Source: an uncultured Dehalococcoidia bacterium | GTDB taxonomy: Bacteria > Chloroflexota > Dehalococcoidia > Lucifugimonadales > Australimonadaceae | DNA length: 64,000 bases | Reading direction: 5' to 3' | Assembly: GCA_937901475.1 (NCBI GenBank) | Contig: CALGTL010000162.1 | Coordinates: 64,948 to 128,947 of the forward strand | Shown here: positions 1 through 64,000 of the stretch, in pieces | How positions within the stretch are numbered: position 1 is the first letter of the stretch | How the letters are laid out: every line of letters starts with the position of its first letter | Notes under the pieces: model-generated | What the model saw: the letters and a program-made list of their open reading frames with translations, nothing else | Told to the model about the DNA's origin: nothing | Databases searched by the model: none | Program-made: the position numbers and the translations under genes

Positions 1-501
1 GATACTTCTCACCGACCGCAACCGGGTGCTCAGGTGAATACGAAGGCAGATCATCAAGAACATAATATTCATATCACCAGCGGAATCATTCTCGCCTGCC
101 TCTCCGGATTTTCCTTTGCGCTCGCCGGATTCGTCGCTAACGCCTTAGTGGATAACGGTCACCCTGGAGTTATCGTCGGTTTCTACGAAGGCCTCTTCGG
201 GCTCGCCCTTGTCCTCGTCGTTAACTTCCGGCAGATGCGCGGCAAATCCAAAACCCCGCGTAAAGCATGGCTTTGGATTGCACTTGCAGCAGCGGGCTTC
301 GCCATGGCCTTTGGCAGCTTCTACACTGCTCTAAGCAGTATCGATTACAGCGTCGGTTCCACCATTCTTGGCGCTGTTCCCATGGTCTCCTACGTCGTAG
401 CTCTCTTCGTCCTGCGAGGCACGGAGCAAATCACACCGCGAGCTCTACTCGGCGCCACGTTCGTCGTCGCTGGAGTCGGTATCATCGGGGTAGCAAACTA
501 A
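1..501 (+). CDS. DMT/EamA-family transporter, C-terminal half (5' end probably outside window)
   Basis: ORF 34..501 is strongly hydrophobic with about five TM stretches (GIILACLSGFSFALAGFVANALV, GLFGLALVLVVNF, LWIALAAAGFAMAFGSFYTAL, ILGAVPMVSYVVALFVL, LLGATFVVAGVGIIGV), the pattern of one EamA repeat. The same frame is open back to nt 1, so the GTG at 34 may be internal. Stop TAA 499-501 overlaps the purL ATG (TAATG). Confidence 0.5.
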   Translation, partial: DTSHRPQPGAQVNTKADHQEHNIHITSGIILACLSGFSFALAGFVANALVDNGHPGVIVGFYEGLFGLALVLVVNFRQMRGKSKTPRKAWLWIALAAAGFAMAFGSFYTALSSIDYSVGSTILGAVPMVSYVVALFVLRGTEQITPRALLGATFVVAGVGIIGVAN

Positions 502-2708
502 TGCCGGTCACACAAGCAACTCTTGAAACTATCGCCCTCACTAGGGCCGAGTACGACCTCATTTGTCAGAAGCTGAACCGTGAGCCTAACGAGGTCGAAC
601 TCGGCCTCTTCGGAGCGCTCTGGAGCGAGCACTGTGGCTACAAACACTCCAAACCCCTCCTCAGTCTGTTTCCTACTACCGGCGACTCCGTACAGGTGGA
701 AGCCGGGCAAGAGAACGCAGGAGTGGTCGACATCGGTGATGGCCTAAGCATCGTGTTCAAGGCTGAGTCTCACAACCATCCCTCAGCTGTGGAGCCCTAC
801 CAGGGCGCAGCAACCGGCGTGGGTGGCATAATCCGCGATATCCTCGCTATGGGCGCACGACCTATCGCCCTATTGAATTCACTGCGATTCGGCCCTCTTG
901 ATGACGCTCGCAATCGATTCCTCTTTGAAGGCGTCGTACGGGGTATCTCTGGCTACGGCAATTGCATCGGAATACCCGACGTTGGAGGCGAGGTCGCCTT
1001 CGCTGACGCATACTCCGGCAACCCGCTTGTCAACGCGATGTGCATCGGCCTCCTGCGCGACGGCGAACTCATGTCCGCTGCAGCCTCCACGCCTGGCAGC
1101 GTGCTGCTAACAGTAGGCTCAGCCACCGGTCGCGATGGTATCCACGGTGCTTCTGGTCTCGCATCTAGAACCTTTGGCGGCGGTGAAAACGATGCCGAGA
1201 TGCGCCCAACCGTTCAAGTAGGCGATCCATTTTTGGAAAAAGTACTTGTTGAAGCCTGCCTAGAAGCCGCCAAGAGCGGGCACCTAGAAGGCCTACAGGA
1301 CATGGGCGCTGCCGGCCTCACCAGCTCTGCGATTGAGTGCGCTGAGCGTGGTGGAACTGGCCTAGAGATAAATGTCGATGCCGTCCCTCGGCGTGAAGAA
1401 GGCATGACCGCCTATGATGTCATGCTCTCGGAATCTCAAGAGCGCATGCTATTGATTGTCAAAGAAGGCCACGAAGGCCACGTGTCAGAGATATTCGAAC
1501 GATGGGATCTCAGCGTTAGCAACATCGGTACCGTCACCGACGACGGAATCGCGCGCATCTTCGAGAACGGGAAATCCGTCGCAGCAGTCAGCGTCGAAAC
1601 GCTTGTAGCTGCGCCACGCTACCGCCCGGGCGGATCCCGCCCCAGCTACCTCGACTCTCTCCACGCACATCCCCTCCCACCGGAGCCCCATATCTCCATC
1701 GCAGCCCAGCTACTGGTGAATATGCTTGGCTCTCCCAACATCGCTTCACGGCGCTCGGTCTACCAGCAGTATGACCAAGAAGTGCAGACCAACACTCTCG
1801 TCAAGCCAGGAGCAGGTGATGCTGCAATCGTGCGTATACGCGGAACCAAGAAGGCCATCGCCATTGCCATTGACGGCAACGGGCGTTACACCTACCTAGA
1901 GCCTTACGCCGGTGGAGCGATGGCCGTCTCCGAAGCGTGTCGCAACGTCGTCTGCGCGGGTGGCACCCCACTCGCCATCACCGATTGCCTAAATTTCGGA
2001 GACCCCACCAAACCCGAAGTCTACTATCAGCTCGAAGAAGCAATTAAGGGCATGTCTGCCGCCTGCGAAGCCCTTGGAGTGCCCGTTATCAGTGGCAACG
2101 TATCACTGTTCAACGAATCAGCAGGCGAAGCCATCTATCCCACGCCTGTCGTCGGAGCAGTAGGTCTCCTAGACGACGCCACTACCATGCTTACCGCAGG
2201 ATTCAGCAACACAGGCGACTTTGTGCTTCTGTTGGGTGAACCCGCCACAGGCCTAGAAGGCAGTGAATATCTCGCTCATGAGTACGACCAAGTCTCGGGC
2301 CAGCCCTCCATCAACCTTGCAGCCGAAGTCAGCCTCCAGAAACTCGTGGTCGCGCTCGCCGATGACCGTCTTCTAGTTTCGGCCCACGATTGCGCCGATG
2401 GAGGCCTTGCCGTCGCCATCGCGGAGAGCTCCATCATCAGTGGCTACGGATTCTCAGGCGATGTTCCTAGCAACGATCGCTGGGATGCCGCTCTATTCGG
2501 CGAATCACCTTCGCGAATCATCGTAAGCTGCGCTCCAACAGATGCTGATGTAATTACCCGGCGCGCCGAAGCTCTCGGGGTACCTGCCGCACGATTGGGT
2601 ACGGTCGGCGGCAACCGTTTCACCATCTATGACGTCCTAGATCTCCCGCTCGTAGATCTGATCGACGCGCACACACACGGCCTTAATCGTGCTCTTGGGA
2701 TGGGCTAA
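501..2708 (+). CDS. purL: Phosphoribosylformylglycinamidine (FGAM) synthase subunit II
   Basis: From ATG 501: MPVTQATLETIALTRAEYDLICQKLNREPNEVELGLFGALWSEHCGYKHSK, then AESHNHPSAVEPYQGAATGVGGIIRDI and a duplicated AIR-synthase-like fold, typical of small PurL. The in-frame extension back to 267 overlaps the transporter gene and shows no PurL-like sequence. Confidence 0.93.
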   Translation: MPVTQATLETIALTRAEYDLICQKLNREPNEVELGLFGALWSEHCGYKHSKPLLSLFPTTGDSVQVEAGQENAGVVDIGDGLSIVFKAESHNHPSAVEPYQGAATGVGGIIRDILAMGARPIALLNSLRFGPLDDARNRFLFEGVVRGISGYGNCIGIPDVGGEVAFADAYSGNPLVNAMCIGLLRDGELMSAAASTPGSVLLTVGSATGRDGIHGASGLASRTFGGGENDAEMRPTVQVGDPFLEKVLVEACLEAAKSGHLEGLQDMGAAGLTSSAIECAERGGTGLEINVDAVPRREEGMTAYDVMLSESQERMLLIVKEGHEGHVSEIFERWDLSVSNIGTVTDDGIARIFENGKSVAAVSVETLVAAPRYRPGGSRPSYLDSLHAHPLPPEPHISIAAQLLVNMLGSPNIASRRSVYQQYDQEVQTNTLVKPGAGDAAIVRIRGTKKAIAIAIDGNGRYTYLEPYAGGAMAVSEACRNVVCAGGTPLAITDCLNFGDPTKPEVYYQLEEAIKGMSAACEALGVPVISGNVSLFNESAGEAIYPTPVVGAVGLLDDATTMLTAGFSNTGDFVLLLGEPATGLEGSEYLAHEYDQVSGQPSINLAAEVSLQKLVVALADDRLLVSAHDCADGGLAVAIAESSIISGYGFSGDVPSNDRWDAALFGESPSRIIVSCAPTDADVITRRAEALGVPAARLGTVGGNRFTIYDVLDLPLVDLIDAHTHGLNRALGMG

Positions 2709-2930
2709 TTCCACTTTTTACGCCATTTCAAGCAAAACTCAGCCATTCTCCACTTGCGGATTCGCCCCCATCATCCTGGATAATCTTGCAAAAGGGCTTG
2801 GATTTCCCGCGTGATGCAAAGTCATCTCCCGCTGGCGCGAGGGTTGGGTTATCATAGGTTCCGGCTTTTTGCCGTACCATCTATATTGCGCGCCACCGCG
2901 CGAAGCCCTATTCGGAGAGAGGCAGGAGTT

Positions 2931-3524
2931 ATGAAGGTCATCTTCCTAGAGGATGTTGCAGGCACCGCTGATGCTGGCGAGATCAAAGAAGTAAAGAACG
3001 GTTTTGCACGGAACTTCCTGCTACCGAAGCAACTGGCCGCTCCTGCTACTCAGGACCAGCTCCAGCGCCTCAAGGCCATTGAAAAGGCTGCGCAAACTAA
3101 CCGGATGAAGTTCTCTGAAGAATGGACTGCGGTGGCTAACGCCATGAACGGCATCAACGTCACCGTCGAAGTCCGGGTTGGCCCGAGTGGCCGCCTGTTT
3201 GGTGCTGTCACTGGGCGGCACATCGCTGAAAAGCTCACTGAAGCCACTGGTCGTGAGATCGACCATCGCCAAGTCCTGCTTGGCGAGGCAATCCACGAGC
3301 CTGGCGATTACCCGATTTCGATTCGCCTCTATCGTGAAGTTCACGCAGATGTGATTGTTTCCGTTATGCCTGAAGGCTACACGCCTGAAGAGGCAGCGGC
3401 CCTCGCAGCAGTTGCTGCCGCAGAACGCGCTTCCTTTGAGGCTGGCGAAGGCGGAGTTGCCGTTGACAACGACGCTCCCGTCGCCGAAGAAAAAGAAACT
3501 GAGGAAGAGACCGAAGAGGCCTAG
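2931..3524 (+). CDS. rplI: 50S ribosomal protein L9 with an acidic Ala/Glu-rich C-terminal extension
   Basis: MKVIFLEDVAGTADAGEIKEVKNGFARNFLLPKQLAAPAT is the canonical L9 N-terminus. ATG 2931 is preceded by GAGAGAGGCAGGAG. rplI-dnaB synteny is conserved. The tail ...EEKETEEETEEA extends beyond the usual ~150 aa. Confidence 0.9.
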   Translation: MKVIFLEDVAGTADAGEIKEVKNGFARNFLLPKQLAAPATQDQLQRLKAIEKAAQTNRMKFSEEWTAVANAMNGINVTVEVRVGPSGRLFGAVTGRHIAEKLTEATGREIDHRQVLLGEAIHEPGDYPISIRLYREVHADVIVSVMPEGYTPEEAAALAAVAAAERASFEAGEGGVAVDNDAPVAEEKETEEETEEA

Positions 3525-3559
3525 CACGCTAGACCCCGTAGCGGGGGCGGAACCAAGGC

Positions 3560-4927
3560 ATGTACGCAGATAAACTTCCCCCACATGATGCCGACGCGGA
3601 AGAAGCCGTCGTTGGATCTCTGCTTATTGATGGCGAGTCAATTAATAAAATTTCGCCATTGGTCAAAGCAGAGGACTTCTACCGCGAACGCAATCGGTGG
3701 TGCTACGAGGCGTGTCAGTCACTGTACCGCCGCGGCGAAAGCATTGACCAGATTTCCGTCGCCCGAGAACTCTCCCTACATGAACGCCTGAATGAGGTCG
3801 GCGGCCCCGCCTACCTCAGCCATATTGTTTCCTCCGTGCCCACCTCGGTACATATTGAGCACTTCGCCCGGATCGTCAACCAGACCGCCACCATGCGGCG
3901 GCTGATCCAAGTCGCTGGTGATATCGCGGCCATCGGCTATGCCGACTCTCCTGATGTCGAAGTCTCGATGCAGCAGGCGGAAGAATTGCTATTCCAAGTA
4001 CGCAACACGCACACCGTACGCGACTTCGTCACCATCCGTGAAGTCCTAGACCAATACCTCGAAGACACCGCAGGCCTCGACCCGATGGATCGTAGCGCAG
4101 CGCCAATCCCCACAGGCTTCGCAGATCTCGACAGCGCCCTTGGCCGCATGCAGCGAGGTGACCTGATCATCCTCGCCGCGCGTCCTGCCCTCGGTAAGTC
4201 CGCGCTCGCGATGAACATCGCCCGAAACGCCGCTGGCCAAGGTGCCGTAGCGGCCGTCTTTAGCCTAGAGATGAGCCGTGAGCAGCTAGCCCTCCGCCTA
4301 CTCTCCGCCGAAGCTGAAGTCGACAGCCACTTGCTACGCCTCGGTCTCCTCGGTGAAACTGCCACGCAACGCGTTATGACCTCTATTGGTGAGCTTTCTG
4401 ACCTGGGTATTTACATGGACGACTCGCCGCTGCAGACCGTCCTAGACATGCGGAGCAAAGTCCGGCGGCTCCATACCGATCGTGGCGTTGACCTGCTCAT
4501 CGTCGACTACCTCCAGCTAATTGCAGGCCGTTCAGACGGTCGAGGTGAGAATCGCGTCCAGGAATTGAGTGAAATTACTCGGCAACTCAAAGCGCTCGCT
4601 CGTGACCTCAACGTCCCTGTCATCGCTCTATCGCAACTGAGCCGTTCAATTGAGCAACGCCCCGACCATTACCCCCAGCTATCCGACCTCCGTGAGTCAG
4701 GGAGCATTGAGCAGGACGCCGACGTCGTCGCCTTCATCCATCGCGAAGACAAGTATTACACCGAAGACCAATGGGCGGAGCGCAATCCTACCGAGCAGTA
4801 CCCAGAAAACCTCGCGCAGATCATAATCGCAAAGAATCGCCACGGGCCTACCAGCAACATCCATCTTTATTTCCGCGGAAACTTTATGCGCTTCGAGAAT
4901 CTCGCTACCGAATTCACGGGCGTCTAG
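3560..4927 (+). CDS. dnaB: Replicative DNA helicase DnaB
   Basis: 455 aa. N-terminal DAEEAVVGSLLID, Walker A ARPALGKSALAMN, Walker B LIVDYLQLI, SQLSRSIEQR, IEQDADVV. Lies directly downstream of rplI. Confidence 0.93.
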   Translation: MYADKLPPHDADAEEAVVGSLLIDGESINKISPLVKAEDFYRERNRWCYEACQSLYRRGESIDQISVARELSLHERLNEVGGPAYLSHIVSSVPTSVHIEHFARIVNQTATMRRLIQVAGDIAAIGYADSPDVEVSMQQAEELLFQVRNTHTVRDFVTIREVLDQYLEDTAGLDPMDRSAAPIPTGFADLDSALGRMQRGDLIILAARPALGKSALAMNIARNAAGQGAVAAVFSLEMSREQLALRLLSAEAEVDSHLLRLGLLGETATQRVMTSIGELSDLGIYMDDSPLQTVLDMRSKVRRLHTDRGVDLLIVDYLQLIAGRSDGRGENRVQELSEITRQLKALARDLNVPVIALSQLSRSIEQRPDHYPQLSDLRESGSIEQDADVVAFIHREDKYYTEDQWAERNPTEQYPENLAQIIIAKNRHGPTSNIHLYFRGNFMRFENLATEFTGV

Positions 4928-4929
4928 CC

Positions 4930-5604
4930 ATGCCCATGTTTGACGGCTTCGCCAAGGGAACGAAGGCACTCCCTGTGCCTAGTCCCTTCCTCAGCTCCCT
5001 GCTAGCCGACATTGGCGATTTAGCTGAGCTCAAGTGCACGCTGCGCTTCCTATGGCACGCCGCGCAAGTCAGCGGCATGCCTAAATGGGTCGACAGTGCC
5101 TCGATCCTCTCAGATACCATCCTCGCGACTGCCATCGGCTCGCAGGGCGCCATCCGGCAAGCTCTCAACGACGCCGTTAGCCGAGGCACTCTGGTTGAAG
5201 CTCAGGGCTATTTCCTGCTAAACACGCCAGAGAACGCCCGAATAGCAGCCGAAACAAAGCCAGCCTTAATCAATAACATCACACCTGAGCCAGTCATCGC
5301 CCAACAATCGAATGTCTTCGGGCTCTATGAAGCCAATATTGGCCTTCTTACGCCCATGGTCGCCGATCAATTACGGGACGCCGAAGCAACGTATCCCGTA
5401 GAGTGGATTGAAGCCGCTATCAAAGAAGCGACCGAACGGAATGTCCGCAATTGGCGATATATTTCCACCATCCTTGAGCGATGGATGACCGACGGCCCCA
5501 ATACTGACAACGACCAAAGGACAAGCAAGCGTGGAGAGCCTGGGAGACATCCTCAAACGGCTTCAGCAGCAGAGTACCTCCGCACGAGAAGAACTGCCCG
5601 CTGA
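4930..5604 (+). CDS. DnaD-domain (replisome-organizer-like) protein
   Basis: ATG 4930 lies 2 nt after the dnaB stop. The C-terminal half NVFGLYEANIGLLTPMVADQLRDAEATYPVEWIEAAIKEATERNVRNWRYISTILERW matches the DnaD/phage replisome-organizer C-terminal domain pattern as I remember it. The N-terminal half is not recognised. Confidence 0.6.
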   Translation: MPMFDGFAKGTKALPVPSPFLSSLLADIGDLAELKCTLRFLWHAAQVSGMPKWVDSASILSDTILATAIGSQGAIRQALNDAVSRGTLVEAQGYFLLNTPENARIAAETKPALINNITPEPVIAQQSNVFGLYEANIGLLTPMVADQLRDAEATYPVEWIEAAIKEATERNVRNWRYISTILERWMTDGPNTDNDQRTSKRGEPGRHPQTASAAEYLRTRRTAR

Positions 5605-6931
5605 ATGGCTTGAGGCCGCAGATGCGACCTCTGATGACCCTATCTGCCCCACCTGCCGTGGGAGCGGATGGGTCCGGCACGACGTGCCTCCAACCCACTC
5701 CGAATTCGGGCGGGCTTTTTCCTGCGTCTGCCAACGCAACGCGGAGGATAGCCAAGTCCTTGCACGGCTCCATCGCTTCAGCAACATGGGCATGCTCGCG
5801 GGCGTCTCCTTTGAGAACAGCAAACCGGAAGGCCTCGCCACTAACGCTGAGGCCCGTGCTCGTTTCATCAGCGGGATTGCTGCTGCCCAGACCTACGCTG
5901 AAGACCCTCGCGGCCCGTTCCTCCTCGCAGGTGGCTCAGGCACAGGCAAAACCCACCTCGCCGCCGCAATAGCCAATCGGCTTATGGCTAGAGGCGAACC
6001 TGTTTTCTTCGCCTTTGTCCCCGACCTTCTTGACCACCTCCGCTCGTCCTACGGCCCGGAGCACGGTCTCACCTACGACGAACTCTTCGAGCAGGTCAAA
6101 AACATCCCTGTACTGGTACTTGACGACCTTGGGAATCACAGCGGTACTCCCTGGGCAGAGGAAAAGCTCTATCAAGTGCTCAATCACCGCTATCTCTCGG
6201 GCATGCCCACCATCATCACCACGGGTACGGCGGTTGATCGCCTCGATGCCCGCCTTCAGAGTCGCGTACTAGACCCACGGACCTCACATGTCATTGACCT
6301 TGGCGGAGGCACACGTACAGGCGTCACAGGTGTCGGAACCATTGAGCCAGAGCTCCTAAAACAGATGAACTTCGATTCCTTCGACGAAGCGGGCCGAGGC
6401 TCTGATACCCAAGGCCGCCAAACGCTCCAGGCGGCGATGGCTTTCGCCCGTGCATTTGCCCAGCAGCCTGAAGGCTGGTTAGTTCTCGTGGGTGACTCCG
6501 GCAGCGGCAAGACTCACCTCGCCATTGCCGTTGCGAACGAACGGCTTAGGCACGGTGAAGAGGTATTCTTTGCCTTCGTTCCTGATCTCCTAGATCACCT
6601 GCGATATACGTTCAGCCCCGACTCTCGCATCACCTACGATGAACTCTTTGACCGGATTAAGCAGACATCGCTTCTAATCCTTGACGACCTTGGCTCGCAA
6701 ACGTCATCAGCATGGGCCAATGAAAAGCTCTATCAAATTATCGTCCACCGCCATAACGCCAAACTATCGACCATCATCACCACGCGCGCGATCCCGACTG
6801 GTGCACAAGACCCTATCGCCTCGCGCCTGGCAGACGCGCGACTCGTCACCGTCGTACCCATCCTTGCGCCTGACTACCGCCAGCAAGGCAATGGAGGAAG
6901 CGGGCGCTCTAGAGACAAACGTTCGGGATGA
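5531..6931 (+). CDS. Helicase-loader-like protein with two tandem DnaC/DnaI/IstB-type AAA+ modules and an N-terminal CxxCxGxG zinc motif
   Basis: Two Walker A sites (GGSGTGKTHLAAAIAN from nt 5930; GDSGSGKTHLAIAVAN from nt 6491). Each is followed by FFAFVPDLLDHLR, TYDELF, Walker B L(V/I)LDDLG, EKLYQ and TIITT. N-terminus carries CPTCRGSGWV...FSCVCQ. GTG start 5531 overlaps the DnaD-like gene by 74 nt, so the start is uncertain. Confidence 0.75.
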   Translation: MESLGDILKRLQQQSTSAREELPAEWLEAADATSDDPICPTCRGSGWVRHDVPPTHSEFGRAFSCVCQRNAEDSQVLARLHRFSNMGMLAGVSFENSKPEGLATNAEARARFISGIAAAQTYAEDPRGPFLLAGGSGTGKTHLAAAIANRLMARGEPVFFAFVPDLLDHLRSSYGPEHGLTYDELFEQVKNIPVLVLDDLGNHSGTPWAEEKLYQVLNHRYLSGMPTIITTGTAVDRLDARLQSRVLDPRTSHVIDLGGGTRTGVTGVGTIEPELLKQMNFDSFDEAGRGSDTQGRQTLQAAMAFARAFAQQPEGWLVLVGDSGSGKTHLAIAVANERLRHGEEVFFAFVPDLLDHLRYTFSPDSRITYDELFDRIKQTSLLILDDLGSQTSSAWANEKLYQIIVHRHNAKLSTIITTRAIPTGAQDPIASRLADARLVTVVPILAPDYRQQGNGGSGRSRDKRSG

Positions 6932-7449
6932 CGGAAGCCTATTTCACCGACCCCGCTTTTTCGGATGACGGCTCGTGCGATTTCTGCGGCATCGTCTCTG
7001 GTCGCGAAGACCGGACTATCCGTTATGAAGACGACGACTTAATCGTGTTCAAAAACAAACTCACCTGGGTTCCTGTCATGCTCTTGGTCATACCCAAAAC
7101 CCATCTCACCCAAGCAGAATTCTGGTGTTCTCCTCTCTTCCCCAGAGCCGCCGCAATCGCGGTTGAGATTGCTCAAGAAGATGCGCCCGAAGGCTTCCGG
7201 TTTGTCTCTAACTTTGGAGAGCAGGCTGCCCAGACCCAGGCCCATGGTCATCTCCATCTTCTCGGCGGTGCCGAGATGGGCCTCTATATGGACTTCCCCC
7301 GGAAGGGCGACTATTGGCAAAGGAGATTCGGCTACACCGAATGGGACCCCGAGCACCAGCGTCGCCGCGAGGCCAAACAGAAAAAGCCTCAAGCGCAAAA
7401 TCCTAAATTGACTACACCCGAACCTCCAGCCAAGGAAGACATGCGGTGA
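6928..7449 (+). CDS. HIT-family (histidine triad) protein
   Basis: Histidine triad AHGHLHLLGG, CDFCGI N-terminal zinc-like motif, and a basic Pro-rich C-terminal tail. ATGA overlap with the preceding gene. Confidence 0.8.
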   Translation: MTEAYFTDPAFSDDGSCDFCGIVSGREDRTIRYEDDDLIVFKNKLTWVPVMLLVIPKTHLTQAEFWCSPLFPRAAAIAVEIAQEDAPEGFRFVSNFGEQAAQTQAHGHLHLLGGAEMGLYMDFPRKGDYWQRRFGYTEWDPEHQRRREAKQKKPQAQNPKLTTPEPPAKEDMR

Positions 7450-7823
7450 TAAACGTACTGCTAGTCGGCGCAGGAGGCTTCATCGGTGCCGTCGCACGCT
7501 ACGGCGTCATCGTCGGCGTGGGCAAACTCATCGGCCCTTCCTTCCCGTGGGGCGTACTCACTGCCAACATCGTTGGGTCCCTGATCATAGGCATGCTCGT
7601 AGCAATCGGGGAAAGCCGGCACGTCTTCAGCACCGAAGCGCGGCTATTTCTCTTCATCGGAGCGCTTGGCAGCTTCACGACCTTCTCATCCATTACTAAC
7701 GACACCATGGTGCTCATTCGGTCCTCCAATTACGGCGCAGCCTTTGGCAACGTTGCTATCTCCATCCTCCTCGGCCTCGCCGCCGTCGCCATCGGCTACG
7801 CCCTCACCAAAGCAGCGTCTTAA
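7446..7823 (+). CDS. crcB: Fluoride ion channel CrcB/FluC
   Basis: 125 aa, four TM segments. N-terminus LLVGAGGFIGAVARYGV and GALGSFTTFSS are typical CrcB motifs. GTGA overlap with the HIT gene. Confidence 0.85.
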   Translation: MINVLLVGAGGFIGAVARYGVIVGVGKLIGPSFPWGVLTANIVGSLIIGMLVAIGESRHVFSTEARLFLFIGALGSFTTFSSITNDTMVLIRSSNYGAAFGNVAISILLGLAAVAIGYALTKAAS

Positions 7824-8169
7824 CATTCCGTCCGCCGCATGGCTTAGCCCTGTCGCGAGGGATGCATCAAGTGCTTGCTACTCACCATTGATAGCAGCAC
7901 TGTTCTCGGTTCCTACCTACTGGCCCTCATCCGCTAAAGTTGAATGATGGGGGTACACACTCAGGCATCATTGGCATAATCCTAGGTACTGTGCCCTCCC
8001 TCATGTGGGACACATGACTTTCGCCTATCACTCTCAGCGGGATCGAAAGTCCGCTTACAACAGCGGCCAAAGGCAACAGCTGATGAGCTCCTCGCTAGTC
8101 ACCCTAATGGCCCCGCAACCGTCTACGTCGTAACATAGCCTTTGACCCAACTGACCGGAGCGACCGCAC

Positions 8170-10650
8170 ATGACCAACACACCACGGCTCACCCCGCTGC
8201 GCTACGACCCCATTGAGCTTGACCGCAAATGGCAGCAGCGATGGGTCGACCAAAATCTCCACCGTGTCAATGACGACGACCCGCGCCCCAAGTGGTTCGC
8301 TCTAACCATGTATCCGTACCCCTCCGGAGACCTCCACGTAGGCCATTGGTACGCCATGGCCCCATCGGATGCCCACGCACGCTTCATGCGCATGAAGGGC
8401 TTTAACGTCATGCACCCCATGGGCTTCGATGCATTCGGCCTACCTGCTGAGAACGCCGCCATCACCCGTGGCATTCACCCGCACACCTGGACCATGGCAA
8501 ATATTGAGCGCATGCGTGGCCAGCTCCGATCGATGGGCACTGTCTACGACTGGGAGCACGAGGTTGTCACCTGCCTGCCAGAGTACTACCGATGGAACCA
8601 GTGGTTCTTCCTTCAGTTCTACAAGAAGGGCCTTGCCTACCGAGCATCCGCCCCAGTGAACTGGTGCCCCACCTGCCAAACCGTCTTGGCCAACGAGCAA
8701 GTCCTCGACGGCAAATGCGAGCGCACAGGTGACATTGTTATCAGGCGTCAAATGGATCAATGGTTCTTTGGGATAACTCAATACGCCGACGAATTATTGG
8801 ATTTCTCCAATGTCATCGAGTGGCCTGAACGTATCAAGACCATGCAAACCCACTGGATTGGCCGAAGCGAAGGCATGCAGATCTCATTCGACATCTCAGC
8901 CCTTGGCCTCGAAGACAAAGTGATTCGCACCTTCACCACACGCATCGACACCATCTTCGGTGCCACGTTCGTCGTGTTGGCACCTGAGCACCCACTGGTT
9001 GAGCAGGTCACTACTTCTGGGCAGCGTACCGCAGTGCATGCCTATATTCAGCAGGCAGCCGAAGCTTCTGAGATTGACCGTCTCTCCACGGAGCGAGAGA
9101 AGACTGGTGTTTTCACCGGTGCCTACGCCATCAATCGACTCAACGGCGAAAAAATTCAGATCTGGGTTGGCGACTACGTACTCGCTTCTTACGGCACTGG
9201 CGCTGTCATGGGTGTCCCCGCGCATGACCAGCGGGATTTCGACTTCGCTAAGAAATACGGACTCGACATCCGCGTCGTCATCGCGCCCCCTGCTTACGAC
9301 AATCAATCCCTCACCGAAGCATACGTCGACAAAGGGGTTGGGTTCCAAGTGAACTCTGGTCCATTTGATGGACTACCCAACGACGCTGGCTACAAAGCCA
9401 TCGCCGACCACATTGAATCCCAAGAATGGGGAGCGCGCACTACCACATACCGCATGCGTGACTGGCTTGTGTCACGCCAGCGCTACTGGGGCACGCCTAT
9501 ACCCATCGTTTACTGTAAGGGGTGCGGAGCGCAGCCTGTCCCCGAAGACCAGCTCCCGGTCGTTCTCCCAGAGGACGCCGAATTCAAGCCTACTGGCGAA
9601 TCACCTCTCAAGTACAACAAAGAGTTCCTTCATACCACCTGCCCCAATTGTAATGGTCCTGCCACTCGCGAAACCGACACCATGGACACTTTCGTAGATT
9701 CCTCCTGGTACATGTTTCGCTACGCCAGTCCTCGCTTCGAGCAAGGACCATTCGAAATTGCCAAAGCCGCCCAATGGGCCCCTGTGGACCAGTACACCGG
9801 AGGCGCGGAGCATGCCGTCATGCATCTGCTCTACGCTCGATTCTTCACGAAAGCCATCCGAGACCTCGGACTCATCAACTTCAGCGAACCCTTTCTACGG
9901 CTCTTCAACCAAGGCACTGTCATCCATGGCGGTACTAAGATGAGCAAGAGTCGTGGCAACGTTATCGCCCCTGACGTCTACGTCAAGGATCTAGGCGCAG
10001 ATATCGTTCGCCTCTATCTTATGTTCATGGGCCCTTGGGAAGGCGGCGGCGACTGGTCCGACACTGGCATCAATGGCGTTGCACGTTGGGTCAATCGCGC
10101 CTGGGATCTCTGCCTGGCCCCTATTGACGCCCTAGCAGAGGCCGATGCCTCCAGTGACCGAGAGGTCATCCGCCTCTCGCACCAGACCATCCGGCGAGTC
10201 ATTCAAGATATTGAGCGTTTCAAATACAACACCGCTATCTCGGCCATGATGGAAATGACCAACCACCTAACACCCATCCATGAAGCTGGTACTGTCTCTC
10301 GCGCTATCTGGAACGACACAATCAGCAACCTACTGCTACTCCTCGCGCCGCTGGCTCCCCACATCACCGAAGAGATGTGGGAGCGCACTGGCCACACGGG
10401 CAGTATCCACGAACACTCGCTCCCCGAATGGGACGAAGCCCTCGCGGCGATTGACGAAGCAACTCTCATCGTCCAGATTAACGGCAAGCTCAGAGACAAA
10501 ATCTCCGTCCCCGCTGACATCACCGAAGCCGCCGCCAAGCAAGCCGCTCTGACCTCCGACAAAGTCAGCCCGTATATCGACGGTAAAACCGTCGACAAAG
10601 TAGTCTTCGTCCCCGGCCGCTACCTCGTAAGCCTCGTTATCAAGGGTTAA
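8170..10650 (+). CDS. leuS: Leucine--tRNA ligase
   Basis: 826 aa. YPYPSGDLHVGHWY (HIGH), GTKMSKSRGNVI (KMSKS), CP1 editing insertion, and the zinc-binding CPTC...C motif. Confidence 0.95.
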   Translation: MTNTPRLTPLRYDPIELDRKWQQRWVDQNLHRVNDDDPRPKWFALTMYPYPSGDLHVGHWYAMAPSDAHARFMRMKGFNVMHPMGFDAFGLPAENAAITRGIHPHTWTMANIERMRGQLRSMGTVYDWEHEVVTCLPEYYRWNQWFFLQFYKKGLAYRASAPVNWCPTCQTVLANEQVLDGKCERTGDIVIRRQMDQWFFGITQYADELLDFSNVIEWPERIKTMQTHWIGRSEGMQISFDISALGLEDKVIRTFTTRIDTIFGATFVVLAPEHPLVEQVTTSGQRTAVHAYIQQAAEASEIDRLSTEREKTGVFTGAYAINRLNGEKIQIWVGDYVLASYGTGAVMGVPAHDQRDFDFAKKYGLDIRVVIAPPAYDNQSLTEAYVDKGVGFQVNSGPFDGLPNDAGYKAIADHIESQEWGARTTTYRMRDWLVSRQRYWGTPIPIVYCKGCGAQPVPEDQLPVVLPEDAEFKPTGESPLKYNKEFLHTTCPNCNGPATRETDTMDTFVDSSWYMFRYASPRFEQGPFEIAKAAQWAPVDQYTGGAEHAVMHLLYARFFTKAIRDLGLINFSEPFLRLFNQGTVIHGGTKMSKSRGNVIAPDVYVKDLGADIVRLYLMFMGPWEGGGDWSDTGINGVARWVNRAWDLCLAPIDALAEADASSDREVIRLSHQTIRRVIQDIERFKYNTAISAMMEMTNHLTPIHEAGTVSRAIWNDTISNLLLLLAPLAPHITEEMWERTGHTGSIHEHSLPEWDEALAAIDEATLIVQINGKLRDKISVPADITEAAAKQAALTSDKVSPYIDGKTVDKVVFVPGRYLVSLVIKG

Positions 10651-10716
10651 TGCAAAGCAGTCAATCTTTCCATTTCCGTCTATGCCCTTCGTACCATCTA
10701 ATCTAGGAAAAAGACC

Positions 10717-11496
10717 ATGACTGACACGCTGCGCATCAGTACATTCAGCCGCACCGCTATCCACACTCACGCCACTGAGAAGGGATTCTATGCCGCGGAA
10801 GATTTAAAGATTGAAGTTGACATGACCCAGGGTTCCAAGACCCAAATGGCCCAGCTAAAAGAAGGCGTCTGGGACTTCGTTTCCACCAATTTCGACAATG
10901 TTCTCTATTGGAACGAAGACCGCGGCGCAGATTTCCTCGTCGTGTCCGCTATGGAATCACTCCCGCACCAAGACCTCGTCGTGCGGCCTGAGATTAGAAC
11001 CTACGAAGATTTCAGGGGCAAGGTTATCGCGGTCGATGCCGCTGAGAGCGGGTACGTCACCCCCCTTCGCGTACTGCTATCCAACGCTGGTCTGAAAGAG
11101 AACGAGGACTACACGCTAATCGAGGCCGGGGCCACTGATGAGCGCGTCGCAGCCATGGCATCCGGAAAAGCCGTTGGAGCCATGGTCAGCGAGGGCCGCG
11201 AGCTAAGCTACGGCATGTGGGTCATGGATGCCATCGGGCGACTCTACACTCACTATGCGAGTATCATCGTCGTGCGCCGCGAGTGGGCCGCAGCCAACGA
11301 GTCTCTCATACTCCGCTACTTACGTGCGCACTTAGGTGCTGCTGCATCCCTCAAGGGCTCCAAGGACGTATCCTTCGCCTGGAGTGGACTCCACGAGATG
11401 ATGGAGGTGCGCTCCGGCGTCGGATTCCTCCGTGGTGAAATCGACCCCACGAGGTTCGCGACCGAGCACTACTTCGAGCAAGCCCTTCCGCACTAG
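10717..11496 (+). CDS. NMT1/THI5-like (SsuA/TauA-type periplasmic-binding fold) protein, no signal peptide
   Basis: 259 aa. The pattern HATEKGFYAAEDLKIEV...GVWDFVSTNFDNV...FRGKVIAVDAAESGYVTPLRVLL resembles the substrate-binding fold of nitrate/sulfonate/bicarbonate ABC systems. No transporter partner is adjacent. Confidence 0.45.
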   Translation: MTDTLRISTFSRTAIHTHATEKGFYAAEDLKIEVDMTQGSKTQMAQLKEGVWDFVSTNFDNVLYWNEDRGADFLVVSAMESLPHQDLVVRPEIRTYEDFRGKVIAVDAAESGYVTPLRVLLSNAGLKENEDYTLIEAGATDERVAAMASGKAVGAMVSEGRELSYGMWVMDAIGRLYTHYASIIVVRREWAAANESLILRYLRAHLGAAASLKGSKDVSFAWSGLHEMMEVRSGVGFLRGEIDPTRFATEHYFEQALPH

Positions 11497-12141
11497 CTAC
11501 AAGGGGCGCATTAACAGCGCTATCGCTCGCGGAAAAGGCCAAGCTTCCTGGGCGACCTGGAATCCAGCCTCCTCGAAAATCCAGTGCCAATCATCGGCCG
11601 TGTACTTATTGTGCGTCGAGAACAGTTCCAGCGCTCTCGGGTATCGAACTTCAAACGGATCACCGGGCTCTGACACACGGAAGTCTATGTACTGCTTGAA
11701 ACCAACTCGCACCCAGTCATACATGAGGAACAACCCATTAGGAGCCAGCACTCGCCGAGCTTCTTCTAGGAACGAGAAAGGGTCTTCCAACGTATGCATT
11801 ACGGCTGCAATTGTCAGTAGATTGACCGACCCATCAGCTAGCGGCAGCCTCCCCGCGACGTCCGCACTCTCGAAAGTGGGTGTCGCCCCCGCGAACGTCA
11901 ATGTGCGTGCATGCCGAAGCATATCGTCCCCACGGTCAATCCCTATCAGCGTTGCACTAGGCAGGCGCTTACTCATATCGCGTAGATATAACCCTGGTCC
12001 ACACCCTAGATCAGCCAGAACCGGGGCATCCGGTAACAGCGGCTCAACTTGATCCGCAAAGAATGCCCAAAAATCGTCATTGAACCTAACGTAATAGCGC
12101 TCCAGCTGTCGCGTAAGAGCTCTCTCCCCACTCTGTGTCAT
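11497..12141 (-). CDS. Class I SAM-dependent methyltransferase
   Basis: Motif I VLADLGCGPGLY, motif II-like IGIDRGDDML, and post-I/III segments (VNLLTIAAVMH). 214 aa. Confidence 0.75.
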   Translation of the reverse strand: MTQSGERALTRQLERYYVRFNDDFWAFFADQVEPLLPDAPVLADLGCGPGLYLRDMSKRLPSATLIGIDRGDDMLRHARTLTFAGATPTFESADVAGRLPLADGSVNLLTIAAVMHTLEDPFSFLEEARRVLAPNGLFLMYDWVRVGFKQYIDFRVSEPGDPFEVRYPRALELFSTHNKYTADDWHWIFEEAGFQVAQEAWPFPRAIALLMRPL

Positions 12142-12144
12142 CGC

Positions 12145-12549
12145 CTACCCCTTCTTGTCCGCAAGCCTGCGCTCAGCGAACACTTCACTCGCGCAGCGAA
12201 GTCCATTCAATGCTCGCGGCAACCCCAGATACGAGATGCTCTGGACAAACATCTCCGCTACTTCCTCTGCCGACCATCCCGCGTTCAAGGAGTACCCAAC
12301 GTATGATTTAATTTGCGGCTCCACGCCCAACGCCGTCAGCATCCCTATAGTCACTGCGCAACGGGTCTTGATATCCAGTTGCCCGCGGCTCCAGATCTCA
12401 CCGAAGTTGATACCCAAGGCATAATTTTCCAGCTCGGGCACCAGATCAAACCCCGCAGAATTCGACGCGCTCCGAGGGCTAGCACTATCGCTCAAAACCT
12501 CACGAACCCGGCGCCCCTTCTCTTTGCTCTCTTCCGAAATGATCATCAT
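12145..12549 (-). CDS. Carboxymuconolactone decarboxylase (CMD/AhpD-like) family protein
   Basis: NFGEIWSRGQLDIKTRCAVTIGMLTALGVEPQIKSYVGYSLNAGWSAEEVAEMFVQSISYLGLPRALNGL follows the PcaC-type CMD domain pattern. Confidence 0.75.
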   Translation of the reverse strand: MMIISEESKEKGRRVREVLSDSASPRSASNSAGFDLVPELENYALGINFGEIWSRGQLDIKTRCAVTIGMLTALGVEPQIKSYVGYSLNAGWSAEEVAEMFVQSISYLGLPRALNGLRCASEVFAERRLADKKG

Positions 12550-12746
12550 TGCATTCCTTATTTGCCGTCCCTATTTCTCCATCTCCCTGCCAACCCGTGA
12601 CCATGCTTATGTTACTGATCTCCCGTAGCCCTAAGCATCTAGTTTTTTCATAACTATATGAAGTCCTCCCCATGACGTGTCCTGGATTTTCAACGGCCAG
12701 TTGATTGCCCCCACTCTATTCGAAGCACGAATTATTCTCACCTCAT

Positions 12747-12796
12747 GTTACAAAGCAGGGCCCTCAATCTTGGGATTGAAGGCCCTGCTTTGTAAC
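12747..12796 (-). terminator. Long nested-palindrome hairpin just 3' of the sbcC-like gene (putative terminator, no clear U-tract)
   Basis: GTTACAAAGCAGGGCC-c-TCAATC-ttgg-GATTGA-a-GGCCCTGCTTTGTAAC: 16 bp + 6 bp stems with a 4-nt loop, 24 nt downstream of the stop at 12820. Confidence 0.4.
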
Positions 12797-12819
12797 CAAA
12801 ACTCTTCACCGCAAAGCAC

Positions 12820-15408
12820 CTAGGACAGCGCGAAAGTTGAACCCGCACTCGTCCGTGATACTTCGATACGCACGGGGAAGGCTTCCTTAATTTCATCTAA
12901 GTGAGTGATAACCAAGATACGTTGGAAACGGTCCTCAATCGCCTTGATTACATCCAGCACACGGTCACGCCCGTCGGGGTCCTGCGTGCCGAAGCCCTCA
13001 TCAATGAACAACGTCGGCAATGGCGCACCTGCGCGCCACGCCAGCAGCTTGCTCAGTGCAATTCGCAACGCAAAGTCCACACGGAAGCGCTCTCCACCGC
13101 TATACATTTCATAGTTCCGCGTACCTAACTCGTCAGACACCACAATATCTAGCGTCTCCACGCTCTCTGAGCCATCCGCACCTTTCCCTGTTCGCCGTGC
13201 TCGTTGCGTCTGCAGCTTCAACGACATCCGACCATCCGTCATTTGCTTCAATAGGTCGTTTGCCTCATCTTCAAGCCGCGGAATCGCCGCCTCGATGAGC
13301 AAGGCCTGCACGCCGCCCTTGCCGAAAGCCAACGCAAGTTCACCGTATGCAGAAGATTCTTCCACCATCATCTTGCGCCCTAACTCTTGTTCTTTCAGAA
13401 GCGCCTCACCTTCAGTAATTTCTTGAAGCTGATGCACTAACGAACCATATCGCACCTGAAGTTCGTCGCGCGCTTTGGCCGCCCCTGCCGCTTCAGTCTC
13501 CACTACGATGCGCTGAGCTCGATATGAATTAAGCTCTACGGTTTCGTTCTCGATGACCACCCGCTGCTCGGCGATTCTAGTGATTTCCAGCTGAGCTTCG
13601 GTGACTCGAATCTGCACGCGCACCAGCGCCGCCTCATCCTCAGGACGCCGCGATTGAGCCTGCACTAGCGCCTGATGCTCTCTATCCCAAAACTCCAGTT
13701 CATTCATGGCCCGTTCGGCTACCGCCACGACATCTAAATCGAATGCCAGTTCGGCTATCCGCGCTCTCAGTAGATGCGCACCGGCTATCTCAGCAGTCGC
13801 GTACTCACCAGATTTCAACCTAGCTTCCGCTGCCGCTAGACCCGTCGTCACTTCCACTATTTCAGTCTGCGCTCGCACCGCCTCGTCGCGCCCCACAATC
13901 AAGCGAGCGTTCTCCCCGTCCAACCGTCTACGTTCGCTCTCGATATGATCACGTAAAGTCTTAATCTCTAACGCTAAGCCATCCGCCTGAGCATCTAATT
14001 TCGCAACTTCAACTCCCTGGTTCTTGTGCCGCTCTAACATCTCGCTGATCTCAGCCTCGTAGGACTCCTCGATGCGCTGTAGCCCTTCCGGGCCTAGGCT
14101 CGTACCACACAATGGGCAGTCCGCTGCATCCTCGTGATCATGGGACAGCAACGTTATCTTGCCTCGCGTCTCCTTACCCGTTTCTGCGATGCGAGCGTTG
14201 TCTCGCTCCAATCGGCGCGCCTCGAGCCGAAGGGCCTGCTCCTGCTCGTGCGCACCTGATGCTTCAACCAACTGGGCATCCATAGTTTTCAGTGCCGTGA
14301 CCACTTCCGCCAATCGTGCTTCGACCACTAGCAATGAGGAGGCCTTGCGAGGTAACTCTTCATTGAGTCGATGACGTAAACGCAGAACCTCACTCTCAAT
14401 CCCCGCTCGCGCCGAGCTGATACGTTGCTCTAGAGGTGACAGCTCACGCTGAAGACCCGTAATAGACTGAGCTGCAACATTGAGCTCGTGCAGCCTTTCA
14501 CGGGCTTGTTGTAACGCGCCGTGACCTTCTTTAATTTCCTGTGCCCGAGACTCTGCCTTACGCCAACCGGCTAGGCGGAGCTCAACCTCCAGCGCTTCAG
14601 CCTGATCCTGGTCACGTCTACTGGAGGCGCGTGCTGCTTGTGCATCAAACTCAGCCGCTTCAGCCCGGCGACGTTCTAGATGCTCCACTTGCGTCCGTAG
14701 TAGCGAGAGCCGTTGATCCAACGAAACACTCAGCAGTCGTGCCCCCTCTAGCTCACTATCCACATGCTTCAGTGCCTCACGAACTGGGTCGCCCTGCGCC
14801 ACTTGCTCCCTTAGACGATCGAGTTGGAACGACGACGCTGAAAGCGCGCCCTGCAATTCACGATTGTGGAGCTTGGCACGCTCTTCTAAGCGATCATAGA
14901 TACCTAAACCCAGTACCCGAGCCAGCACATCTTTGCGCTGCGTTGCGGTGCCCATCGTGAACAAGTCGGCACGACCTTGGACTAGAAATGCGCTATTAAT
15001 GAATGTGTCATAGTCCATATTGGTGCGCCTGATGATGTCAGATTGGGTCTCCCCAATCGTATTGCCCGTTATCGGACGATAATCGGCACCTGTGAGCACG
15101 CCAAGTTCCAAGGAGCTTTGAGGAGTCTTCCGCGCCCGCGAGTAGCGCCTCGTAACCCGATATCGCTCCTGACCGATATCGAATTCAAGCTCCACGAACA
15201 TCTCATCTTGCCCGTGATGCAGAAGTTGATCTTGCCGCTGTCCGCGAGCTCTGCCCCACAGGACCCATGTGATCGCATCCAGCAACGCAGATTTCCCGTT
15301 GCCGTTCGCACCACACAAGCACGCAACATGCACGTTCTCAAGACGCAACGTAGGGGCTGCATCACGGTAAGAAAGAAAATTATGAACAGTCAAATTGATG
15401 GGGAGCAA
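12820..15408 (-). CDS. sbcC: SbcC/Rad50-like SMC-type ATPase (zinc-hook coiled coil)
   Basis: 862 aa. N-terminal Walker A CLCGANGNGKSALLDAITWVLWG, long Ala/Glu/Arg/Leu-rich coiled coil with a central CPLCG hook, and C-terminal YSGGERFRV signature, Walker B LFIDEGFG and H-loop LVITH. No sbcD-like nuclease gene is adjacent. Confidence 0.85.
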   Translation of the reverse strand: MLPINLTVHNFLSYRDAAPTLRLENVHVACLCGANGNGKSALLDAITWVLWGRARGQRQDQLLHHGQDEMFVELEFDIGQERYRVTRRYSRARKTPQSSLELGVLTGADYRPITGNTIGETQSDIIRRTNMDYDTFINSAFLVQGRADLFTMGTATQRKDVLARVLGLGIYDRLEERAKLHNRELQGALSASSFQLDRLREQVAQGDPVREALKHVDSELEGARLLSVSLDQRLSLLRTQVEHLERRRAEAAEFDAQAARASSRRDQDQAEALEVELRLAGWRKAESRAQEIKEGHGALQQARERLHELNVAAQSITGLQRELSPLEQRISSARAGIESEVLRLRHRLNEELPRKASSLLVVEARLAEVVTALKTMDAQLVEASGAHEQEQALRLEARRLERDNARIAETGKETRGKITLLSHDHEDAADCPLCGTSLGPEGLQRIEESYEAEISEMLERHKNQGVEVAKLDAQADGLALEIKTLRDHIESERRRLDGENARLIVGRDEAVRAQTEIVEVTTGLAAAEARLKSGEYATAEIAGAHLLRARIAELAFDLDVVAVAERAMNELEFWDREHQALVQAQSRRPEDEAALVRVQIRVTEAQLEITRIAEQRVVIENETVELNSYRAQRIVVETEAAGAAKARDELQVRYGSLVHQLQEITEGEALLKEQELGRKMMVEESSAYGELALAFGKGGVQALLIEAAIPRLEDEANDLLKQMTDGRMSLKLQTQRARRTGKGADGSESVETLDIVVSDELGTRNYEMYSGGERFRVDFALRIALSKLLAWRAGAPLPTLFIDEGFGTQDPDGRDRVLDVIKAIEDRFQRILVITHLDEIKEAFPVRIEVSRTSAGSTFALS

Positions 15409-15543
15409 AAAGCCCTCGCCCGATTGGGTGCACGGATTCTACACGCCGATAATACTTAGAAAACAATATTTCCGCGATAATCGTACTAGTAATAGCTGCC
15501 TTGTGGTGTCCGTTGTCCAAATCTAGTTCAGAGGAATAATGAG

Positions 15544-16032
15544 ATGATTCGATATGCAACGGTAGACGACCTCAAGGAGATTATCGCTATCTATAATTCC
15601 TCAATCCCTGAGCGGCTAGCCACCGCCGACCTCACGCCCGTGTCAGTAGGCTCCCGTCTATCATGGTTCTGGGAACACGACGCCGCGCGCCACCCTCTAT
15701 GGGTGTATGAAGACGATGGCGCCATCGCCGGCTGGCTTTCTCTCGGGGCCTTCTACCAGCGCGCCGCTTGGGATGCTACAGCTGAAATCGGGGTCTATGT
15801 CAGCCCAGACCATCATCGGCGTGGGGTCGCTGCCGGGCTCGTCAGCGAAGCCATCTCGAGTTCACCAGAACTTGGCCTTACTTCTCTCATTGCGCTTATC
15901 TTTGGACACAATCAACCGAGTCTGAATCTTTTCCATCGTTTTGGGTTCGAAGACTGGGGGCATATGCCGAACGTCTGTGAGCTTGATGGGGTGAAACGAG
16001 ATGTGATGATACTGGGCCGCCAAGTCGCTTGA
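15544..16032 (+). CDS. GNAT N-acetyltransferase (phosphinothricin/YncA-like)
   Basis: MIRYATVDDLKEIIAIYNSSI...AGWLSLGAFYQRAAWDATAEIGVYVSPDHHRRGVAAGL matches the PAT-type GNAT pattern (acetyl-CoA site RRGVA). GAGGAA lies 7 nt upstream. Confidence 0.8.
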   Translation: MIRYATVDDLKEIIAIYNSSIPERLATADLTPVSVGSRLSWFWEHDAARHPLWVYEDDGAIAGWLSLGAFYQRAAWDATAEIGVYVSPDHHRRGVAAGLVSEAISSSPELGLTSLIALIFGHNQPSLNLFHRFGFEDWGHMPNVCELDGVKRDVMILGRQVA

Positions 16033-16184
16033 GCCCCACTCAAATCGCCCTTGTGTGCCGGCCATACTGTCCTTGTGAGGAGCACTACTGTTCGCTACAA
16101 TTTGATTGTGAAATCGTTTGCAATCTCCCGGCTGAGGCTTCTCTCCAAAGGCCTCTTCTGGCGCTCAAGTGAGGCCCTTGCTCT

Positions 16185-16982
16185 ATGACCCTGAAGATAG
16201 TGGTTACGGCCAAGCAGGTCATCGATCCCGAGACCCCCACATCAGCGTTCGGTATCGACTCTAATATCGTCACCGTTCCTGCGAATCAGGCTCCGGTGGT
16301 CAACGGCTTCGACGAGCAGGCCATCGAGGCTGCACTTCGCCTGAAAGAAGCCTCCGGTGACGCTCATGTGACCGTTTTGTCGGTCGGCAAAGGATTCGCG
16401 CTTGATATCATCAAGAAGCCCCTAGCGATGGGTGTTGACGAACTAGTACTACTTGACGATCCCGCCTTCAGCAACACCATTGACCCCACAGTGACCATTG
16501 CTGTGCTTGCCGCCGCTATAAACAAAATCGGCAGTGTAGACATTGTGCTCGCTGGCAGGCAAGCCAGTGATTGGGATAACGCACAGGTTCCCATCGGTGT
16601 AGCCGAAGCCCTCGGTTGGCCCGTGGCAACGGTCGCCAAGAAGGTTGACATCAAGGATTCAATCCTTCGTGTCGAGCGAGTGCTACCCGATGGGCATGAG
16701 GTAGTCGAGGCTGACCTGCCCGCTGTGGTCACGATCTCCAACGAACTTGGCACGCCTCGCTACCCCAATATGCGAGGCATTATGGCCGCTCGCCGTGTGC
16801 AGCCGGTCGTCTGGTCAGCAGCGGATATTGGCTTGGACCTCGCCTCTTTGAAGCCGGCATTTGAGTTGGTAAGTCTGAGCAAGCCGCAGAGCGCAGTCGA
16901 AACTGAGATGATTACCGGCGACGATGATGAAGACGCAGGCCGGAAGCTCGCCCAACGTCTCCGTGACGAACGGATTATCTAG
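16185..16982 (+). CDS. etfB: Electron transfer flavoprotein beta subunit
   Basis: 265 aa. KIVVTAKQVIDPE N-terminus, VDIVLAGRQASDWDNAQV, and RYPNMRGIMAARR near the C-terminus. Followed by etfA. Confidence 0.9.
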   Translation: MTLKIVVTAKQVIDPETPTSAFGIDSNIVTVPANQAPVVNGFDEQAIEAALRLKEASGDAHVTVLSVGKGFALDIIKKPLAMGVDELVLLDDPAFSNTIDPTVTIAVLAAAINKIGSVDIVLAGRQASDWDNAQVPIGVAEALGWPVATVAKKVDIKDSILRVERVLPDGHEVVEADLPAVVTISNELGTPRYPNMRGIMAARRVQPVVWSAADIGLDLASLKPAFELVSLSKPQSAVETEMITGDDDEDAGRKLAQRLRDERII

Positions 16983-16990
16983 GAGCAACA

Positions 16991-17983
16991 ATGGCCGACG
17001 GCAACGGCATACTCGTGATAGGAGAAATGGCTGGCGATGAGCCAGCTTCGACGACCCTCGAAGCTCTGGCTGCCGGTCGCTCTCTCTTACTATCTCTTCC
17101 CGGTGAGAAGCTGTCTGTCGTTCTAGCGGGAGCTTCCACGACCGCTGCTGGAGCTATTGCAATCGCCCATGGAGCAGAAACTGCCTACACGGCTGAATCC
17201 TCATCCTTCGCCGACCCTGCTCCCGAGGCTATGGTCGCTGTCGCAGAGGAAGCAGTTCGACTGGCATCTCCACGTATCGTCCTCGGCTCCAAGACTATCT
17301 TGGGGCGCGACGTCATGCCTCGATTGGCATTCCGACTCGGAACCGCACTCGCCCAGGACTGCACCGCCGTCGACATTGACAATGCAAAGCACCTCCTTGC
17401 AACACGACCGGTCTACGGCGGCAACGCTGTAGCCACCATCGCCTGCGTATCGGACATTGCAGTTGCTGCGCTACGTGCGAAAAGCGTCGATGCTGCTCAG
17501 CCTGACCTCTCTCGCACCGGCGAAGTCGTCGCGCTTACTATCGACATCGCGTCCACGATACGTGTTCGCTCAATTGAGCGCGTTGAGCAAACATCTGAAG
17601 GTATTCGCCTTGAAGATGCGCGGGTTGTTGTCAGTGGAGGGCGTGGTCTTGGGGGGCCTGACGCTTTCACGGAACTCGACAAACTTGCGACGCTCCTTGG
17701 TGGCGCCGTTGGCGCATCTCGTGCCGCCTGTGATGCGGGTTGGGTCCCTTCCAGCTATCAGGTCGGCCTCACAGGGAAAACCGTCACACCTGAGTTGTAC
17801 ATCGCAGTAGGAATCTCCGGTGCGAGCCAACATATGGCCGGGTGCAGTAACTCCCGAACCATCGTAGCCATCAATAAAGACACCGGAGCCAACATCTTCA
17901 AGGATGCTCGTTTCGGGGTCGCTGGAGATTGGCAGAAAGTATTCCCTGCTTTTATGGAACACCTTAAGGTTCTCTTAGGCTAA
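16991..17983 (+). CDS. etfA: Electron transfer flavoprotein alpha subunit
   Basis: 330 aa. C-terminal FAD-binding signature PELYIAVGISGASQHMAGCSNSRTIVAINKDTGANIF. AGGAG SD. Confidence 0.9.
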   Translation: MADGNGILVIGEMAGDEPASTTLEALAAGRSLLLSLPGEKLSVVLAGASTTAAGAIAIAHGAETAYTAESSSFADPAPEAMVAVAEEAVRLASPRIVLGSKTILGRDVMPRLAFRLGTALAQDCTAVDIDNAKHLLATRPVYGGNAVATIACVSDIAVAALRAKSVDAAQPDLSRTGEVVALTIDIASTIRVRSIERVEQTSEGIRLEDARVVVSGGRGLGGPDAFTELDKLATLLGGAVGASRAACDAGWVPSSYQVGLTGKTVTPELYIAVGISGASQHMAGCSNSRTIVAINKDTGANIFKDARFGVAGDWQKVFPAFMEHLKVLLG

Positions 17984-18015
17984 ACTGGTTTGGTCAGTCA
18001 AAGGGAGGTAAATGT

Positions 18016-18459
18016 ATGAGCGACCAAGAGTTCGACCGCGAAATGGCGGAAGCGCTTCAGAATGCCGAAGCGGCAGAAGTCGTTTGCGTGATTCTCCCGA
18101 ACATCAATCAGTGCTTGACTTACGACAGTCGGTCAGCTCTTGATGATCCCCCACGCATCACTGTTTCCGCACCCCTAGGCTCCGGAGAGCGCAGGCTCCG
18201 TCACGTCAATAAGGCCCGCCCTTACCTTGAGCGAGCCCGTGAGTTAGCCGTGCTCCCATGGTCAGGTTCCATCAACGCATTCTCCAACTCCAAGGTCTGG
18301 GGCATGCTCCAAGACCGGATGTTGAGTTCCGGTTACACCAATGCCGAACGCCAGTGCGACGACGCTCTCGACGAGCTTCGCCAGTGGGAACGACGCTCCT
18401 TAGTCTCCATGATCCGTGGCCAAGGCCCTTTTCACACCATCTGGTCCCGCACTAACTAA
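18016..18459 (+). CDS. Hypothetical protein (147 aa)
   Basis: Strong SD (GGGAGG) 6 nt before the ATG. No motif recognised. Followed by a hairpin terminator. Confidence 0.5.
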   Translation: MSDQEFDREMAEALQNAEAAEVVCVILPNINQCLTYDSRSALDDPPRITVSAPLGSGERRLRHVNKARPYLERARELAVLPWSGSINAFSNSKVWGMLQDRMLSSGYTNAERQCDDALDELRQWERRSLVSMIRGQGPFHTIWSRTN

Positions 18460-18510
18460 GCGCGGGGTTGTCGCCCGGTGTCCACATTAGGGAGTATAAG
18501 TAAGACCATT

Positions 18511-18545
18511 GAACGCTCCGCCAATGTTGGTGGGGCGTTTCATTA
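18511..18545 (+). terminator. Putative intrinsic terminator
   Basis: GAACGCTCCGCC-aatgtt-GGTGGGGCGTTTC: 12 pairs including G-U, with one bulge, followed by TTTCATTAT. Confidence 0.45.
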
Positions 18546-18591
18546 TCCCAAGCGACGCTTATCCTAAAAGCAACGTACAGTTAGTGGTGAG

Positions 18592-19863
18592 ATGATCTCC
18601 AAGCTGCTTTCCTTCCAGGTGTTCCGCACCGTAATCACCTCTGCCGCAGTTGTGCTGCTGGTGATTCTCAGCGTTGGGCGAGGTGATTCCATCTCCCCTC
18701 TCCGCCTGGTAGCCGGAGAGCACGAGCAGGACCTTGTGCGCTGGGAGCTAACTCATTTCATGGACAAGTGGTTTGCTCGCGTGATTGACCTAACTCTCCG
18801 GAGCAGCCCCAACGACGGGGAGCGACTCGCCGCAGTCCATGAGTTCTTCCGCCTACGCGATGACATCGCAGCGCTCAACACCAGCCCGCAATCGCCCCTT
18901 GATGTGCAGGCTGCAGTCGACGCTTTGAAGCAACGCCGCTTTGAGCTGCAAGCACTCGTCGAAGAAGTCTTAGAATCCACCATCTCCCAAGTAGTTCACG
19001 AGCAGGGCATCATCGGCGGGATTGGCCCAGTGCGCTGGCCGCCCGTTGACTTCACCTTCGAAAATCGTGGACTTTTACTAGTGCGCTCTCCTCTCGATCG
19101 TATAGAACGTCTCAGTGAGCTACTGCTCATTCCAGGATTAAGCCTGCTCGATCAAATCACTCTAGAAGAGAAAGTCGAGTCACTAGACACTGACACGTCG
19201 GCTCTCGTCGTTCGTGTCGGCGGCGTTGCTACTTATCCCGCGCAGGTCAGTCCTGACCGCTCGCTGCACGGCACACTGGAGCTCGCGGCCCACGAGTGGC
19301 TCCATCACTGGCTTATCTTCAAACCTCTGGGGAAGCGTTGGTTCGCTGGGGGCGAGCTTCAGAGCATCAATGAAACGGTCTCTAATATCTTTGGGCAAGA
19401 AATCAGTGACCTTGCGCTTGAGAAGCTCACTGGTGAGCGTCCGGAACGTGCTCCTTGGGTGCAACCCACCGTCCAGCACCGTGAAGAGCCAGCACGTGAA
19501 ATCTTCGATTTCCGACGCGCGATGCGCGAAACCAGGGTTCGCCTCGAAGAGTTGTTAGATGAGGGGCACGTCAAGGAAGCGAGTGTCTTCCTAGAGGAGC
19601 GCCGCTTTGAATTCGTCGACAACGGCTACAACATTCGGAAACTGAATAACGCTTGGTTCGCTTTCAATGGAACCTACGCCGACAGCGCGGCCTCTATCAG
19701 CCCAATCGAAAGCCAGTTGCGCGCCATTCGCGCCAACTCCCCAAACCTCGCTGAATTCCTAGACCATGTGGCACGTATCAACAGCGATGGCCAGCTTGAA
19801 GAGGTAGCGCTAGTCTCAGGATGGGTACCTATAGACATCACCACCGGCCTACCTCTCCCCTAA
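18592..19863 (+). CDS. Membrane-anchored hypothetical protein with an HExxH motif (possible zinc metallopeptidase-like)
   Basis: 423 aa. N-terminal TM helix VFRTVITSAAVVLLVILSV. A single HExxH (LELAAHEWLHHW). No family recognised. Confidence 0.5.
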   Translation: MISKLLSFQVFRTVITSAAVVLLVILSVGRGDSISPLRLVAGEHEQDLVRWELTHFMDKWFARVIDLTLRSSPNDGERLAAVHEFFRLRDDIAALNTSPQSPLDVQAAVDALKQRRFELQALVEEVLESTISQVVHEQGIIGGIGPVRWPPVDFTFENRGLLLVRSPLDRIERLSELLLIPGLSLLDQITLEEKVESLDTDTSALVVRVGGVATYPAQVSPDRSLHGTLELAAHEWLHHWLIFKPLGKRWFAGGELQSINETVSNIFGQEISDLALEKLTGERPERAPWVQPTVQHREEPAREIFDFRRAMRETRVRLEELLDEGHVKEASVFLEERRFEFVDNGYNIRKLNNAWFAFNGTYADSAASISPIESQLRAIRANSPNLAEFLDHVARINSDGQLEEVALVSGWVPIDITTGLPLP

Positions 19864-19873
19864 GCTCCATTCA

Positions 19874-21655
19874 CTAGTGGTTTGCGCGAAGCAAGTAGAG
19901 CAGCTCCATCATCACCTTACAGTCCACTTCGTTGTACTGCTCGATCTCTTTCATGAGGTCGATCTCATGCATAGACACATGTTGCCTCCTTGCTTCATGG
20001 TCGCACCACCATGCGCCAACCATTGCGCCAAGGCCGTCTACTTTACTTTCACCCCAAGAAGTCTCGATCAGTCCATGGCCATAAGCAGCCTTTGCTACAG
20101 CTTTCAGCCCAAAGCCCAACGAACCACGGACCACCACTGGCTCAGCTCTGAACACCCGGTCCAGCAAATCGAACCAGGCCAAATCAGGCCAGCTCTTCCT
20201 AGGGTGACGTGCCCGCGCAGAATCGTAAGAAGTTTGATAGAACGATGGCTCAGCAGCTGACCAGTGAATCACGCGTGGCGGTTGTTCGCCCCCAGCTGCC
20301 GTCGACACCTCGTCCATATGCGCGAGCCAAGCGTCGATCATCTCGGCTTCACTGTCCTCCGTCAACGTAGCTGTAGTGAACGTTCGGAACGTCCAGTCAC
20401 CGTTTTGCACATGCCCGCAACCGACCATATAGATAAGTGGTTGGCCATGCTGGGCCGGGATATTTACCATGTCGTCGTTGAGATTACTCACCGTCTCGAA
20501 ATCCACAAAGAACTCTATTGACGGAACTGCACGCCACTCATCCTCAGCCACTGTCACTTTCGCGGGGAGGATCGGGGGAGCACTCGCGTCTTGGTGAACC
20601 TCAATGATTGCCTGCAACGTCGGCTGCGTCCGCTCTCCAGTCACGCCCAGCAACTCCGCCGTCACCCGCCGGTCGGTCCAGCGAGTAATTCCCTTATTGA
20701 CAGCAGCATCTCGCTTATCCACACCTACCTGCCAAAGCATTGTCAGTTCATCTAGCTCTTTGGCAATTATGCTCTTGGCGCCATGCCACGGAAAGTCGCT
20801 ATCCACCGTCGCATTCGGGTACAACTCCGGCAAGGTTGGGGCAGGTAAAACCTCCCAGTCTCCGCCTTCACGTCGAACGCGGCGCACCCATTCTACGGCA
20901 GCATCTACGCCTGCCCCTTGAACAGAATCCATCACCACTTGTCCAAGCCTGTCGAAGGCGCTATCCACGCGGGAGGTCACACCTTTACTTGTCTGCTCCC
21001 ATCCACGGCCCAAAAGGAATGCCGTTTCAGGCATATAGCCCTGGGTATTCCCAAGCGCCCGGTTGTAGATGAACAATTCGCCTTTGTACGCAGAGGAAGA
21101 GCCCCCGTTCCCCACCTGGCCTGATACCAGTAAATGCAGCATCGTAAACTTCACGTCCACAACAACATAGTGGTACAGACCGCCCAGCAGAGGTGAGCTG
21201 GCCAGCGGAGCATTCAAAGGCAGCCCTCCAGGGAAAAACCGGGCTAGTACATCTGAGCGCACTAAGAAATCCGGTGCACCATATGTCCGCGTCTGGACGT
21301 CATGCAGAACACCATGATGGATCACCGGATGGCCTGCAGCCATCGCTGCAAAGGTCTCTCGTGCTGCTTCCGGGTCGCGAATACGTCGGTAGTCATCGGT
21401 GATAACCAACACTGGCGATAGCGTCCGGAAATAATCAGCAATCGCGGCCTCGAACGCAATTCCTCGCCCCATGATGAACGGCGCAAACTCCAATCGCTCA
21501 TCGTAGTCCGGTTGCTCATCGTCGCGCATAAATTTATGCGTGCGTCCATACCGCGCTAACCAGTCCACTAGCGGGTCACGCAACAGGAAATTACGAGTGG
21601 CAGACGCGCTCACCCAGTCATCATCAATCGAATATTCGAATTGGCCCAAAGTCAT
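19874..21655 (-). CDS. Two-domain nuclease: N-terminal PD-(D/E)xK (RecB/Cas4-like, TM0106-family-like) plus C-terminal DEDDy RNase H-fold 3'-5' exonuclease-like domain
   Basis: N-terminal half: GAPDFLVRSD ... YHYVVVDVKFT (D...D-x-K). C-terminal half: FFVDFETVS (Exo I D-x-E), VIHWSAAEPSF, YNEVDCKVMMELL (Exo III Y-x3-D). 593 aa. Confidence 0.65.
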   Translation of the reverse strand: MTLGQFEYSIDDDWVSASATRNFLLRDPLVDWLARYGRTHKFMRDDEQPDYDERLEFAPFIMGRGIAFEAAIADYFRTLSPVLVITDDYRRIRDPEAARETFAAMAAGHPVIHHGVLHDVQTRTYGAPDFLVRSDVLARFFPGGLPLNAPLASSPLLGGLYHYVVVDVKFTMLHLLVSGQVGNGGSSSAYKGELFIYNRALGNTQGYMPETAFLLGRGWEQTSKGVTSRVDSAFDRLGQVVMDSVQGAGVDAAVEWVRRVRREGGDWEVLPAPTLPELYPNATVDSDFPWHGAKSIIAKELDELTMLWQVGVDKRDAAVNKGITRWTDRRVTAELLGVTGERTQPTLQAIIEVHQDASAPPILPAKVTVAEDEWRAVPSIEFFVDFETVSNLNDDMVNIPAQHGQPLIYMVGCGHVQNGDWTFRTFTTATLTEDSEAEMIDAWLAHMDEVSTAAGGEQPPRVIHWSAAEPSFYQTSYDSARARHPRKSWPDLAWFDLLDRVFRAEPVVVRGSLGFGLKAVAKAAYGHGLIETSWGESKVDGLGAMVGAWWCDHEARRQHVSMHEIDLMKEIEQYNEVDCKVMMELLYLLRANH

Positions 21656-21706
21656 TGAGTCGTTGTATCACGGCTGCAGGAAGCGCCGTCAAGTAGGGGC
21701 CGCGCG

Positions 21707-22726
21707 CTACCAGTCAGGTTGCGATGCGGCGGTGTCACCCACTGACAACCGATTCTGAACACTCTCGACTGTGGTAACGAACAGTTCTGATTTTCCCGAA
21801 GGTCGAGACTCGAAAACCATCTTCCCTGTTGGACCCCACACCAAGTCAATCTCATCAATCTGGTTTTTCGTCAGCGCCTGCAGTTCTTCACCCTTATCCG
21901 ACACCGTGAATATATCCCGGCTCTCACCGCGATCAGAGATGAATGCCACCCGTTTACTGTTTGGAGCCCACGATGGCGAGAAATCACTCGCAGGGTTGCT
22001 CGTGACTCGCACTGCCTGCCCCTCAGGACCATCAGCACCCACCTGTATCACGTAAATCTCTTTATTCCCATCGCGGGTAGAGGTGAATGCTAGCTTCTTC
22101 CCATCAGGTGACCACACTGGATGGCGATCGGGCGATGCTGAAAACTGGAGTCGGTTGACACCGTCAGGGTTTCGCAGGAACAGTCCTTCGGACTTGCCAT
22201 TAGTATCGAGCCCGGCGAACGCAATCCACGTCCCGTCAGGAGACCAAGCAGGATCAACTTCACTATCGCTCTCGAAGATTAATCTGTTAGGGAGAAGGTC
22301 GCTGAAACGAACCCAATGCACTCTAGGAACGCCATCAGAATCGGGGGAAACATATGCGATTCTATCCCCAGACGGTGACCACGTCGGCTGTGACTCATCC
22401 ACACCTGTGTGCGTCACTCGAGTGGCGGCCGAACCATCTAGGAACCCTGTGTACAGTTCAACATTGCCGTCCCTATTTGTCAGGAAAGCTATCCGCGAAT
22501 AATCCGGAGACCACACTGCTCCGAAGTCATCCGAGGGCCCAGCTATAACTATCCGACGGTCAGTACCGTCCGCTCGGGCCACGACGATGTCGCGCGACCC
22601 CACTTCACCAACGGAGTACACGATGAAGGTCTCCTCTGTCAGCAAGCCACACGCCCCCAGCAACAACGCAAAAGCGCTGATCAAGGCTGTGTGGATAATT
22701 AGTTTCAGAGGGTTGAATCGCGGCAT
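21707..22726 (-). CDS. TolB-like PD40/WD40 beta-propeller lipoprotein
   Basis: Lipobox LLLGAC-G after a signal peptide. Repeated PD40 units (P.WSPDG..IAF). ATG 22726 has AGGGGA 7 nt upstream and is preferred over GTG 22753. Confidence 0.7.
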   Translation of the reverse strand: MPRFNPLKLIIHTALISAFALLLGACGLLTEETFIVYSVGEVGSRDIVVARADGTDRRIVIAGPSDDFGAVWSPDYSRIAFLTNRDGNVELYTGFLDGSAATRVTHTGVDESQPTWSPSGDRIAYVSPDSDGVPRVHWVRFSDLLPNRLIFESDSEVDPAWSPDGTWIAFAGLDTNGKSEGLFLRNPDGVNRLQFSASPDRHPVWSPDGKKLAFTSTRDGNKEIYVIQVGADGPEGQAVRVTSNPASDFSPSWAPNSKRVAFISDRGESRDIFTVSDKGEELQALTKNQIDEIDLVWGPTGKMVFESRPSGKSELFVTTVESVQNRLSVGDTAASQPDW

Positions 22727-22847
22727 TATTAGTCCCCTGCTCACTTCTGTCACGCGTAACTGGTGGCAGGCTCTTAGGTAAAAATAGCAGTAAATAAGGG
22801 TGATTTACTAGGAATTAGGCGTGGCGATTAGAAGGAATTCCGGGCTA

Positions 22848-23222
22848 TCAGAACGGCAGCCAGGTCTTATCTTGATCTTCTAGGCGCTTCGGAGCAGCTG
22901 TAGGCGACACGACTCCGTAGCCGAACCCGCTCAATATGCCCATAAGACCACCTCCTGCAATCAACGCAGGGGGGACCCACGCTGGCTGATCGGCGAGGTC
23001 CTCGCCGCACGTAGTCTCGATCGCTCCCGAAGCGGCTATGTCGAATCGCTGTTGGTCCTCACAACGCTGAAGGTTACCGATGAAGATTGATTGCACGAAT
23101 AACGCAGGAATTATGGACATCCCTGCACCAACCACTCCTACCATAACCCCGAACATTACTCCTCGATAAAGGCGTTTCCCTTTAGTCAGTCTCTGCTTCA
23201 CAACCGGGTTTGCTACTGTCAT
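22848..23222 (-). CDS. Small membrane protein (hypothetical)
   Basis: Start ATG 23222 overlaps the upstream stop (TGATG). Two hydrophobic segments (GVMFGVMVGVVGAGMSIIPALFV, ALIAGGGLMGILSGFGYGVV). Confidence 0.45.
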   Translation of the reverse strand: MTVANPVVKQRLTKGKRLYRGVMFGVMVGVVGAGMSIIPALFVQSIFIGNLQRCEDQQRFDIAASGAIETTCGEDLADQPAWVPPALIAGGGLMGILSGFGYGVVSPTAAPKRLEDQDKTWLPF

Positions 23223-23992
23223 CAATCGAGCACCGCTGCTCGATCCTCGCCTGTAAGCTTCGTCGCGGCCAGATGGATGATGATCTTCGGTGCCTTGCCT
23301 TTCCACGGACCAAGGAACTCCACCACGCGCGGGGCCTGGAGTCTCGTCATCTCCATCAACATCATCCCGACCGCGTTCTGCACATCCTCGTCCTCGTCAG
23401 TCATCAACGGTTCAGCGACCGTCAGTGCATCAGTCATGAATCTCCCCTCCCGCACTAGAGGCGAAAACGAGGATACCGCTGCTATCCGCTTAGGCTTGGG
23501 GCCTGATTTCGCCCACTCCAGAAGACGCAGCGCAATAGATGGCTTTCCTGACATCGAGCGTGAGATGCACATCGTACCCAGAGCATCCGCTGTCTGGGGA
23601 TTCGTGAGGTGCGCGGCCCACTGATGGAAACGCTCGAAGTCGCTCCCCCCGATGTGGCGGGCGTTCGCGCCTATCAACTGAGCGCCTATCAGTCCCTCTT
23701 CGAGGTTCCCCGTCTTGAACAAGTCCTCCGCAACCGCAACCGATGCCGCATAGCCAGGGGAGCGCAATCTACGAACGTAGTCCATCCCTATGTTATGTAA
23801 ATCAGCAGGTTTTATGCCGTAGCACGGCACGCCATCTCCGTATGCTCGCTTCAGCGCATCAGATTGATCCTTACCGCCAGCTTTAGACAATCGGGCACGA
23901 ATCTCATCTACAATCGCACCTACCGCCTGCCAATCAACGTCGAGCGGAACGGGACCCGAAGGCTGAGGCTGATGTCGTCTTCGATTCTCCAT
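23222..23992 (-). CDS. DNA alkylation repair (AlkD/AlkC-like HEAT-repeat) family protein
   Basis: The pattern AYGDGVPCYGIKPADLHNIG...ADALGTMCI...DEDEDVQNAVGMMLMEM...IIIHLAATKL resembles the DNA_alkylation HEAT-repeat family. ATG 23992 is preceded by GGGGG. Confidence 0.65.
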   Translation of the reverse strand: MENRRRHQPQPSGPVPLDVDWQAVGAIVDEIRARLSKAGGKDQSDALKRAYGDGVPCYGIKPADLHNIGMDYVRRLRSPGYAASVAVAEDLFKTGNLEEGLIGAQLIGANARHIGGSDFERFHQWAAHLTNPQTADALGTMCISRSMSGKPSIALRLLEWAKSGPKPKRIAAVSSFSPLVREGRFMTDALTVAEPLMTDEDEDVQNAVGMMLMEMTRLQAPRVVEFLGPWKGKAPKIIIHLAATKLTGEDRAAVLD

Positions 23993-24132
23993 GCAACCCC
24001 CATGAGTCACACCAGGCAGAGCCGGATGTGGCCGGATTCAAGTTGTACTAGCTTCGCAAGCATATTGCACCCGCAGCAGGTCCCCATTGTAGCGCTCAAT
24101 CTACTACTACCCATTCCCTCTAGCCTTAATCA

Positions 24133-24162
24133 GAAGAACTCCCTCTATAGAGGGAGTTCTTC
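24133..24162 (-). terminator. Perfect 13-bp hairpin downstream of the alcohol dehydrogenase gene
   Basis: GAAGAACTCCCTC-tata-GAGGGAGTTCTTC, about 170 nt 3' of the stop at 24332. No strong U-tract on either strand. Confidence 0.4.
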
Positions 24163-24331
24163 ATTCGGTGAAATAGAGCTAAAAGACGTCAGTTGCCATC
24201 GCTTCGCAATTACTTGATTTCTTGCCAGTTCTTCAGTGATTCTGAATTCACCTTTTTGTTCTTCCCTAATCCTCTCTTAATCTCATGTCCAGTCCCACTA
24301 TGGGGAATATCCCCAAATTGCCAGAGCGAGT

Positions 24332-25450
24332 TTATTGCCAGGGATGAACTGACACGTGGATAGCGTCCGTTATGCCCTCTCCGGCAACCGCCCGTATGGC
24401 GATATCGACGTCCTTCAGGCCGAATGTGTGCGTGCGCATCTGCTCCAGAGGGAATCGATGCGATGCGATGATCTGTAATCCCTTTTCCACTGCGTCAAAG
24501 CTGTGGCCCCGGGCGCTCTTCAGTGTCATGTATTTGCGCGTGAGTCGCCCGATCGGAAAGTCGGGAAATAATGGGGTCTCCGCCTGCGCCACCATGATGC
24601 CGCCCTTGCGCTTCGTCGCCTCGACCGATAACAAAGTCGGCGCTATGCCTGCGTGTGACGTGCAATCGACCACCGTGTCCACTCCCGCCTCTGGGCCACC
24701 ACCAGTTAGCTCTTTAATCCGCTCTAGCGGGTCTTCTTCCTGAACATTGATTACCACGTCAGCGCCCAGAAGCTTCGCAACCTCGAAGCGCTTCACGTCC
24801 TTGCTGGTACCTGTAACTATGATTAAGTCCGCGCCCGCCTTCTTGGAGGCGACAACACACGCCAGCCCTTGCTGCCCTGGACCCTGAATAAGCACTTTGC
24901 TACCGAAGCCCGCCTGCCCCTCCATAAGCGCCCACTGCACGCCGTTGCCCATCGGCAAAGCCATCGCTGCTTCTTCGGCATTCACACCTGCAGGGATTTT
25001 GTGCAATGCAGCGTTGGGCGGGATGAACAGGTATTGCGAGTACCCACCCCAAAGCGACGGCGCAACATCTACCGAAGTCGAACCATAGCGAATTGCATTG
25101 TCGTTTGCAGATGAATCCGTCGCAAAGCAGTGTCGATACTCGCCGATGCGACAGAATTCACAGTAGCCGCACGGAAGGTACTCCTCCAGCGCGACCATGT
25201 CTCCTTCTTTCACGTCCCAACGATCAGCAAACACGCGGCCCACCTTGATCAGGTAACCCACGTTCTCGTGACCCATCACAACCGCTCCGCCCTTCATGTG
25301 TCGGTGGTACCCACCGACGTCACTGCCTCAAACGCCCGCGACTTCAACTTTCATCAACGCTGCGTCTACTGGAATCTCAGGAAGCGGAATTTCTCTAAGT
25401 TCAGTCTCACCGGAGGCAATCTTTGCCGCCACTAACGCCTTATCAGCCAT
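24332..25450 (-). CDS. Zn-dependent (MDR) alcohol/threonine-dehydrogenase-like oxidoreductase with one in-frame TGA at the catalytic Cys codon (candidate selenoprotein, or nonsense pseudogene)
   Basis: ATG 25450 (GAAGAGG 7 nt upstream) opens ...[36 protein letters not shown]... The frame continues without shift into ORF 24332..25297. GHE and structural-zinc [15 protein letters not shown] are intact, and the Rossmann motif [11 protein letters not shown] is present. The TGA lies at 25330..25328. Confidence 0.7.
25300..25318 (-). promoter_or_regulatory. SECIS-like hairpin 9 nt 3' of the in-frame UGA
   Basis: Minus-strand RNA GUCGGUGG-GUA-CCACCGAC, a perfect 8-bp stem (or 7 bp with a GGUAC loop). 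The apical loop lies about 17 nt after the UGA. Confidence 0.35.
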
Positions 25451-25901
25451 TCTTGTACCTCTTCAAGCCATTAATGTCCGGCACATGCACCGGTGTTTCG
25501 AGCAAGATACGCTGCACCTAACCCTAGGTCAACGCACTCAACTCCATTGCGTGGTCGGCTAAGTCGGCAACGGTAGGTATCCTATCGTCCCCAAGCAGAG
25601 TTTTACTTAGGCCGTAAATTAACTTGCCAAACCGCGCCTACAAAATCCAAGAACTATCTCGAACCGGTAAATATAAGCACCATATCAGCGCTCCCTCTCA
25701 TCAAGGGTCATACCATATTACTTCCAGCCTCAGTAACTACGAACAATTCGCCATAGCGCTGAATCCGTAATTCCACCAGCAACAAAGCAACAGAGTATGA
25801 ATGGAGAACGACGATTTGGCTTCATAGTGCCAGAGCACTCACGGTATCGCTCTCTACAACCGTTCGTATCTCAACCGCATCCGTCATAATTAATACCTAG
25901 T

Positions 25902-25948
25902 GGAAGCGGCCAGGCAACGCAAAGCCCACCGCTTCCGGCGGGCTTTGC
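25902..25948. other. Two interlocked helices (pseudoknot or mutually exclusive hairpins) inside an ORF-free stretch
   Basis: GGAAGCGG (25902-09) pairs with CCGCTTCC (25929-36). GCAAAGCCC (25919-27) pairs with GGGCTTTGC (25940-48). The 5' arm of the second helix lies in the loop of the first. Confidence 0.3.
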
Positions 25949-26102
25949 ATTACTCTTTACAGAAATCGAGTGAGGCTGAATACCAGAGTCCTTCACTCGG
26001 GCATCGGGCACCGATTCAATCGATAAACTATCTCCAATAACTGCTCTACCTGATCACACCAAGACGTAGCTTCTTGCTAGGAATAATTCAAGATTATGCT
26101 GA

Positions 26103-26135
26103 GGAATTAAAAGTGGATGCAGGACAGCGTCCTGC
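26103..26135 (-). terminator. Intrinsic terminator after tRNA-Glu
   Basis: Minus strand GCAGGAC-gct-GTCCTGC followed by ATCCACTTTTAATT, immediately 3' of the tRNA CCA end. Confidence 0.55.
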
Positions 26136-26138
26136 GCC

Positions 26139-26215
26139 TGGTAGCGCATACGGGATTTGAACCCGTGATCTTCGCCTTGAGAGGGCGATGTCCTGGGCCA
26201 CTAGACGAATGCGCC
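26139..26215 (-). tRNA. tRNA-Glu (anticodon CUC), CCA encoded
   Basis: GGCGCAT-TC-GTCTAGTGGCCCAGGAC-A-TCGCC-CTCTCAA-GGCGA-AGATC-ACGGGTTCAAATCCCGT-ATGCGCT-A-CCA. 77 nt with a full cloverleaf. Confidence 0.9.
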
Positions 26216-26294
26216 ACGCAGAAACCCCCGAAGGGATTGGCCAGACTCAGTCATTATAACGGCACTTCGCTCGCTGAGCGAGCGGGGTTTCGAA

Positions 26295-27335
26295 CTAGGC
26301 TTCCAACCCGAAATTGCCTCTCCATACCATCTCGATCCGTGCCATATTTGCCTCAGACAAAGGACCGCGGCCAGAGGCGGCTGAATTCTCCACAACCTGC
26401 AGAGCATCCGAAAAGCCACCCAGCACTGATGACACTCCCTCTAGTGACAGCACGTAGCGGAGTGCCGCCTGGGCCAAATCGTGGTCGTCTTCCTGAGTAT
26501 CTGGATGTAGGTTTTTCGACAGAAAAGCAAACTGCCGCGCTTGGTGACGCCCGAGCGCACCAGATTCAGGCGTACGCACGCCATACCCCATCGGGTGCGG
26601 GTCACCACCTGACGCACCATCATCGCTCAAGTACCAGCTGGCCAACGGGCTATATACCGCTGCCCCAACACCATGAGCATTTGCGTATCCCAGGATTCCG
26701 CCCCAGTCTTGATTGACCCTCATGCCGTTCGGCAACCCCGCCGCTGACGGATTGATTAGATTCACAGACACATTAATGAGATTGAACATCCCCGTGTCTA
26801 TCAGTTGCCGCGCTGCATCCGCATCATTCCCTCGTGTAATAAAACCTATGAAGCGCGCCTTTCCCGCAGCCTGAACTCGCTGCAACCCTTCAAGTGCTCC
26901 TCCGGGGCGCAAGTAGTCCTCAATCGACAGATGGGTGTACGAGCGGCCTTCCAGCTTAGGAGTGTGCATCACCGGACCGTTGTGAATCTGGACAAAGTCC
27001 ACGTAGTCCACACCGAGACGCTTCAAACTCTCATCAAGTCCGCGTTCCACGTGGCCAGCGATATCCCCGAGGTTCTCCTCGCGCACCTCAACTTTCGTCG
27101 TGATGTAGGGGCGCACGCCCAGCTGCTTCAGAGCTCACCCTAGGTTGAGTTCTGAAGTTCCATTGCCATAATCAGGCGCTTGGTCGAAATAGTTGATTCC
27201 AAGCTCTAATGCCCGTTCAATTGCCACAAGCTGCTGCTCAGCCGTCCCGCTGACCATTAGCCCAGCGTTCCCGCCGCCGCCGAATGCAATCTCTGAAACA
27301 CGAATCCCTGTATTACCAATCTCGCGATACTGCAC
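26295..27335 (-). pseudogene. Aldo/keto reductase interrupted by a single in-frame TGA (nonsense pseudogene or recoded gene)
   Basis: GTG 27335 (GAGGAG 5 nt upstream) opens MQYREIGNTGIRVSEIAFGG...NYFDQAPDYGNGTSELNLG-TGA-ALKQLGVRPYITTKV... The frame continues into ORF 26295..27116 (GVDYVDFVQIHN and later). TGA at 27137..27135. The total of 346 codons is a typical AKR length. Confidence 0.6.
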
Positions 27336-27418
27336 GGTAGCTCCTCAAAACGACTCTTCAACCGGAAGCTTACACGCTTCCGAGTCCTGCTGGGCTGGTC
27401 GCCAGAAATAAGCTGTCT

Positions 27419-28261
27419 CTACTTCTCGCCCGCGCCCGCGCGCGAGAACCGTAACCTCGGCAAGCGTAGCCTGCCATCGACGCCTACGTCACGGCGCACG
27501 AAGAATAAAACGTTCGCTGTCGCCAGCAGCACGACCGCCGTCAGGGAAAAACCAAGGTACCCCCACGATACATCCCCACTGAGTGCCTCTGCTCCCTGGA
27601 AGTACGAAGTAATGTACAAAGGGCGGATCTCCACGAGCGCTTGGCTCAGGCCGGAAAGCGCATCGAGCATATAGGAAGCCACAAGTACCCCTGCAAGAAT
27701 GGTACCCCCCGCGAGGCGACTGGCAAACAATTGCGCAACCAATGAGGCAGCGAGCGCAACCATCATCTCGAACGGCAAAAGCAACAAAAAAGCATTGCCG
27801 AATCGCCCAAATGAGTCCACCTCGCCGATTAAAATCGCCGGGATAACAAATCCTAAAGCGGTAATGCCAATCATTAGGACCAGGGCCGCGGTGAACGCAC
27901 TAAACTTTACGATCAGCAATCGAAAGCGTGTTATTGGCTGCGAAAGCAGCAGGTCCATCGTTCCATTCGTCTCTTCCCCTACTATCAACGACCCTCCCGA
28001 AAGAATCGCAAAGACAGCAAACGCAAGTGGTGCGCGACTAAAGAATTCAAGGCTGAGGAATCCCTCAATCGTGCCGGTGTCCGCTTCCCCGATGAATCCT
28101 GCCCAGGCCTCCGGGAGCCCATCAATAAGTGGCCCGTAGAGTTCAGCGAGGCTAGGGAACATAAACACCGTCAGAGCTAACATCGCTCCCATGCCAAGTC
28201 CCCAGCTCAGCACTTGCACGCGTAGGTCTCTCATAGATTTCCTAAACAGTGGGTCAAGCAT
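27419..28261 (-). CDS. ABC-2 type exporter permease
   Basis: Six hydrophobic segments. Start ATG 28261 overlaps the ATPase stop (ATGCTTGA). N-terminus MLDPLFRKSMRDLRVQVLSW is typical of ABC-2 permeases. Confidence 0.7.
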   Translation of the reverse strand: MLDPLFRKSMRDLRVQVLSWGLGMGAMLALTVFMFPSLAELYGPLIDGLPEAWAGFIGEADTGTIEGFLSLEFFSRAPLAFAVFAILSGGSLIVGEETNGTMDLLLSQPITRFRLLIVKFSAFTAALVLMIGITALGFVIPAILIGEVDSFGRFGNAFLLLLPFEMMVALAASLVAQLFASRLAGGTILAGVLVASYMLDALSGLSQALVEIRPLYITSYFQGAEALSGDVSWGYLGFSLTAVVLLATANVLFFVRRDVGVDGRLRLPRLRFSRAGAGEK

Positions 28262-29219
28262 AAAAACCTTCTCGTGCGTCCGTGCCATGCTCGTAAAGGG
28301 CCATGAATTCCTCTTCCAAGGAAAGCTGACCACTCTCCATCGCCACCACTCGATGCTCCGCCGCAGATTTGATTACCCCATCTAACTCACCGGACACCTC
28401 CAGGTGCACTTCTCGCCCTGCGTTGCTCCTGAATGTTTCCTTGACTCCATTAAGTCCCATAAATATATCGAGCGGCGGAGGCTCTTTGAATTCAATTCTC
28501 AGCATGGTCAACCGCTTCGACACGAGGTCCTCAATGCGCTTCACCTCAATCAACTTGCCGTTGCGAATCATACCGACACGGTCGCAGATACGCTCCACTT
28601 CTGTGAGGTTGTGCGAAGAGAAAAACACTGTCGATCCTTGTTCGCGTGCCTCGCGCAATATCTCAAGCACTTCGCGCTGTACTAGTGGGTCAAGCGAGTT
28701 AGTTGGTTCATCGAGGATAATCAACTCCGCCCGAGCCATCACCGCTAAAACTATCCCCACCTTTTGTTTATTCCCCTGCGAGAGCTCACGATTGCGGAGA
28801 TTGACATCTAGGCTGAGACGCTCACAGAGTTCGGCCACGTACGTCTCACTCACGCAACCGGGCCGCAGCGCGCTAAAGAGATCAATCGAGGCACGCACCG
28901 TCAGGTTCGGGTAAACCGTCAAGTCCCCTGGAAGGTACCCGGTCCGCGAGCGCACCTCTAGCGAACCGTCTTTGCTGTCCACGCCGAAAATCCTTACGCG
29001 CCCCGAAGTCGGACGCAGCAAATCAAGCATTAATCTGAGCGTCGTAGACTTCCCTGCTCCATTCGGCCCCAGGAATCCAAATATCTCGCCGCGTGGCACT
29101 GTCAGCGTCAGCGAGTCCAATGCCAAAACGCCGGACCCATAACTCTTCGACAGTTGCTCAAATATGATTGCCGGGACATCATCTAGAATGCGCTCTTGCG
29201 CAAACTTAGCCGTTGCCAT
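28254..29219 (-). CDS. ABC transporter ATP-binding protein (ABC-2/DrrA-like)
   Basis: Walker A GFLGPNGAGKSTT, signature LSQGNKQKVGI, Walker B LIILDEPTNSLD, H-loop FFSSHN. Confidence 0.9.
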   Translation of the reverse strand: MATAKFAQERILDDVPAIIFEQLSKSYGSGVLALDSLTLTVPRGEIFGFLGPNGAGKSTTLRLMLDLLRPTSGRVRIFGVDSKDGSLEVRSRTGYLPGDLTVYPNLTVRASIDLFSALRPGCVSETYVAELCERLSLDVNLRNRELSQGNKQKVGIVLAVMARAELIILDEPTNSLDPLVQREVLEILREAREQGSTVFFSSHNLTEVERICDRVGMIRNGKLIEVKRIEDLVSKRLTMLRIEFKEPPPLDIFMGLNGVKETFRSNAGREVHLEVSGELDGVIKSAAEHRVVAMESGQLSLEEEFMALYEHGTDAREGFYA

Positions 29220-29456
29220 ATGAACCTCCCTCGAATGTTTGCCAGCCCAGGCTTATGATGACCCCTCGCGATCAGAAAGCGCTATACAGTAGACAGTCAT
29301 TCTCACAACTATTTCTTCTGGGGCAGCCAGGTAGCGGGCAGCCTTTATGCGATTCCCACCTCCGTTATGAACGCAAACTTGTTCATTAGAACCGTGCGAG
29401 CGTCATCTTCTTGGGTCAACAACCTTGCCCCAATTCGCGACTAGGAAAGCAGAAAC

Positions 29457-30224
29457 ATGAACACTTGGAACCCCACACAGTACCTACGGTTCGGTAACCA
29501 ACGTCTACGCCCTGCTCTCGATCTACTAGCGCGCGTACCTCTGGATGCCCCGCGCAACGTTTACGACCTCGGTTGCGGTCCTGGCACTGCCACCGTGCAC
29601 ATCAAAGCGCGCTGGCCCGAAGCCAGCATCACAGGAGTGGACGGCTCGATACCCATGCTCGATCGCGCTCGTGAAGAATATCCCGACATCAACTGGCAGC
29701 ACGGTGACTTACGTGAGTGGCAGCCGAGCACAACGCCAGACCTACTCTATTCCAACGCTGCGTTGCACTGGCTTGGCGAGCACGATAAATTGTTCCCTCG
29801 CCTCGCGAACCTGCTCACAGAAGGCGGAGTGCTTGCGGTTCAGATGCCTCGCAACTTCGGTGAACCATCCCACACCACAATCTTCGATACCATCCGTGCT
29901 CACGGCTGGCGGGAACGCCTCCTACCGCTCCTCAACGAAACCCCAACTCAACCGCCAGCCTTCTACTACGACCTTCTAAGGCCCATGTTCTCAAATCTCG
30001 ATGTTTGGGAAACGCAGTACTATCAAGCTATGGAAGGGGATCGCCCCGTCGTCGAATTCACCAAAGGCAGTTTCCTACGCCCGATACTCGACACTCTCAG
30101 TGAAGAAGAAGCGTCTGCGTTCCTAAACGAATACTCCGAACGAGTAGGCCCCTCCTACCCACGTCGCGCTGATGGCACCACGCTGCTACCTTTTCGGCGA
30201 TTATTTCTCATAGCAACAAAATAG
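29457..30224 (+). CDS. tam: Trans-aconitate 2-methyltransferase-like SAM methyltransferase
   Basis: WNPTQYLRFGNQRLRPALDLLARVP N-terminus, motif I VYDLGCGPGT, and LLYSNAALHWL. 255 aa. Confidence 0.8.
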   Translation: MNTWNPTQYLRFGNQRLRPALDLLARVPLDAPRNVYDLGCGPGTATVHIKARWPEASITGVDGSIPMLDRAREEYPDINWQHGDLREWQPSTTPDLLYSNAALHWLGEHDKLFPRLANLLTEGGVLAVQMPRNFGEPSHTTIFDTIRAHGWRERLLPLLNETPTQPPAFYYDLLRPMFSNLDVWETQYYQAMEGDRPVVEFTKGSFLRPILDTLSEEEASAFLNEYSERVGPSYPRRADGTTLLPFRRLFLIATK

Positions 30225-30237
30225 TACTTGCAACAAA

Positions 30238-30274
30238 GCAAGGGCGAGGCATGAATGCCTCGCCCTTGCTTTAA
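30238..30274 (+). terminator. Intrinsic terminator after tam
   Basis: GCAAGGGCGAGGCA-tgaa-TGCCTCGCCCTTGC (14 bp) followed by TTTAA. Confidence 0.6.
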
Positions 30275-30282
30275 CAATCGAC

Positions 30283-30356
30283 TGGCTGGGGATAATGGAT
30301 TCGAACCATTGTTGCCTGATCCAGAGTCAGGAGGCCTACCGCTAGCCGAATCCCCA
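30283..30356 (-). tRNA. tRNA-Gln (anticodon CUG), CCA encoded
   Basis: TGGGGAT-TC-GGCTAGCGGTAGGCC-T-CCTGA-CTCTGGA-TCAGG-CAAC-AATGGTTCGAATCCATT-ATCCCCA-G-CCA. The U1-A72 pair is typical of bacterial tRNA-Gln. Confidence 0.9.
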
Positions 30357-30398
30357 GTGCGCCCTTAATCCTAGCAAAACGCCCAAGTGCTCGCCAAG

Positions 30399-30683
30399 CT
30401 AAACGCCTTCAACTAGGGTGAGCCTCCCCGTACTATTCGCCTTCCGTAACCCGACAATATGTTGATACTCCGGTGAGTTGTACCAGCGCTTAGCCGCAGC
30501 CACGTCCTCGAATTGCAAAATCACCATACGGCCAGCTGATTCACCTTCGATTGCCTCAATCTCACCACCGCGCACAATGTAGTTCCCTCCGTACTTCTCA
30601 AGCGTCGCCGGAACCTGCCTTCGATAGGCTTCATAGCCTTCAGGATTGGTCACTTCTAACTCTGCGATTACATATGCAGCCAT
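30399..30683 (-). CDS. DUF1330 family protein
   Basis: 94 aa. MAAYVIAELEVTNPEGYEAYRRQVPATLEKYGGNYIVRGG...WYNSPEYQ matches the DUF1330 pattern. AGAGGAG SD. Confidence 0.75.
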   Translation of the reverse strand: MAAYVIAELEVTNPEGYEAYRRQVPATLEKYGGNYIVRGGEIEAIEGESAGRMVILQFEDVAAAKRWYNSPEYQHIVGLRKANSTGRLTLVEGV

Positions 30684-30834
30684 GACTTACTCCTCTTGAG
30701 GTCGGTGTTTTAACGAAGGCTATCAAAGCAGAGTGTTGTGACCACCACCAAAGCGGTCAATCGACCTTCACGACTGAAGGCGAAGTCCGTGCGACCGGAG
30801 CGCGAACCTCAGGGGGAAAAAGACTATTCGGGGT

Positions 30835-32310
30835 TCAACGAGCGCGGGCAGCAGCCTGCAGGCGAGCAATCACACGCTCTCGCCCAAGCACTGACATCAT
30901 GTCGAAGAGAGGAGGAGTAGCCGTCCGACCGCTGATTGCCGTCCGGATAGTGCCAAAAAGCTGCCCCGCCTTCAGTCCAGTCTCCTCAACCAGCGCACGA
31001 TACGCCACCTCAAGCCCATCCGTAGACCAGTCAGAAGCAGCCTCGGCTACTGCCAACGCTTGCTCAGCCGCGGCGCGGGCACCATCTGCATCCATGCCCT
31101 TCTGTATAAGCAGCGCCTGGTCATACTCGAGGTCATCAGTGAAGAAGAATTCGAACATCTCTGGTGCTTCGGACAAGCGCTTCAAGCGCTCGCGCTCCAG
31201 CGGCACGATAGCGGTTAGGTACTCACGGTCAATGGGCCGTGCAACGCTTGCAGGAAGCCCGGTGACATCCGCCTCCAAGTACGGGATCAACTGCTCGGAC
31301 AATGTCTTCGGATCCATGTCTCGGATGTACATCCCGTTGTACCACTCCAGCTTGTCCTTATCGAAGACCGCCGGACTGGCATGGATACGTTCCAGTGTGA
31401 AGTAGGTAAGGAGTTGTTCTCTTGACAATATCTCTGATGAATCGTCGAGCGACCAACCCATCATTGCTAAGAAGTTCAGCATCGCCGACGACAAGTAGCC
31501 TTGGTCTCGGTAGTAGATAACCGATGTCGCCCCGTGGCGCTTCGAGAGTTTAGATCGATCAGGCCCTAGGATGATTGGCAGGTGTACCAACTCTGGCATC
31601 GCAAAACCAAACGCTTCGTACAGCTTCTTGTGGCGCGGAGCCGAAGGCAACCACTCCTCCGCTCGCATAACATGAGTGATTTTCATGAGGTGGTCATCCA
31701 CAACATTTGCGAGGTGATAGGTGGGGAAAGAGTCAGATTTGAGAATCACAAAGTCATCGAGCAATGCACTGTCGAACTTCACTTCACCGCGCACAACGTC
31801 GTCAATCACGATGTCACCGTCAGTCGGCATCTTGAAGCGGACCACCGGCGAAGGGCTTTGCTTCAGGAACTCGGCCCGCTCTTTCTCCGTAAGGTCACGA
31901 CAATGCCTGTCGTAGCCTGGTGACTTACTTGCGGCTTGCTGCGCTTGGCGCATCGCGGCCAGCCGCTCAGGCGAACAATAGCACTGGTAAGCGAAATCGT
32001 TCTCTATCAGCCAGTCTGTGTGCTCTTGATAGATCCCCAAAGCTTGGCGCTCCGACTGTATGTATGGGCCGTACTCCCCCTCCATCCCCGGGCCTTCATC
32101 CCAGTCCAGGCCCAGCCAACGCAGCGCATCAAGGATAGAGTCCTGTGCCCCTTCCACAAGCCGTGCACGATCTGTGTCCTCGATTCGCACAATGAACTGG
32201 CCACCGGAAGCACGAGCGTAAAGCCAATTGAACAACGCGGAGCGAATGTTGCCGAGGTGAGGTTCCCCGGTGGGGCTAGGTGCGTAACGAACGCGAACGT
32301 GATTAATCAT
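30835..32310 (-). CDS. gltX: Glutamate--tRNA ligase
   Basis: VRYAPSPTGEPHLGNIRSALFNW (HIGH region), KLSKRHG (KMSKS), and the C-terminal anticodon-binding domain. 491 aa. Confidence 0.93.
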   Translation of the reverse strand: MINHVRVRYAPSPTGEPHLGNIRSALFNWLYARASGGQFIVRIEDTDRARLVEGAQDSILDALRWLGLDWDEGPGMEGEYGPYIQSERQALGIYQEHTDWLIENDFAYQCYCSPERLAAMRQAQQAASKSPGYDRHCRDLTEKERAEFLKQSPSPVVRFKMPTDGDIVIDDVVRGEVKFDSALLDDFVILKSDSFPTYHLANVVDDHLMKITHVMRAEEWLPSAPRHKKLYEAFGFAMPELVHLPIILGPDRSKLSKRHGATSVIYYRDQGYLSSAMLNFLAMMGWSLDDSSEILSREQLLTYFTLERIHASPAVFDKDKLEWYNGMYIRDMDPKTLSEQLIPYLEADVTGLPASVARPIDREYLTAIVPLERERLKRLSEAPEMFEFFFTDDLEYDQALLIQKGMDADGARAAAEQALAVAEAASDWSTDGLEVAYRALVEETGLKAGQLFGTIRTAISGRTATPPLFDMMSVLGRERVIARLQAAARAR

Positions 32311-32534
32311 GCACTCATGTTATAGGCGTGCTCAATAGCCCGGAAGGGGGATTACCAAACAACACGGCCCTGAACCATAGTGCCAATCTCTCCCTATACG
32401 CCGCCCGAACACAGCCCGGCGTAATCGAAGCAAAGAGAAATATCTGAGAAGAATATCCACCTAAAGCTCTACAGTCGCCATCTTCGGCTTCCGTGTCTTC
32501 GCATGCTGCTCACCAATACTAGGAAAACCCAACT

Positions 32535-33446
32535 CTAGATCGCGTCTAACGCGGCCTGCAGGTCCGCTGGCAAGGCGGCCTCACACTCACGCCATTCCTG
32601 TTCATCAGGAGGCACATAAAAGCCTAGGCGCGTTGCATGCAAAAAATGACGCCCCACCAACGGTGAAGCCTTCCCGTACACCGCATCCCCGACCAGCGGG
32701 TGCCCAAGTGATGTGAGGTGCACTCGTATTTGATGCGTGCGTCCCGTCACCGGTTGCGCCTCCACCAATGTGAATCCATCAAAGCGGTGTACCACACTGT
32801 AATTCGTCTGCGAAGCACGTCCGCCTTCGATTATTGCCATGCGCTTACGGTGTTTCAGGTGACGACCTATCGGTCCGTCTATCGTTCCTGAGTCCTGTTT
32901 CAACGAACCCACCACCAGCGCCAAGTACGTCTTGCGCACCCTGCGCTCCTTGAGTTGCTTTGAAAGACAACGGTGAGCTGCATCGTCCTTAGCCACCATC
33001 ATCAGACCCGACGTGTCCTTGTCCAAGCGATGAACTATTCCAGGGCGCATCTCCCCACCGATCCCTGAAAGATCAGAAACCAACGCCATCAACGCGTTCA
33101 CGAGTGTTCCATCAGGATGACCAGGAGCGGGATGCACCGTAAGACCAGCTGGCTTATCTATCACCAGCATATGTTCGTCCTGGTATACGATTTGAATAGG
33201 TATATCTTGCGCAACAAGACCAATCGCGATAGGCGGTGGCACGATCACTTCTACGCTATCACCGTGGTGAACCGCGCTTGATGGCTTAACTTTTACGCCA
33301 TTCACCATCACACAGCCTTCGCGGATTAGCGCAGCTCCTCGGCTGCGACTAAGTTCAGGGCAGCGCATCTGCACGAAGCGGTCGACCCGCTCACCATTGT
33401 CCGTTGACGCAACGTCGAATGTGCGATTAGGCGGGCTGGTCGTCAT
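32535..33446 (-). CDS. rluD: RluA-family 23S rRNA pseudouridine synthase (RluD-like)
   Basis: N-terminal S4-like domain and catalytic motif HRLDKDTSGLMMVAKD. Conserved lspA-rluD arrangement. Confidence 0.85.
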   Translation of the reverse strand: MTTSPPNRTFDVASTDNGERVDRFVQMRCPELSRSRGAALIREGCVMVNGVKVKPSSAVHHGDSVEVIVPPPIAIGLVAQDIPIQIVYQDEHMLVIDKPAGLTVHPAPGHPDGTLVNALMALVSDLSGIGGEMRPGIVHRLDKDTSGLMMVAKDDAAHRCLSKQLKERRVRKTYLALVVGSLKQDSGTIDGPIGRHLKHRKRMAIIEGGRASQTNYSVVHRFDGFTLVEAQPVTGRTHQIRVHLTSLGHPLVGDAVYGKASPLVGRHFLHATRLGFYVPPDEQEWRECEAALPADLQAALDAI

Positions 33447-33960
33447 CGGGCGCCTCTGCGTCCTCTGCTCTGAGGCTCACGAGTTGCTTCTCTTCAGCAG
33501 GTGCCCCCTGGTCAATCAGCAGCACGCTCACCGCCAACGCAACCAGCCCTACAGAGATAGAGGAATCTGCAATATTGAATATCCAGAACGGACCGACATC
33601 AAAGAAATCCACCACATGGTCGCGGAGCACGCGGTCCGTCAAATTACCTAGCGCTCCAGCAATCATCAGGCCTATGCTAATTTTAATCAGCAATCCAGGG
33701 TTTGGTTGCGAACGATAGAAATACGTCAAAACGAAGAGGCCCAGAACGGCGCCACCTATCAGAACTGAATTCTGGCCTTCGAAAAGCCCAAATGCGGAGC
33801 CAGTATTACCGATGTGCGTGAATCGAAAGAAGCCCGAATCGGGCCAAGACGTTCCACGCGGCAGCTGTGCCACAATAATCGCCTTAGTAACCTGATCCAG
33901 AACGAACACGGTCAAAGCGACAGCGAGCAGCGAACGGTTACGAGAAAGAAAACTCCACAT
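33427..33960 (-). CDS. lspA: Lipoprotein signal peptidase II
   Basis: From ATG 33960: MWSFLSRNRSLLAVALTVFVLDQVTK, NTGSAFG, FNIADSSISVG. Acidic C-terminal extension. 20-nt overlap with rluD. Confidence 0.8.
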   Translation of the reverse strand: MWSFLSRNRSLLAVALTVFVLDQVTKAIIVAQLPRGTSWPDSGFFRFTHIGNTGSAFGLFEGQNSVLIGGAVLGLFVLTYFYRSQPNPGLLIKISIGLMIAGALGNLTDRVLRDHVVDFFDVGPFWIFNIADSSISVGLVALAVSVLLIDQGAPAEEKQLVSLRAEDAEAPDDDQPA

Positions 33961-34053
33961 CGCTTTCGATTCTACTAGAATCTTCAGACAAGACGCGCCG
34001 TTTGGCTTTGCCAAATCCAACCACTTGCCTCTATCACCCAAGGAGATATCCCC

Positions 34054-35100
34054 ATGGCCACTGTCCCCGACGTCATCGACCTTCGCAGTGACACTTTTAC
34101 CCAGCCCACGCCAGAAATGCGCAAAGCGATGGCTGAAGCTCCTGTGGGTGATGACGTCTACGGTGAAGATCCCACCGTCAACAAGCTTGAAGCCATCGCA
34201 GCAGAGCGGCTTGGCAAAGAGGCTGGCCTTTTCGTAAGTAGTGGATCCATGGGCAACCTAGTAGCAGCCCTTGCTTGGTGCGAACGCAGCGATGAAGCCT
34301 ACATGGGTGCCGACGCGCACCTGCTCGTCAACGAGATGGGTGCCATCCCCGCCTTCGGTGGCGTGCAGATGCGCCCAATCCCCAACAACGACCGTGGACT
34401 GATTGATACGGACGCTTTCGAATCAACCATCTCCCCGGCCTCTGGTCTCTTTCCTCGCCCTCGATTACTCTGCCTGGAGAATACCCATAACCGTGGCAAC
34501 GGTGCTGCCCTCAGCGTTGAGCAAATGCAACCCATCGTCGATATAGCCCGTAACCATGACATGGTTATCCACATCGACGGAGCTCGGATCTGGAATGCCG
34601 CGGTCGCCCTGAGTGTTCCCGCAGCCGATCTTGCTTCTGTCGCAGACTCCCTTAGCTTCTGTCTTTCCAAAGGTTTATCATGCCCAGTCGGCTCCGTCCT
34701 CGTAGGCGATCGTGAGTTCATCGCCAAAGCGCGTCGCGTACGGAAGATGCTTGGTGGAGGCATGCGGCAAGCGGGGATCGTAGCAGCCGCAGGTCTGGTC
34801 GCCCTTGACACCATGATCGAGCGCCTCGCCGACGACCACTCCAACGCGCAGCAGCTGGCCAGAGGCCTCGCGAGCATCCCCGGTGTCGCAGTCGACCCCA
34901 CTGCCATTGAGACCAACATCGTCTACATGGAGGTCGGCGATGGCGATGGTGCAGAGCTCTCAGATGCGCTCAAGGAACGGGGGGTCCTCGCCAATGGTCG
35001 CTTCAACTGGGTCCGTTTCGTCACACGCAACGGGATTAGTTCTGAGGACGTTGACGAGGCGCTCGATGTAATCTCGACAGTCATGCGTACGGCTTCCTGA
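34054..35100 (+). CDS. ltaE: Low-specificity L-threonine aldolase (PLP-dependent, beta-eliminating lyase family)
   Basis: IDLRSDTFTQPTPEMRKAMAEAPVGDDVYGEDPTVNKLE, SGSMGN, and the PLP-lysine region FCLSKGLSCPVGS. AAGGAG SD. Confidence 0.8.
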   Translation: MATVPDVIDLRSDTFTQPTPEMRKAMAEAPVGDDVYGEDPTVNKLEAIAAERLGKEAGLFVSSGSMGNLVAALAWCERSDEAYMGADAHLLVNEMGAIPAFGGVQMRPIPNNDRGLIDTDAFESTISPASGLFPRPRLLCLENTHNRGNGAALSVEQMQPIVDIARNHDMVIHIDGARIWNAAVALSVPAADLASVADSLSFCLSKGLSCPVGSVLVGDREFIAKARRVRKMLGGGMRQAGIVAAAGLVALDTMIERLADDHSNAQQLARGLASIPGVAVDPTAIETNIVYMEVGDGDGAELSDALKERGVLANGRFNWVRFVTRNGISSEDVDEALDVISTVMRTAS

Positions 35101-35150
35101 CAACCCAGCTGAGCCGTGAAGTAGCCAAAACCGTATAGTGCACAGAACGA

Positions 35151-36524
35151 CTAGGTTTTAGCTTCGTGGTCACCGTTCCCCTTTGGAGCCTGCCACCACA
35201 CCTCAAGCCGCTCCTTCACAATTGATTCGTAACCCAGGTCTCCTGGCTCATAGAAGCGCTTATCGCCTAATTCTTGAGGCAGGTTCCTTTGCCTCGCAAA
35301 ATGCTCCTTGTAGTCATGTGCGTACTTGTATCCCTCGCCGTAACCAAACGACTTCATCAGCCCTGTCGCAGCATTTCTCAGGTGCAGAGGCACCGGCCAA
35401 TAGCGCCCGCTGCTTAACTCTTCACGTGCCCGGTTCAACGCCAAGTACGACGCATTACTCTTCGGTGCCGTCGCAAGGTAAATCGTTATCTCTGCCAGTG
35501 GAATCGCCCCTTCTGGCAATCCTATAAAGTGCAGCGCCTGCTGGGCTGCCATCGCCAAGGACAATGCTTGCGGATCGGCCATACCCACGTCCTCTGACGC
35601 CGAAATCACGATTCGACGTGCAATGAACATCGGGTCTTCACCAGCATCAAGCATCCGCGCGAGCCAGTAAATCGCCGCGTCAGGATCTGAGGCCCGAATC
35701 GACTTGATAAACGCCGAGATAGTATCGTAGTGAGAGTCTCCGCTCTTGTCATACATCGGCGAGCGACGTTGAAGAACCTCCTCCATCGTTGCCTGGTCCA
35801 AGTTCTTCACACCGCCGGAATCATGGGTTGTGACGGTCGCCGCAAGCTCGATCGCATTCAGTGCCACTCGAGCATCGCCCGCTGCAACCTCGAGCAGGAA
35901 CGCGCGCGCCTCTGGCTCAATCACAACATTCGAATGTCCCAGCCCGCGCTCGGTATCGGCGAGCGCGCGGTCAATCACCTCGGTTAGTTGCTCATCGGTT
36001 AACGGTTCCAGCTTCAACACGCGTGCACGAGAAAGCAATGGAGCAACAACCTCAAACGATGGATTCTCCGTCGTTGCTCCTATAAACACTACTGTTCCGT
36101 TCTCGACGTGAGGAAGAATGGCATCCTGTTGAGACTTGTTGAATCGATGCACTTCGTCAATAAATAGAATCGTGCCACGCTGGTTGTTGAGGAACTCTTC
36201 GCGGCCCTCTTCCACTGCATGGCGCAGATCAGCGACGCCTGATGTCACTGCCGATAAGGCGATGAAATGCGACTTCGTGAGGCCAGCGATAAGCCGTGCC
36301 AATGTCGTCTTCCCAACCCCCGGGGGGCCCCAGAGCACCATTGAAGGTACCCGGTCTTCCCGAATCGCCCTCTCTAGGATGTGCCCGGGCCCTAGAAGGT
36401 GCCGCTGCCCCGCATACTCCGCGAGCGTCTGAGGGCGCATGCGCGCCGCCAAGGGAGCGAATTCCCCTTCCATTTGCTTGCGAGCGTGCTCGAACAACGT
36501 TTGATCATCGCGTATACCCGGCAT
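35151..36524 (-). CDS. rarA: Replication-associated recombination protein A (RarA/MgsA)
   Basis: Walker A LWGPPGVGKTTLARLIA, Walker B ILFIDEVHRFNKSQQD, and the MgsA C-terminal domain (YWLARMLDAGEDP). ATG 36524 has GGGGAGG 6 nt upstream and is preferred over ATG 36563. Confidence 0.88.
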   Translation of the reverse strand: MPGIRDDQTLFEHARKQMEGEFAPLAARMRPQTLAEYAGQRHLLGPGHILERAIREDRVPSMVLWGPPGVGKTTLARLIAGLTKSHFIALSAVTSGVADLRHAVEEGREEFLNNQRGTILFIDEVHRFNKSQQDAILPHVENGTVVFIGATTENPSFEVVAPLLSRARVLKLEPLTDEQLTEVIDRALADTERGLGHSNVVIEPEARAFLLEVAAGDARVALNAIELAATVTTHDSGGVKNLDQATMEEVLQRRSPMYDKSGDSHYDTISAFIKSIRASDPDAAIYWLARMLDAGEDPMFIARRIVISASEDVGMADPQALSLAMAAQQALHFIGLPEGAIPLAEITIYLATAPKSNASYLALNRAREELSSGRYWPVPLHLRNAATGLMKSFGYGEGYKYAHDYKEHFARQRNLPQELGDKRFYEPGDLGYESIVKERLEVWWQAPKGNGDHEAKT

Positions 36525-36648
36525 GATTCGCCTCCCCAAAGCCCCGATAGACGAAGCATACACCGCGATAGCATACGAGTTTTTTAATCTTAATCACGGT
36601 CAAAAGTGAATCGTACAAGAGGACTATTCATGGTTCGTGAGCGTCAGC

Positions 36649-37113
36649 CTACGCTGACCCCGGCATCCGCTTGTCAGCATACGATTCAAACTCTACGACG
36701 CGCTTTTTCAACATTTCGAGTTCCGGGGCATTCAAGACCCCTGCTGCTAGCTGGAGGTAGGTCCGGATAGCGGGTGCAGCTAATGGGTCACGGGCTCGGA
36801 AAATCATCACAGGTTCGTCAGCTGGAATCGCAGTACCGTCAGCTTTGAGAATTACAACTTGGTATTTGGGGGCCACCTTGGAGTCCCAACCCGCATGATG
36901 AAGCGAATGCGCACCAATGCTCGCTAACTCAGCAAGGTCATGGTGCTCAGGGCAGAACGCCATTGGGCCACACTCTTCCCCCTCTCCATCAGTAGCGGTG
37001 ACAAATCGCCAACGTCGAGCCTCGGCCGGAGGAGTCGGTGGAAGCCCTTGCTTCGGCATGAACACCCCATCGCAACCCTTCGCTACGCAATTAGCCGATT
37101 CATTAACATCCAT
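36649..37113 (-). CDS. Hypothetical Cys/His-containing protein
   Basis: ATG 37113 with GGAGG 5 nt upstream. CVAKGCDG ... ECGPMAFCPEHH suggests a metal site. No family recognised. Confidence 0.5.
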   Translation of the reverse strand: MDVNESANCVAKGCDGVFMPKQGLPPTPPAEARRWRFVTATDGEGEECGPMAFCPEHHDLAELASIGAHSLHHAGWDSKVAPKYQVVILKADGTAIPADEPVMIFRARDPLAAPAIRTYLQLAAGVLNAPELEMLKKRVVEFESYADKRMPGSA

Positions 37114-37237
37114 ATTGACCTCCGCTTTTGTAAACGCACCATTCGTTCCAGCATAACAACAGCGCTTTATGAGTACACCTCCAGCCTCTGAGCAGGGGCC
37201 ATCCACTAGCTCATCTCACTCCACGTATAATCTCCTC

Positions 37238-38008
37238 ATGAATATCCATGTACGCCTATACGCTTCCTATCGTGAACAGGCTGGCGCCAGCCATGTTGAC
37301 ATCATCGTCGCCGATGGCGGCACCGTTGCAGAATTAATCACGCAGCTCGTGGCGGACATTCCTTCCTTGCTTTCATCGTTCAAGCCCCACCTCATCGCTG
37401 TCAACGATGAGTTCGCCAACCCCCAATACCCGCTCAACGATGGCGATGAAGTCGCCCTTTACCCTCCCGTCAGCGGCGGAGTCGATGTCCGGGTGGTCCA
37501 CGAAAAGGTCGACGCGAGAGAGATGGCCGACGCTGTACGTCGCGACTTCAACGGTGCAATTGTTACCTTTGAGGGAACGACGCGCAACGAAACCGGAGGC
37601 GAAAGCGTGCTCCACCTAGAGTACGAAACCGACGAGCGCATGGCCACCAAAGTACTCATACAAGTGCTCGAAGAAGCCGTCAGTCGATTTGGAGTTCCTA
37701 CCATGGCAGCACGCCATCGCGTAGGGCGATTAGAGATTGGTGATGTCAGCCTGATTGTTGCTGCAGGCGCAGCTCATCGGCTCGAGGCGTTCCTCGCCAC
37801 CCAATATGCGGTCGATCGCATCAAGCACATCGTCCCGGTTTGGAAGAAAGAATTCTTCGAAAACGGCTCCATTTGGGTAGGCGCCGCATGCGAACCCGAA
37901 CACCACGCTCGGGAACTCGCTGAAGCTCCCTACGCAGGATTCCTCGCTCAACGTGACCATAAGCACGTACCAGGGTTCCATAGTGCACACCAGCACTTGC
38001 AAGCATAG
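37238..38008 (+). CDS. Molybdopterin synthase MoaD-MoaE fusion protein
   Basis: N-terminal 81 aa form a ThiS/MoaD-like ubiquitin fold ending in the diagnostic PPVSGG (nt 37475-37480). The remainder (GAIVTFEGTTRN...HRVGRLEIGDVSLIVAAGAAHR...IKHIVPVWKKE) is MoaE. Confidence 0.8.
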   Translation: MNIHVRLYASYREQAGASHVDIIVADGGTVAELITQLVADIPSLLSSFKPHLIAVNDEFANPQYPLNDGDEVALYPPVSGGVDVRVVHEKVDAREMADAVRRDFNGAIVTFEGTTRNETGGESVLHLEYETDERMATKVLIQVLEEAVSRFGVPTMAARHRVGRLEIGDVSLIVAAGAAHRLEAFLATQYAVDRIKHIVPVWKKEFFENGSIWVGAACEPEHHARELAEAPYAGFLAQRDHKHVPGFHSAHQHLQA

Positions 38009-38016
38009 TCAAGCCA

Positions 38017-38370
38017 ATGCCTATCCTCACGAAACGCATCTACGACCTGGCTGAGCCATTGGACGGCTACCGCCTCCTAACCATGCGCTACTGGCCACGC
38101 GGCGTTCGCAAGGACAGAATCGACGCCTGGGAACGCAGCCTCGCCCCCACTCGCGAACTACTAGCCAACTACCGCGCCCGTACCATCAACTGGCCCGAAT
38201 ACGAGCGCCGTTATCTCCATGAGATGACTACTTACCCTGAGTCTATCGAGGCCCTCGCTGCTCTCATCCGGCGTTGCGCCCATGAAAACGTCACCGCCCT
38301 TTGCGGCTGTAAAGACGAAACTCACTGCCATCGCATACTGCTGCAAGGGCTCGTGGCAGCCTCTCTCTAG
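38017..38370 (+). CDS. DUF488 (YeaO-like) family protein
   Basis: KRIYDLAEPLDGYRLLTMRYWPRGVRKDRIDAWERSLAPTRELL parallels the E. coli YeaO N-terminus. 117 aa. Confidence 0.7.
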   Translation: MPILTKRIYDLAEPLDGYRLLTMRYWPRGVRKDRIDAWERSLAPTRELLANYRARTINWPEYERRYLHEMTTYPESIEALAALIRRCAHENVTALCGCKDETHCHRILLQGLVAASL

Positions 38371-38541
38371 TACCTCTGAGGCACCCTCTCAATACGCAAT
38401 GCTCTTTTCGAGGTGCAACTGTTCTTAATCACAACGCTGGATACCAGCCCGTCCTGGCCTAGGTACTTGAGCAGCTCTTCTCGTTAGAGTCTCTCTACCC
38501 ATGTCTTACTGACTTGCACTCCTGATATCCTGCCTACGTCT

Positions 38542-39873
38542 ATGTCAGCCCCCAATCCACCCAAACGACCTCGAATTTTCTACGGCTGGTACATCATTGG
38601 CCTGTCAGGTGCCTCAGCCATTTTCGCGGGTACGACTAGTCAGGCATTTTTCGGTGTCTTTCTAAAGCCGATCGAAGATGACACCGGCTGGACTCGTGCT
38701 TCCATCGCAGGGGCGGTCACCATTGCGACCTTTGTTGGTGGAGGGGTTGCCTTTTTCATCGGGCGCCTAGCTGACCGCTACGGCCCGCGTGTGCTGATGA
38801 CTATAGGAGTCGTTACCTATGCAGTCGGGTACACCAGCATGCTATTCGTCACGCAGATCTGGCAGCTTTACATCGCTTTCTTCCTCGCCCGCATGGCCTC
38901 TCTCCAGTTCTTGGCAGGCGTCGTCCCCCGCACTACCGCCGTCAACTGGTTCCGTCGCATGCGAGGCCGAGCGCTCGGCCTCCAGACCATGGCCATGCCT
39001 CTTGGAGGAGCGGTCCTCGCCTCCGTCGCAGGAGCTCTGATTGCCACAGGCATGCCCTGGCGCGCAGTCCTAGCTCTCTTTGGTTTGGTCGCGCTCGCAC
39101 TTCTAGCCATCCCCATGCCGCTCATTATGCGACGCCAACCGGAAGACATCGGACTACTACCAGACGGAGATATTGAGGTCCATAAAGGCAGCCTGTCCGA
39201 CGGCCATGCCAGGCACCAAGGTGCAGAGGTATCGTGGACTCTCGAGGAAACTCTTCGCACAAAAACTATGTGGTTGATTGTCTGGGGTTCGTTGCTCCAA
39301 ACCCTTGCCTCGGGTGGCATCGCCTTCCACATGTCGGCTCATTTCCAAGAAAGCGGCCTCAGCACACAAGTCGCAGCAGCAGGCGCATCCGCATTCCTAC
39401 TTGGCGGCGCCCTCTCCTCAACTCTATGGGGGTTCCTCACCGAACGCTACGATGAGCGTGTCCTCGTTGTCACTGCCAGCGCTGCTGCCATGATCCTCGC
39501 CTTCTATGGCAGCATCGTTGCCGACCCCATCAGCGTGCTCATCTTCTCCGTTCTCTTCGGTGCCACTACCAGAGGCGAGGGCGCGCTGGTCATGATGATG
39601 ATGGCCGCTTACTATGGGCGCCGCTCGTTCGGAGCCATCTCCGGATTCGCCAACACTTTCACCATGATGGGGTTAGGCATAGGACCTTTCCTCTACGCGC
39701 AGATCTACGACGTACAAGGGGAGTACGAAGTCATCTTCTACACGTCCGGCTGCATCATGGCGGTAGCGACACTCCTCATGTGGTTGGCTAGGCGCCCAAC
39801 TCACATGCCCGGGCTCAAACCGAGCTCAGAGTCGGAATCGGAACAGGAACAGGAACAAGCAACCTCAGCGTGA
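38542..39873 (+). CDS. MFS transporter
   Basis: 12 predicted TM segments, an MFS loop motif GRLADRYGPR, and a low-complexity SESESEQEQEQ tail. Confidence 0.8.
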   Translation: MSAPNPPKRPRIFYGWYIIGLSGASAIFAGTTSQAFFGVFLKPIEDDTGWTRASIAGAVTIATFVGGGVAFFIGRLADRYGPRVLMTIGVVTYAVGYTSMLFVTQIWQLYIAFFLARMASLQFLAGVVPRTTAVNWFRRMRGRALGLQTMAMPLGGAVLASVAGALIATGMPWRAVLALFGLVALALLAIPMPLIMRRQPEDIGLLPDGDIEVHKGSLSDGHARHQGAEVSWTLEETLRTKTMWLIVWGSLLQTLASGGIAFHMSAHFQESGLSTQVAAAGASAFLLGGALSSTLWGFLTERYDERVLVVTASAAAMILAFYGSIVADPISVLIFSVLFGATTRGEGALVMMMMAAYYGRRSFGAISGFANTFTMMGLGIGPFLYAQIYDVQGEYEVIFYTSGCIMAVATLLMWLARRPTHMPGLKPSSESESEQEQEQATSA

Positions 39874-39898
39874 ACTGAGTAAGAACAAGGAGTACACC

Positions 39899-40648
39899 AT
39901 GGCAACCGAGAGTGAAATCAATACGTTGAAACAGCAGGTCGCTGACAGTTCGCACATCCTTGACCACCAGGGGCTTGTGGACTTCCACGGACACATTAGC
40001 GCCCGCATCCCTGGTACTGAGCAGATTGTGATTAAACCCGTTCTGCGCGCCCACAATAAGGTCACTGCTGGCGACATCGTCATCGTAGACATGGATCAAT
40101 ACATCTCTGCTGATTCTGGAGGGTGGGATCCCGGGGCTCAACAAGGCCGAGTGATTAACGTCGCTGTGCCGCCTCGCGAAACCATGCTTCACATCGGTGC
40201 CTACAAAAACCGACCCGACGTCAATTCCGTTGTCCACACGCACCAACTCGTATCAACAGCCATCGGTGCGGCTAACGTAGCCATCAAACCCATATACAAC
40301 CAGGGAGTGCCTTTCGGGCCTGAAACACCGATCTTCCAAAAGCCTGACCTCATCACCAGCTGGGAACTTGGCTCAGAGGCAGCCGACTGCCTCGGCGATG
40401 CCAACGCCATGCTTCTACGCGGCCATGGCATCCTAGTAGTCGGCCCCAGTGTCGACCATGCGGTCTCCAACACTGTCTACCTGGAGCGCAATGCCATCAT
40501 GCAGGTCATTGCCACCATCATGAGTGGAGGCGACCCAGAGCCCCTCGATTCCGAATACGTGGCCCGGTTCGCCTCTGACTGGTCCAAACGTGCCTCGCAC
40601 GCCTACGAATACTTCCGCTCTCTTGTGCCAACGCTCAATGATCTCTAG
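39899..40648 (+). CDS. Class II aldolase/adducin-domain protein
   Basis: GHISARIPG, VVHTHQL, LLRGHGILVVG (metal-His motifs of the class II aldolase fold). AAGGAG SD. Confidence 0.8.
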   Translation: MATESEINTLKQQVADSSHILDHQGLVDFHGHISARIPGTEQIVIKPVLRAHNKVTAGDIVIVDMDQYISADSGGWDPGAQQGRVINVAVPPRETMLHIGAYKNRPDVNSVVHTHQLVSTAIGAANVAIKPIYNQGVPFGPETPIFQKPDLITSWELGSEAADCLGDANAMLLRGHGILVVGPSVDHAVSNTVYLERNAIMQVIATIMSGGDPEPLDSEYVARFASDWSKRASHAYEYFRSLVPTLNDL

Positions 40649-40878
40649 GTTCATCTCCGGCACTTTTGAACTCAATGGAAATTTAAGCGCAAGCCGAGAT
40701 TAACGTGCACTGGGCCTTAAACTCCGATGAGTACTACACCTTCTGAGAATTGGGCAACGAATACATCAGAGCTTGTGGTATGACTTGAAGGTCTAAGGCC
40801 TGAAATCAATGTTCGCCGGTTTTCAAGAACAATATAGTCACCGAGCAACAGGCTTTCACTTAACAGTAACGCCGTCTG

Positions 40879-41634
40879 TTACATGTCTGCCATTTCAGCG
40901 TAATGGCTCCAGATTCCCGAAGGCTTGCGAGGAGTCGGAGCGAGTTCTGGCTTTAAATGCTCGGCCTCGGGCAGCGTCCGCATGTTCGCGATGAACTCCT
41001 GCCGCTGCTCAGGCGTTATCACCGCATGGTCCCGACCCACTGCGCAGAACGCTAAATAATTCATCTTCGCTTGCTCTTCGAGATGCAGCATGTTCAGCAT
41101 CGCATCCTCCATATCTGCACCCACAGTCGCTGCACCATGCCCTTGCAGCATGATTGCGTCTGACTCTCCCATGAGTTCTGCGACCTCTGCTCCATCCTTC
41201 TCGTGAATGATCAAACGTGGGCTCAGGAACATCGGAATACCCTTTGCAAATAAAGGCATCCCCTCGATACACATCGGTCCCAACTGCTCCTGCAAAACGC
41301 TCATCAGCACCGTGTAACGAGGGTGAACATGAACCACTGAGTTAATCTCCGGTCGCTCGCGCAGAAGGCATGAATGCATCTTCACCTCGTTAGGCAGGTT
41401 CATCTCCGGCGGTCCGCTGACCTTGAATCCATCGGTGTTCACCACCACCATATGCTCGGCGTACGTCTGAGACAGCGCAGGCCCCAAGCCTTTGATGACG
41501 AACCTACCTGGTTCATCCGGCAGTCGATAACTCACATGCCCGCGCTCGATGGTCGATGCGTCCGCTAATTCCATCTCGAACAGCATTCGGTTCGCCAGGG
41601 CAACGTTCTCCATGATTTCATCCAGACCTGCCAT
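40879..41634 (-). CDS. Class II aldolase/adducin-domain protein (paralog)
   Basis: GHVSYRLP, VVHVHPRY, MLQGHGAATVG. ATG 41634 is preceded by AAGGAGAGG. Confidence 0.8.
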   Translation of the reverse strand: MAGLDEIMENVALANRMLFEMELADASTIERGHVSYRLPDEPGRFVIKGLGPALSQTYAEHMVVVNTDGFKVSGPPEMNLPNEVKMHSCLLRERPEINSVVHVHPRYTVLMSVLQEQLGPMCIEGMPLFAKGIPMFLSPRLIIHEKDGAEVAELMGESDAIMLQGHGAATVGADMEDAMLNMLHLEEQAKMNYLAFCAVGRDHAVITPEQRQEFIANMRTLPEAEHLKPELAPTPRKPSGIWSHYAEMADM

Positions 41635-41782
41635 CACACCTCTCCTTTGCAGCGCACAGCCTGCACCCACTTGCTAAGTGATTGTTCAACACTATTGACG
41701 CGACCAGCTCCACGCGCATTGCCCTGCTTTCCATGTCTGCTATAGACAGCACCCACAACATTCTGCGGTGACTCGGCCCCTT

Positions 41783-43198
41783 CTAAATTACAGGTCTCGC
41801 TCGATGCCACGCCGTCACTTGTTGGTAAGCGTGCGCAGCGCGGAGCGCAAGCGCATCCTTGAAAGCCGGCGCAGCGATCTGCATGCTCAGCGGCAAGCCA
41901 TTCGATGAGAACCCCGTCGGCATCGCAACTGCAGGCAAACGACTCACATTGAAAACACGAGTATCGCGCAGCAACGCCTCACGCACCGCCGTATCGACAC
42001 CCCCCACCAACACACGCTCCGCGTTATGAGGCGGCGCGGGCATCGCCACAGTCGGAGTCGCCATTAGGTCAATCGACCCGAACGCTGCATTCATACGCCG
42101 GCTGAACAGAACCCTAGCGCGGGCCGCCTGCATATAGGTTTCAGCCGAGACGAAGAAACCACTCTGCACTCGGCGCAGCACTGAAGAATCCAGGTCCTCG
42201 CCTCGGTTTCGCGCCAAATCGCCATAGACCGTCGCTGCCTCAACTGTCGTCATGGCCGCAGCAATAGCGGGGACCCAATCCAGCTCTGGAAGCGATATCT
42301 CTTCGACAATGGCCCCCAACTCTTCGAGGTCCGCCATAGCCTTCCAGAAGGCCGCCTCCATCTCTGGGTCGATGACATCCCATACGTACTCTTTCGGCAC
42401 GCCGATGCGCAGGCCGCGTATACCGCCGTCCAATCCTTTGGTGTAATCGACCTTCTCGCTGTAAATCGAGCCGGGGTCCTCGGGGTCGTAGCCCGCCAGC
42501 ACATTCAGAGCAATAGCCGCATCTTCAGCGCTCCTAGCCATCGGCCCGACTGTATCAAAGCTCCACGACAGCGGAGTGACCCCGAAACGGCTGGTGAGTC
42601 CAAACGTAGGTTTAATCCCTGTCAGCCCACACAGCGCCGAAGGTATGCGGATCGACCCACCCGTGTCCGTGCCCAGCGATATAGGGAATAAACCCGCCGC
42701 GGTGCCCGCTCCTGAGCCTGACGACGACCCACCAGGCATGCAATCTAGGCGCCAAGGGTTTTTAGGCATTCCGTAGTGCGCATTCCGCCCAGTAGGGTCA
42801 AACGCGAACTCCACTGTGCCCGTCTTGCCAATCGAATACGCACCTGCCTCGCGCAACCTCGCCACCGCCGTCGAATCACGATTCGGTACGAAATTCGCAT
42901 AGACCTTGGAACCCGAGGTCGTTCGCACTCCCTTGGTCCAGTAGATGTCTTTCACTCCTACCGGGATGCCATGCATCGGCCCCTTATAATCGCCTGCCGC
43001 AATCTCCGCCTCTGCCTGCTTCGCAGCAACCAGTGCCTGCTCCGTCGACCGTGTAACGAATACTCCGAGCTTGGGCTCGAGTGCATCAGCCCGAGCTACG
43101 AACGCCTGCGCAACTTCGACGGGCGATGCCTGCTTGGAGCGGATACGGTCTCCTAGCTCAGCCACCGTCAACGATGTAAGGTCTTGCGAACTTGTCAT
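41783..43198 (-). CDS. Amidase-signature family amidase (GatA/AtzE-like)
   Basis: GIPVGVKD (catalytic Lys), GGSSSGSGAGTAAG, GTDTGGSIRIPSALCG (Ser-cisSer). 471 aa. ATGA-coupled to an upstream 64-aa ORF. Confidence 0.88.
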   Translation of the reverse strand: MTSSQDLTSLTVAELGDRIRSKQASPVEVAQAFVARADALEPKLGVFVTRSTEQALVAAKQAEAEIAAGDYKGPMHGIPVGVKDIYWTKGVRTTSGSKVYANFVPNRDSTAVARLREAGAYSIGKTGTVEFAFDPTGRNAHYGMPKNPWRLDCMPGGSSSGSGAGTAAGLFPISLGTDTGGSIRIPSALCGLTGIKPTFGLTSRFGVTPLSWSFDTVGPMARSAEDAAIALNVLAGYDPEDPGSIYSEKVDYTKGLDGGIRGLRIGVPKEYVWDVIDPEMEAAFWKAMADLEELGAIVEEISLPELDWVPAIAAAMTTVEAATVYGDLARNRGEDLDSSVLRRVQSGFFVSAETYMQAARARVLFSRRMNAAFGSIDLMATPTVAMPAPPHNAERVLVGGVDTAVREALLRDTRVFNVSRLPAVAMPTGFSSNGLPLSMQIAAPAFKDALALRAAHAYQQVTAWHRARPVI

Positions 43199-43389
43199 GC
43201 AACACCTCCGTCGTGGCGCAAACTCGCATCCTCAGGCGCGACCTCTGAGACATCGATGTCGTCCAGGTGCGCCAGACGGCCCATCATCCCCTGCACCTCA
43301 TCGCGCAGTTGCTCCAAATGCGCCTGGTCACCCTTCGCTCCCACGCTCTCTGCCCAGGCCGCGAAAGCCTCGTTACTGATTTCTGGCAT
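43195..43389 (-). CDS. GatC-like small subunit (AtzG-like) coupled to the amidase
   Basis: 64 aa, acidic. AAGGGGAG SD before ATG 43389. HLEQLRDEVQGMMGRLAHLDDIDVSEVAP resembles the GatC helix-loop pattern. Stop overlaps the amidase ATG. Confidence 0.55.
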   Translation of the reverse strand: MPEISNEAFAAWAESVGAKGDQAHLEQLRDEVQGMMGRLAHLDDIDVSEVAPEDASLRHDGGVA

Positions 43390-43474
43390 ATCTACTCCCC
43401 TTACTAGAAACGGCCGGAGTATATGTCCGCGGCTGCTCCTGTTCAAAACTGAAGTGCGACAATAGTCCCATATC

Positions 43475-44140
43475 ATGGCACTGAAAGCTCTCATCTTTGA
43501 TTTCGACGGCCTCATGGTCGACACCGAGCAGTCTATCTTCGATGCGTACTGCAAGATATTTTCTGAGCACGGCGGCGAACTCGCGCTCCGCACGTGGGAA
43601 GACATCATCGGCAGTACCGGTCACCGCGACCGCATACTCCTAGATCTTGAGCACCAGATTGGGCGAAATGTCGATCGTGATAACTTACGCGAGCGGGCCC
43701 GCCAGGAACACCACGGCATCTCAAGCAAACTACCGGCCATCGACGGCCTAGCGACGCAGATCGCCAGCGCGCAGCGCCTGGGTCTCAGGCTTGGCGTTGC
43801 TTCCAGTTCCACCGCCGAGTGGGTCCACGGCCACCTCCGCCGCCTTGGTCTCATCCATCACTTCCAGACCCTATGCACCAGAGAGGACGTCACAGAGGTC
43901 AAGCCCAACCCGGAGATTTATGCCCTCGCGGCATCTCGATTAGGCGTAAATCCTCACGAAGCGGTCGCTCTTGAGGACTCCCCAAACGGCATCGCCTCTG
44001 CCAAAGCCGCGGGCCTCTTCTGCGTAGCGATACCCAACCCACTCACCGCGAGCATGAGCCTCGGTGCAGCTGACATGCAGGTCGCGACGCTCGCAGCACT
44101 CTCCTTGGATAACATCGCTGATCGACTTAGCAGCGTATAA
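43475..44140 (+). CDS. HAD-superfamily hydrolase (beta-phosphoglucomutase-like subfamily IA)
   Basis: Motif I LIFDFDGLMVDTE, motif II GVASSS, motif III/IV KPNPEIY ... EDSPNGIASAKAAG. Confidence 0.85.
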   Translation: MALKALIFDFDGLMVDTEQSIFDAYCKIFSEHGGELALRTWEDIIGSTGHRDRILLDLEHQIGRNVDRDNLRERARQEHHGISSKLPAIDGLATQIASAQRLGLRLGVASSSTAEWVHGHLRRLGLIHHFQTLCTREDVTEVKPNPEIYALAASRLGVNPHEAVALEDSPNGIASAKAAGLFCVAIPNPLTASMSLGAADMQVATLAALSLDNIADRLSSV

Positions 44141-44356
44141 AACGCAATCCCTCCTGAGCTCTCTGAAATAGCGGCTAAAAAGCGCAATAACTGATTGCAT
44201 GCCAATAGGGCACGCGGGGCAGCCATGGTGCAAACCGCTCAGGGCGGAAGTTCAACCAATGCCTTGATTACACCCAGTGAGGTCGCGATGCCTAAATCAT
44301 TACCGGAAAGGAGCATGCATGCTCCAATTTGGCCTCATCCAAGAGCAAAGCTAGGC

Positions 44357-44575
44357 CTAGAGGTTGTCTCTGTGTTTGAGGCGCTGATCGCGTCCGAGCC
44401 ACAGGTAAGCAATTGGGCCGACAGGCAAGACCAACAGCCCCAGTGCCCACAGCTTTTTCGAGCCACCTACAATTTCAACCCGCTCGCGTCTTACTAGATC
44501 AATGGTCGCTAATATCTGCAACAGACCACTCAAAACAATCAATGGCGCCAGCGCTAGAACTAATTGGCCATCCAT
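44357..44575 (-). CDS. PLD-nuclease N-terminal (PLDc_N) small membrane protein
   Basis: 72 aa, two TM segments. ILATIDLV...KKLWALGLLVLPVGPIAYLWLGR matches the PLDc_N pattern. Confidence 0.6.
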   Translation of the reverse strand: MDGQLVLALAPLIVLSGLLQILATIDLVRRERVEIVGGSKKLWALGLLVLPVGPIAYLWLGRDQRLKHRDNL

Positions 44576-44583
44576 ACCGAACC

Positions 44584-45864
44584 TTACTTAGGCCTGGGTT
44601 CTGCTGGGACGAAGAAGGCCAGCACTGCCTCAGCCAGGCTCACCGGTTGTCGTTCACCAGTCACATCAACTACCCATGCCTTGTCCGTAAGCGTACGTTC
44701 TCCATCTACGACCATCAGTCCTGTGATGGTAATTGCAGTGGAGTCCGCTGACCATATGTCCTGCGACAACCCAAACTGATCAAAGAATTGGATGTACGTC
44801 GTAAACTCCGGTGAAGGTATAAAACTGGCAAGGTTACTCACCTCGCCAGTCGCAACATCGACAACCACCAAAGTGAATGAATCAGAATTCGTGCCTACCA
44901 GTGCGATTTTTGTGCCGTCCGGGGACCACCAGAACCCAAACACTGTGTCGTCATACACAATCCGCTCTTTGCCTAAGGCCACATCAATCAATGTGAGTCC
45001 TCCATATACAGCGCTCCTCTCGGTGGAACGGATGGCAATTGCGAGGGTGTCGTGGCTGGCGGGTGAGAAGGCGAAGGCTGCCTCTGTGGGTACCAGTGTG
45101 AAATCACGCTCTTCCGCCGTGGCAATTTTCCTAGTGACAAGCCGTTCGCCGTCGCCAAGGTCAGCCACGTAGGCGAGTGTTTCACTATCTCCACTGATTG
45201 CGGGTACTCGATAACGTATCGACGGTCTCCCCGTGTCAAACAACTCACCTTCGCTGTCCCGGAACAACAACCGCTCCCGGTGATGAATCGCAATGAGTGT
45301 GGAATCAGGAGACCACGTGAAGTAAAGAGGAGCGCCAGTCGCCACACCAACGGTTCGCCGGTCCAAATCCGTAACCGAAAGCTGGAGCGCCGTGCCGCCA
45401 TCGTTAGGTGCGATCAGCGCCAGCAATTCACCGTCAGGAGACCAGAGAGGGAAATGGAACGTTCCCTCAGCTACCCGATCGACCAATCCATGCCTACTGA
45501 TTTGAAGAACCCTTTCTTCTCGTGATGGTGGCTCTATAAGCGATAGCGCGGCCACCTGGTTCTGATCTAGACCAGAGAAGCGAGAGACCACGAGCCGGCG
45601 ACCGTCAGGTGACCACACCGGCCAGGTAAAGTGAGTGTCTTCTTGCAACAGCGGCTGGGCCAACACTCCACCCGAAGAAGCGCCACTGGTGATGCGATCT
45701 CGGCCCTTACCGTCTGCCAGCATCGTCAAGACCGAATAATCCGGGGACACGTAGACGACTCGCTGGTCTTTCACCGGTACGGCGGCAAGCGGGGCCTCAT
45801 GACGAGGGAAGAGGAAAGCGCCTACAACGACCAGTACAACGAAACTGAGGGCGCTTGCCCGCAC
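44584..45864 (-). CDS. PD40/WD40-like beta-propeller protein with N-terminal membrane anchor (TolB-like paralog)
   Basis: N-terminal TM LSFVVLVVVGAFLF. Repeated WSPDG units (WPVWSPDGRRLV, PLWSPDGELLA, FTWSPDSTLIA, FWWSPDGTKIA, IWSADSTAI). Confidence 0.7.
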   Translation of the reverse strand: MRASALSFVVLVVVGAFLFPRHEAPLAAVPVKDQRVVYVSPDYSVLTMLADGKGRDRITSGASSGGVLAQPLLQEDTHFTWPVWSPDGRRLVVSRFSGLDQNQVAALSLIEPPSREERVLQISRHGLVDRVAEGTFHFPLWSPDGELLALIAPNDGGTALQLSVTDLDRRTVGVATGAPLYFTWSPDSTLIAIHHRERLLFRDSEGELFDTGRPSIRYRVPAISGDSETLAYVADLGDGERLVTRKIATAEERDFTLVPTEAAFAFSPASHDTLAIAIRSTERSAVYGGLTLIDVALGKERIVYDDTVFGFWWSPDGTKIALVGTNSDSFTLVVVDVATGEVSNLASFIPSPEFTTYIQFFDQFGLSQDIWSADSTAITITGLMVVDGERTLTDKAWVVDVTGERQPVSLAEAVLAFFVPAEPRPK

Positions 45865-45866
45865 GC

Positions 45867-46724
45867 CTAGGCTCCCTCCGGCCTGACTTCGAGGCTGATG
45901 TCTAGCGCCTTCACCGAATGGGTAAGCGCGCCCGAAGATATAAGGTCGACGCCTGCTTCGGCAATGCCTCGAACAGACTCAATGGTTATGCCACCGGAAG
46001 CTTCGGTTAGCGCTTTCCCCTTGCAAAGGCGCACTCCTTCGGCCATCTGCTCGTTAGTCATGTTATCGAACAGGATGAGCTCAGCTCCGGCTTCTAAGGC
46101 CTCTTGAACCTGTTCGAGGGTGTCACACTCGACCTCCACGCGTATGGTATGGGGCGCCGTTGCCTTCGCACGGCGAACGAGGTCGGTGAGGCTTTCGCCT
46201 CGAGTTGCCATGGCCGCGACGTGGTTGTCCTTGATGAGAATCCCATCAGCGGTGCTCATACGGTGGTTGTGCCCACCACCCATCCGGACGGAATATTTAT
46301 CCAACAGGCGCCAACCTGGCACTGTTTTGCGGGTGTCGAGGATGGTATTGGGAAGGTCTTCAATAGCCTTCACTAATTCATTGGTGGCCGTTGCGATACC
46401 GCTCATGCGCTGGATGAAATTGAGAGCCGTGCGCTCTCCTCGCAGGATGCTGCTCATGCGTCCACGGATAAGCGCGATGTTTGTGCCCTTCTTGACGGCG
46501 GTACCGTCCGGAACCAGCACTTCCGTTTCCAGTGTCGGATCCACTTGACGCCACACTTCGAGAGCAATATCGACGCCCGCGAGCACGCCATTCGACTTAG
46601 GCATCATGAATGCCTCACTCTTGAGGTCGTCTGGTAGTAAGGCGCTAGTTTGATCGCTAGCAATCTCGTCTTCTGCTAGGGCTTGTTGAATCAATTGGAC
46701 TGTACCGTGCCAGTGCTGGAGCAT
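45867..46724 (-). CDS. nadC: Nicotinate-nucleotide pyrophosphorylase (carboxylating)
   Basis: ILDTRKTVPGWRLLDKYSVRMGGGHNHRMSTADGILIKDNH is the QPRTase core motif. 285 aa. Confidence 0.9.
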   Translation of the reverse strand: MLQHWHGTVQLIQQALAEDEIASDQTSALLPDDLKSEAFMMPKSNGVLAGVDIALEVWRQVDPTLETEVLVPDGTAVKKGTNIALIRGRMSSILRGERTALNFIQRMSGIATATNELVKAIEDLPNTILDTRKTVPGWRLLDKYSVRMGGGHNHRMSTADGILIKDNHVAAMATRGESLTDLVRRAKATAPHTIRVEVECDTLEQVQEALEAGAELILFDNMTNEQMAEGVRLCKGKALTEASGGITIESVRGIAEAGVDLISSGALTHSVKALDISLEVRPEGA

Positions 46725-46864
46725 CGTCTGTTATCACCAAGAGAGACGTTAGTCGCTGCATAGGGGCAGCGCTCTCCGATGGTACTGAGGGAGAGATTAA
46801 CTGCCAATACAGATTGTGAAAAACAGAACAAGCAAGGCCGAAGTAACGTCTACTGAAAGGTCAC

Positions 46865-48169
46865 TTACAAGTTGACGGGAACCCCTACAAGCTTGCCCTG
46901 AAGCGACCAAGGCGTAGTCTTAGTAATACGGATGTTGACCATCTCTCCCATCATATCGCGCCCTGACTCGTCAGGTGGATCGAAGAAGACCAATTTATCG
47001 GTGCGGGTGCGGCCTTGCCAGCGCCCGGCTTTACGGCGATCTACCAGAACTTCCTGTACGCTTCCGAAGTATGTGTTGTTTATCTCGGTTAGTACCGCCT
47101 CCTGAGCTTGCTCAATGGCCTTCAGGCGACGTTTTTTCTCCTCCAGAGGAACGTCATCTCCCATCTTGCGCTGAGCAAACGTGTTGGGGCGTGTGGAATA
47201 GGCAGCCACGTGAACCTTGTCGAAGCGAATGTCCTTAATCATGGAAAGGGAGTCTTCAAATTGCTCGTCAGTTTCACCGGGAAAGCCGACGATGAGGTCA
47301 GTCACCATCGCGACCGCTGGAATAGTCTCACGAACACGGCCCACCAGCGCTCGATACTCAGCATTAGAGTAGCCACGTTTCATGCGGTCGAGAACTTCGT
47401 CGTTGCCCGCCTGAAAGGGCAAATTCACGTTCTCCATCACGCGTGGCAAGCGCGCAATCGTGTCAATAATGTGCTGGCTCATATCATTCGGGTGCGACGT
47501 GAGAAAGCGGATGCGAGCGAGTTCAGGGACTTGATCATGAATCGCCTCCATGAGGTCCCCAAGATCAGGAGTACCAGGGAGGTCGTGGCCGTAGGAATCG
47601 ACGTTCTGCCCCAGCAAAGTGACTTCTTTGACGCCACGAAGAACGAGCATCTGGCACTCATGAACCAACTCCTCTAGAGGGCGAGAGGTTTCGCGCCCAC
47701 GCCGGTAAGGGATGATGCAGAAGGTGCAGAACTTGTCACAGCCATGGATGATTGGAACATGAGTGGTCACGTTGGGATGGCCAGGTACAAGTTCGCCAAC
47801 GCAACCTTCGGGGTCGATGCCCAACTTGTCCCCAACGATGTTAATCAGCGAATCGAATTGTTGCGGCTGCATGAAGGAATCTACGTAGGGATAGAGCTTC
47901 TTGAGAGCATCGGCCTGAGGGCCGACCATGCAGCCCATCACTGCAAGAGTTCGGTCTGGATTAGCCTGACGCCAAGGTTTGAGGCTAGTTAGCATGCCGA
48001 CGGCTTTGTCTTCAGCACTCTGCCTGACGACGCAAGTATTTAAGACGATTACATCCGCGTCTTTGGCAGTGGGAGCGAGATCTAGCCCAAGTTGTTCCAG
48101 TCCAGAGCCCATTCGCTCTGAATCTGCCATGTTCATTTGACAGCCTTCCGTCCAGATGTAGTAACGCAT
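46865..48169 (-). CDS. miaB: tRNA-i6A37 methylthiotransferase (MiaB-type radical SAM MTTase)
   Basis: YIWTEGCQMNMADSE (UPF0004 domain), radical-SAM CDKFCTFCIIPYRRG, and a C-terminal TRAM domain. Confidence 0.88.
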   Translation of the reverse strand: MRYYIWTEGCQMNMADSERMGSGLEQLGLDLAPTAKDADVIVLNTCVVRQSAEDKAVGMLTSLKPWRQANPDRTLAVMGCMVGPQADALKKLYPYVDSFMQPQQFDSLINIVGDKLGIDPEGCVGELVPGHPNVTTHVPIIHGCDKFCTFCIIPYRRGRETSRPLEELVHECQMLVLRGVKEVTLLGQNVDSYGHDLPGTPDLGDLMEAIHDQVPELARIRFLTSHPNDMSQHIIDTIARLPRVMENVNLPFQAGNDEVLDRMKRGYSNAEYRALVGRVRETIPAVAMVTDLIVGFPGETDEQFEDSLSMIKDIRFDKVHVAAYSTRPNTFAQRKMGDDVPLEEKKRRLKAIEQAQEAVLTEINNTYFGSVQEVLVDRRKAGRWQGRTRTDKLVFFDPPDESGRDMMGEMVNIRITKTTPWSLQGKLVGVPVNL

Positions 48170-48260
48170 CGTGTTGCCTCATCCTTGGCAGGGGCCAATA
48201 CCCCTGAATCAACATCACCGCGGAACTGGTCCGCGGCGCAAGCGGTAAGTAGTCGGATGG

Positions 48261-48353
48261 TGGCGGAGGGAGCGGGATTCGAACCCGCGAGGGGGCTCAT
48301 CACCCCCAACCCGCTTAGCAGGCGGGCGCACTCGGCCTCTATGCGATCCCCCC
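48261..48353 (-). tRNA. tRNA-Ser (anticodon GCU), CCA encoded
   Basis: GGGGGGA-TC-GCATAGAGGCCGAGTGC-G-CCCGC-CTGCTAA-GCGGG, a 21-nt variable arm, GCGGGTTCGAATCCCGC-TCCCTCC-G-CCA. 93 nt. Confidence 0.88.
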
Positions 48354-48777
48354 ATCCGGAGATTCAGGATAGCAGAGGCGGGCTTGGCCGTGCATGCACG
48401 GGCCTTCAAAAGCCCCCGGGGAACCTGTCCGATCGTGCCTCACAGATCAGCTTCTGCACTTAGGTCGAGGTCACGTTTCCCATGAAAATTAATCGTTTCT
48501 GTAGCCTGGGTAACAGTGTTACTCCGCTAGGAGCAGAAACCTTTATAAGGCGGTTGGCGCTGAATCCCATTAGCATAGACCAAGACGATATAGCGCTCTG
48601 GCTCCAGATTGAGCGAGATGAGGTAGTTGCTGACCAGAAGCGCGGCATGCGACAGGGGCGAGGCCTATAAAGAATATCGGCTCATACTGATTCATGCACA
48701 CCAACAAACCACTAGCAATTCCACGAATGAGCGAACGAACGCTAGAATGCGGAGAAGTATGCGATTGGAGTGGAAAG

Positions 48778-48978
48778 ATGCCCGATTTGACACCTGAGCA
48801 AGTACGTACGCAGTTGTCTGCGATAGGCCTGATTCCAATGGATCAGGAAGACCTCGACGAGATTACCCATCGCATCAATGCAGTGAATGAAGCGGTCTTG
48901 GCACTAGAGCATCCCGATGCAGATGTGCAAGAGCCGCTCTCGGTGTTCTGGTTGAACGAGGAGGGGTCGCATGAATAG
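48778..48978 (+). CDS. GatC-like small subunit (AtzG-like), second copy
   Basis: 66 aa, acidic. GGAG 8 nt before ATG 48778. EDLDEITHRINAVNEAVLALEHPDADVQEP is GatC-like. 8-nt overlap (ATGAATAG) with the amidase. Confidence 0.55.
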   Translation: MPDLTPEQVRTQLSAIGLIPMDQEDLDEITHRINAVNEAVLALEHPDADVQEPLSVFWLNEEGSHE

Positions 48979-50407
48979 CGCTGATGAACTGACTCTACGT
49001 CCCGCTATTGAGCTTTCCGCGCTACTAACTTCGGGTGAATTGTCGCCAGTGGAACTCACTCAGGCGTTCATCAACCGAGCGAAGCGCTATGCACGGCTGA
49101 ACGCATACATCACCGTTGACGAGGAGGGTGCACTGCGACAAGCGGCGAAGGCCGAAGACGAAATCAAGCGAGGGATGATTAGAGGGCCGATACATGGTTT
49201 ACCTGTGGCCGTAAAGGATCAATTCGATGCGAAAGGCCTACGGACAACGGTGGGCAGCAATATCATCGATTACATCGCGCACGAGGATGCCACGGCGGTA
49301 GGGCGACTACGAGAGGCAGGCGCAGTCATCTTAGGCAAGCTGAACCTGAGTGAGTTCGCGCTGGGCGGCAATGTGACACATCCGTTTGGGGTGCCCCATA
49401 ACCCGTGGGACGAGACACGGCAGGCAGGTCAATCTTCTAGCGGGTCGGGAATCGCGGTCGCAGCGTCGCTGTGCGCGGCAGCACTCGGAGGCGACACTGC
49501 CGGATCAATCAGGGGGCCATCCGCCTGGTGCGGCATCACGGGATTGCGCCCCACGTGGGGGCGCGTAAGCCGCAATGGCGCATGGCCAATGGCATGGTTC
49601 ATGGACGCAATCGGGCCGATGACGAAGACGGTAGCCGATGCCGCAATGATTTTCCAAGCGATCGCAGGACACGACCCTAAAGACCCGAATACGTCATCAC
49701 GCCCGCTAACGCCTTTCGAGCCCGAGCGCGGTCTCGAAGGGATGCGCGTCGGCGTGGTCCGCGAGAGCATCGACAACGGCATGGCGACCGGCGATGTAGT
49801 GCATGGCGTCGAGGAAGCGCTAGAGGTGCTGCGCGGTCTCGGGGCAACCGTGCTGGACGAGACGTTGCCGCTATTCGAGCACGGTGGGTTGATCTCCAAC
49901 GGCCTGGCTGACTCAGAGGCAGCAAACATCCACCGAAAGTTTCTCAGGGAGCGCCCCCAGGACTACGACTTCGCATCGAGGCGACGGCTCATGGCCGCGA
50001 GCCTCGTGCCTGCAGCGGCTTACGTGAAACTGTCGAGATTCCGCATGCTCATGCGACGCGACGTGATGGCCGCGCTGGGTCGAGTCGACCTACTGGTCAC
50101 GCCTGCACAGGCGGAGGGCGCACCAAAATTGCCAACGTCCACAGGCATGACCAGCAAAGAGGCGGTAATGCGCCAATTCTTCGGGCTACGCGCGCACCGA
50201 GGGCCATTCAATCTATCGGGCGTGCCAGCGATGGCCCTACCCATCGGATTCACGCCTGCCGACCCTGAAGGGTCTCACGACGGGCTCCCAATGAGCCTGC
50301 AAGTGATAGGTCGACCATTCGATGAAAACCGCATATTCCAGCTAGGTCACGCCTACCAAGAGGTCACAAACTGGCACGAGCACCGGCCAGCGCTTACCGA
50401 CAGCTAG
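48971..50407 (+). CDS. Amidase-signature family amidase (paralog)
   Basis: GLPVAVKD, GQSSSGSGIAVAAS, GGDTAGSIRGPSAWCG. 478 aa. By eye, clearly homologous to but well diverged from 41783..43198. Confidence 0.88.
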   Translation: MNSADELTLRPAIELSALLTSGELSPVELTQAFINRAKRYARLNAYITVDEEGALRQAAKAEDEIKRGMIRGPIHGLPVAVKDQFDAKGLRTTVGSNIIDYIAHEDATAVGRLREAGAVILGKLNLSEFALGGNVTHPFGVPHNPWDETRQAGQSSSGSGIAVAASLCAAALGGDTAGSIRGPSAWCGITGLRPTWGRVSRNGAWPMAWFMDAIGPMTKTVADAAMIFQAIAGHDPKDPNTSSRPLTPFEPERGLEGMRVGVVRESIDNGMATGDVVHGVEEALEVLRGLGATVLDETLPLFEHGGLISNGLADSEAANIHRKFLRERPQDYDFASRRRLMAASLVPAAAYVKLSRFRMLMRRDVMAALGRVDLLVTPAQAEGAPKLPTSTGMTSKEAVMRQFFGLRAHRGPFNLSGVPAMALPIGFTPADPEGSHDGLPMSLQVIGRPFDENRIFQLGHAYQEVTNWHEHRPALTDS

Positions 50408-50477
50408 CGCGTGACGCCTAGCGAGGCGCGATGCTATGATTGACACAAGCTGGAGCGTCTCTCCAGCGTCCTCGTGT

Positions 50478-50553
50478 GGGCCTGTGGCGCAGCTGGGAGC
50501 GCGCCTCAATGGCATTGAGGAGGTCCGGGGTTCGAATCCCCGCAGGTCCACCA
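50478..50553 (+). tRNA. tRNA-Ala (anticodon GGC), CCA encoded
   Basis: GGGCCTG-TG-GCGCAGCTGGGAGCGC-G-CCTCA-ATGGCAT-TGAGG-AGGTC-CGGGGTTCGAATCCCCG-CAGGTCC-A-CCA. The G3-U70 Ala identity pair is present. Confidence 0.92.
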
Positions 50554-50574
50554 GGTTTTTCTCCCAATTGATAA

Positions 50575-50620
50575 AACGAACAGAGGCCCCACCGAGAACG
50601 GTGGGGCCTCTGTTCGTTTT
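50575..50620. terminator. Bidirectional intrinsic terminator (tRNA-Ala on +, GNAT gene on -)
   Basis: AACGAACAGAGGCCCCACCG-agaa-CGGTGGGGCCTCTGTTCGTT (20 bp), flanked by AAAA on the 5' side and TT on the 3' side. Confidence 0.7.
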
Positions 50621-50623
50621 CGC

Positions 50624-51070
50624 CTAAAGGTACTTACGGAACGCTGCGAACGATGGATCGAACCCTATTCGTTCATAAAAGGCATGTGCTCCCTTGCGAT
50701 GACCGGAGCTAACAAGTTGGACCTTGTAGCCGCCCGCACCGCGAGTGATTGCCTCGCAGCGCTCAACAAGGGCTTCGCCTATTCCCCCTAGGCGGTGCTG
50801 TTCATCCACAACCATGTTTTCGATCTGGCCCCAGGGCCGCCTCTCGTGAGCCACGCTGGGAACCACAGCAACAGTGGCTGTCCCCACCACGTCTCCCTCG
50901 ATCTCGCCGACCAAAACGTGTAACCACGGGGCGCCTTGGGCATCGTGGAGCGCTATCTCAGCTTCTTCGATGGTCGGTGCCTCGGTGCCTGGACTAGCAA
51001 GCTGCACATACAGCCCCAACAGGGCAGACGCATCACTAGGCTCGGCCTCGCGGATTACCAGATTCATCAC
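50624..51070 (-). CDS. GNAT family N-acetyltransferase
   Basis: 148 aa. IENMVVDEQHRLGGIGEALVE (acetyl-CoA binding Q/RxxGxG/A) and the AHAFYERIGF C-terminal motif. Confidence 0.8.
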   Translation of the reverse strand: MMNLVIREAEPSDASALLGLYVQLASPGTEAPTIEEAEIALHDAQGAPWLHVLVGEIEGDVVGTATVAVVPSVAHERRPWGQIENMVVDEQHRLGGIGEALVERCEAITRGAGGYKVQLVSSGHRKGAHAFYERIGFDPSFAAFRKYL

Positions 51071-51225
51071 GATGGATCACCTCCATAGGCGCAGCTAGTC
51101 TAAGCATGCCAAGAGTTTACGTTGTGGCACATTCGCGTTCCCCATCACAATTCCGTCGCCTGACCTGAGAAGAAGAGCGCGCCCCATAATGGGGCGCGCT
51201 CTTCTTTTGCTCTGTAGGTGGTCGC

Positions 51226-52518
51226 CTAGAGGTCGACGACTCGAAGTTCAGCATCGTACTCAGGGTGGACAGGGACTTGATGGGTGAGTTTGACAACCTT
51301 GCCGGTCTGGGAAGACTCGACCATACCGAAGATGGCTTCAGCGGTCGCCATGCCCCACTCGCCGGAGTGGTAGACGGGCGCATTATTGATGACGGCCTCG
51401 TACATCTCGTGTATCTCTCCCCGAGCGTCCACACTAGAGACACCTGTGACCTCACGAGCGCCATTGTCACCATAGATAAGCACCCCATTCGCTCCTATTC
51501 GCATGTCGCCCCGCTCACACGTGACGATAATCGTTCCCGGGTCTCCCGTGTCGTTAAGGCCACGACGATCGCCTACCTTACGCTCAACCTGACGGCCAAA
51601 GTTACCACGGCCGGGGCCCGAAGTCTTAGCTTCCTCATATTGCTTGACCTCGGTGTCGCCACCGATGCGCAGGTCCTGCTTGGCCGCATCCTCGTCACGC
51701 GTGCCATCACGCATCTGCTTGCGAATCTCAACAAGCCCTTCAACGGACGCACGCCCTACTGGCGGAGCGTTGACATCGCCGAGGTTGAAGTAGCCGTACC
51801 CGTTGTGGGTGGCGGTTGCGAATGCGCCGCTCTCGAAATCGAACGTCGCAGTGTAATAGCCTGGGATGTTGCGCTCCGGCATCCACCATCCCATCTTCGC
51901 CCAAACCTGAGTCATCATGCCTCCGCCGAGAAGACGCAGAGAATCAAGTTGGTGCGGACCCTGACGGAAAGGAACCCCGCCGCCCTGGGCAAAGTCAAGT
52001 TCATCAGGCGTCCGAGGGCGCATCATCCAATCGGTATAGGCCAGTAGTGTGATGGCCTTTAGATCACCTAGTTCACCGGACTGAATGACCTTCCGCATGA
52101 CACGGTAGGGTAGCCCGAAACTAGCGGTGTGGGCGCAGACAAGCTTGACTCCAGCTTTCGCGCACTCCTCAACCATCTGCTCGGTCTCCTTGAGTGAGAT
52201 GGCCATAGGCTTCTCGATGAGCACATGCTTGCCATTGCGGGCAGCAGTGATGGTGTGCTCTGCATGGAAGCGGTTGGGAGACGCAATATAGACCGCATCA
52301 ACGTTAGGGTCTTGGCAGAGTTCCTCAGCGGTGGCGTAAACCTTTGCATCAGGAAATCGCTCCTTGAAGCGCTCGCGCGTTAAGGGCACATTGTCGCACC
52401 CTGCAACGAGGTTGATGGTGTCGGGTGATTGAACAGCGGTCCGGATAATTTCCAGTCCACCAACCCCAACACCGATTACTCCGATGTTGATCTTCTTCGT
52501 GGCAGCCTCTGTGGCCAT
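51226..52518 (-). CDS. Gfo/Idh/MocA family oxidoreductase
   Basis: N-terminal Rossmann INIGVIGVGVGG, and HVLIEKPMA (the EKP motif). 430 aa. GGGAGG SD. Confidence 0.85.
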   Translation of the reverse strand: MATEAATKKINIGVIGVGVGGLEIIRTAVQSPDTINLVAGCDNVPLTRERFKERFPDAKVYATAEELCQDPNVDAVYIASPNRFHAEHTITAARNGKHVLIEKPMAISLKETEQMVEECAKAGVKLVCAHTASFGLPYRVMRKVIQSGELGDLKAITLLAYTDWMMRPRTPDELDFAQGGGVPFRQGPHQLDSLRLLGGGMMTQVWAKMGWWMPERNIPGYYTATFDFESGAFATATHNGYGYFNLGDVNAPPVGRASVEGLVEIRKQMRDGTRDEDAAKQDLRIGGDTEVKQYEEAKTSGPGRGNFGRQVERKVGDRRGLNDTGDPGTIIVTCERGDMRIGANGVLIYGDNGAREVTGVSSVDARGEIHEMYEAVINNAPVYHSGEWGMATAEAIFGMVESSQTGKVVKLTHQVPVHPEYDAELRVVDL

Positions 52519-52656
52519 GCTCGCGACCTCCCTTTGTGTTCGATTTACCCCGGTTGGCCGAAATCACCAATCCGTACATTTAGAGGTGATTCTCGCTCTT
52601 AATCAGCATGACGTATAGGGTTAGTGTGCCTATGCAAGGCTGACAAGCGCTAACCC

Positions 52657-54021
52657 ATGATGGGCGACACTCTAAGATATCGCGTGTCACACCACAGCAG
52701 AGGAGCATCATTGATCGAGCGCTTAGTCGGACGATTGGCACGAGGACGGATCTACTACGGTTGGTACATCGTGGGGGTGGTGCTAGCGGGGGGCATCCCT
52801 CGCGTGGGCCTGAATGGCTCCTTCTTTGGCATATTCTTGAAACCACTCTCTGAGGAGTTCGGCTGGACGCGAGCCGAGGTCGCAATGGCAGTGACAATCG
52901 GCACACTTATCGCGGCAGCGCTCGGGATATACCTCGGCAGAGTACTCGATAGATTCGGCCCTCGCTGGATGATGGCAGGGGGGTTCGCCATCCTCGCGGG
53001 CTCCTACTTTGGGCTGGCGTTGGTCAACTCCCTCGTGGGCTTCTATTTGGTGTACTCGGTTGGCCGCGCCATGATGCAATCGGCGACGGGACACACACTT
53101 ATGTACGCGCTGGTATCTAAGTGGTTCGTGCGACGGCGCGCGACGGCAATCTCCGCTGCAACTCTGGGTGGGTACCTAGGCGGCATCCTTCTAGCACCCG
53201 TGACGCAGGGCATCATTGATGTGGCAAGCTGGCGGCACGCCTACTTTTTCTTCGGAGTACTAACCGTACTGATGGCCGTAATACCAGCTGTGCTCCTTCT
53301 CCGTCGCCTCCCAGAAGATTTAGCCTTGCTGCCAGATGGTGATGCCTCTGAACCCCGACTACCTGCTACCCCTATAGGTGTTGAGGCTGCGGATACCGCT
53401 ACCTCGATCGTGAAAGAGCAAACAAGCCTGACGCTCGGTGAAGCACTACGGACACCTGCCTTTTACATGCTGACCATGATGGTCATGGTCACGAGTGTTG
53501 GGATGACGGGAATCACATTCCATATGGTTCCCCACTTCACCGACGTTGGGATATCCAATACGGCAGCAGCAGCGACAATCAGCCTCCTAACTGTCGGGTC
53601 AATGGCAGCTGTCTTCGTATGGGGATTCCTCGCGGACCGCATCGGCGCGAAGCTGATGCTGCTGAGCGCGCTCGTAACGTTGGAGGTCGGCGCGGCGTTG
53701 ATTGCGAGCTCAACCACGGTATTCACTGCTTACATGAGTTCGGCTCTCTTCGGAATCGGAATGGCAGGGTATCTGCTTCTGAGTGAAGTCGTATGGGCGG
53801 ATTTCTTTGGGCGGAAGCACCTTGGTAGCATCCGAGGAGTAACGATGGTATTCCAGCTCGCGGGAAACGCCAGTGGTTCGCTCATCGCTGCGTATATGTT
53901 CGACGTGAGCGGCAGCTACGACGGCGCGTTCAAGATGATATTGGTAATCTATGCAGTCTCGTTCACCGTGCTGGCCCTGGCGCGGCGACCACTAGCTCGG
54001 GAGTCCGCATCTACACCTTAG
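52657..54021 (+). CDS. MFS transporter (paralog of 38542..39873)
   Basis: 12 TM segments. IYYGWYIVG and GRVLDRFGPR parallel IFYGWYIIG and GRLADRYGPR of the first MFS. Confidence 0.8.
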   Translation: MMGDTLRYRVSHHSRGASLIERLVGRLARGRIYYGWYIVGVVLAGGIPRVGLNGSFFGIFLKPLSEEFGWTRAEVAMAVTIGTLIAAALGIYLGRVLDRFGPRWMMAGGFAILAGSYFGLALVNSLVGFYLVYSVGRAMMQSATGHTLMYALVSKWFVRRRATAISAATLGGYLGGILLAPVTQGIIDVASWRHAYFFFGVLTVLMAVIPAVLLLRRLPEDLALLPDGDASEPRLPATPIGVEAADTATSIVKEQTSLTLGEALRTPAFYMLTMMVMVTSVGMTGITFHMVPHFTDVGISNTAAAATISLLTVGSMAAVFVWGFLADRIGAKLMLLSALVTLEVGAALIASSTTVFTAYMSSALFGIGMAGYLLLSEVVWADFFGRKHLGSIRGVTMVFQLAGNASGSLIAAYMFDVSGSYDGAFKMILVIYAVSFTVLALARRPLARESASTP

Positions 54022-54067
54022 ACTCAGGCCACTTAGACGCAGCAACCGAGTATCCTTGCTGTTCAAT

Positions 54068-54095
54068 ATGCAGCCGCAACTATGTAGCCGCAACT
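54068..54095 (+). repeat. Tandem 14-nt direct repeat upstream of the CoxG-like/GMC gene pair
   Basis: ATGcAGCCGCAACT ATGtAGCCGCAACT: two adjacent copies with one mismatch, ending 19 nt before ATG 54115. Confidence 0.6.
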
Positions 54096-54114
54096 CAAAA
54101 TGGAGAATTGATAT

Positions 54115-54570
54115 ATGAATTACAAAGGCACGGTTGAGATTGATACCGCTGCGCAGGATGTCTGGGACTTCATTCTCGATGTCGACAAGTTCGCCTCATG
54201 CATGGCAGGGGTCGAAGACCTAGTGCGAGTGGATGAGCGCACGTTCACGGGCAAGATGCGGGCGAAGGTTGGTCCCATCTCAGGCGAGTTCGCCTTCCAG
54301 GCGCAAATCGTTGACAGCAAAGCCCCTGTAAACCTTACGGCCCATGTAGAGGGAACGGACACTCTAACTAAAAGTACGATGACCTCCGATATCATGATGA
54401 CACTCTCCGCTGTCGGCGCTGACAAAACGGAGCTAGAGTATCAAGCGACGGTTGACGTCAACGGACGTCTTGCCATCATCGGCGACATGGTGCTACGAGC
54501 GACCGGCGCGCAAGTCATCCAGGAATTTTTCAAGCGCCTGCGTATGCAGGTGAGCAACGTCACGACCTAA
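54115..54570 (+). CDS. SRPBCC-fold CoxG-like protein
   Basis: 151 aa. The pattern VWDFILDVDKFASCMAGVE...GKMRAKVGPISGEFAFQAQI...GRLAIIGDMVLR resembles the carbon monoxide dehydrogenase subunit G family. Confidence 0.7.
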   Translation: MNYKGTVEIDTAAQDVWDFILDVDKFASCMAGVEDLVRVDERTFTGKMRAKVGPISGEFAFQAQIVDSKAPVNLTAHVEGTDTLTKSTMTSDIMMTLSAVGADKTELEYQATVDVNGRLAIIGDMVLRATGAQVIQEFFKRLRMQVSNVTT

Positions 54571-54587
54571 CAGAGGAGGCCCGTGAA

Positions 54588-56108
54588 ATGGCTGAGAATC
54601 GCTTGTACGATGTGATTGTGATAGGCGGCGGGTCAGCAGGTGCCGCCGCGGCTGCTCGTCTCTCAGAAGACCCAGACCGGCAAGTACTGTTGCTGGAAGC
54701 GGGGCCGGATCCGATGCCAATCCCTGACTCAGTTTCTGATGGGTCACAGCAAACGCGGGCTCTCCTGGAATCGCCCTACATCGTCATGTATCCCGCCGTT
54801 CGACGCGAAGATAGCAGCACCTTCTACAAGGTGAGCGGTCGAATCATGGGAGGCGGATCATCGGTCAATGCGATGGCCGTGGTCCGCCCTACGAAATATG
54901 ACCTCGACTCATGGGCTGCAGACGGCAATCCTGGCTGGGCATACGACGATTGCCTACCCGTCATGCGCCGCCTCGAATCTGATCAAGACTACTATGATGA
55001 CCCTATTCACGGGACAGATGGACCACTGTACGTGAAGCGCCCCTTCACGTTAGACATGGGTGGCTCGGAGCCAGTGCAAGCATTCATCGATCGTGCGATA
55101 AGCATGGGAATGCCGCTATGCCCAGATCTCAACGTCCCGGAGCCTTACGGCGTCTGTGGTTCCGCATACAACATCAAAGACGGCGTTAGGCAGTCAACCA
55201 CCGTTGCATACCTGGACCCTGCAAGGGGGCGCGCGAATCTGCAAATCGTCGACGAGGCGCTCGTACTATCGCTGAAGCTCTCTGGGCGGCGCGTGGATGG
55301 CGTTATATATCAAAAGAACAACCAAGTAATCACCGCAACCGCGGATCGTGTAGTCCTGAGCGCGGGGGCATACCATAGCCCTCAGGTACTCACTCTTTCA
55401 GGTATCGGCCCCCAAAAGGAACTCCAACGCTTGGGAATCGTGGCCACACACCCACTTGAGGGAGTGGGCGAGAACTACCAGGATCACGCGACCGTGCAGA
55501 TGACATACGAAGGGCGCGACGATTTCAGCCCTGATTGGGTAGTGCCTAGGTTCCGTCTTATGTTCAAAAGCGACCCGAGCTTGCCAACGGGGAATTTTCA
55601 TTTATTCATGCGGCCTCCGACTGAGGTGCCTGGCCTAAAGCGGATGATGCCCGTCTCGGCGAATCTCCTGCAGCAAACCATGCCTGGGCGGATATTCCTG
55701 AACAGCACCAACCCCTCTGACCTTCCGGAGATTGACGATGCGATGCTGGCGCATCCAGACGATATCAAAGCCATGACCATAGCAATGGAGTTCCTCCACG
55801 AACTGGTCTCCCATGAGTCGATGGCGGGGTTCTATGGCCCGCTTCTTATGCCGACCGAGGATGAGGACTGGGCAACCTACGCCCGCAGCTCCTACGGCAC
55901 GTACCAGCACGGCGCAGGTACCTGCATGATGGGGCCCGCGTCAAATCCAATGGCCGTAGTGGGCAACACTCTTCGCGTCCATGGACTCGACAATTTATTC
56001 GTGGCGGACGCCTCTATCATGCCACGCGTGACCCATGGCAACACAAATGTAACGGCAATCATGATTGGCGAGCGCGTCGCCGATTTCATCAAAGCCGAAG
56101 GCGGCTAG
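54588..56108 (+). CDS. GMC family FAD-dependent oxidoreductase (choline dehydrogenase-like)
   Basis: YDVIVIGGGSAGAAAAARLSED (GxGxxG), GGGSSVNAM, and C-terminal HGAGTCMMG and NLFVADASIMP. GAGGAGG SD. Confidence 0.88.
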   Translation: MAENRLYDVIVIGGGSAGAAAAARLSEDPDRQVLLLEAGPDPMPIPDSVSDGSQQTRALLESPYIVMYPAVRREDSSTFYKVSGRIMGGGSSVNAMAVVRPTKYDLDSWAADGNPGWAYDDCLPVMRRLESDQDYYDDPIHGTDGPLYVKRPFTLDMGGSEPVQAFIDRAISMGMPLCPDLNVPEPYGVCGSAYNIKDGVRQSTTVAYLDPARGRANLQIVDEALVLSLKLSGRRVDGVIYQKNNQVITATADRVVLSAGAYHSPQVLTLSGIGPQKELQRLGIVATHPLEGVGENYQDHATVQMTYEGRDDFSPDWVVPRFRLMFKSDPSLPTGNFHLFMRPPTEVPGLKRMMPVSANLLQQTMPGRIFLNSTNPSDLPEIDDAMLAHPDDIKAMTIAMEFLHELVSHESMAGFYGPLLMPTEDEDWATYARSSYGTYQHGAGTCMMGPASNPMAVVGNTLRVHGLDNLFVADASIMPRVTHGNTNVTAIMIGERVADFIKAEGG

Positions 56109-56221
56109 TCCGCGACTCTATCAGCGGCGGTTTAAACCCAAACGCCTCGTAGGTTGTCCCACTCTGAGGCCGCGCTCACGCAAAAAGGCTCTCTTACGAA
56201 ATAGAAGGAGCGCTGCTCAGA

Positions 56222-56917
56222 CTAAATTTCGGGAAACGCTTCAAGATGCTCAGCAACCTCGTCGATATGCATGACGTCCGCATATTTGTGATGCATATCG
56301 AAAAGATTCATCTTGTGCGACAGCAGGTTGCGGTCGAAAACGCATTCTTCAGCCACAACAACGTGGAATCCGTAGTTGTAGGCGTCTGCCACTGACGCGC
56401 GCACGCATCCGCTAGTGCTCTCACCGCAGATGATTACCGTGTCGATGCCAGCTTGAGTAAGGTGAGCAACGAGTGGAGTGCCAAAGAACCCAGAGGCGCG
56501 CTGCTTTGTGATGACTACATCCTCTGGCTGAGGAGTGAATGCCTCAAATATGTGCTGAGCGTTCTCCCCGGCATTACCGCGATTGCGGTTGGTAGCGGTG
56601 ACGCTCTGAGGGCGGGCCTCCGGGCGCGTTTCACCCGTAGTGTAGAAGACGGGAAAGCCACGCGCCCGAGTGAGAGCGAAGAGTTGCTTAGTAGGTTCTA
56701 CCGCAGCCCAAGCATATTCACCACAGGAGCTAGGAAATTCTTTGGCGACTTGGTGTACGGGAAGAGCCCCGCCTTCGTAAACCATGTTGTAAAGATCAAT
56801 CGCGAGCAAGGCGGGCCGGCGACCGACATAGAGATCACGCTTGTAATGTTTATAAAGCTCTAGGTCCTCCGGGCTGACAACGTCTTTCCATGTGTGGTCT
56901 TCAAAATCACGAGGCAT
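56222..56917 (-). CDS. Isochorismatase-family cysteine hydrolase (N-carbamoylsarcosine/maleamate amidase-like)
   Basis: PALLAIDLYN (catalytic Asp region) and VIICGESTSGCVRASVADA (catalytic Cys). TAGGAGAT SD. Confidence 0.8.
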   Translation of the reverse strand: MPRDFEDHTWKDVVSPEDLELYKHYKRDLYVGRRPALLAIDLYNMVYEGGALPVHQVAKEFPSSCGEYAWAAVEPTKQLFALTRARGFPVFYTTGETRPEARPQSVTATNRNRGNAGENAQHIFEAFTPQPEDVVITKQRASGFFGTPLVAHLTQAGIDTVIICGESTSGCVRASVADAYNYGFHVVVAEECVFDRNLLSHKMNLFDMHHKYADVMHIDEVAEHLEAFPEI

Positions 56918-57068
56918 CGCGAATATCTCCTAACAATAGGTAAGCCCTTCCTGCGGCACGTGAGCCTATTCTACTCACAATAGAGCCTTCATTCCGGTCG
57001 AGGAGTGCGGTACCCTCCGAGCGCGTTGTGCCGTACGACTACCAGCTGCCCGAAGTAAAGGATGAATT

Positions 57069-57923
57069 ATGACTGATGGCCCTCTTGCAGGCAAAGCAGC
57101 ATTAATCACGGGCGCCGGAAGCAATCCCGGGATTGGCCGTGTCATGGCACTAGCGATGGTAAGGGCCGGTGCACGTGTTGCGATGTCGGACGTAAACAGC
57201 GAAGCGCTCGCTCGTAGCGTGAGCGACGCTCGCGAAATTGCTGGTGACGACGCGGCTATGGCTATCGTAGCCGACGTGAGTTCGGTAGAGGACGCAGAGC
57301 GTACGGTTCAAGAAGCTCTCAACGGTCTCGGTGGCCTCGACATCCTAGTCAATAACGCGGGAATCAGCCCTGCGTTCACCAATGTGCGTGCGAGTCGCAA
57401 TCAAAATTTCTGGGAGATTGACCCGGCACTTTGGACACGGATGATTGCTGTGAATCTAGGCGGCGCATTCTTGATGTCGCGCGCAGTGGTACCTCATCTA
57501 CTGAAGCAGAAATGGGGCCGTATAATCAGCGTCACAACAAGCCTAGATACGATGATTAGGGGACACAACGCCCCTTACGGTCCGTCGAAGGCAGGAAACG
57601 AAGCGCTCGCAGCCGTGATGGCCAGTGACCTCAAAGGCACAGGGGTGACCGTCAACGTACTAGTGCCTGGTGGTGCGACTGACACTAATTTTATACCGTT
57701 CTTGCCAGAGACGAATCGCTCCAATTTGATTAACCCGGAGGTGATGGCAGAACCAGTTGTGTGGTTGGCATCTGATGCCTCTAGCGAAACAAATGGTACG
57801 CGCATCCGTGGAGTGGATTGGGACAATAGTTTGCCGATACAAGAGCGACTAGCAAAGGCTAGTGCGCCAACGGCCTGGCCTCAGCTAGGGCGAGCAACCG
57901 GGCAAAGATTACGCCCTTCCTAA
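57069..57923 (+). CDS. SDR family oxidoreductase
   Basis: ALITGAGSNPGIGR (TGxxxGxG), NNAG, YGPSKAG (YxxxK). 284 aa. Confidence 0.85.
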   Translation: MTDGPLAGKAALITGAGSNPGIGRVMALAMVRAGARVAMSDVNSEALARSVSDAREIAGDDAAMAIVADVSSVEDAERTVQEALNGLGGLDILVNNAGISPAFTNVRASRNQNFWEIDPALWTRMIAVNLGGAFLMSRAVVPHLLKQKWGRIISVTTSLDTMIRGHNAPYGPSKAGNEALAAVMASDLKGTGVTVNVLVPGGATDTNFIPFLPETNRSNLINPEVMAEPVVWLASDASSETNGTRIRGVDWDNSLPIQERLAKASAPTAWPQLGRATGQRLRPS

Positions 57924-58367
57924 TTTGACATCGTATTCATGGAGTACGGTGTTGCACTCCTCCTCTAGGACAGGGCTGATAATTTCGGTGCCCACCCCAA
58001 TCATGTCCGTTACCTTCTGTACGGAATAATCACCCCAGCGACGGCTGCTTTTGTTCTGCATAGCACCAACTACTACCCGGGCAATGTTATTGACGGCGAT
58101 CGCTCCGCAACACATGGGGCATGGCTCAAGCGTCGTGTAAAGAGTGCAATCGGAAAAATCAAGCATTCCCGTCTTAGCGGCGGCGTCACGCAAGGCAGTC
58201 GTCTCAGCGTGACCTAGCGGATCAATGGACGACTCTCGCTGGTTCCCCCCTATTCCAACAATCTCGTCGCCACGCAAAATGACCGCACCGACCGCGCGAT
58301 TGCCAGCGGCACCGGACTGTCGGGCCTGGTCAATCGCAATCCGCATCCATTTATCGTGATTAGTCAT
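57909..58367 (-). CDS. CMP/dCMP-type zinc nucleoside deaminase (TadA/guanine deaminase-like)
   Basis: GHAETTALRDA (HAE) and LEPCPMCCGAI (PCxxC). 152 aa. The 3' end overlaps the SDR gene by 15 nt (convergent). Confidence 0.8.
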   Translation of the reverse strand: MTNHDKWMRIAIDQARQSGAAGNRAVGAVILRGDEIVGIGGNQRESSIDPLGHAETTALRDAAAKTGMLDFSDCTLYTTLEPCPMCCGAIAVNNIARVVVGAMQNKSSRRWGDYSVQKVTDMIGVGTEIISPVLEEECNTVLHEYDVKLGRA

Positions 58368-58390
58368 AAGAACTCTCTCAAGGTTGAGTT

Positions 58391-59299
58391 TCAGGACCTG
58401 CCTAAGGCCTCGCGCAGCGCCTCTTCGAGGCTAGGATATGCGAATCGATAGCCTGCTTGCAGCACCGCTTTCGGGATAACGCGTTTACTGGTGAGCAATT
58501 CGCCGGAAAACTCACCCAGCACTGTTCGTATCGCAATCGAGGGCACCCATGTGATCGCGGGGCGCCCAATCGCCCTTCCAAAGACTTTGGCAAAGTCTCG
58601 CTGACGGATTGCCTGAGGCGATACCACATTCAGCGGGCCTCGTACGTTGTCGTTTTCCAGCGCAAAGCGGATTATGGCTATGAAATCGTCAACATGAACC
58701 CAAGCCCACCACTGCTTACCCGAGCCAAGCCGGCCGCCGAGGCTAAGCTTGAACAGGGGCAATTGCGGTTTCAAAAACGGCGCGCCCTTGCCAACGACTA
58801 GTCCTGTACGCGAGAGGACGGTGCGGATGCCCAGTCGACTAGCATCCGTAATTGAACCCTCCCAATCGCGGCTCAGGGTACCAAGGAAATCATTGCCTGC
58901 TGGTTCCGTTTCAGGCAGTTCATCATCATCACGATGCCCATAGTAGCCGACGCCGCTGCCACCCACGATGACCTGTGGGCGATGAGGTGAAGCTTCGATG
59001 CCGCGAACAATGTTTTTCGAGCTCTCGACACGGGAGTCATAGAGGCGCTGCTTCTTAGCAGCGGTCCAGCGTCCACTTACCGGCTCTCCGAGAAGGTGGA
59101 CAATACCATCGACACCTGCAATTGCATCCATAGGCAATGGCTGATCAAGAGGAGCCCAAGCGTACAAGCGGTCGACGTTGGGGGTTGATTGCCCAGTCGG
59201 CCTACGAGACGTGCCGACAACCTGGTGACCTGCTTCAGTGAGGCCACGGGCAAGCTTGCCTCCCAGGTACCCAGTAACTCCCGTGATGAGTATTTTCAC
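58391..59299 (-). CDS. TIGR01777-like NAD-dependent epimerase/dehydratase family protein with DUF1731 C-terminus
   Basis: GTG 59299 is preceded by AAAGGGGAGG. VKILITGVTGYLGGKL Rossmann motif. C-terminal ELLTSKRVIPKAVLQAGYRFAYPSLEEAL. GTGA overlap with the upstream gene. Confidence 0.8.
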   Translation of the reverse strand: MKILITGVTGYLGGKLARGLTEAGHQVVGTSRRPTGQSTPNVDRLYAWAPLDQPLPMDAIAGVDGIVHLLGEPVSGRWTAAKKQRLYDSRVESSKNIVRGIEASPHRPQVIVGGSGVGYYGHRDDDELPETEPAGNDFLGTLSRDWEGSITDASRLGIRTVLSRTGLVVGKGAPFLKPQLPLFKLSLGGRLGSGKQWWAWVHVDDFIAIIRFALENDNVRGPLNVVSPQAIRQRDFAKVFGRAIGRPAITWVPSIAIRTVLGEFSGELLTSKRVIPKAVLQAGYRFAYPSLEEALREALGRS

Positions 59300-60498
59300 G
59301 ATGACGCCTCCCCTTTCCGGCTCCGCATGAAAGCGCGAAGCCCGCTCAACGCCAAGAAAGCGGCTACCACCCCGGACCCTATCGATATACACCACCCAAT
59401 CAGGGTTGGCGAGGTATCGCCCCCAGAGTCGATCTCCACAATCCGGCCACCGAACTCCTCGGCGATGAATACTCGGTCGCCTACAAGAGCAACTCCCGTT
59501 GGTCCTACTAGGTTCTCAGTAAGGATAGTGGTCTCACCATCTACACCCCGTCTAACAAGACGCCCAGGTAACTGAGCGGCGTGAGCAGCAGTAAGGTCGG
59601 TGACAAGATTGCGCATGTCCGTGCTGAATTCGGTAACCAGCAGGCTTCCGTCGGCCTCGAACGCTAGATCGGTGGCTGCGCTGAACCCGGTTGCGTAAGA
59701 AGTCACTTCATCGCGATCAAGCGCATCCCCGTCTGCATTGGTATCGATAACCCGGTAAACGGCAGCGGCTCCAACAGGGTGTGGCCAACCAGTAAGAGTT
59801 GCAACGTACAAAGCTCCATCAGGTCCCCATACAGCACCTGTAGGAACAGCTTGAATCATATCCTTGCTGCCAGATATCAAGCTGTCCGGGAAAAACGCGT
59901 AATCGTAGATATCTCCTTCCCGGGTAATCCGGATGACGCTGTTCCGGCCGGAGTCTGTCACTAGGGCATCTCCATTAGGCAGAAGCGCAAGGTCATAGGG
60001 GTTAGTGATGGGTTGCGGTGGGAAGAATCCTTGCACGTCCTGACCGGTAACTGGCAGGGGTTGCCCTGGCGGCGTTAGGCGGTACAACTCTTGATGCCCA
60101 TGGGCGCGTGCTTCACCAACGATGGCAAGGTAGCTATCTCCATCGACTTGCAGGGCCGCAGAGATGCCGCTGGCGCTTTCGCCTTGGATACCCGAGACAG
60201 ATAGGTACGGGAATGCATCAGAGATTACTTCGGGGGCACCAGAGAGATCCCACCTAAGCAATCGTCCTGCCCCTCCTTCAGCAATTAGCAATGACCCATC
60301 ACTAATAGCCGTTAAACCACGCGGAGCAGCTAGTCCGGCGAGGATTGCAGGACTAGGGTCTATTACGAGCTGTAGAGTAGCTACCCAACCTACGATAGAG
60401 CCCACAACAATCGCGAACACGATAGATAGAGGGAAATGGCGAGTGAGGCAAAGCACGAAAGAAAGAGTAACGCAGTGGGTTGTATGCGAAAAGTACAC
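59296..60498 (-). CDS. Beta-propeller (ScyD/ScyE- or NHL/SGL-like) protein with N- and C-terminal TM segments
   Basis: Repeated blade-like units (GLTAISDGSLLIAEGGAGRLLRWD; DLALLPNGDALVTDSGRNSVIRI; GAVWGPDGALYVATL; DLAFEADGSLLVTEF; TGVALVGDRVFIAEEFGGRIVEI). Hydrophobic N-terminus, and a C-terminal TM followed by basic RAFMRSRKGE. Confidence 0.5.
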   Translation of the reverse strand: MYFSHTTHCVTLSFVLCLTRHFPLSIVFAIVVGSIVGWVATLQLVIDPSPAILAGLAAPRGLTAISDGSLLIAEGGAGRLLRWDLSGAPEVISDAFPYLSVSGIQGESASGISAALQVDGDSYLAIVGEARAHGHQELYRLTPPGQPLPVTGQDVQGFFPPQPITNPYDLALLPNGDALVTDSGRNSVIRITREGDIYDYAFFPDSLISGSKDMIQAVPTGAVWGPDGALYVATLTGWPHPVGAAAVYRVIDTNADGDALDRDEVTSYATGFSAATDLAFEADGSLLVTEFSTDMRNLVTDLTAAHAAQLPGRLVRRGVDGETTILTENLVGPTGVALVGDRVFIAEEFGGRIVEIDSGGDTSPTLIGWCISIGSGVVAAFLALSGLRAFMRSRKGEASS

Positions 60499-60555
60499 AA
60501 AGGAGGGTGGCCCTAGCTGGGGCCACCCTCCTGAGAATACGATATTGCAGGAAGC

Positions 60556-61590
60556 TTAGTAGCTTGCCGCTATCTTAGCCTCAGCCTCGGCCGTGACCCA
60601 GGACTTCCAGTCTTCAGTGTTCTGAAGGAACCAGTCTGCGACCTCTGCGTAAGTTCCGCTGGACTCGGCCATGTAGTTCGAAGCGGCAATCTGATTGACC
60701 GCGTTGAAGTCATACTTTCCCAACATCGCAGCGATGTCAGGAGCGGCGGCGGCTGTCTCGGTTCTCATGATAATAAGCACCTCGGACAGCGGGTATGCGC
60801 ACCCCCAGGCAGGCTCAGCCGTTTCGCACTCAGCGCTGTGCGCTGGCTCTTCAAGGAGGACATAGCCTCCCAGTTCAGTATTCAGCCTGTTTGCCAAAGA
60901 AGTGGGGCCCCAGTAGTAGAAAAGGATGGGCTCTTTTTTGGTGAACGCATCAACAATCTCAGCATCGAGTGCCGCCATGGAACCTGGGTTCACAAGCTCG
61001 TAGGTGTCGTCAAGTCCGTATGCAATGAGCTTCTTCTCATTGATGACCTCACACTCCCAGCCGGGAATGCAGCCGATGTTCCGCCCCTTGTCGCCAGTGG
61101 CAGTCACCTTGAACAAATCTACGTAATCGGGCAAATCAGAAACGCTCTTGAGGCCAGGGTTGGCGTCCGCCGTGTACTGCGGAATCAAGTAACCACTCTG
61201 CCAGTTGTCTTCAAGGCTCTTACCAATTTTTTTCAAATCGCCGGATTTGTAAGCTTCGTCCCACGCCTCTTGTTGGTTGGGAAGCCAGAGTTCCATGTTG
61301 ATGTTGGTATCACCAGCAATGAGAGCCTGCATCAACGGAATCGTCCCACCAGGGACTGCGTCCGTTTCGTAGCCATAGCCACGCTCTGCGATGGCTCGAA
61401 CAATCGCGTTTTGAATCTGTGCGCTGTCCCAGTTGAGATCACTAAAAATCAACGTGGGCTTTTCCACCGGCGCTTCCACCACTGGAGCGTCTGCCGCGGG
61501 CTCATCTCCCCCACATGCGGCCAAGGCCAATGCAAACATAGCCGTTAGGCCTGCCAGCATGGCTAGCTTACTGAATTTCACAACCTTCAT
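60556..61590 (-). CDS. proX: Glycine betaine/proline ABC transporter substrate-binding lipoprotein (OpuAC/ProX-type)
   Basis: ATG 61590 lies 9 nt after GGGAGG. Signal peptide plus lipobox LALAACG. Aromatic-rich OpuAC-like core (DLNWDSAQIQN..., WLPNQQEAW, FYYWGPTS). Sits in a proVWX arrangement. Confidence 0.8.
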   Translation of the reverse strand: MKVVKFSKLAMLAGLTAMFALALAACGGDEPAADAPVVEAPVEKPTLIFSDLNWDSAQIQNAIVRAIAERGYGYETDAVPGGTIPLMQALIAGDTNINMELWLPNQQEAWDEAYKSGDLKKIGKSLEDNWQSGYLIPQYTADANPGLKSVSDLPDYVDLFKVTATGDKGRNIGCIPGWECEVINEKKLIAYGLDDTYELVNPGSMAALDAEIVDAFTKKEPILFYYWGPTSLANRLNTELGGYVLLEEPAHSAECETAEPAWGCAYPLSEVLIIMRTETAAAAPDIAAMLGKYDFNAVNQIAASNYMAESSGTYAEVADWFLQNTEDWKSWVTAEAEAKIAASY

Positions 61591-61660
61591 ACCCTTCATC
61601 CTCCCTAAATCTATTCTCGTCGCTATTTCCAGCTCGCAAGCCAGATTCCTAACTACTATT

Positions 61661-62659
61661 CTAGCGCTCGCCCATGAGTGCCTTCTGGCGCTCATTCGCG
61701 GCTGCTTGGGTCACTCGGTCAATAATGATTGCAAGGAACACGATACCTAAGCCGCTAAGCAGGGCTTCACCCGGCTGGAAGCGGTTCAGGGCGCGGTTCA
61801 CATCCTCACCAAGGCCTCCAGCACCTACTAGCGATGCGATAACAACCATCGCGAGCGCCATCATGATGGTCTGGTTGATTCCGGCCATAATGGTAGGCAC
61901 GGCCATAGGTATCTGGACCTTTAGCAGGAGCTGGCGCGGTGTTGTTCCAAAGGACATAGCCGCTTCTACAATCTCAGAAGAGACTTGGCGAATGCCGAGG
62001 TTAGTAAGCCTGATTGCCGGCGGTACCGCGTAGATAATAGTCGCGAAAATTGCGGGAACATCACCAATTCCAAAGAACATAACTGCAGGAACGAGGTAGA
62101 CGAAGCTAGGCATCGTCTGCATTCCGTCCAAGATGGGTCGCAGTATCGTGTCTAGGAGGTTACTGCGTGCTGCAAGAATACCAATAGGCACTGCAATCGA
62201 AATCGAAAGAATTACCGCAACGACAATCAATGCCATAGTCTCCATAGCACTTACCCAAAGACCCAAGGATCCCATCATTGTTAAAGATACGACTGCGAAT
62301 ATTGCAATCCCACGACCAGCCGTCTTATAGGAACCAATAACGGTCGCTACGATAAAGATTGGCCAAGGGAGCCATTCAAAGAAGTCTTTTATCAACAACA
62401 AAAACCGCAAAACCCCATCAGATGTAGGATCGAGGAACCAAGCTCCACTTGTAGTTGCCCATCCAATGGAATCGTCGATTCCCTCTGATATAGTTCGCCC
62501 AATTTTAATAGGAAATTCTACAGCGGGGCCCAAGACCGCCAGGACGATAGCGCTGAACGCCAGGAATCCAACGGACCCGAGGATCAGGGCCTTATGATTC
62601 TTGATATCAAAGCCCTTCCACCTTTTCTCTTTTTTGTTAGACGGCGACGAGATCGCCAT
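61661..62659 (-). CDS. proW: Glycine betaine/proline ABC transporter permease
   Basis: Multi-TM protein with the binding-protein-dependent permease EAA region EAAMSFGTTPRQLLLKVQIPMAVP. Confidence 0.88.
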   Translation of the reverse strand: MAISSPSNKKEKRWKGFDIKNHKALILGSVGFLAFSAIVLAVLGPAVEFPIKIGRTISEGIDDSIGWATTSGAWFLDPTSDGVLRFLLLIKDFFEWLPWPIFIVATVIGSYKTAGRGIAIFAVVSLTMMGSLGLWVSAMETMALIVVAVILSISIAVPIGILAARSNLLDTILRPILDGMQTMPSFVYLVPAVMFFGIGDVPAIFATIIYAVPPAIRLTNLGIRQVSSEIVEAAMSFGTTPRQLLLKVQIPMAVPTIMAGINQTIMMALAMVVIASLVGAGGLGEDVNRALNRFQPGEALLSGLGIVFLAIIIDRVTQAAANERQKALMGER

Positions 62660-62708
62660 GGTTCCCCCCGATTTACTGAGAAACTACCTACACTCACCAG
62701 GCTAATGC

Positions 62709-64000
62709 CTAGGTCGCGGTAGTAGTCTTTTCTTCTTCCGCGTTCCCACTAGACGTGCGCAGCGAAGACTGTTCCATCTCCAATGCGCTGCTGCCAACCG
62801 ATTCCCGGGCATCGGAAGCTTCTTGAGCCTCCTGCGCCATTGCATCCCTCACCGTGTGAGGCTGAACGGAACCAACGAGGATGCCTTCGCTGTCGGTAAC
62901 TGCCAACGCGCTCTCCTCGTGCTGCACGAGGGGAAGCGCCGACTCTACGGGAGTATTCACCGCAAGAGCAGGGTATTCGTCACTAATACAAGCATTCACG
63001 ATGGTAGCGTCGCCGCGCTGTTTTGCCTCGGCTGCAGAGTTAAACGACACGACACCTACGTAATGGCCCTCTGCGTCAACTACAAAGGCTGATACGACAC
63101 CGACGCGCGCCATCTCCTCGATGGCCTTGCTCGGTGTGTAAGACTCGCGCACTTGGAGCCCCGGCTCCTCCATGAGCGTACGAAGCGTCACGATAGACGT
63201 TCGGCGAACGTCTCTAACAAACTCCGCAACGTAGTCGTCGGCGGGGTGCGCGAGAATTTCTTCAGGCGTACCCAACTGAATAACAACTCCATCGCGCATT
63301 ATCATGATGTGGGTCCCAAGCTTGAGTGCTTCGGCCAGATCGTGAGTGATGAAGATGAGAGTCTTGTGCAGCTGCTCTTGTAGGCGGACCAGTTCGCCCT
63401 GCATATCACGACGAATCAGCGGGTCTAGCCCGCTGAATGGCTCATCCATGAGTAGTATGTCCGGATCGGCAGCAATCGCCCGGGCAAGCCCGACGCGTTG
63501 CTGCATACCGCCACTTAACGCTGCAGGACGATAATCTTCCCAGCCTTGGAGGCCAACCATCTCCAAAGTCTCCCGCGCCCTCTCCAAGCGCTCAGCCTTT
63601 GGCATGTTCTGAACCTCAAGACCCCAAGCTGCGTTCTCCAGCACCGTGCGGTGCGGCAGCAAGCCAAAGTGCTGGAAGACCATGGCTGTTTTCCGGCGTC
63701 GGAACTCAACAAGCTCTTGTTCAGAGTACTCGAGGACATTCTCACCATCGACAAGGATCTCGCCATAAGACGGCTCAATTAAACGAATAAGAGTGCGTAC
63801 GAGCGTTGATTTACCACTACCCGATAGACCCATGACAACGAACGTCTCGCCTTCTTGTACGTCGAAGTTGACATCTTTAAGCGCGAGAACGACTCCGTCG
63901 TCTTCACGCATATCTGCTTTGCTTTTTGTTGCGATGCTCGCGGGCACATCTCCGCCGGTCGCCTTATGACCGAAAACCTTCCACAGTCCTCGAATGCTTA
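62709..64000 (-). CDS. proV: Glycine betaine/proline ABC transporter ATP-binding protein with tandem CBS domains (5' end outside window)
   Basis: GLSGSGKSTLVR, LSGGMQQRVGLARA, ILLMDEPFSGLDP, and the C-terminal CBS pair. The frame stays open to nt 64000 (…SIRGLWKVFGHKATGG… parallels E. coli ProV EIKNLYKIFG), so the ATG at 63947 is internal. Confidence 0.9.
   Translation of the reverse strand, partial: SIRGLWKVFGHKATGGDVPASIATKSKADMREDDGVVLALKDVNFDVQEGETFVVMGLSGSGKSTLVRTLIRLIEPSYGEILVDGENVLEYSEQELVEFRRRKTAMVFQHFGLLPHRTVLENAAWGLEVQNMPKAERLERARETLEMVGLQGWEDYRPAALSGGMQQRVGLARAIAADPDILLMDEPFSGLDPLIRRDMQGELVRLQEQLHKTLIFITHDLAEALKLGTHIMIMRDGVVIQLGTPEEILAHPADDYVAEFVRDVRRTSIVTLRTLMEEPGLQVRESYTPSKAIEEMARVGVVSAFVVDAEGHYVGVVSFNSAAEAKQRGDATIVNACISDEYPALAVNTPVESALPLVQHEESALAVTDSEGILVGSVQPHTVRDAMAQEAQEASDARESVGSSALEMEQSSLRTSSGNAEEEKTTTAT

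Follow-up and report, generated by a model that had tools for sequence, protein, structure and literature searches.

A selenolate has a lower pKa than a thiolate, is a softer ligand and can be oxidised reversibly, and to our knowledge the metal sites in which selenocysteine (Sec) acts as a ligand are redox centres of Mo, W or Ni. The consensus model of the bacterial SECIS element (bSECIS), which comes from Zhang and Gladyshev, describes an apical loop of 3–9 nt with a G within its first two positions, an upper stem of 4–16 bp, a distance of 16–37 nt between the UGA and the loop, and a minimum free energy (MFE) of −7.5 kcal/mol or lower (as summarised in PMC13188914). Group 4 variants of the [NiFeSe] hydrogenases were recently predicted in Chloroflexota (PMC13582414), and the predicted metal-binding selenoproteins include CobW-related proteins with a UxxC motif, SaoB/SaoC, MbdU and YHS-domain proteins (Table 1 of PMC13188914). 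Two MAGs of the Dehalococcoidia, with 49 and 46 selenoprotein genes, rank in the top ten of known bacterial selenoproteomes by size (PMC13326102).

The MDR or Zn-dependent alcohol dehydrogenases (Pfam ADH_N and ADH_zinc_N) do not figure among the 119 families in a 2026 inventory of prokaryotic selenoproteins, in agreement with an earlier note on the DNA studied here, whose author knew of no Sec-containing member. The BSepDB paper (111 families) mentions neither alcohol dehydrogenase nor zinc, and a literature search for selenoproteins among alcohol, threonine, zinc-dependent or MDR dehydrogenases returned no description of such a protein; nor did we find a described precedent for a natural selenolate on a catalytic zinc. 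The gene presented here lies in a 64-kb window (the whole stretch of DNA that was analysed) from a marine SAR202 bacterium and very probably encodes a full-length Zn-dependent MDR dehydrogenase of ~40 kDa, in which UGA 41 would be read as Sec by means of a downstream bSECIS hairpin and the Sec would ligate the zinc.

The dehydrogenase gene and its interruption

The TGA at codon 41 is the sole interruption of a 372-codon frame (Table 1). This frame, with its Shine-Dalgarno motif and ATG, and the perfect palindrome that follows the UGA after 9 nt and places a loop ~17 nt 3' of it, were found exactly where the earlier note had located them on the minus strand.

Table 1. Features of the candidate Sec-containing dehydrogenase gene, in coordinates of the window
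Feature	Position	Strand	Description or basis
Candidate Sec-MDR dehydrogenase gene	24332..25450	minus	372 codons (M1...U41...Q372) + TAA; translation
Shine-Dalgarno-like AAGAGG	25458..25463	minus	ATG 7 nt downstream; from sequence
ATG start codon	25448..25450	minus	position kept in all orthologues; TGA 40 codons downstream
In-frame TGA, codon 41	25328..25330	minus	probable Sec codon at the catalytic-zinc Cys ligand
SECIS-type hairpin	25300..25318	minus	fold, bSECIS constraints, codon invariance, pairing
Hairpin, 5' arm GUCGGUGG	25318..25311	minus	
Hairpin, loop GUA	25310..25308	minus	
Hairpin, 3' arm CCACCGAC	25307..25300	minus	
GHE motif (G60 H61 E62)	25265..25273	minus	invariant across 44 homologues; aligned to GHE of 1e3j, 5vm2, 4cpd
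Structural-zinc lobe C94-x2-C97-x2-C100-x7-C108	25127..25171	minus	translation; C94, C97, C108 invariant in 44 homologues
Rossmann-fold nucleotide-binding motif GPGQQG (residues 190-195)	24866..24883	minus	all six columns (G190 P191 G192 Q193 Q194 G195) invariant
TAA, true stop	24332..24334	minus	translation

Both Pfam domains of the family score over their gathering thresholds (ADH_N, PF08240, 7e-16; ADH_zinc_N, PF00107, 5e-14) and, as judged from its sequence, the product is an MDR dehydrogenase of the polyol/threonine-dehydrogenase type. The UGA of codon 41 falls opposite Cys41 in the GICGSDV (GxCGSD) motif of the ketose reductase 1e3j, a position at which the 43 full-length homologues in the alignment all have Cys. 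Residues H61 and E62 do not vary, and C100 is also present together with C94, C97 and C108 in the window gene, so that translation and alignment confirm a UGA at the Cys position with the GHE motif and the four-Cys cluster intact. The set of catalytic-zinc ligands (Cys/His/Glu) would be complete only if Sec counts as equivalent to Cys. The AF2 model of a Cys orthologue (P0001, pLDDT 91.5) has a predicted fold that resembles 1e3j, 3qe3, 6dkh and 2dfv, with TM scores of 0.8–0.9 against structures of the polyol/threonine-dehydrogenase type.

No NCBIfam equivalog reaches its cut-off (TIGR00692 (Tdh), 120.9 bits against 458; NF003808, 111 against 380), and identity to the Cys enzymes of the polyol/threonine-dehydrogenase type is only 22–28%. 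The name L-threonine 3-dehydrogenase (Tdh), given in database annotations, is not supported by these scores, which fall far under the equivalog cut-offs. In related genomes the gene is adjoined by LigXa-type Rieske oxygenases, cupins and amidohydrolases, and these neighbours suggest a role in breaking down organic matter that is aromatic or recalcitrant. SAR202 bacteria are abundant in the deep ocean and have been linked to the oxidation of recalcitrant dissolved organic matter.

Genome-wide reassignment of TGA is ruled out, since 10 of the 54 genes in the window stop at this codon. An all-against-all search for conserved in-frame TGAs over ~258 kb of SAR202 sequence gave an output dominated by off-frame conservation, and its only interpretable cases from the window were the dehydrogenase (X against X or C) and a neighbouring aldo/keto reductase (AKR) gene (X against R); the TGA-flanked extensions of every window gene, checked separately, yielded nothing convincing besides these two. 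The AKR gene was considered as a second selenoprotein and rejected, as its orthologues have CGC or CGT (Arg) at the position of the TGA and no conserved structure lies downstream. By this comparison its TGA is a plain, lineage-specific nonsense mutation, and it serves as a negative control for that of the dehydrogenase.

The UGA codon and its hairpin among relatives

The hairpin, a perfect 8-bp stem closed by a 3-nt loop and beginning 9 nt after the UGA, satisfies all four constraints of the bSECIS model, with a GUA loop (G, then U), 8 bp, a UGA-to-loop spacing of 17 nt and a free energy of −12.5 kcal/mol when folded alone. In a 71-nt context its fold z-score is only −1.4, and a qualifying perfect 8-bp hairpin follows 7 of the 2256 TGA trinucleotides of the window in any frame (~0.3%). 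Because this chance level is modest, the main evidential weight lies in the comparison with relatives and not in the single sequence. A permissive covariance-model scan of 25200..25460 found no match to the Rfam SECIS families at E <= 10, which is not surprising given how heterogeneous these elements are in bacteria; the candidate SECIS fits the model constraints and has no counterpart among the Rfam families.

All 21 related loci of what is here called the Sec clade, taken from SAR202/Dehalococcoidia MAGs and marine metagenomes and corresponding to 16 distinct sequences (83–95% amino-acid identity), have TGA at codon 41. The other homologous loci examined have TGC or TGT in this column (61 of 61), and a Cys codon (TGC/TGT) is likewise present in five syntenic orthologues with 74–81% identity; the column comparison covered 77 loci and six additional ones, which code for four distinct Cys orthologues. 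The same UGA appears in a second, deep-branching lineage (L101–L110, ~64% amino-acid identity). The alternation of TGA and TGC that would be expected of a Sec codon is thus seen, with TGA fixed in a clade and present in a second lineage and TGC/TGT in the other homologues, and the alignment shows syntenic orthologues alternating between Cys and putative Sec forms. The identical base is found, together with the hairpin, in a second and independent assembly of this strain (ENA ERZ27050428 k141_644706; 99.93% identity over 2980 nt), and for this reason a base-call error, which the earlier note had raised as a possibility, does not account for the TGA.

Over the 19-nt hairpin region, the MFE of the Sec forms is −12.5 or −11.9 kcal/mol, while the five Cys orthologues give −4.1, −4.1, −4.1, 0.0 and −9.0 kcal/mol; a comparable hairpin is absent from four of these five, and L099 forms a different, weaker one (−9.0 kcal/mol). 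The Cys orthologues encode the same DVGGY peptide by other codons, which indicates that the hairpin is kept far beyond what the amino-acid sequence demands. Stem pairing is 100% across 15 distinct sequences, and the changes amount to one from U-A to C-G and one from U-A to U-G. The first is found in the second lineage, whose hairpin is GUCGGCGG-GUA-CCGCCGGC, and is compensatory at the cost of a His-to-Arg replacement; the other makes the second stem pair U-G in the sense RNA of 4 of the 15 sequences, and preserves pairing on the sense-strand RNA only. Stem-preserving changes are therefore present, as a functional hairpin would lead one to expect, and the covariation is sparse, consisting of a single compensatory event and a single wobble change, with six of the eight pairs invariant. 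As a separate observation, conservation of the DVGGY peptide itself favours part of the hairpin sequence.

Strong purifying selection acts on both sides of the TGA, with dN/dS values (13 complete orthologues) of 0.09 for codons 1–40 and 0.05 for codons 42 to the end. Synonymous sites are saturated among the Sec-clade orthologues (mean dS ~1.3), which excludes that the contigs of this clade represent one clonal sequence. Only 9 of the 253 degenerate columns with an invariant amino acid use a single codon, and six of these nine are the consecutive hairpin codons 44–49, the sole run of invariant codons in the gene; similarly, the least variable of the 364 seven-codon windows are those that begin at codons 43 and 44. 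Upstream of the start, each of the 16 distinct Sec-clade sequences has a motif of the GAGG/GGAGG type or a close variant of it (GAAGGT in L053). At the level of sequence, the comparison shows conservation of both the UGA and the hairpin, and strong purifying selection on either flank.

Proposed decoding of the UGA and rival explanations

In the reading that we prefer, the hairpin 9 nt past the UGA would serve as a bacterial SECIS that, during translation, brings SelB-GTP-Sec-tRNA(Sec) to the ribosome stalled at this codon, so that Sec would be inserted in place of termination. Its selenolate would then bind the catalytic zinc in place of the thiolate of Cys, alongside His61 and Glu62. We infer that the residue inserted at UGA 41 is Sec and that the host possesses the Sec machinery; the advantage of Sec over Cys may be catalytic tuning or resistance to oxidation. 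Recoding to Sec, as proposed in the earlier note, is supported by every check that was run (alternation, hairpin, covariation, selection and independent assembly).

The 64-kb window and the flanks of related loci (up to 21 kb) yielded no selA, selB, selD or tRNA-Sec. ARAGORN, applied to the window and 30 related loci in search of tRNA-Sec, returned only tRNA-Glu, Gln, Ser and Ala, and an Rfam scan of the window at gathering thresholds gave four tRNAs and no non-tRNA family. Pfam scans of 50 window proteins identified ordinary housekeeping and catabolic genes and no Sec machinery; the only AIRS-domain protein of the window, considered as SelD, is PurL.

Sequence data fit Sec and Cys at the UGA equally well, and one alternative is that the codon is recoded to a residue other than Sec, either by SECIS/SelB-dependent insertion of Cys or by hairpin-stimulated near-cognate readthrough (Trp/Cys). 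[quoted passage not shown] However, a UGA for Cys offers no evident gain over the ancestral TGC, which all neighbouring lineages keep, and Trp as a zinc ligand would inactivate the enzyme, contrary to the strong purifying selection. Since the hairpin also fits the Sec-specific bSECIS model and the class Dehalococcoidia includes selenoprotein-rich genomes, recoding of this kind is unlikely. Termination at the UGA, with release of a 40-aa peptide and/or re-initiation of a truncated dehydrogenase at Met52 or Met59, has in its favour that gene callers predict exactly such a product in more than 100 contigs (among those listed, at least 80 carry copies annotated as N-terminally truncated 'threonine dehydrogenase-like' proteins of 315–322 aa) and that ATG52 is present in 15 of the 16 sequences. 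Nevertheless, codon 52 of L053 is CTA (Leu), neither Met52 nor Met59 is preceded by a Shine-Dalgarno motif, and the re-initiated product would lose the catalytic ligand and the first three β-strands of the GroES-like domain (AF2 4–12, 15–22 and 31–40). Codons 1–40 are, moreover, under purifying selection as an MDR N-terminus, and the stop at codon 41 is always TGA, never TAA or TAG, whereas the real stop is TAA or TAG, and never TGA, in all 13 complete Sec-clade genes; a true stop is thus very unlikely.

The palindrome could also act in the DNA or on the antisense strand, for instance as an operator bound by a protein, and have no connection with decoding. Although GTCGGTGGGTACCACCGAC is a perfect DNA palindrome, the U-G second pair of 4 of the 15 sequences breaks it and corresponds to a C-A mismatch on the antisense strand, and the hairpin is confined to UGA forms, at a constant distance of 9 nt from the UGA, which makes such an element extremely improbable. 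The explanation to which we give the least weight is that of a pseudogene or a sequencing error, in which a one-step change from TGC/TGT to TGA would be followed by a coincidental hairpin. A hairpin of this kind does follow ~0.3% of TGA trinucleotides by chance and the adjacent AKR gene does bear a lineage-specific nonsense TGA, but the TGA of the dehydrogenase is fixed in 16 distinct sequences with saturated synonymous sites and recurs in the independent assembly and in the second lineage. In addition, selection is strong on either side of it, no further lesions were found in the Sec-clade genes, and the 40 upstream codons, the start, the Shine-Dalgarno motif and the hairpin are not expected to persist in a dead gene. 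On these sequence comparisons, a pseudogene or an error is effectively refuted.

Significance and comparison with known systems

If UGA 41 is indeed read as Sec, a large and classical superfamily, that of the MDR alcohol/polyol dehydrogenases, joins the selenoproteome, and, if this Sec ligates the zinc, the use of Sec reaches past redox catalysis to the tuning of Lewis-acid metal sites. We consider it rather probable that this is the first natural enzyme whose Sec ligates a zinc that is catalytic and redox-inert, which would make it a Zn-selenolate alcohol/polyol dehydrogenase of SAR202, and that Cys gave way to Sec on at least two occasions in a single MDR subfamily, from a 'pre-adapted SECIS'. 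The exchange would have arisen repeatedly because the sequence coding for DVGGY(R/H)R needs just one or two substitutions to become a SECIS hairpin. The near-identical hairpins of the two lineages would accordingly mean that a SECIS can arise from codons that the protein sequence already imposes, and the family would be a compact natural model of the origin of a new selenoprotein. The syntenic Sec and Cys orthologues (74–81% identity) would form a natural pair in which the benefit of Sec at a non-redox metal can be studied, be it in activity, in tuning the pKa of the zinc-bound water or alcohol, or in protecting the ligand from being lost by oxidation in oxic seawater. A Sec dehydrogenase would also imply a selenium requirement in SAR202.

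The closest enzymes by fold are the Zn-dependent MDRs with Cys, namely ketose reductase (1e3j), sorbitol dehydrogenase (3qe3/1pl6), L-idonate 5-dehydrogenase (6dkh) and TDH (2dfv). They share with the candidate the two-domain fold (as modelled for the Cys orthologue), GxCGSD, GHE, the four-Cys zinc lobe and GxGxxG, but identity to them is low and the catalytic Cys is a UGA in the window gene. Throughout the dehydrogenase subfamily, the alignment places Leu where human SDH has its second-sphere Glu (E155). The CobW-related proteins, SaoB/SaoC, MbdU and the YHS-domain selenoproteins resemble the candidate in that Sec is proposed as a metal ligand and not as a redox-cycling residue; these proteins act in transport, as chaperones or in detoxification, with CxxU/UxxC motifs, and none of them is a catalytic-zinc MDR oxidoreductase.

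As regards decoding, the locus is comparable with the bacterial selenoprotein genes whose archetype is E. coli fdhF/FdhA, as it has a UGA at a Cys position and an intragenic 3' stem-loop with a small apical loop that opens with G and then U, and its spacing and stability are within the model. The dehydrogenase hairpin differs in being a minimal 8-bp stem, with neither a bulge nor a conserved lower stem and with no Rfam match. In FdhA, Sec ligates the catalytic metal, as it would in the candidate Zn dehydrogenase, whose metal, however, would be a redox-inert Lewis-acid zinc and not Mo, W or Ni. The [NiFeSe] hydrogenases belong to another protein family, use another metal and do redox chemistry at it; as is proposed for the dehydrogenase, the change from Cys to Sec concerns a metal ligand and has originated repeatedly within Cys families, and some of their Cys relatives already have SECIS-like hairpins.

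The interrupted gene and its relatives

The earlier note proposed that the in-frame TGA of this dehydrogenase is read as selenocysteine (Sec), and on rereading the window DNA its coordinates and sequences for the gene, the TGA and the hairpin proved correct throughout. Both Pfam domains typical of the zinc-dependent medium-chain dehydrogenases/reductases, or MDR, are present in the protein (ADH_N, 7e-16; ADH_zinc_N, 5e-14).

Positions of the features discussed, in window coordinates
Feature	Position	Strand	Remarks
SD-like AAGAGG	25463..25458	minus	Sequence ahead of ATG 25450
Start ATG	25450	minus	Opens 372-codon frame
In-frame TGA, codon 41	25330..25328	minus	Sole interruption of 372-codon frame
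Hairpin GUCGGUGG-GUA-CCACCGAC	25318..25300	minus	Perfect 8-bp stem, 3-nt loop, 9 nt past TGA
Stop TAA	24334..24332	minus	End of 372-codon frame
Aldo/keto reductase (AKR) gene	26295..27335	minus	1 kb upstream of dehydrogenase
Single in-frame TGA of AKR	27137..27135	minus	Context …GNGTSELNLG*ALKQLG…

Among the matches listed in the protein search, homologues 83–95% identical are all recorded as 314–322 aa without the N-terminus, and those with 74–81% identity or less have the full length of about 370–373 aa. The DNA of the Sec clade (lineage 1, the window gene and its TGA-bearing relatives) was sampled at 21 loci; these comprise 16 distinct nucleotide sequences, of which 13 include the complete gene. 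All 21 present an SD-like motif (GAGG/GGAGG-type or similar purine-rich), an ATG, 40 codons of MDR N-terminus, the TGA and then the rest of the gene, which in every case terminates at TAA or TAG. Codon 41 is TGC or TGT in 56/56 more distant loci (Acidobacteriota, Alpha-, Beta-, Gammaproteobacteria and others) and also in four distinct Dehalococcoidia/Chloroflexota Cys orthologues, read from six loci; these Cys orthologues are syntenic, sharing the downstream order DNA-alkylation-repair gene, ~123-aa gene, Tricorn/PD40 propeller. The alternation that the earlier note had listed as a check was found, with TGA throughout the Sec clade and TGC/TGT in the Cys orthologues.

At two loci a Cupin_2 gene of ~281–288 aa (L001:11097-11942, L007:11415-12281) separates the dehydrogenase from the DNA-alkylation-repair gene; it is absent from the window, where a 321-nt gap occupies that place (24011..24331). 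At L007:18659-19572 the gene caller splits a homocysteine S-methyltransferase (PF02574) into two ORFs that overlap in different frames; the cause is probably a frameshift or a fault of assembly and not recoding.

The rivals named alongside the proposal were a nonsense mutation and a base-call error. The latter is ruled out, since the same TGA occurs in an assembly made independently from a different sample, which agrees with the window at 99.93% of positions over 2980 nt. As regards the former, the 13 complete Sec-clade genes have saturated synonymous sites (mean pairwise dS ~1.3) and dN/dS of 0.09 over codons 1–40 and 0.05 over codons 42–372, the latter confirming purifying selection downstream of the TGA; ratios this low on either side, despite saturated dS, mean that both parts have been kept as protein-coding sequence, over a divergence that is species-level or deeper. 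Such values are incompatible with a pseudogene, and selection on both parts is equally incompatible with a gene truly ending at codon 41. Re-initiation at Met52 is unlikely, codon 52 not being conserved (CTA in locus L053), and genome-wide TGA reassignment is rejected because 10 of the 54 window genes stop normally at TGA (TAG 28, TAA 16). For a genome of 55% G+C, so many TAG and so few TGA stops are unusual, and might be related to frequent decoding of UGA as Sec.

The AKR gene, with a TGA of its own, provides an internal negative control. Its orthologues at L049-L052, all intact, encode Arg (CGC or CGT) at the TGA position, and no special conservation was found 3' of the TGA among the orthologues compared, which excludes AKR as a second selenoprotein. 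Judging from the Arg codons, the AKR TGA, known from the window assembly alone (the independent contig L100 stops 22 nt before the site), appears to be a lineage-specific nonsense mutation, whether in a pseudogene or a strain variant; the dehydrogenase TGA is unlike it in every respect. In an AKR orthologue of another SAR202 contig (L080:2-394) a different in-frame stop (…GSAV*SPLAS…) replaces a Tyr of the window, which suggests that the gene is decaying independently in several clade members.

The hairpin and a second UGA lineage

Alone, the window hairpin folds with -12.5 kcal/mol, and a comparable perfect hairpin follows 7 of the 2256 TGA trinucleotides of the window; being by itself only moderately unusual, it leaves the case to rest on comparison with relatives. 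[quoted passage not shown] The proposed SECIS-like hairpin at bacterial spacing falls within all of these limits (loop GUA, stem 8 bp, spacing 17 nt, -12.5 kcal/mol). No Rfam SECIS family matches the region, which is unsurprising because bacterial SECIS elements are heterogeneous.

Within the Sec clade, a single codon is kept in 9 of the 253 columns that combine an invariant amino acid with a codon able to vary, and six of these nine are the consecutive codons 44–49 (D V G G Y H), which make up the hairpin, the longest other run being at most two. The lowest synonymous diversity among 364 7-codon windows belongs to those beginning at codons 43 and 44 (0.022 vs a gene mean of 0.54). Cys orthologues write DVGGY with varied codons (GGC/GGA/GGG, GTC/GTG, TAC/TAT) and have Glu, Leu or Ala at position 49, as against His49 in the Sec clade. 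Their equivalent 19 nt fold with -4.1, -4.1, -4.1, 0.0 and -9.0 kcal/mol, and the hairpin of the Sec forms with -12.5 or -11.9 kcal/mol; the sole stem change inside the clade is CGA to CGG (U-A to U-G). With codons 44–49 invariant and the DVGGY codons varying in Cys orthologues, the hairpin is conserved beyond what the amino acids demand and, on this comparative evidence, is under RNA-level constraint.

More relatives truncated at the N-terminus came from an exhaustive search of representative proteins. Lineage 2 (database proteins P0136, P0284, P0333) is a deep branch of the same MDR subfamily at ~64% aa identity to the window protein; its 90% cluster counts 24 members, and its contigs measure 1.1–3.1 Mb, with a maximum of 3.09 Mb. 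Its DNA (L101-L110, e.g. L107:9824-10951) has an SD, a GTG start, 40 codons and then TGA, followed after 9 nt by the hairpin GUCGGCGG-GUA-CCGCCGGC (-13.4 kcal/mol). The sixth stem pair, U-A in lineage 1, is here C-G: GGU to GGC is silent and CAC to CGC turns His49 into Arg, the pairing being preserved at the cost of an amino-acid change. Across 15 distinct sequences 120/120 pair cells are paired; one pair has both of its bases replaced, another has become a wobble pair, and sliding the 3' arm by 1–3 nt lowers pairing to 25–62%. The U-G variants pair solely in sense-strand RNA, and this speaks against an element that works as a DNA palindrome or in antisense.

In neighbour-joining (NJ) trees of ~370 columns, lineage 1 is monophyletic in 39/50 bootstraps, nested among Cys orthologues, and the two UGA lineages group together in 0/50. 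Either Sec would have arisen twice or it would have gone back to Cys several times, a choice for which NJ on ~370 columns is not decisive. In the Cys orthologue at L099:5001-6122 the equivalent 19 nt (codons 45-51) already fold into an imperfect hairpin of -9.0 kcal/mol, and the peptide DVGGYRR occurs in several Cys homologues; this part of the protein seems inclined towards SECIS-like structure, a possible reason for the Sec form to have originated twice.

The probable Sec site, the host and known selenoproteins

The conserved TGA, purifying selection on both sides, the constrained hairpin and its fit to the SECIS model support the Sec-recoding interpretation, and the dehydrogenase is very probably a genuine Sec-recoded, functional gene. 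Against the best solved relative, ketose reductase 1e3j (E = 2e-30), position 41 of the window protein aligns to the Cys of GICGSDV, and its H61 and E62 to GHE. In the zinc-dependent MDR family the catalytic zinc is ligated by a Cys, a His and a Glu: Cys41/His66/Glu67 in 1e3j and Cys44/His69/Glu70 in human SDH. C41, H61, E62, C94, C97, C108 and GPGQQG (190-195) are invariant in 44 aligned homologues. P0001, a Cys orthologue at 81% identity, gave an AlphaFold model (pLDDT 91.5) whose fold agrees with those of sorbitol, ketose, idonate and threonine dehydrogenases (TM 0.8-0.9). The residue at UGA codon 41 is presumably Sec and not another; it would bind the zinc and may confer a functional advantage.

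The dehydrogenase reaches no NCBIfam equivalog cut-off (Tdh, 121 bits vs 458 required), and the label 'threonine dehydrogenase-like' therefore denotes family resemblance only. Besides the Cupin_2 gene that follows it in L001 and L007, the Cys orthologue in L095 is followed by a gene for a LigXa-type Rieske oxygenase, and the lineage 2 gene is flanked by a LigXa-type Rieske oxygenase on one side and a methyltransferase on the other, in a cluster with amidohydrolases, an ABC transporter and a xanthine-dehydrogenase-type molybdenum hydroxylase; such surroundings hint at a part in breaking down aromatic or recalcitrant compounds.

The closest genome records (88-94% aa identity) are MAGs labelled SAR202 cluster, Dehalococcoidia or Chloroflexota bacterium, SAR202 being part of class Dehalococcoidia. 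The window is ordinary chromosome (PurL, ribosomal protein L9, DnaB, LeuRS, GltX, ETF, many catabolic enzymes); its 64 kb hold four tRNA genes and no tRNA-Sec, and selA, selB, selD and selC were seen neither there nor in any fetched flank of related loci. An uninterrupted ORF at 12145..12549 (minus) encodes a 134-aa carboxymuconolactone-decarboxylase (CMD/AhpD-like) protein, from a family with Sec-containing members (CxxU). Published work lends indirect backing to Sec use in such hosts: the ten largest bacterial selenoproteomes include those of two Dehalococcoidia MAGs, which have 49 and 46 genes (PMC13326102), and Chloroflexota are known to have Sec-type hydrogenases and Sec translation factors (PMC13582414; PMC4959059).

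All public Sec-form copies (P0002, P0004, P0010-P0013, P0015, P0017-P0022, P0121-P0134, P0284, P0333-P0346), on at least 80 contigs among the matches listed, are annotated as N-truncated proteins of 311-322 aa, apart from a few shorter fragments. The named ones all carry 'threonine dehydrogenase-like Zn-dependent dehydrogenase', and a separate tiny ORF is often called from the first 40-44 codons; the truncation is a systematic mis-annotation. No NCBIfam selenoprotein model matches the dehydrogenase, and no description of a Sec-containing MDR or alcohol dehydrogenase was found in the literature searched. Among the 119 prokaryotic selenoprotein families inventoried in 2026 there is no MDR or zinc alcohol dehydrogenase (PMC13188914, Table 1), and these terms are absent from the BSepDB paper (111 families) and the deep-Sep and GOS analyses. 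Given this absence from the inventories, the dehydrogenase is filed as a new protein family among bacterial UGA/SECIS selenoproteins, its unusual feature being that Sec would stand in place of a ligand of a catalytic, redox-inert zinc.
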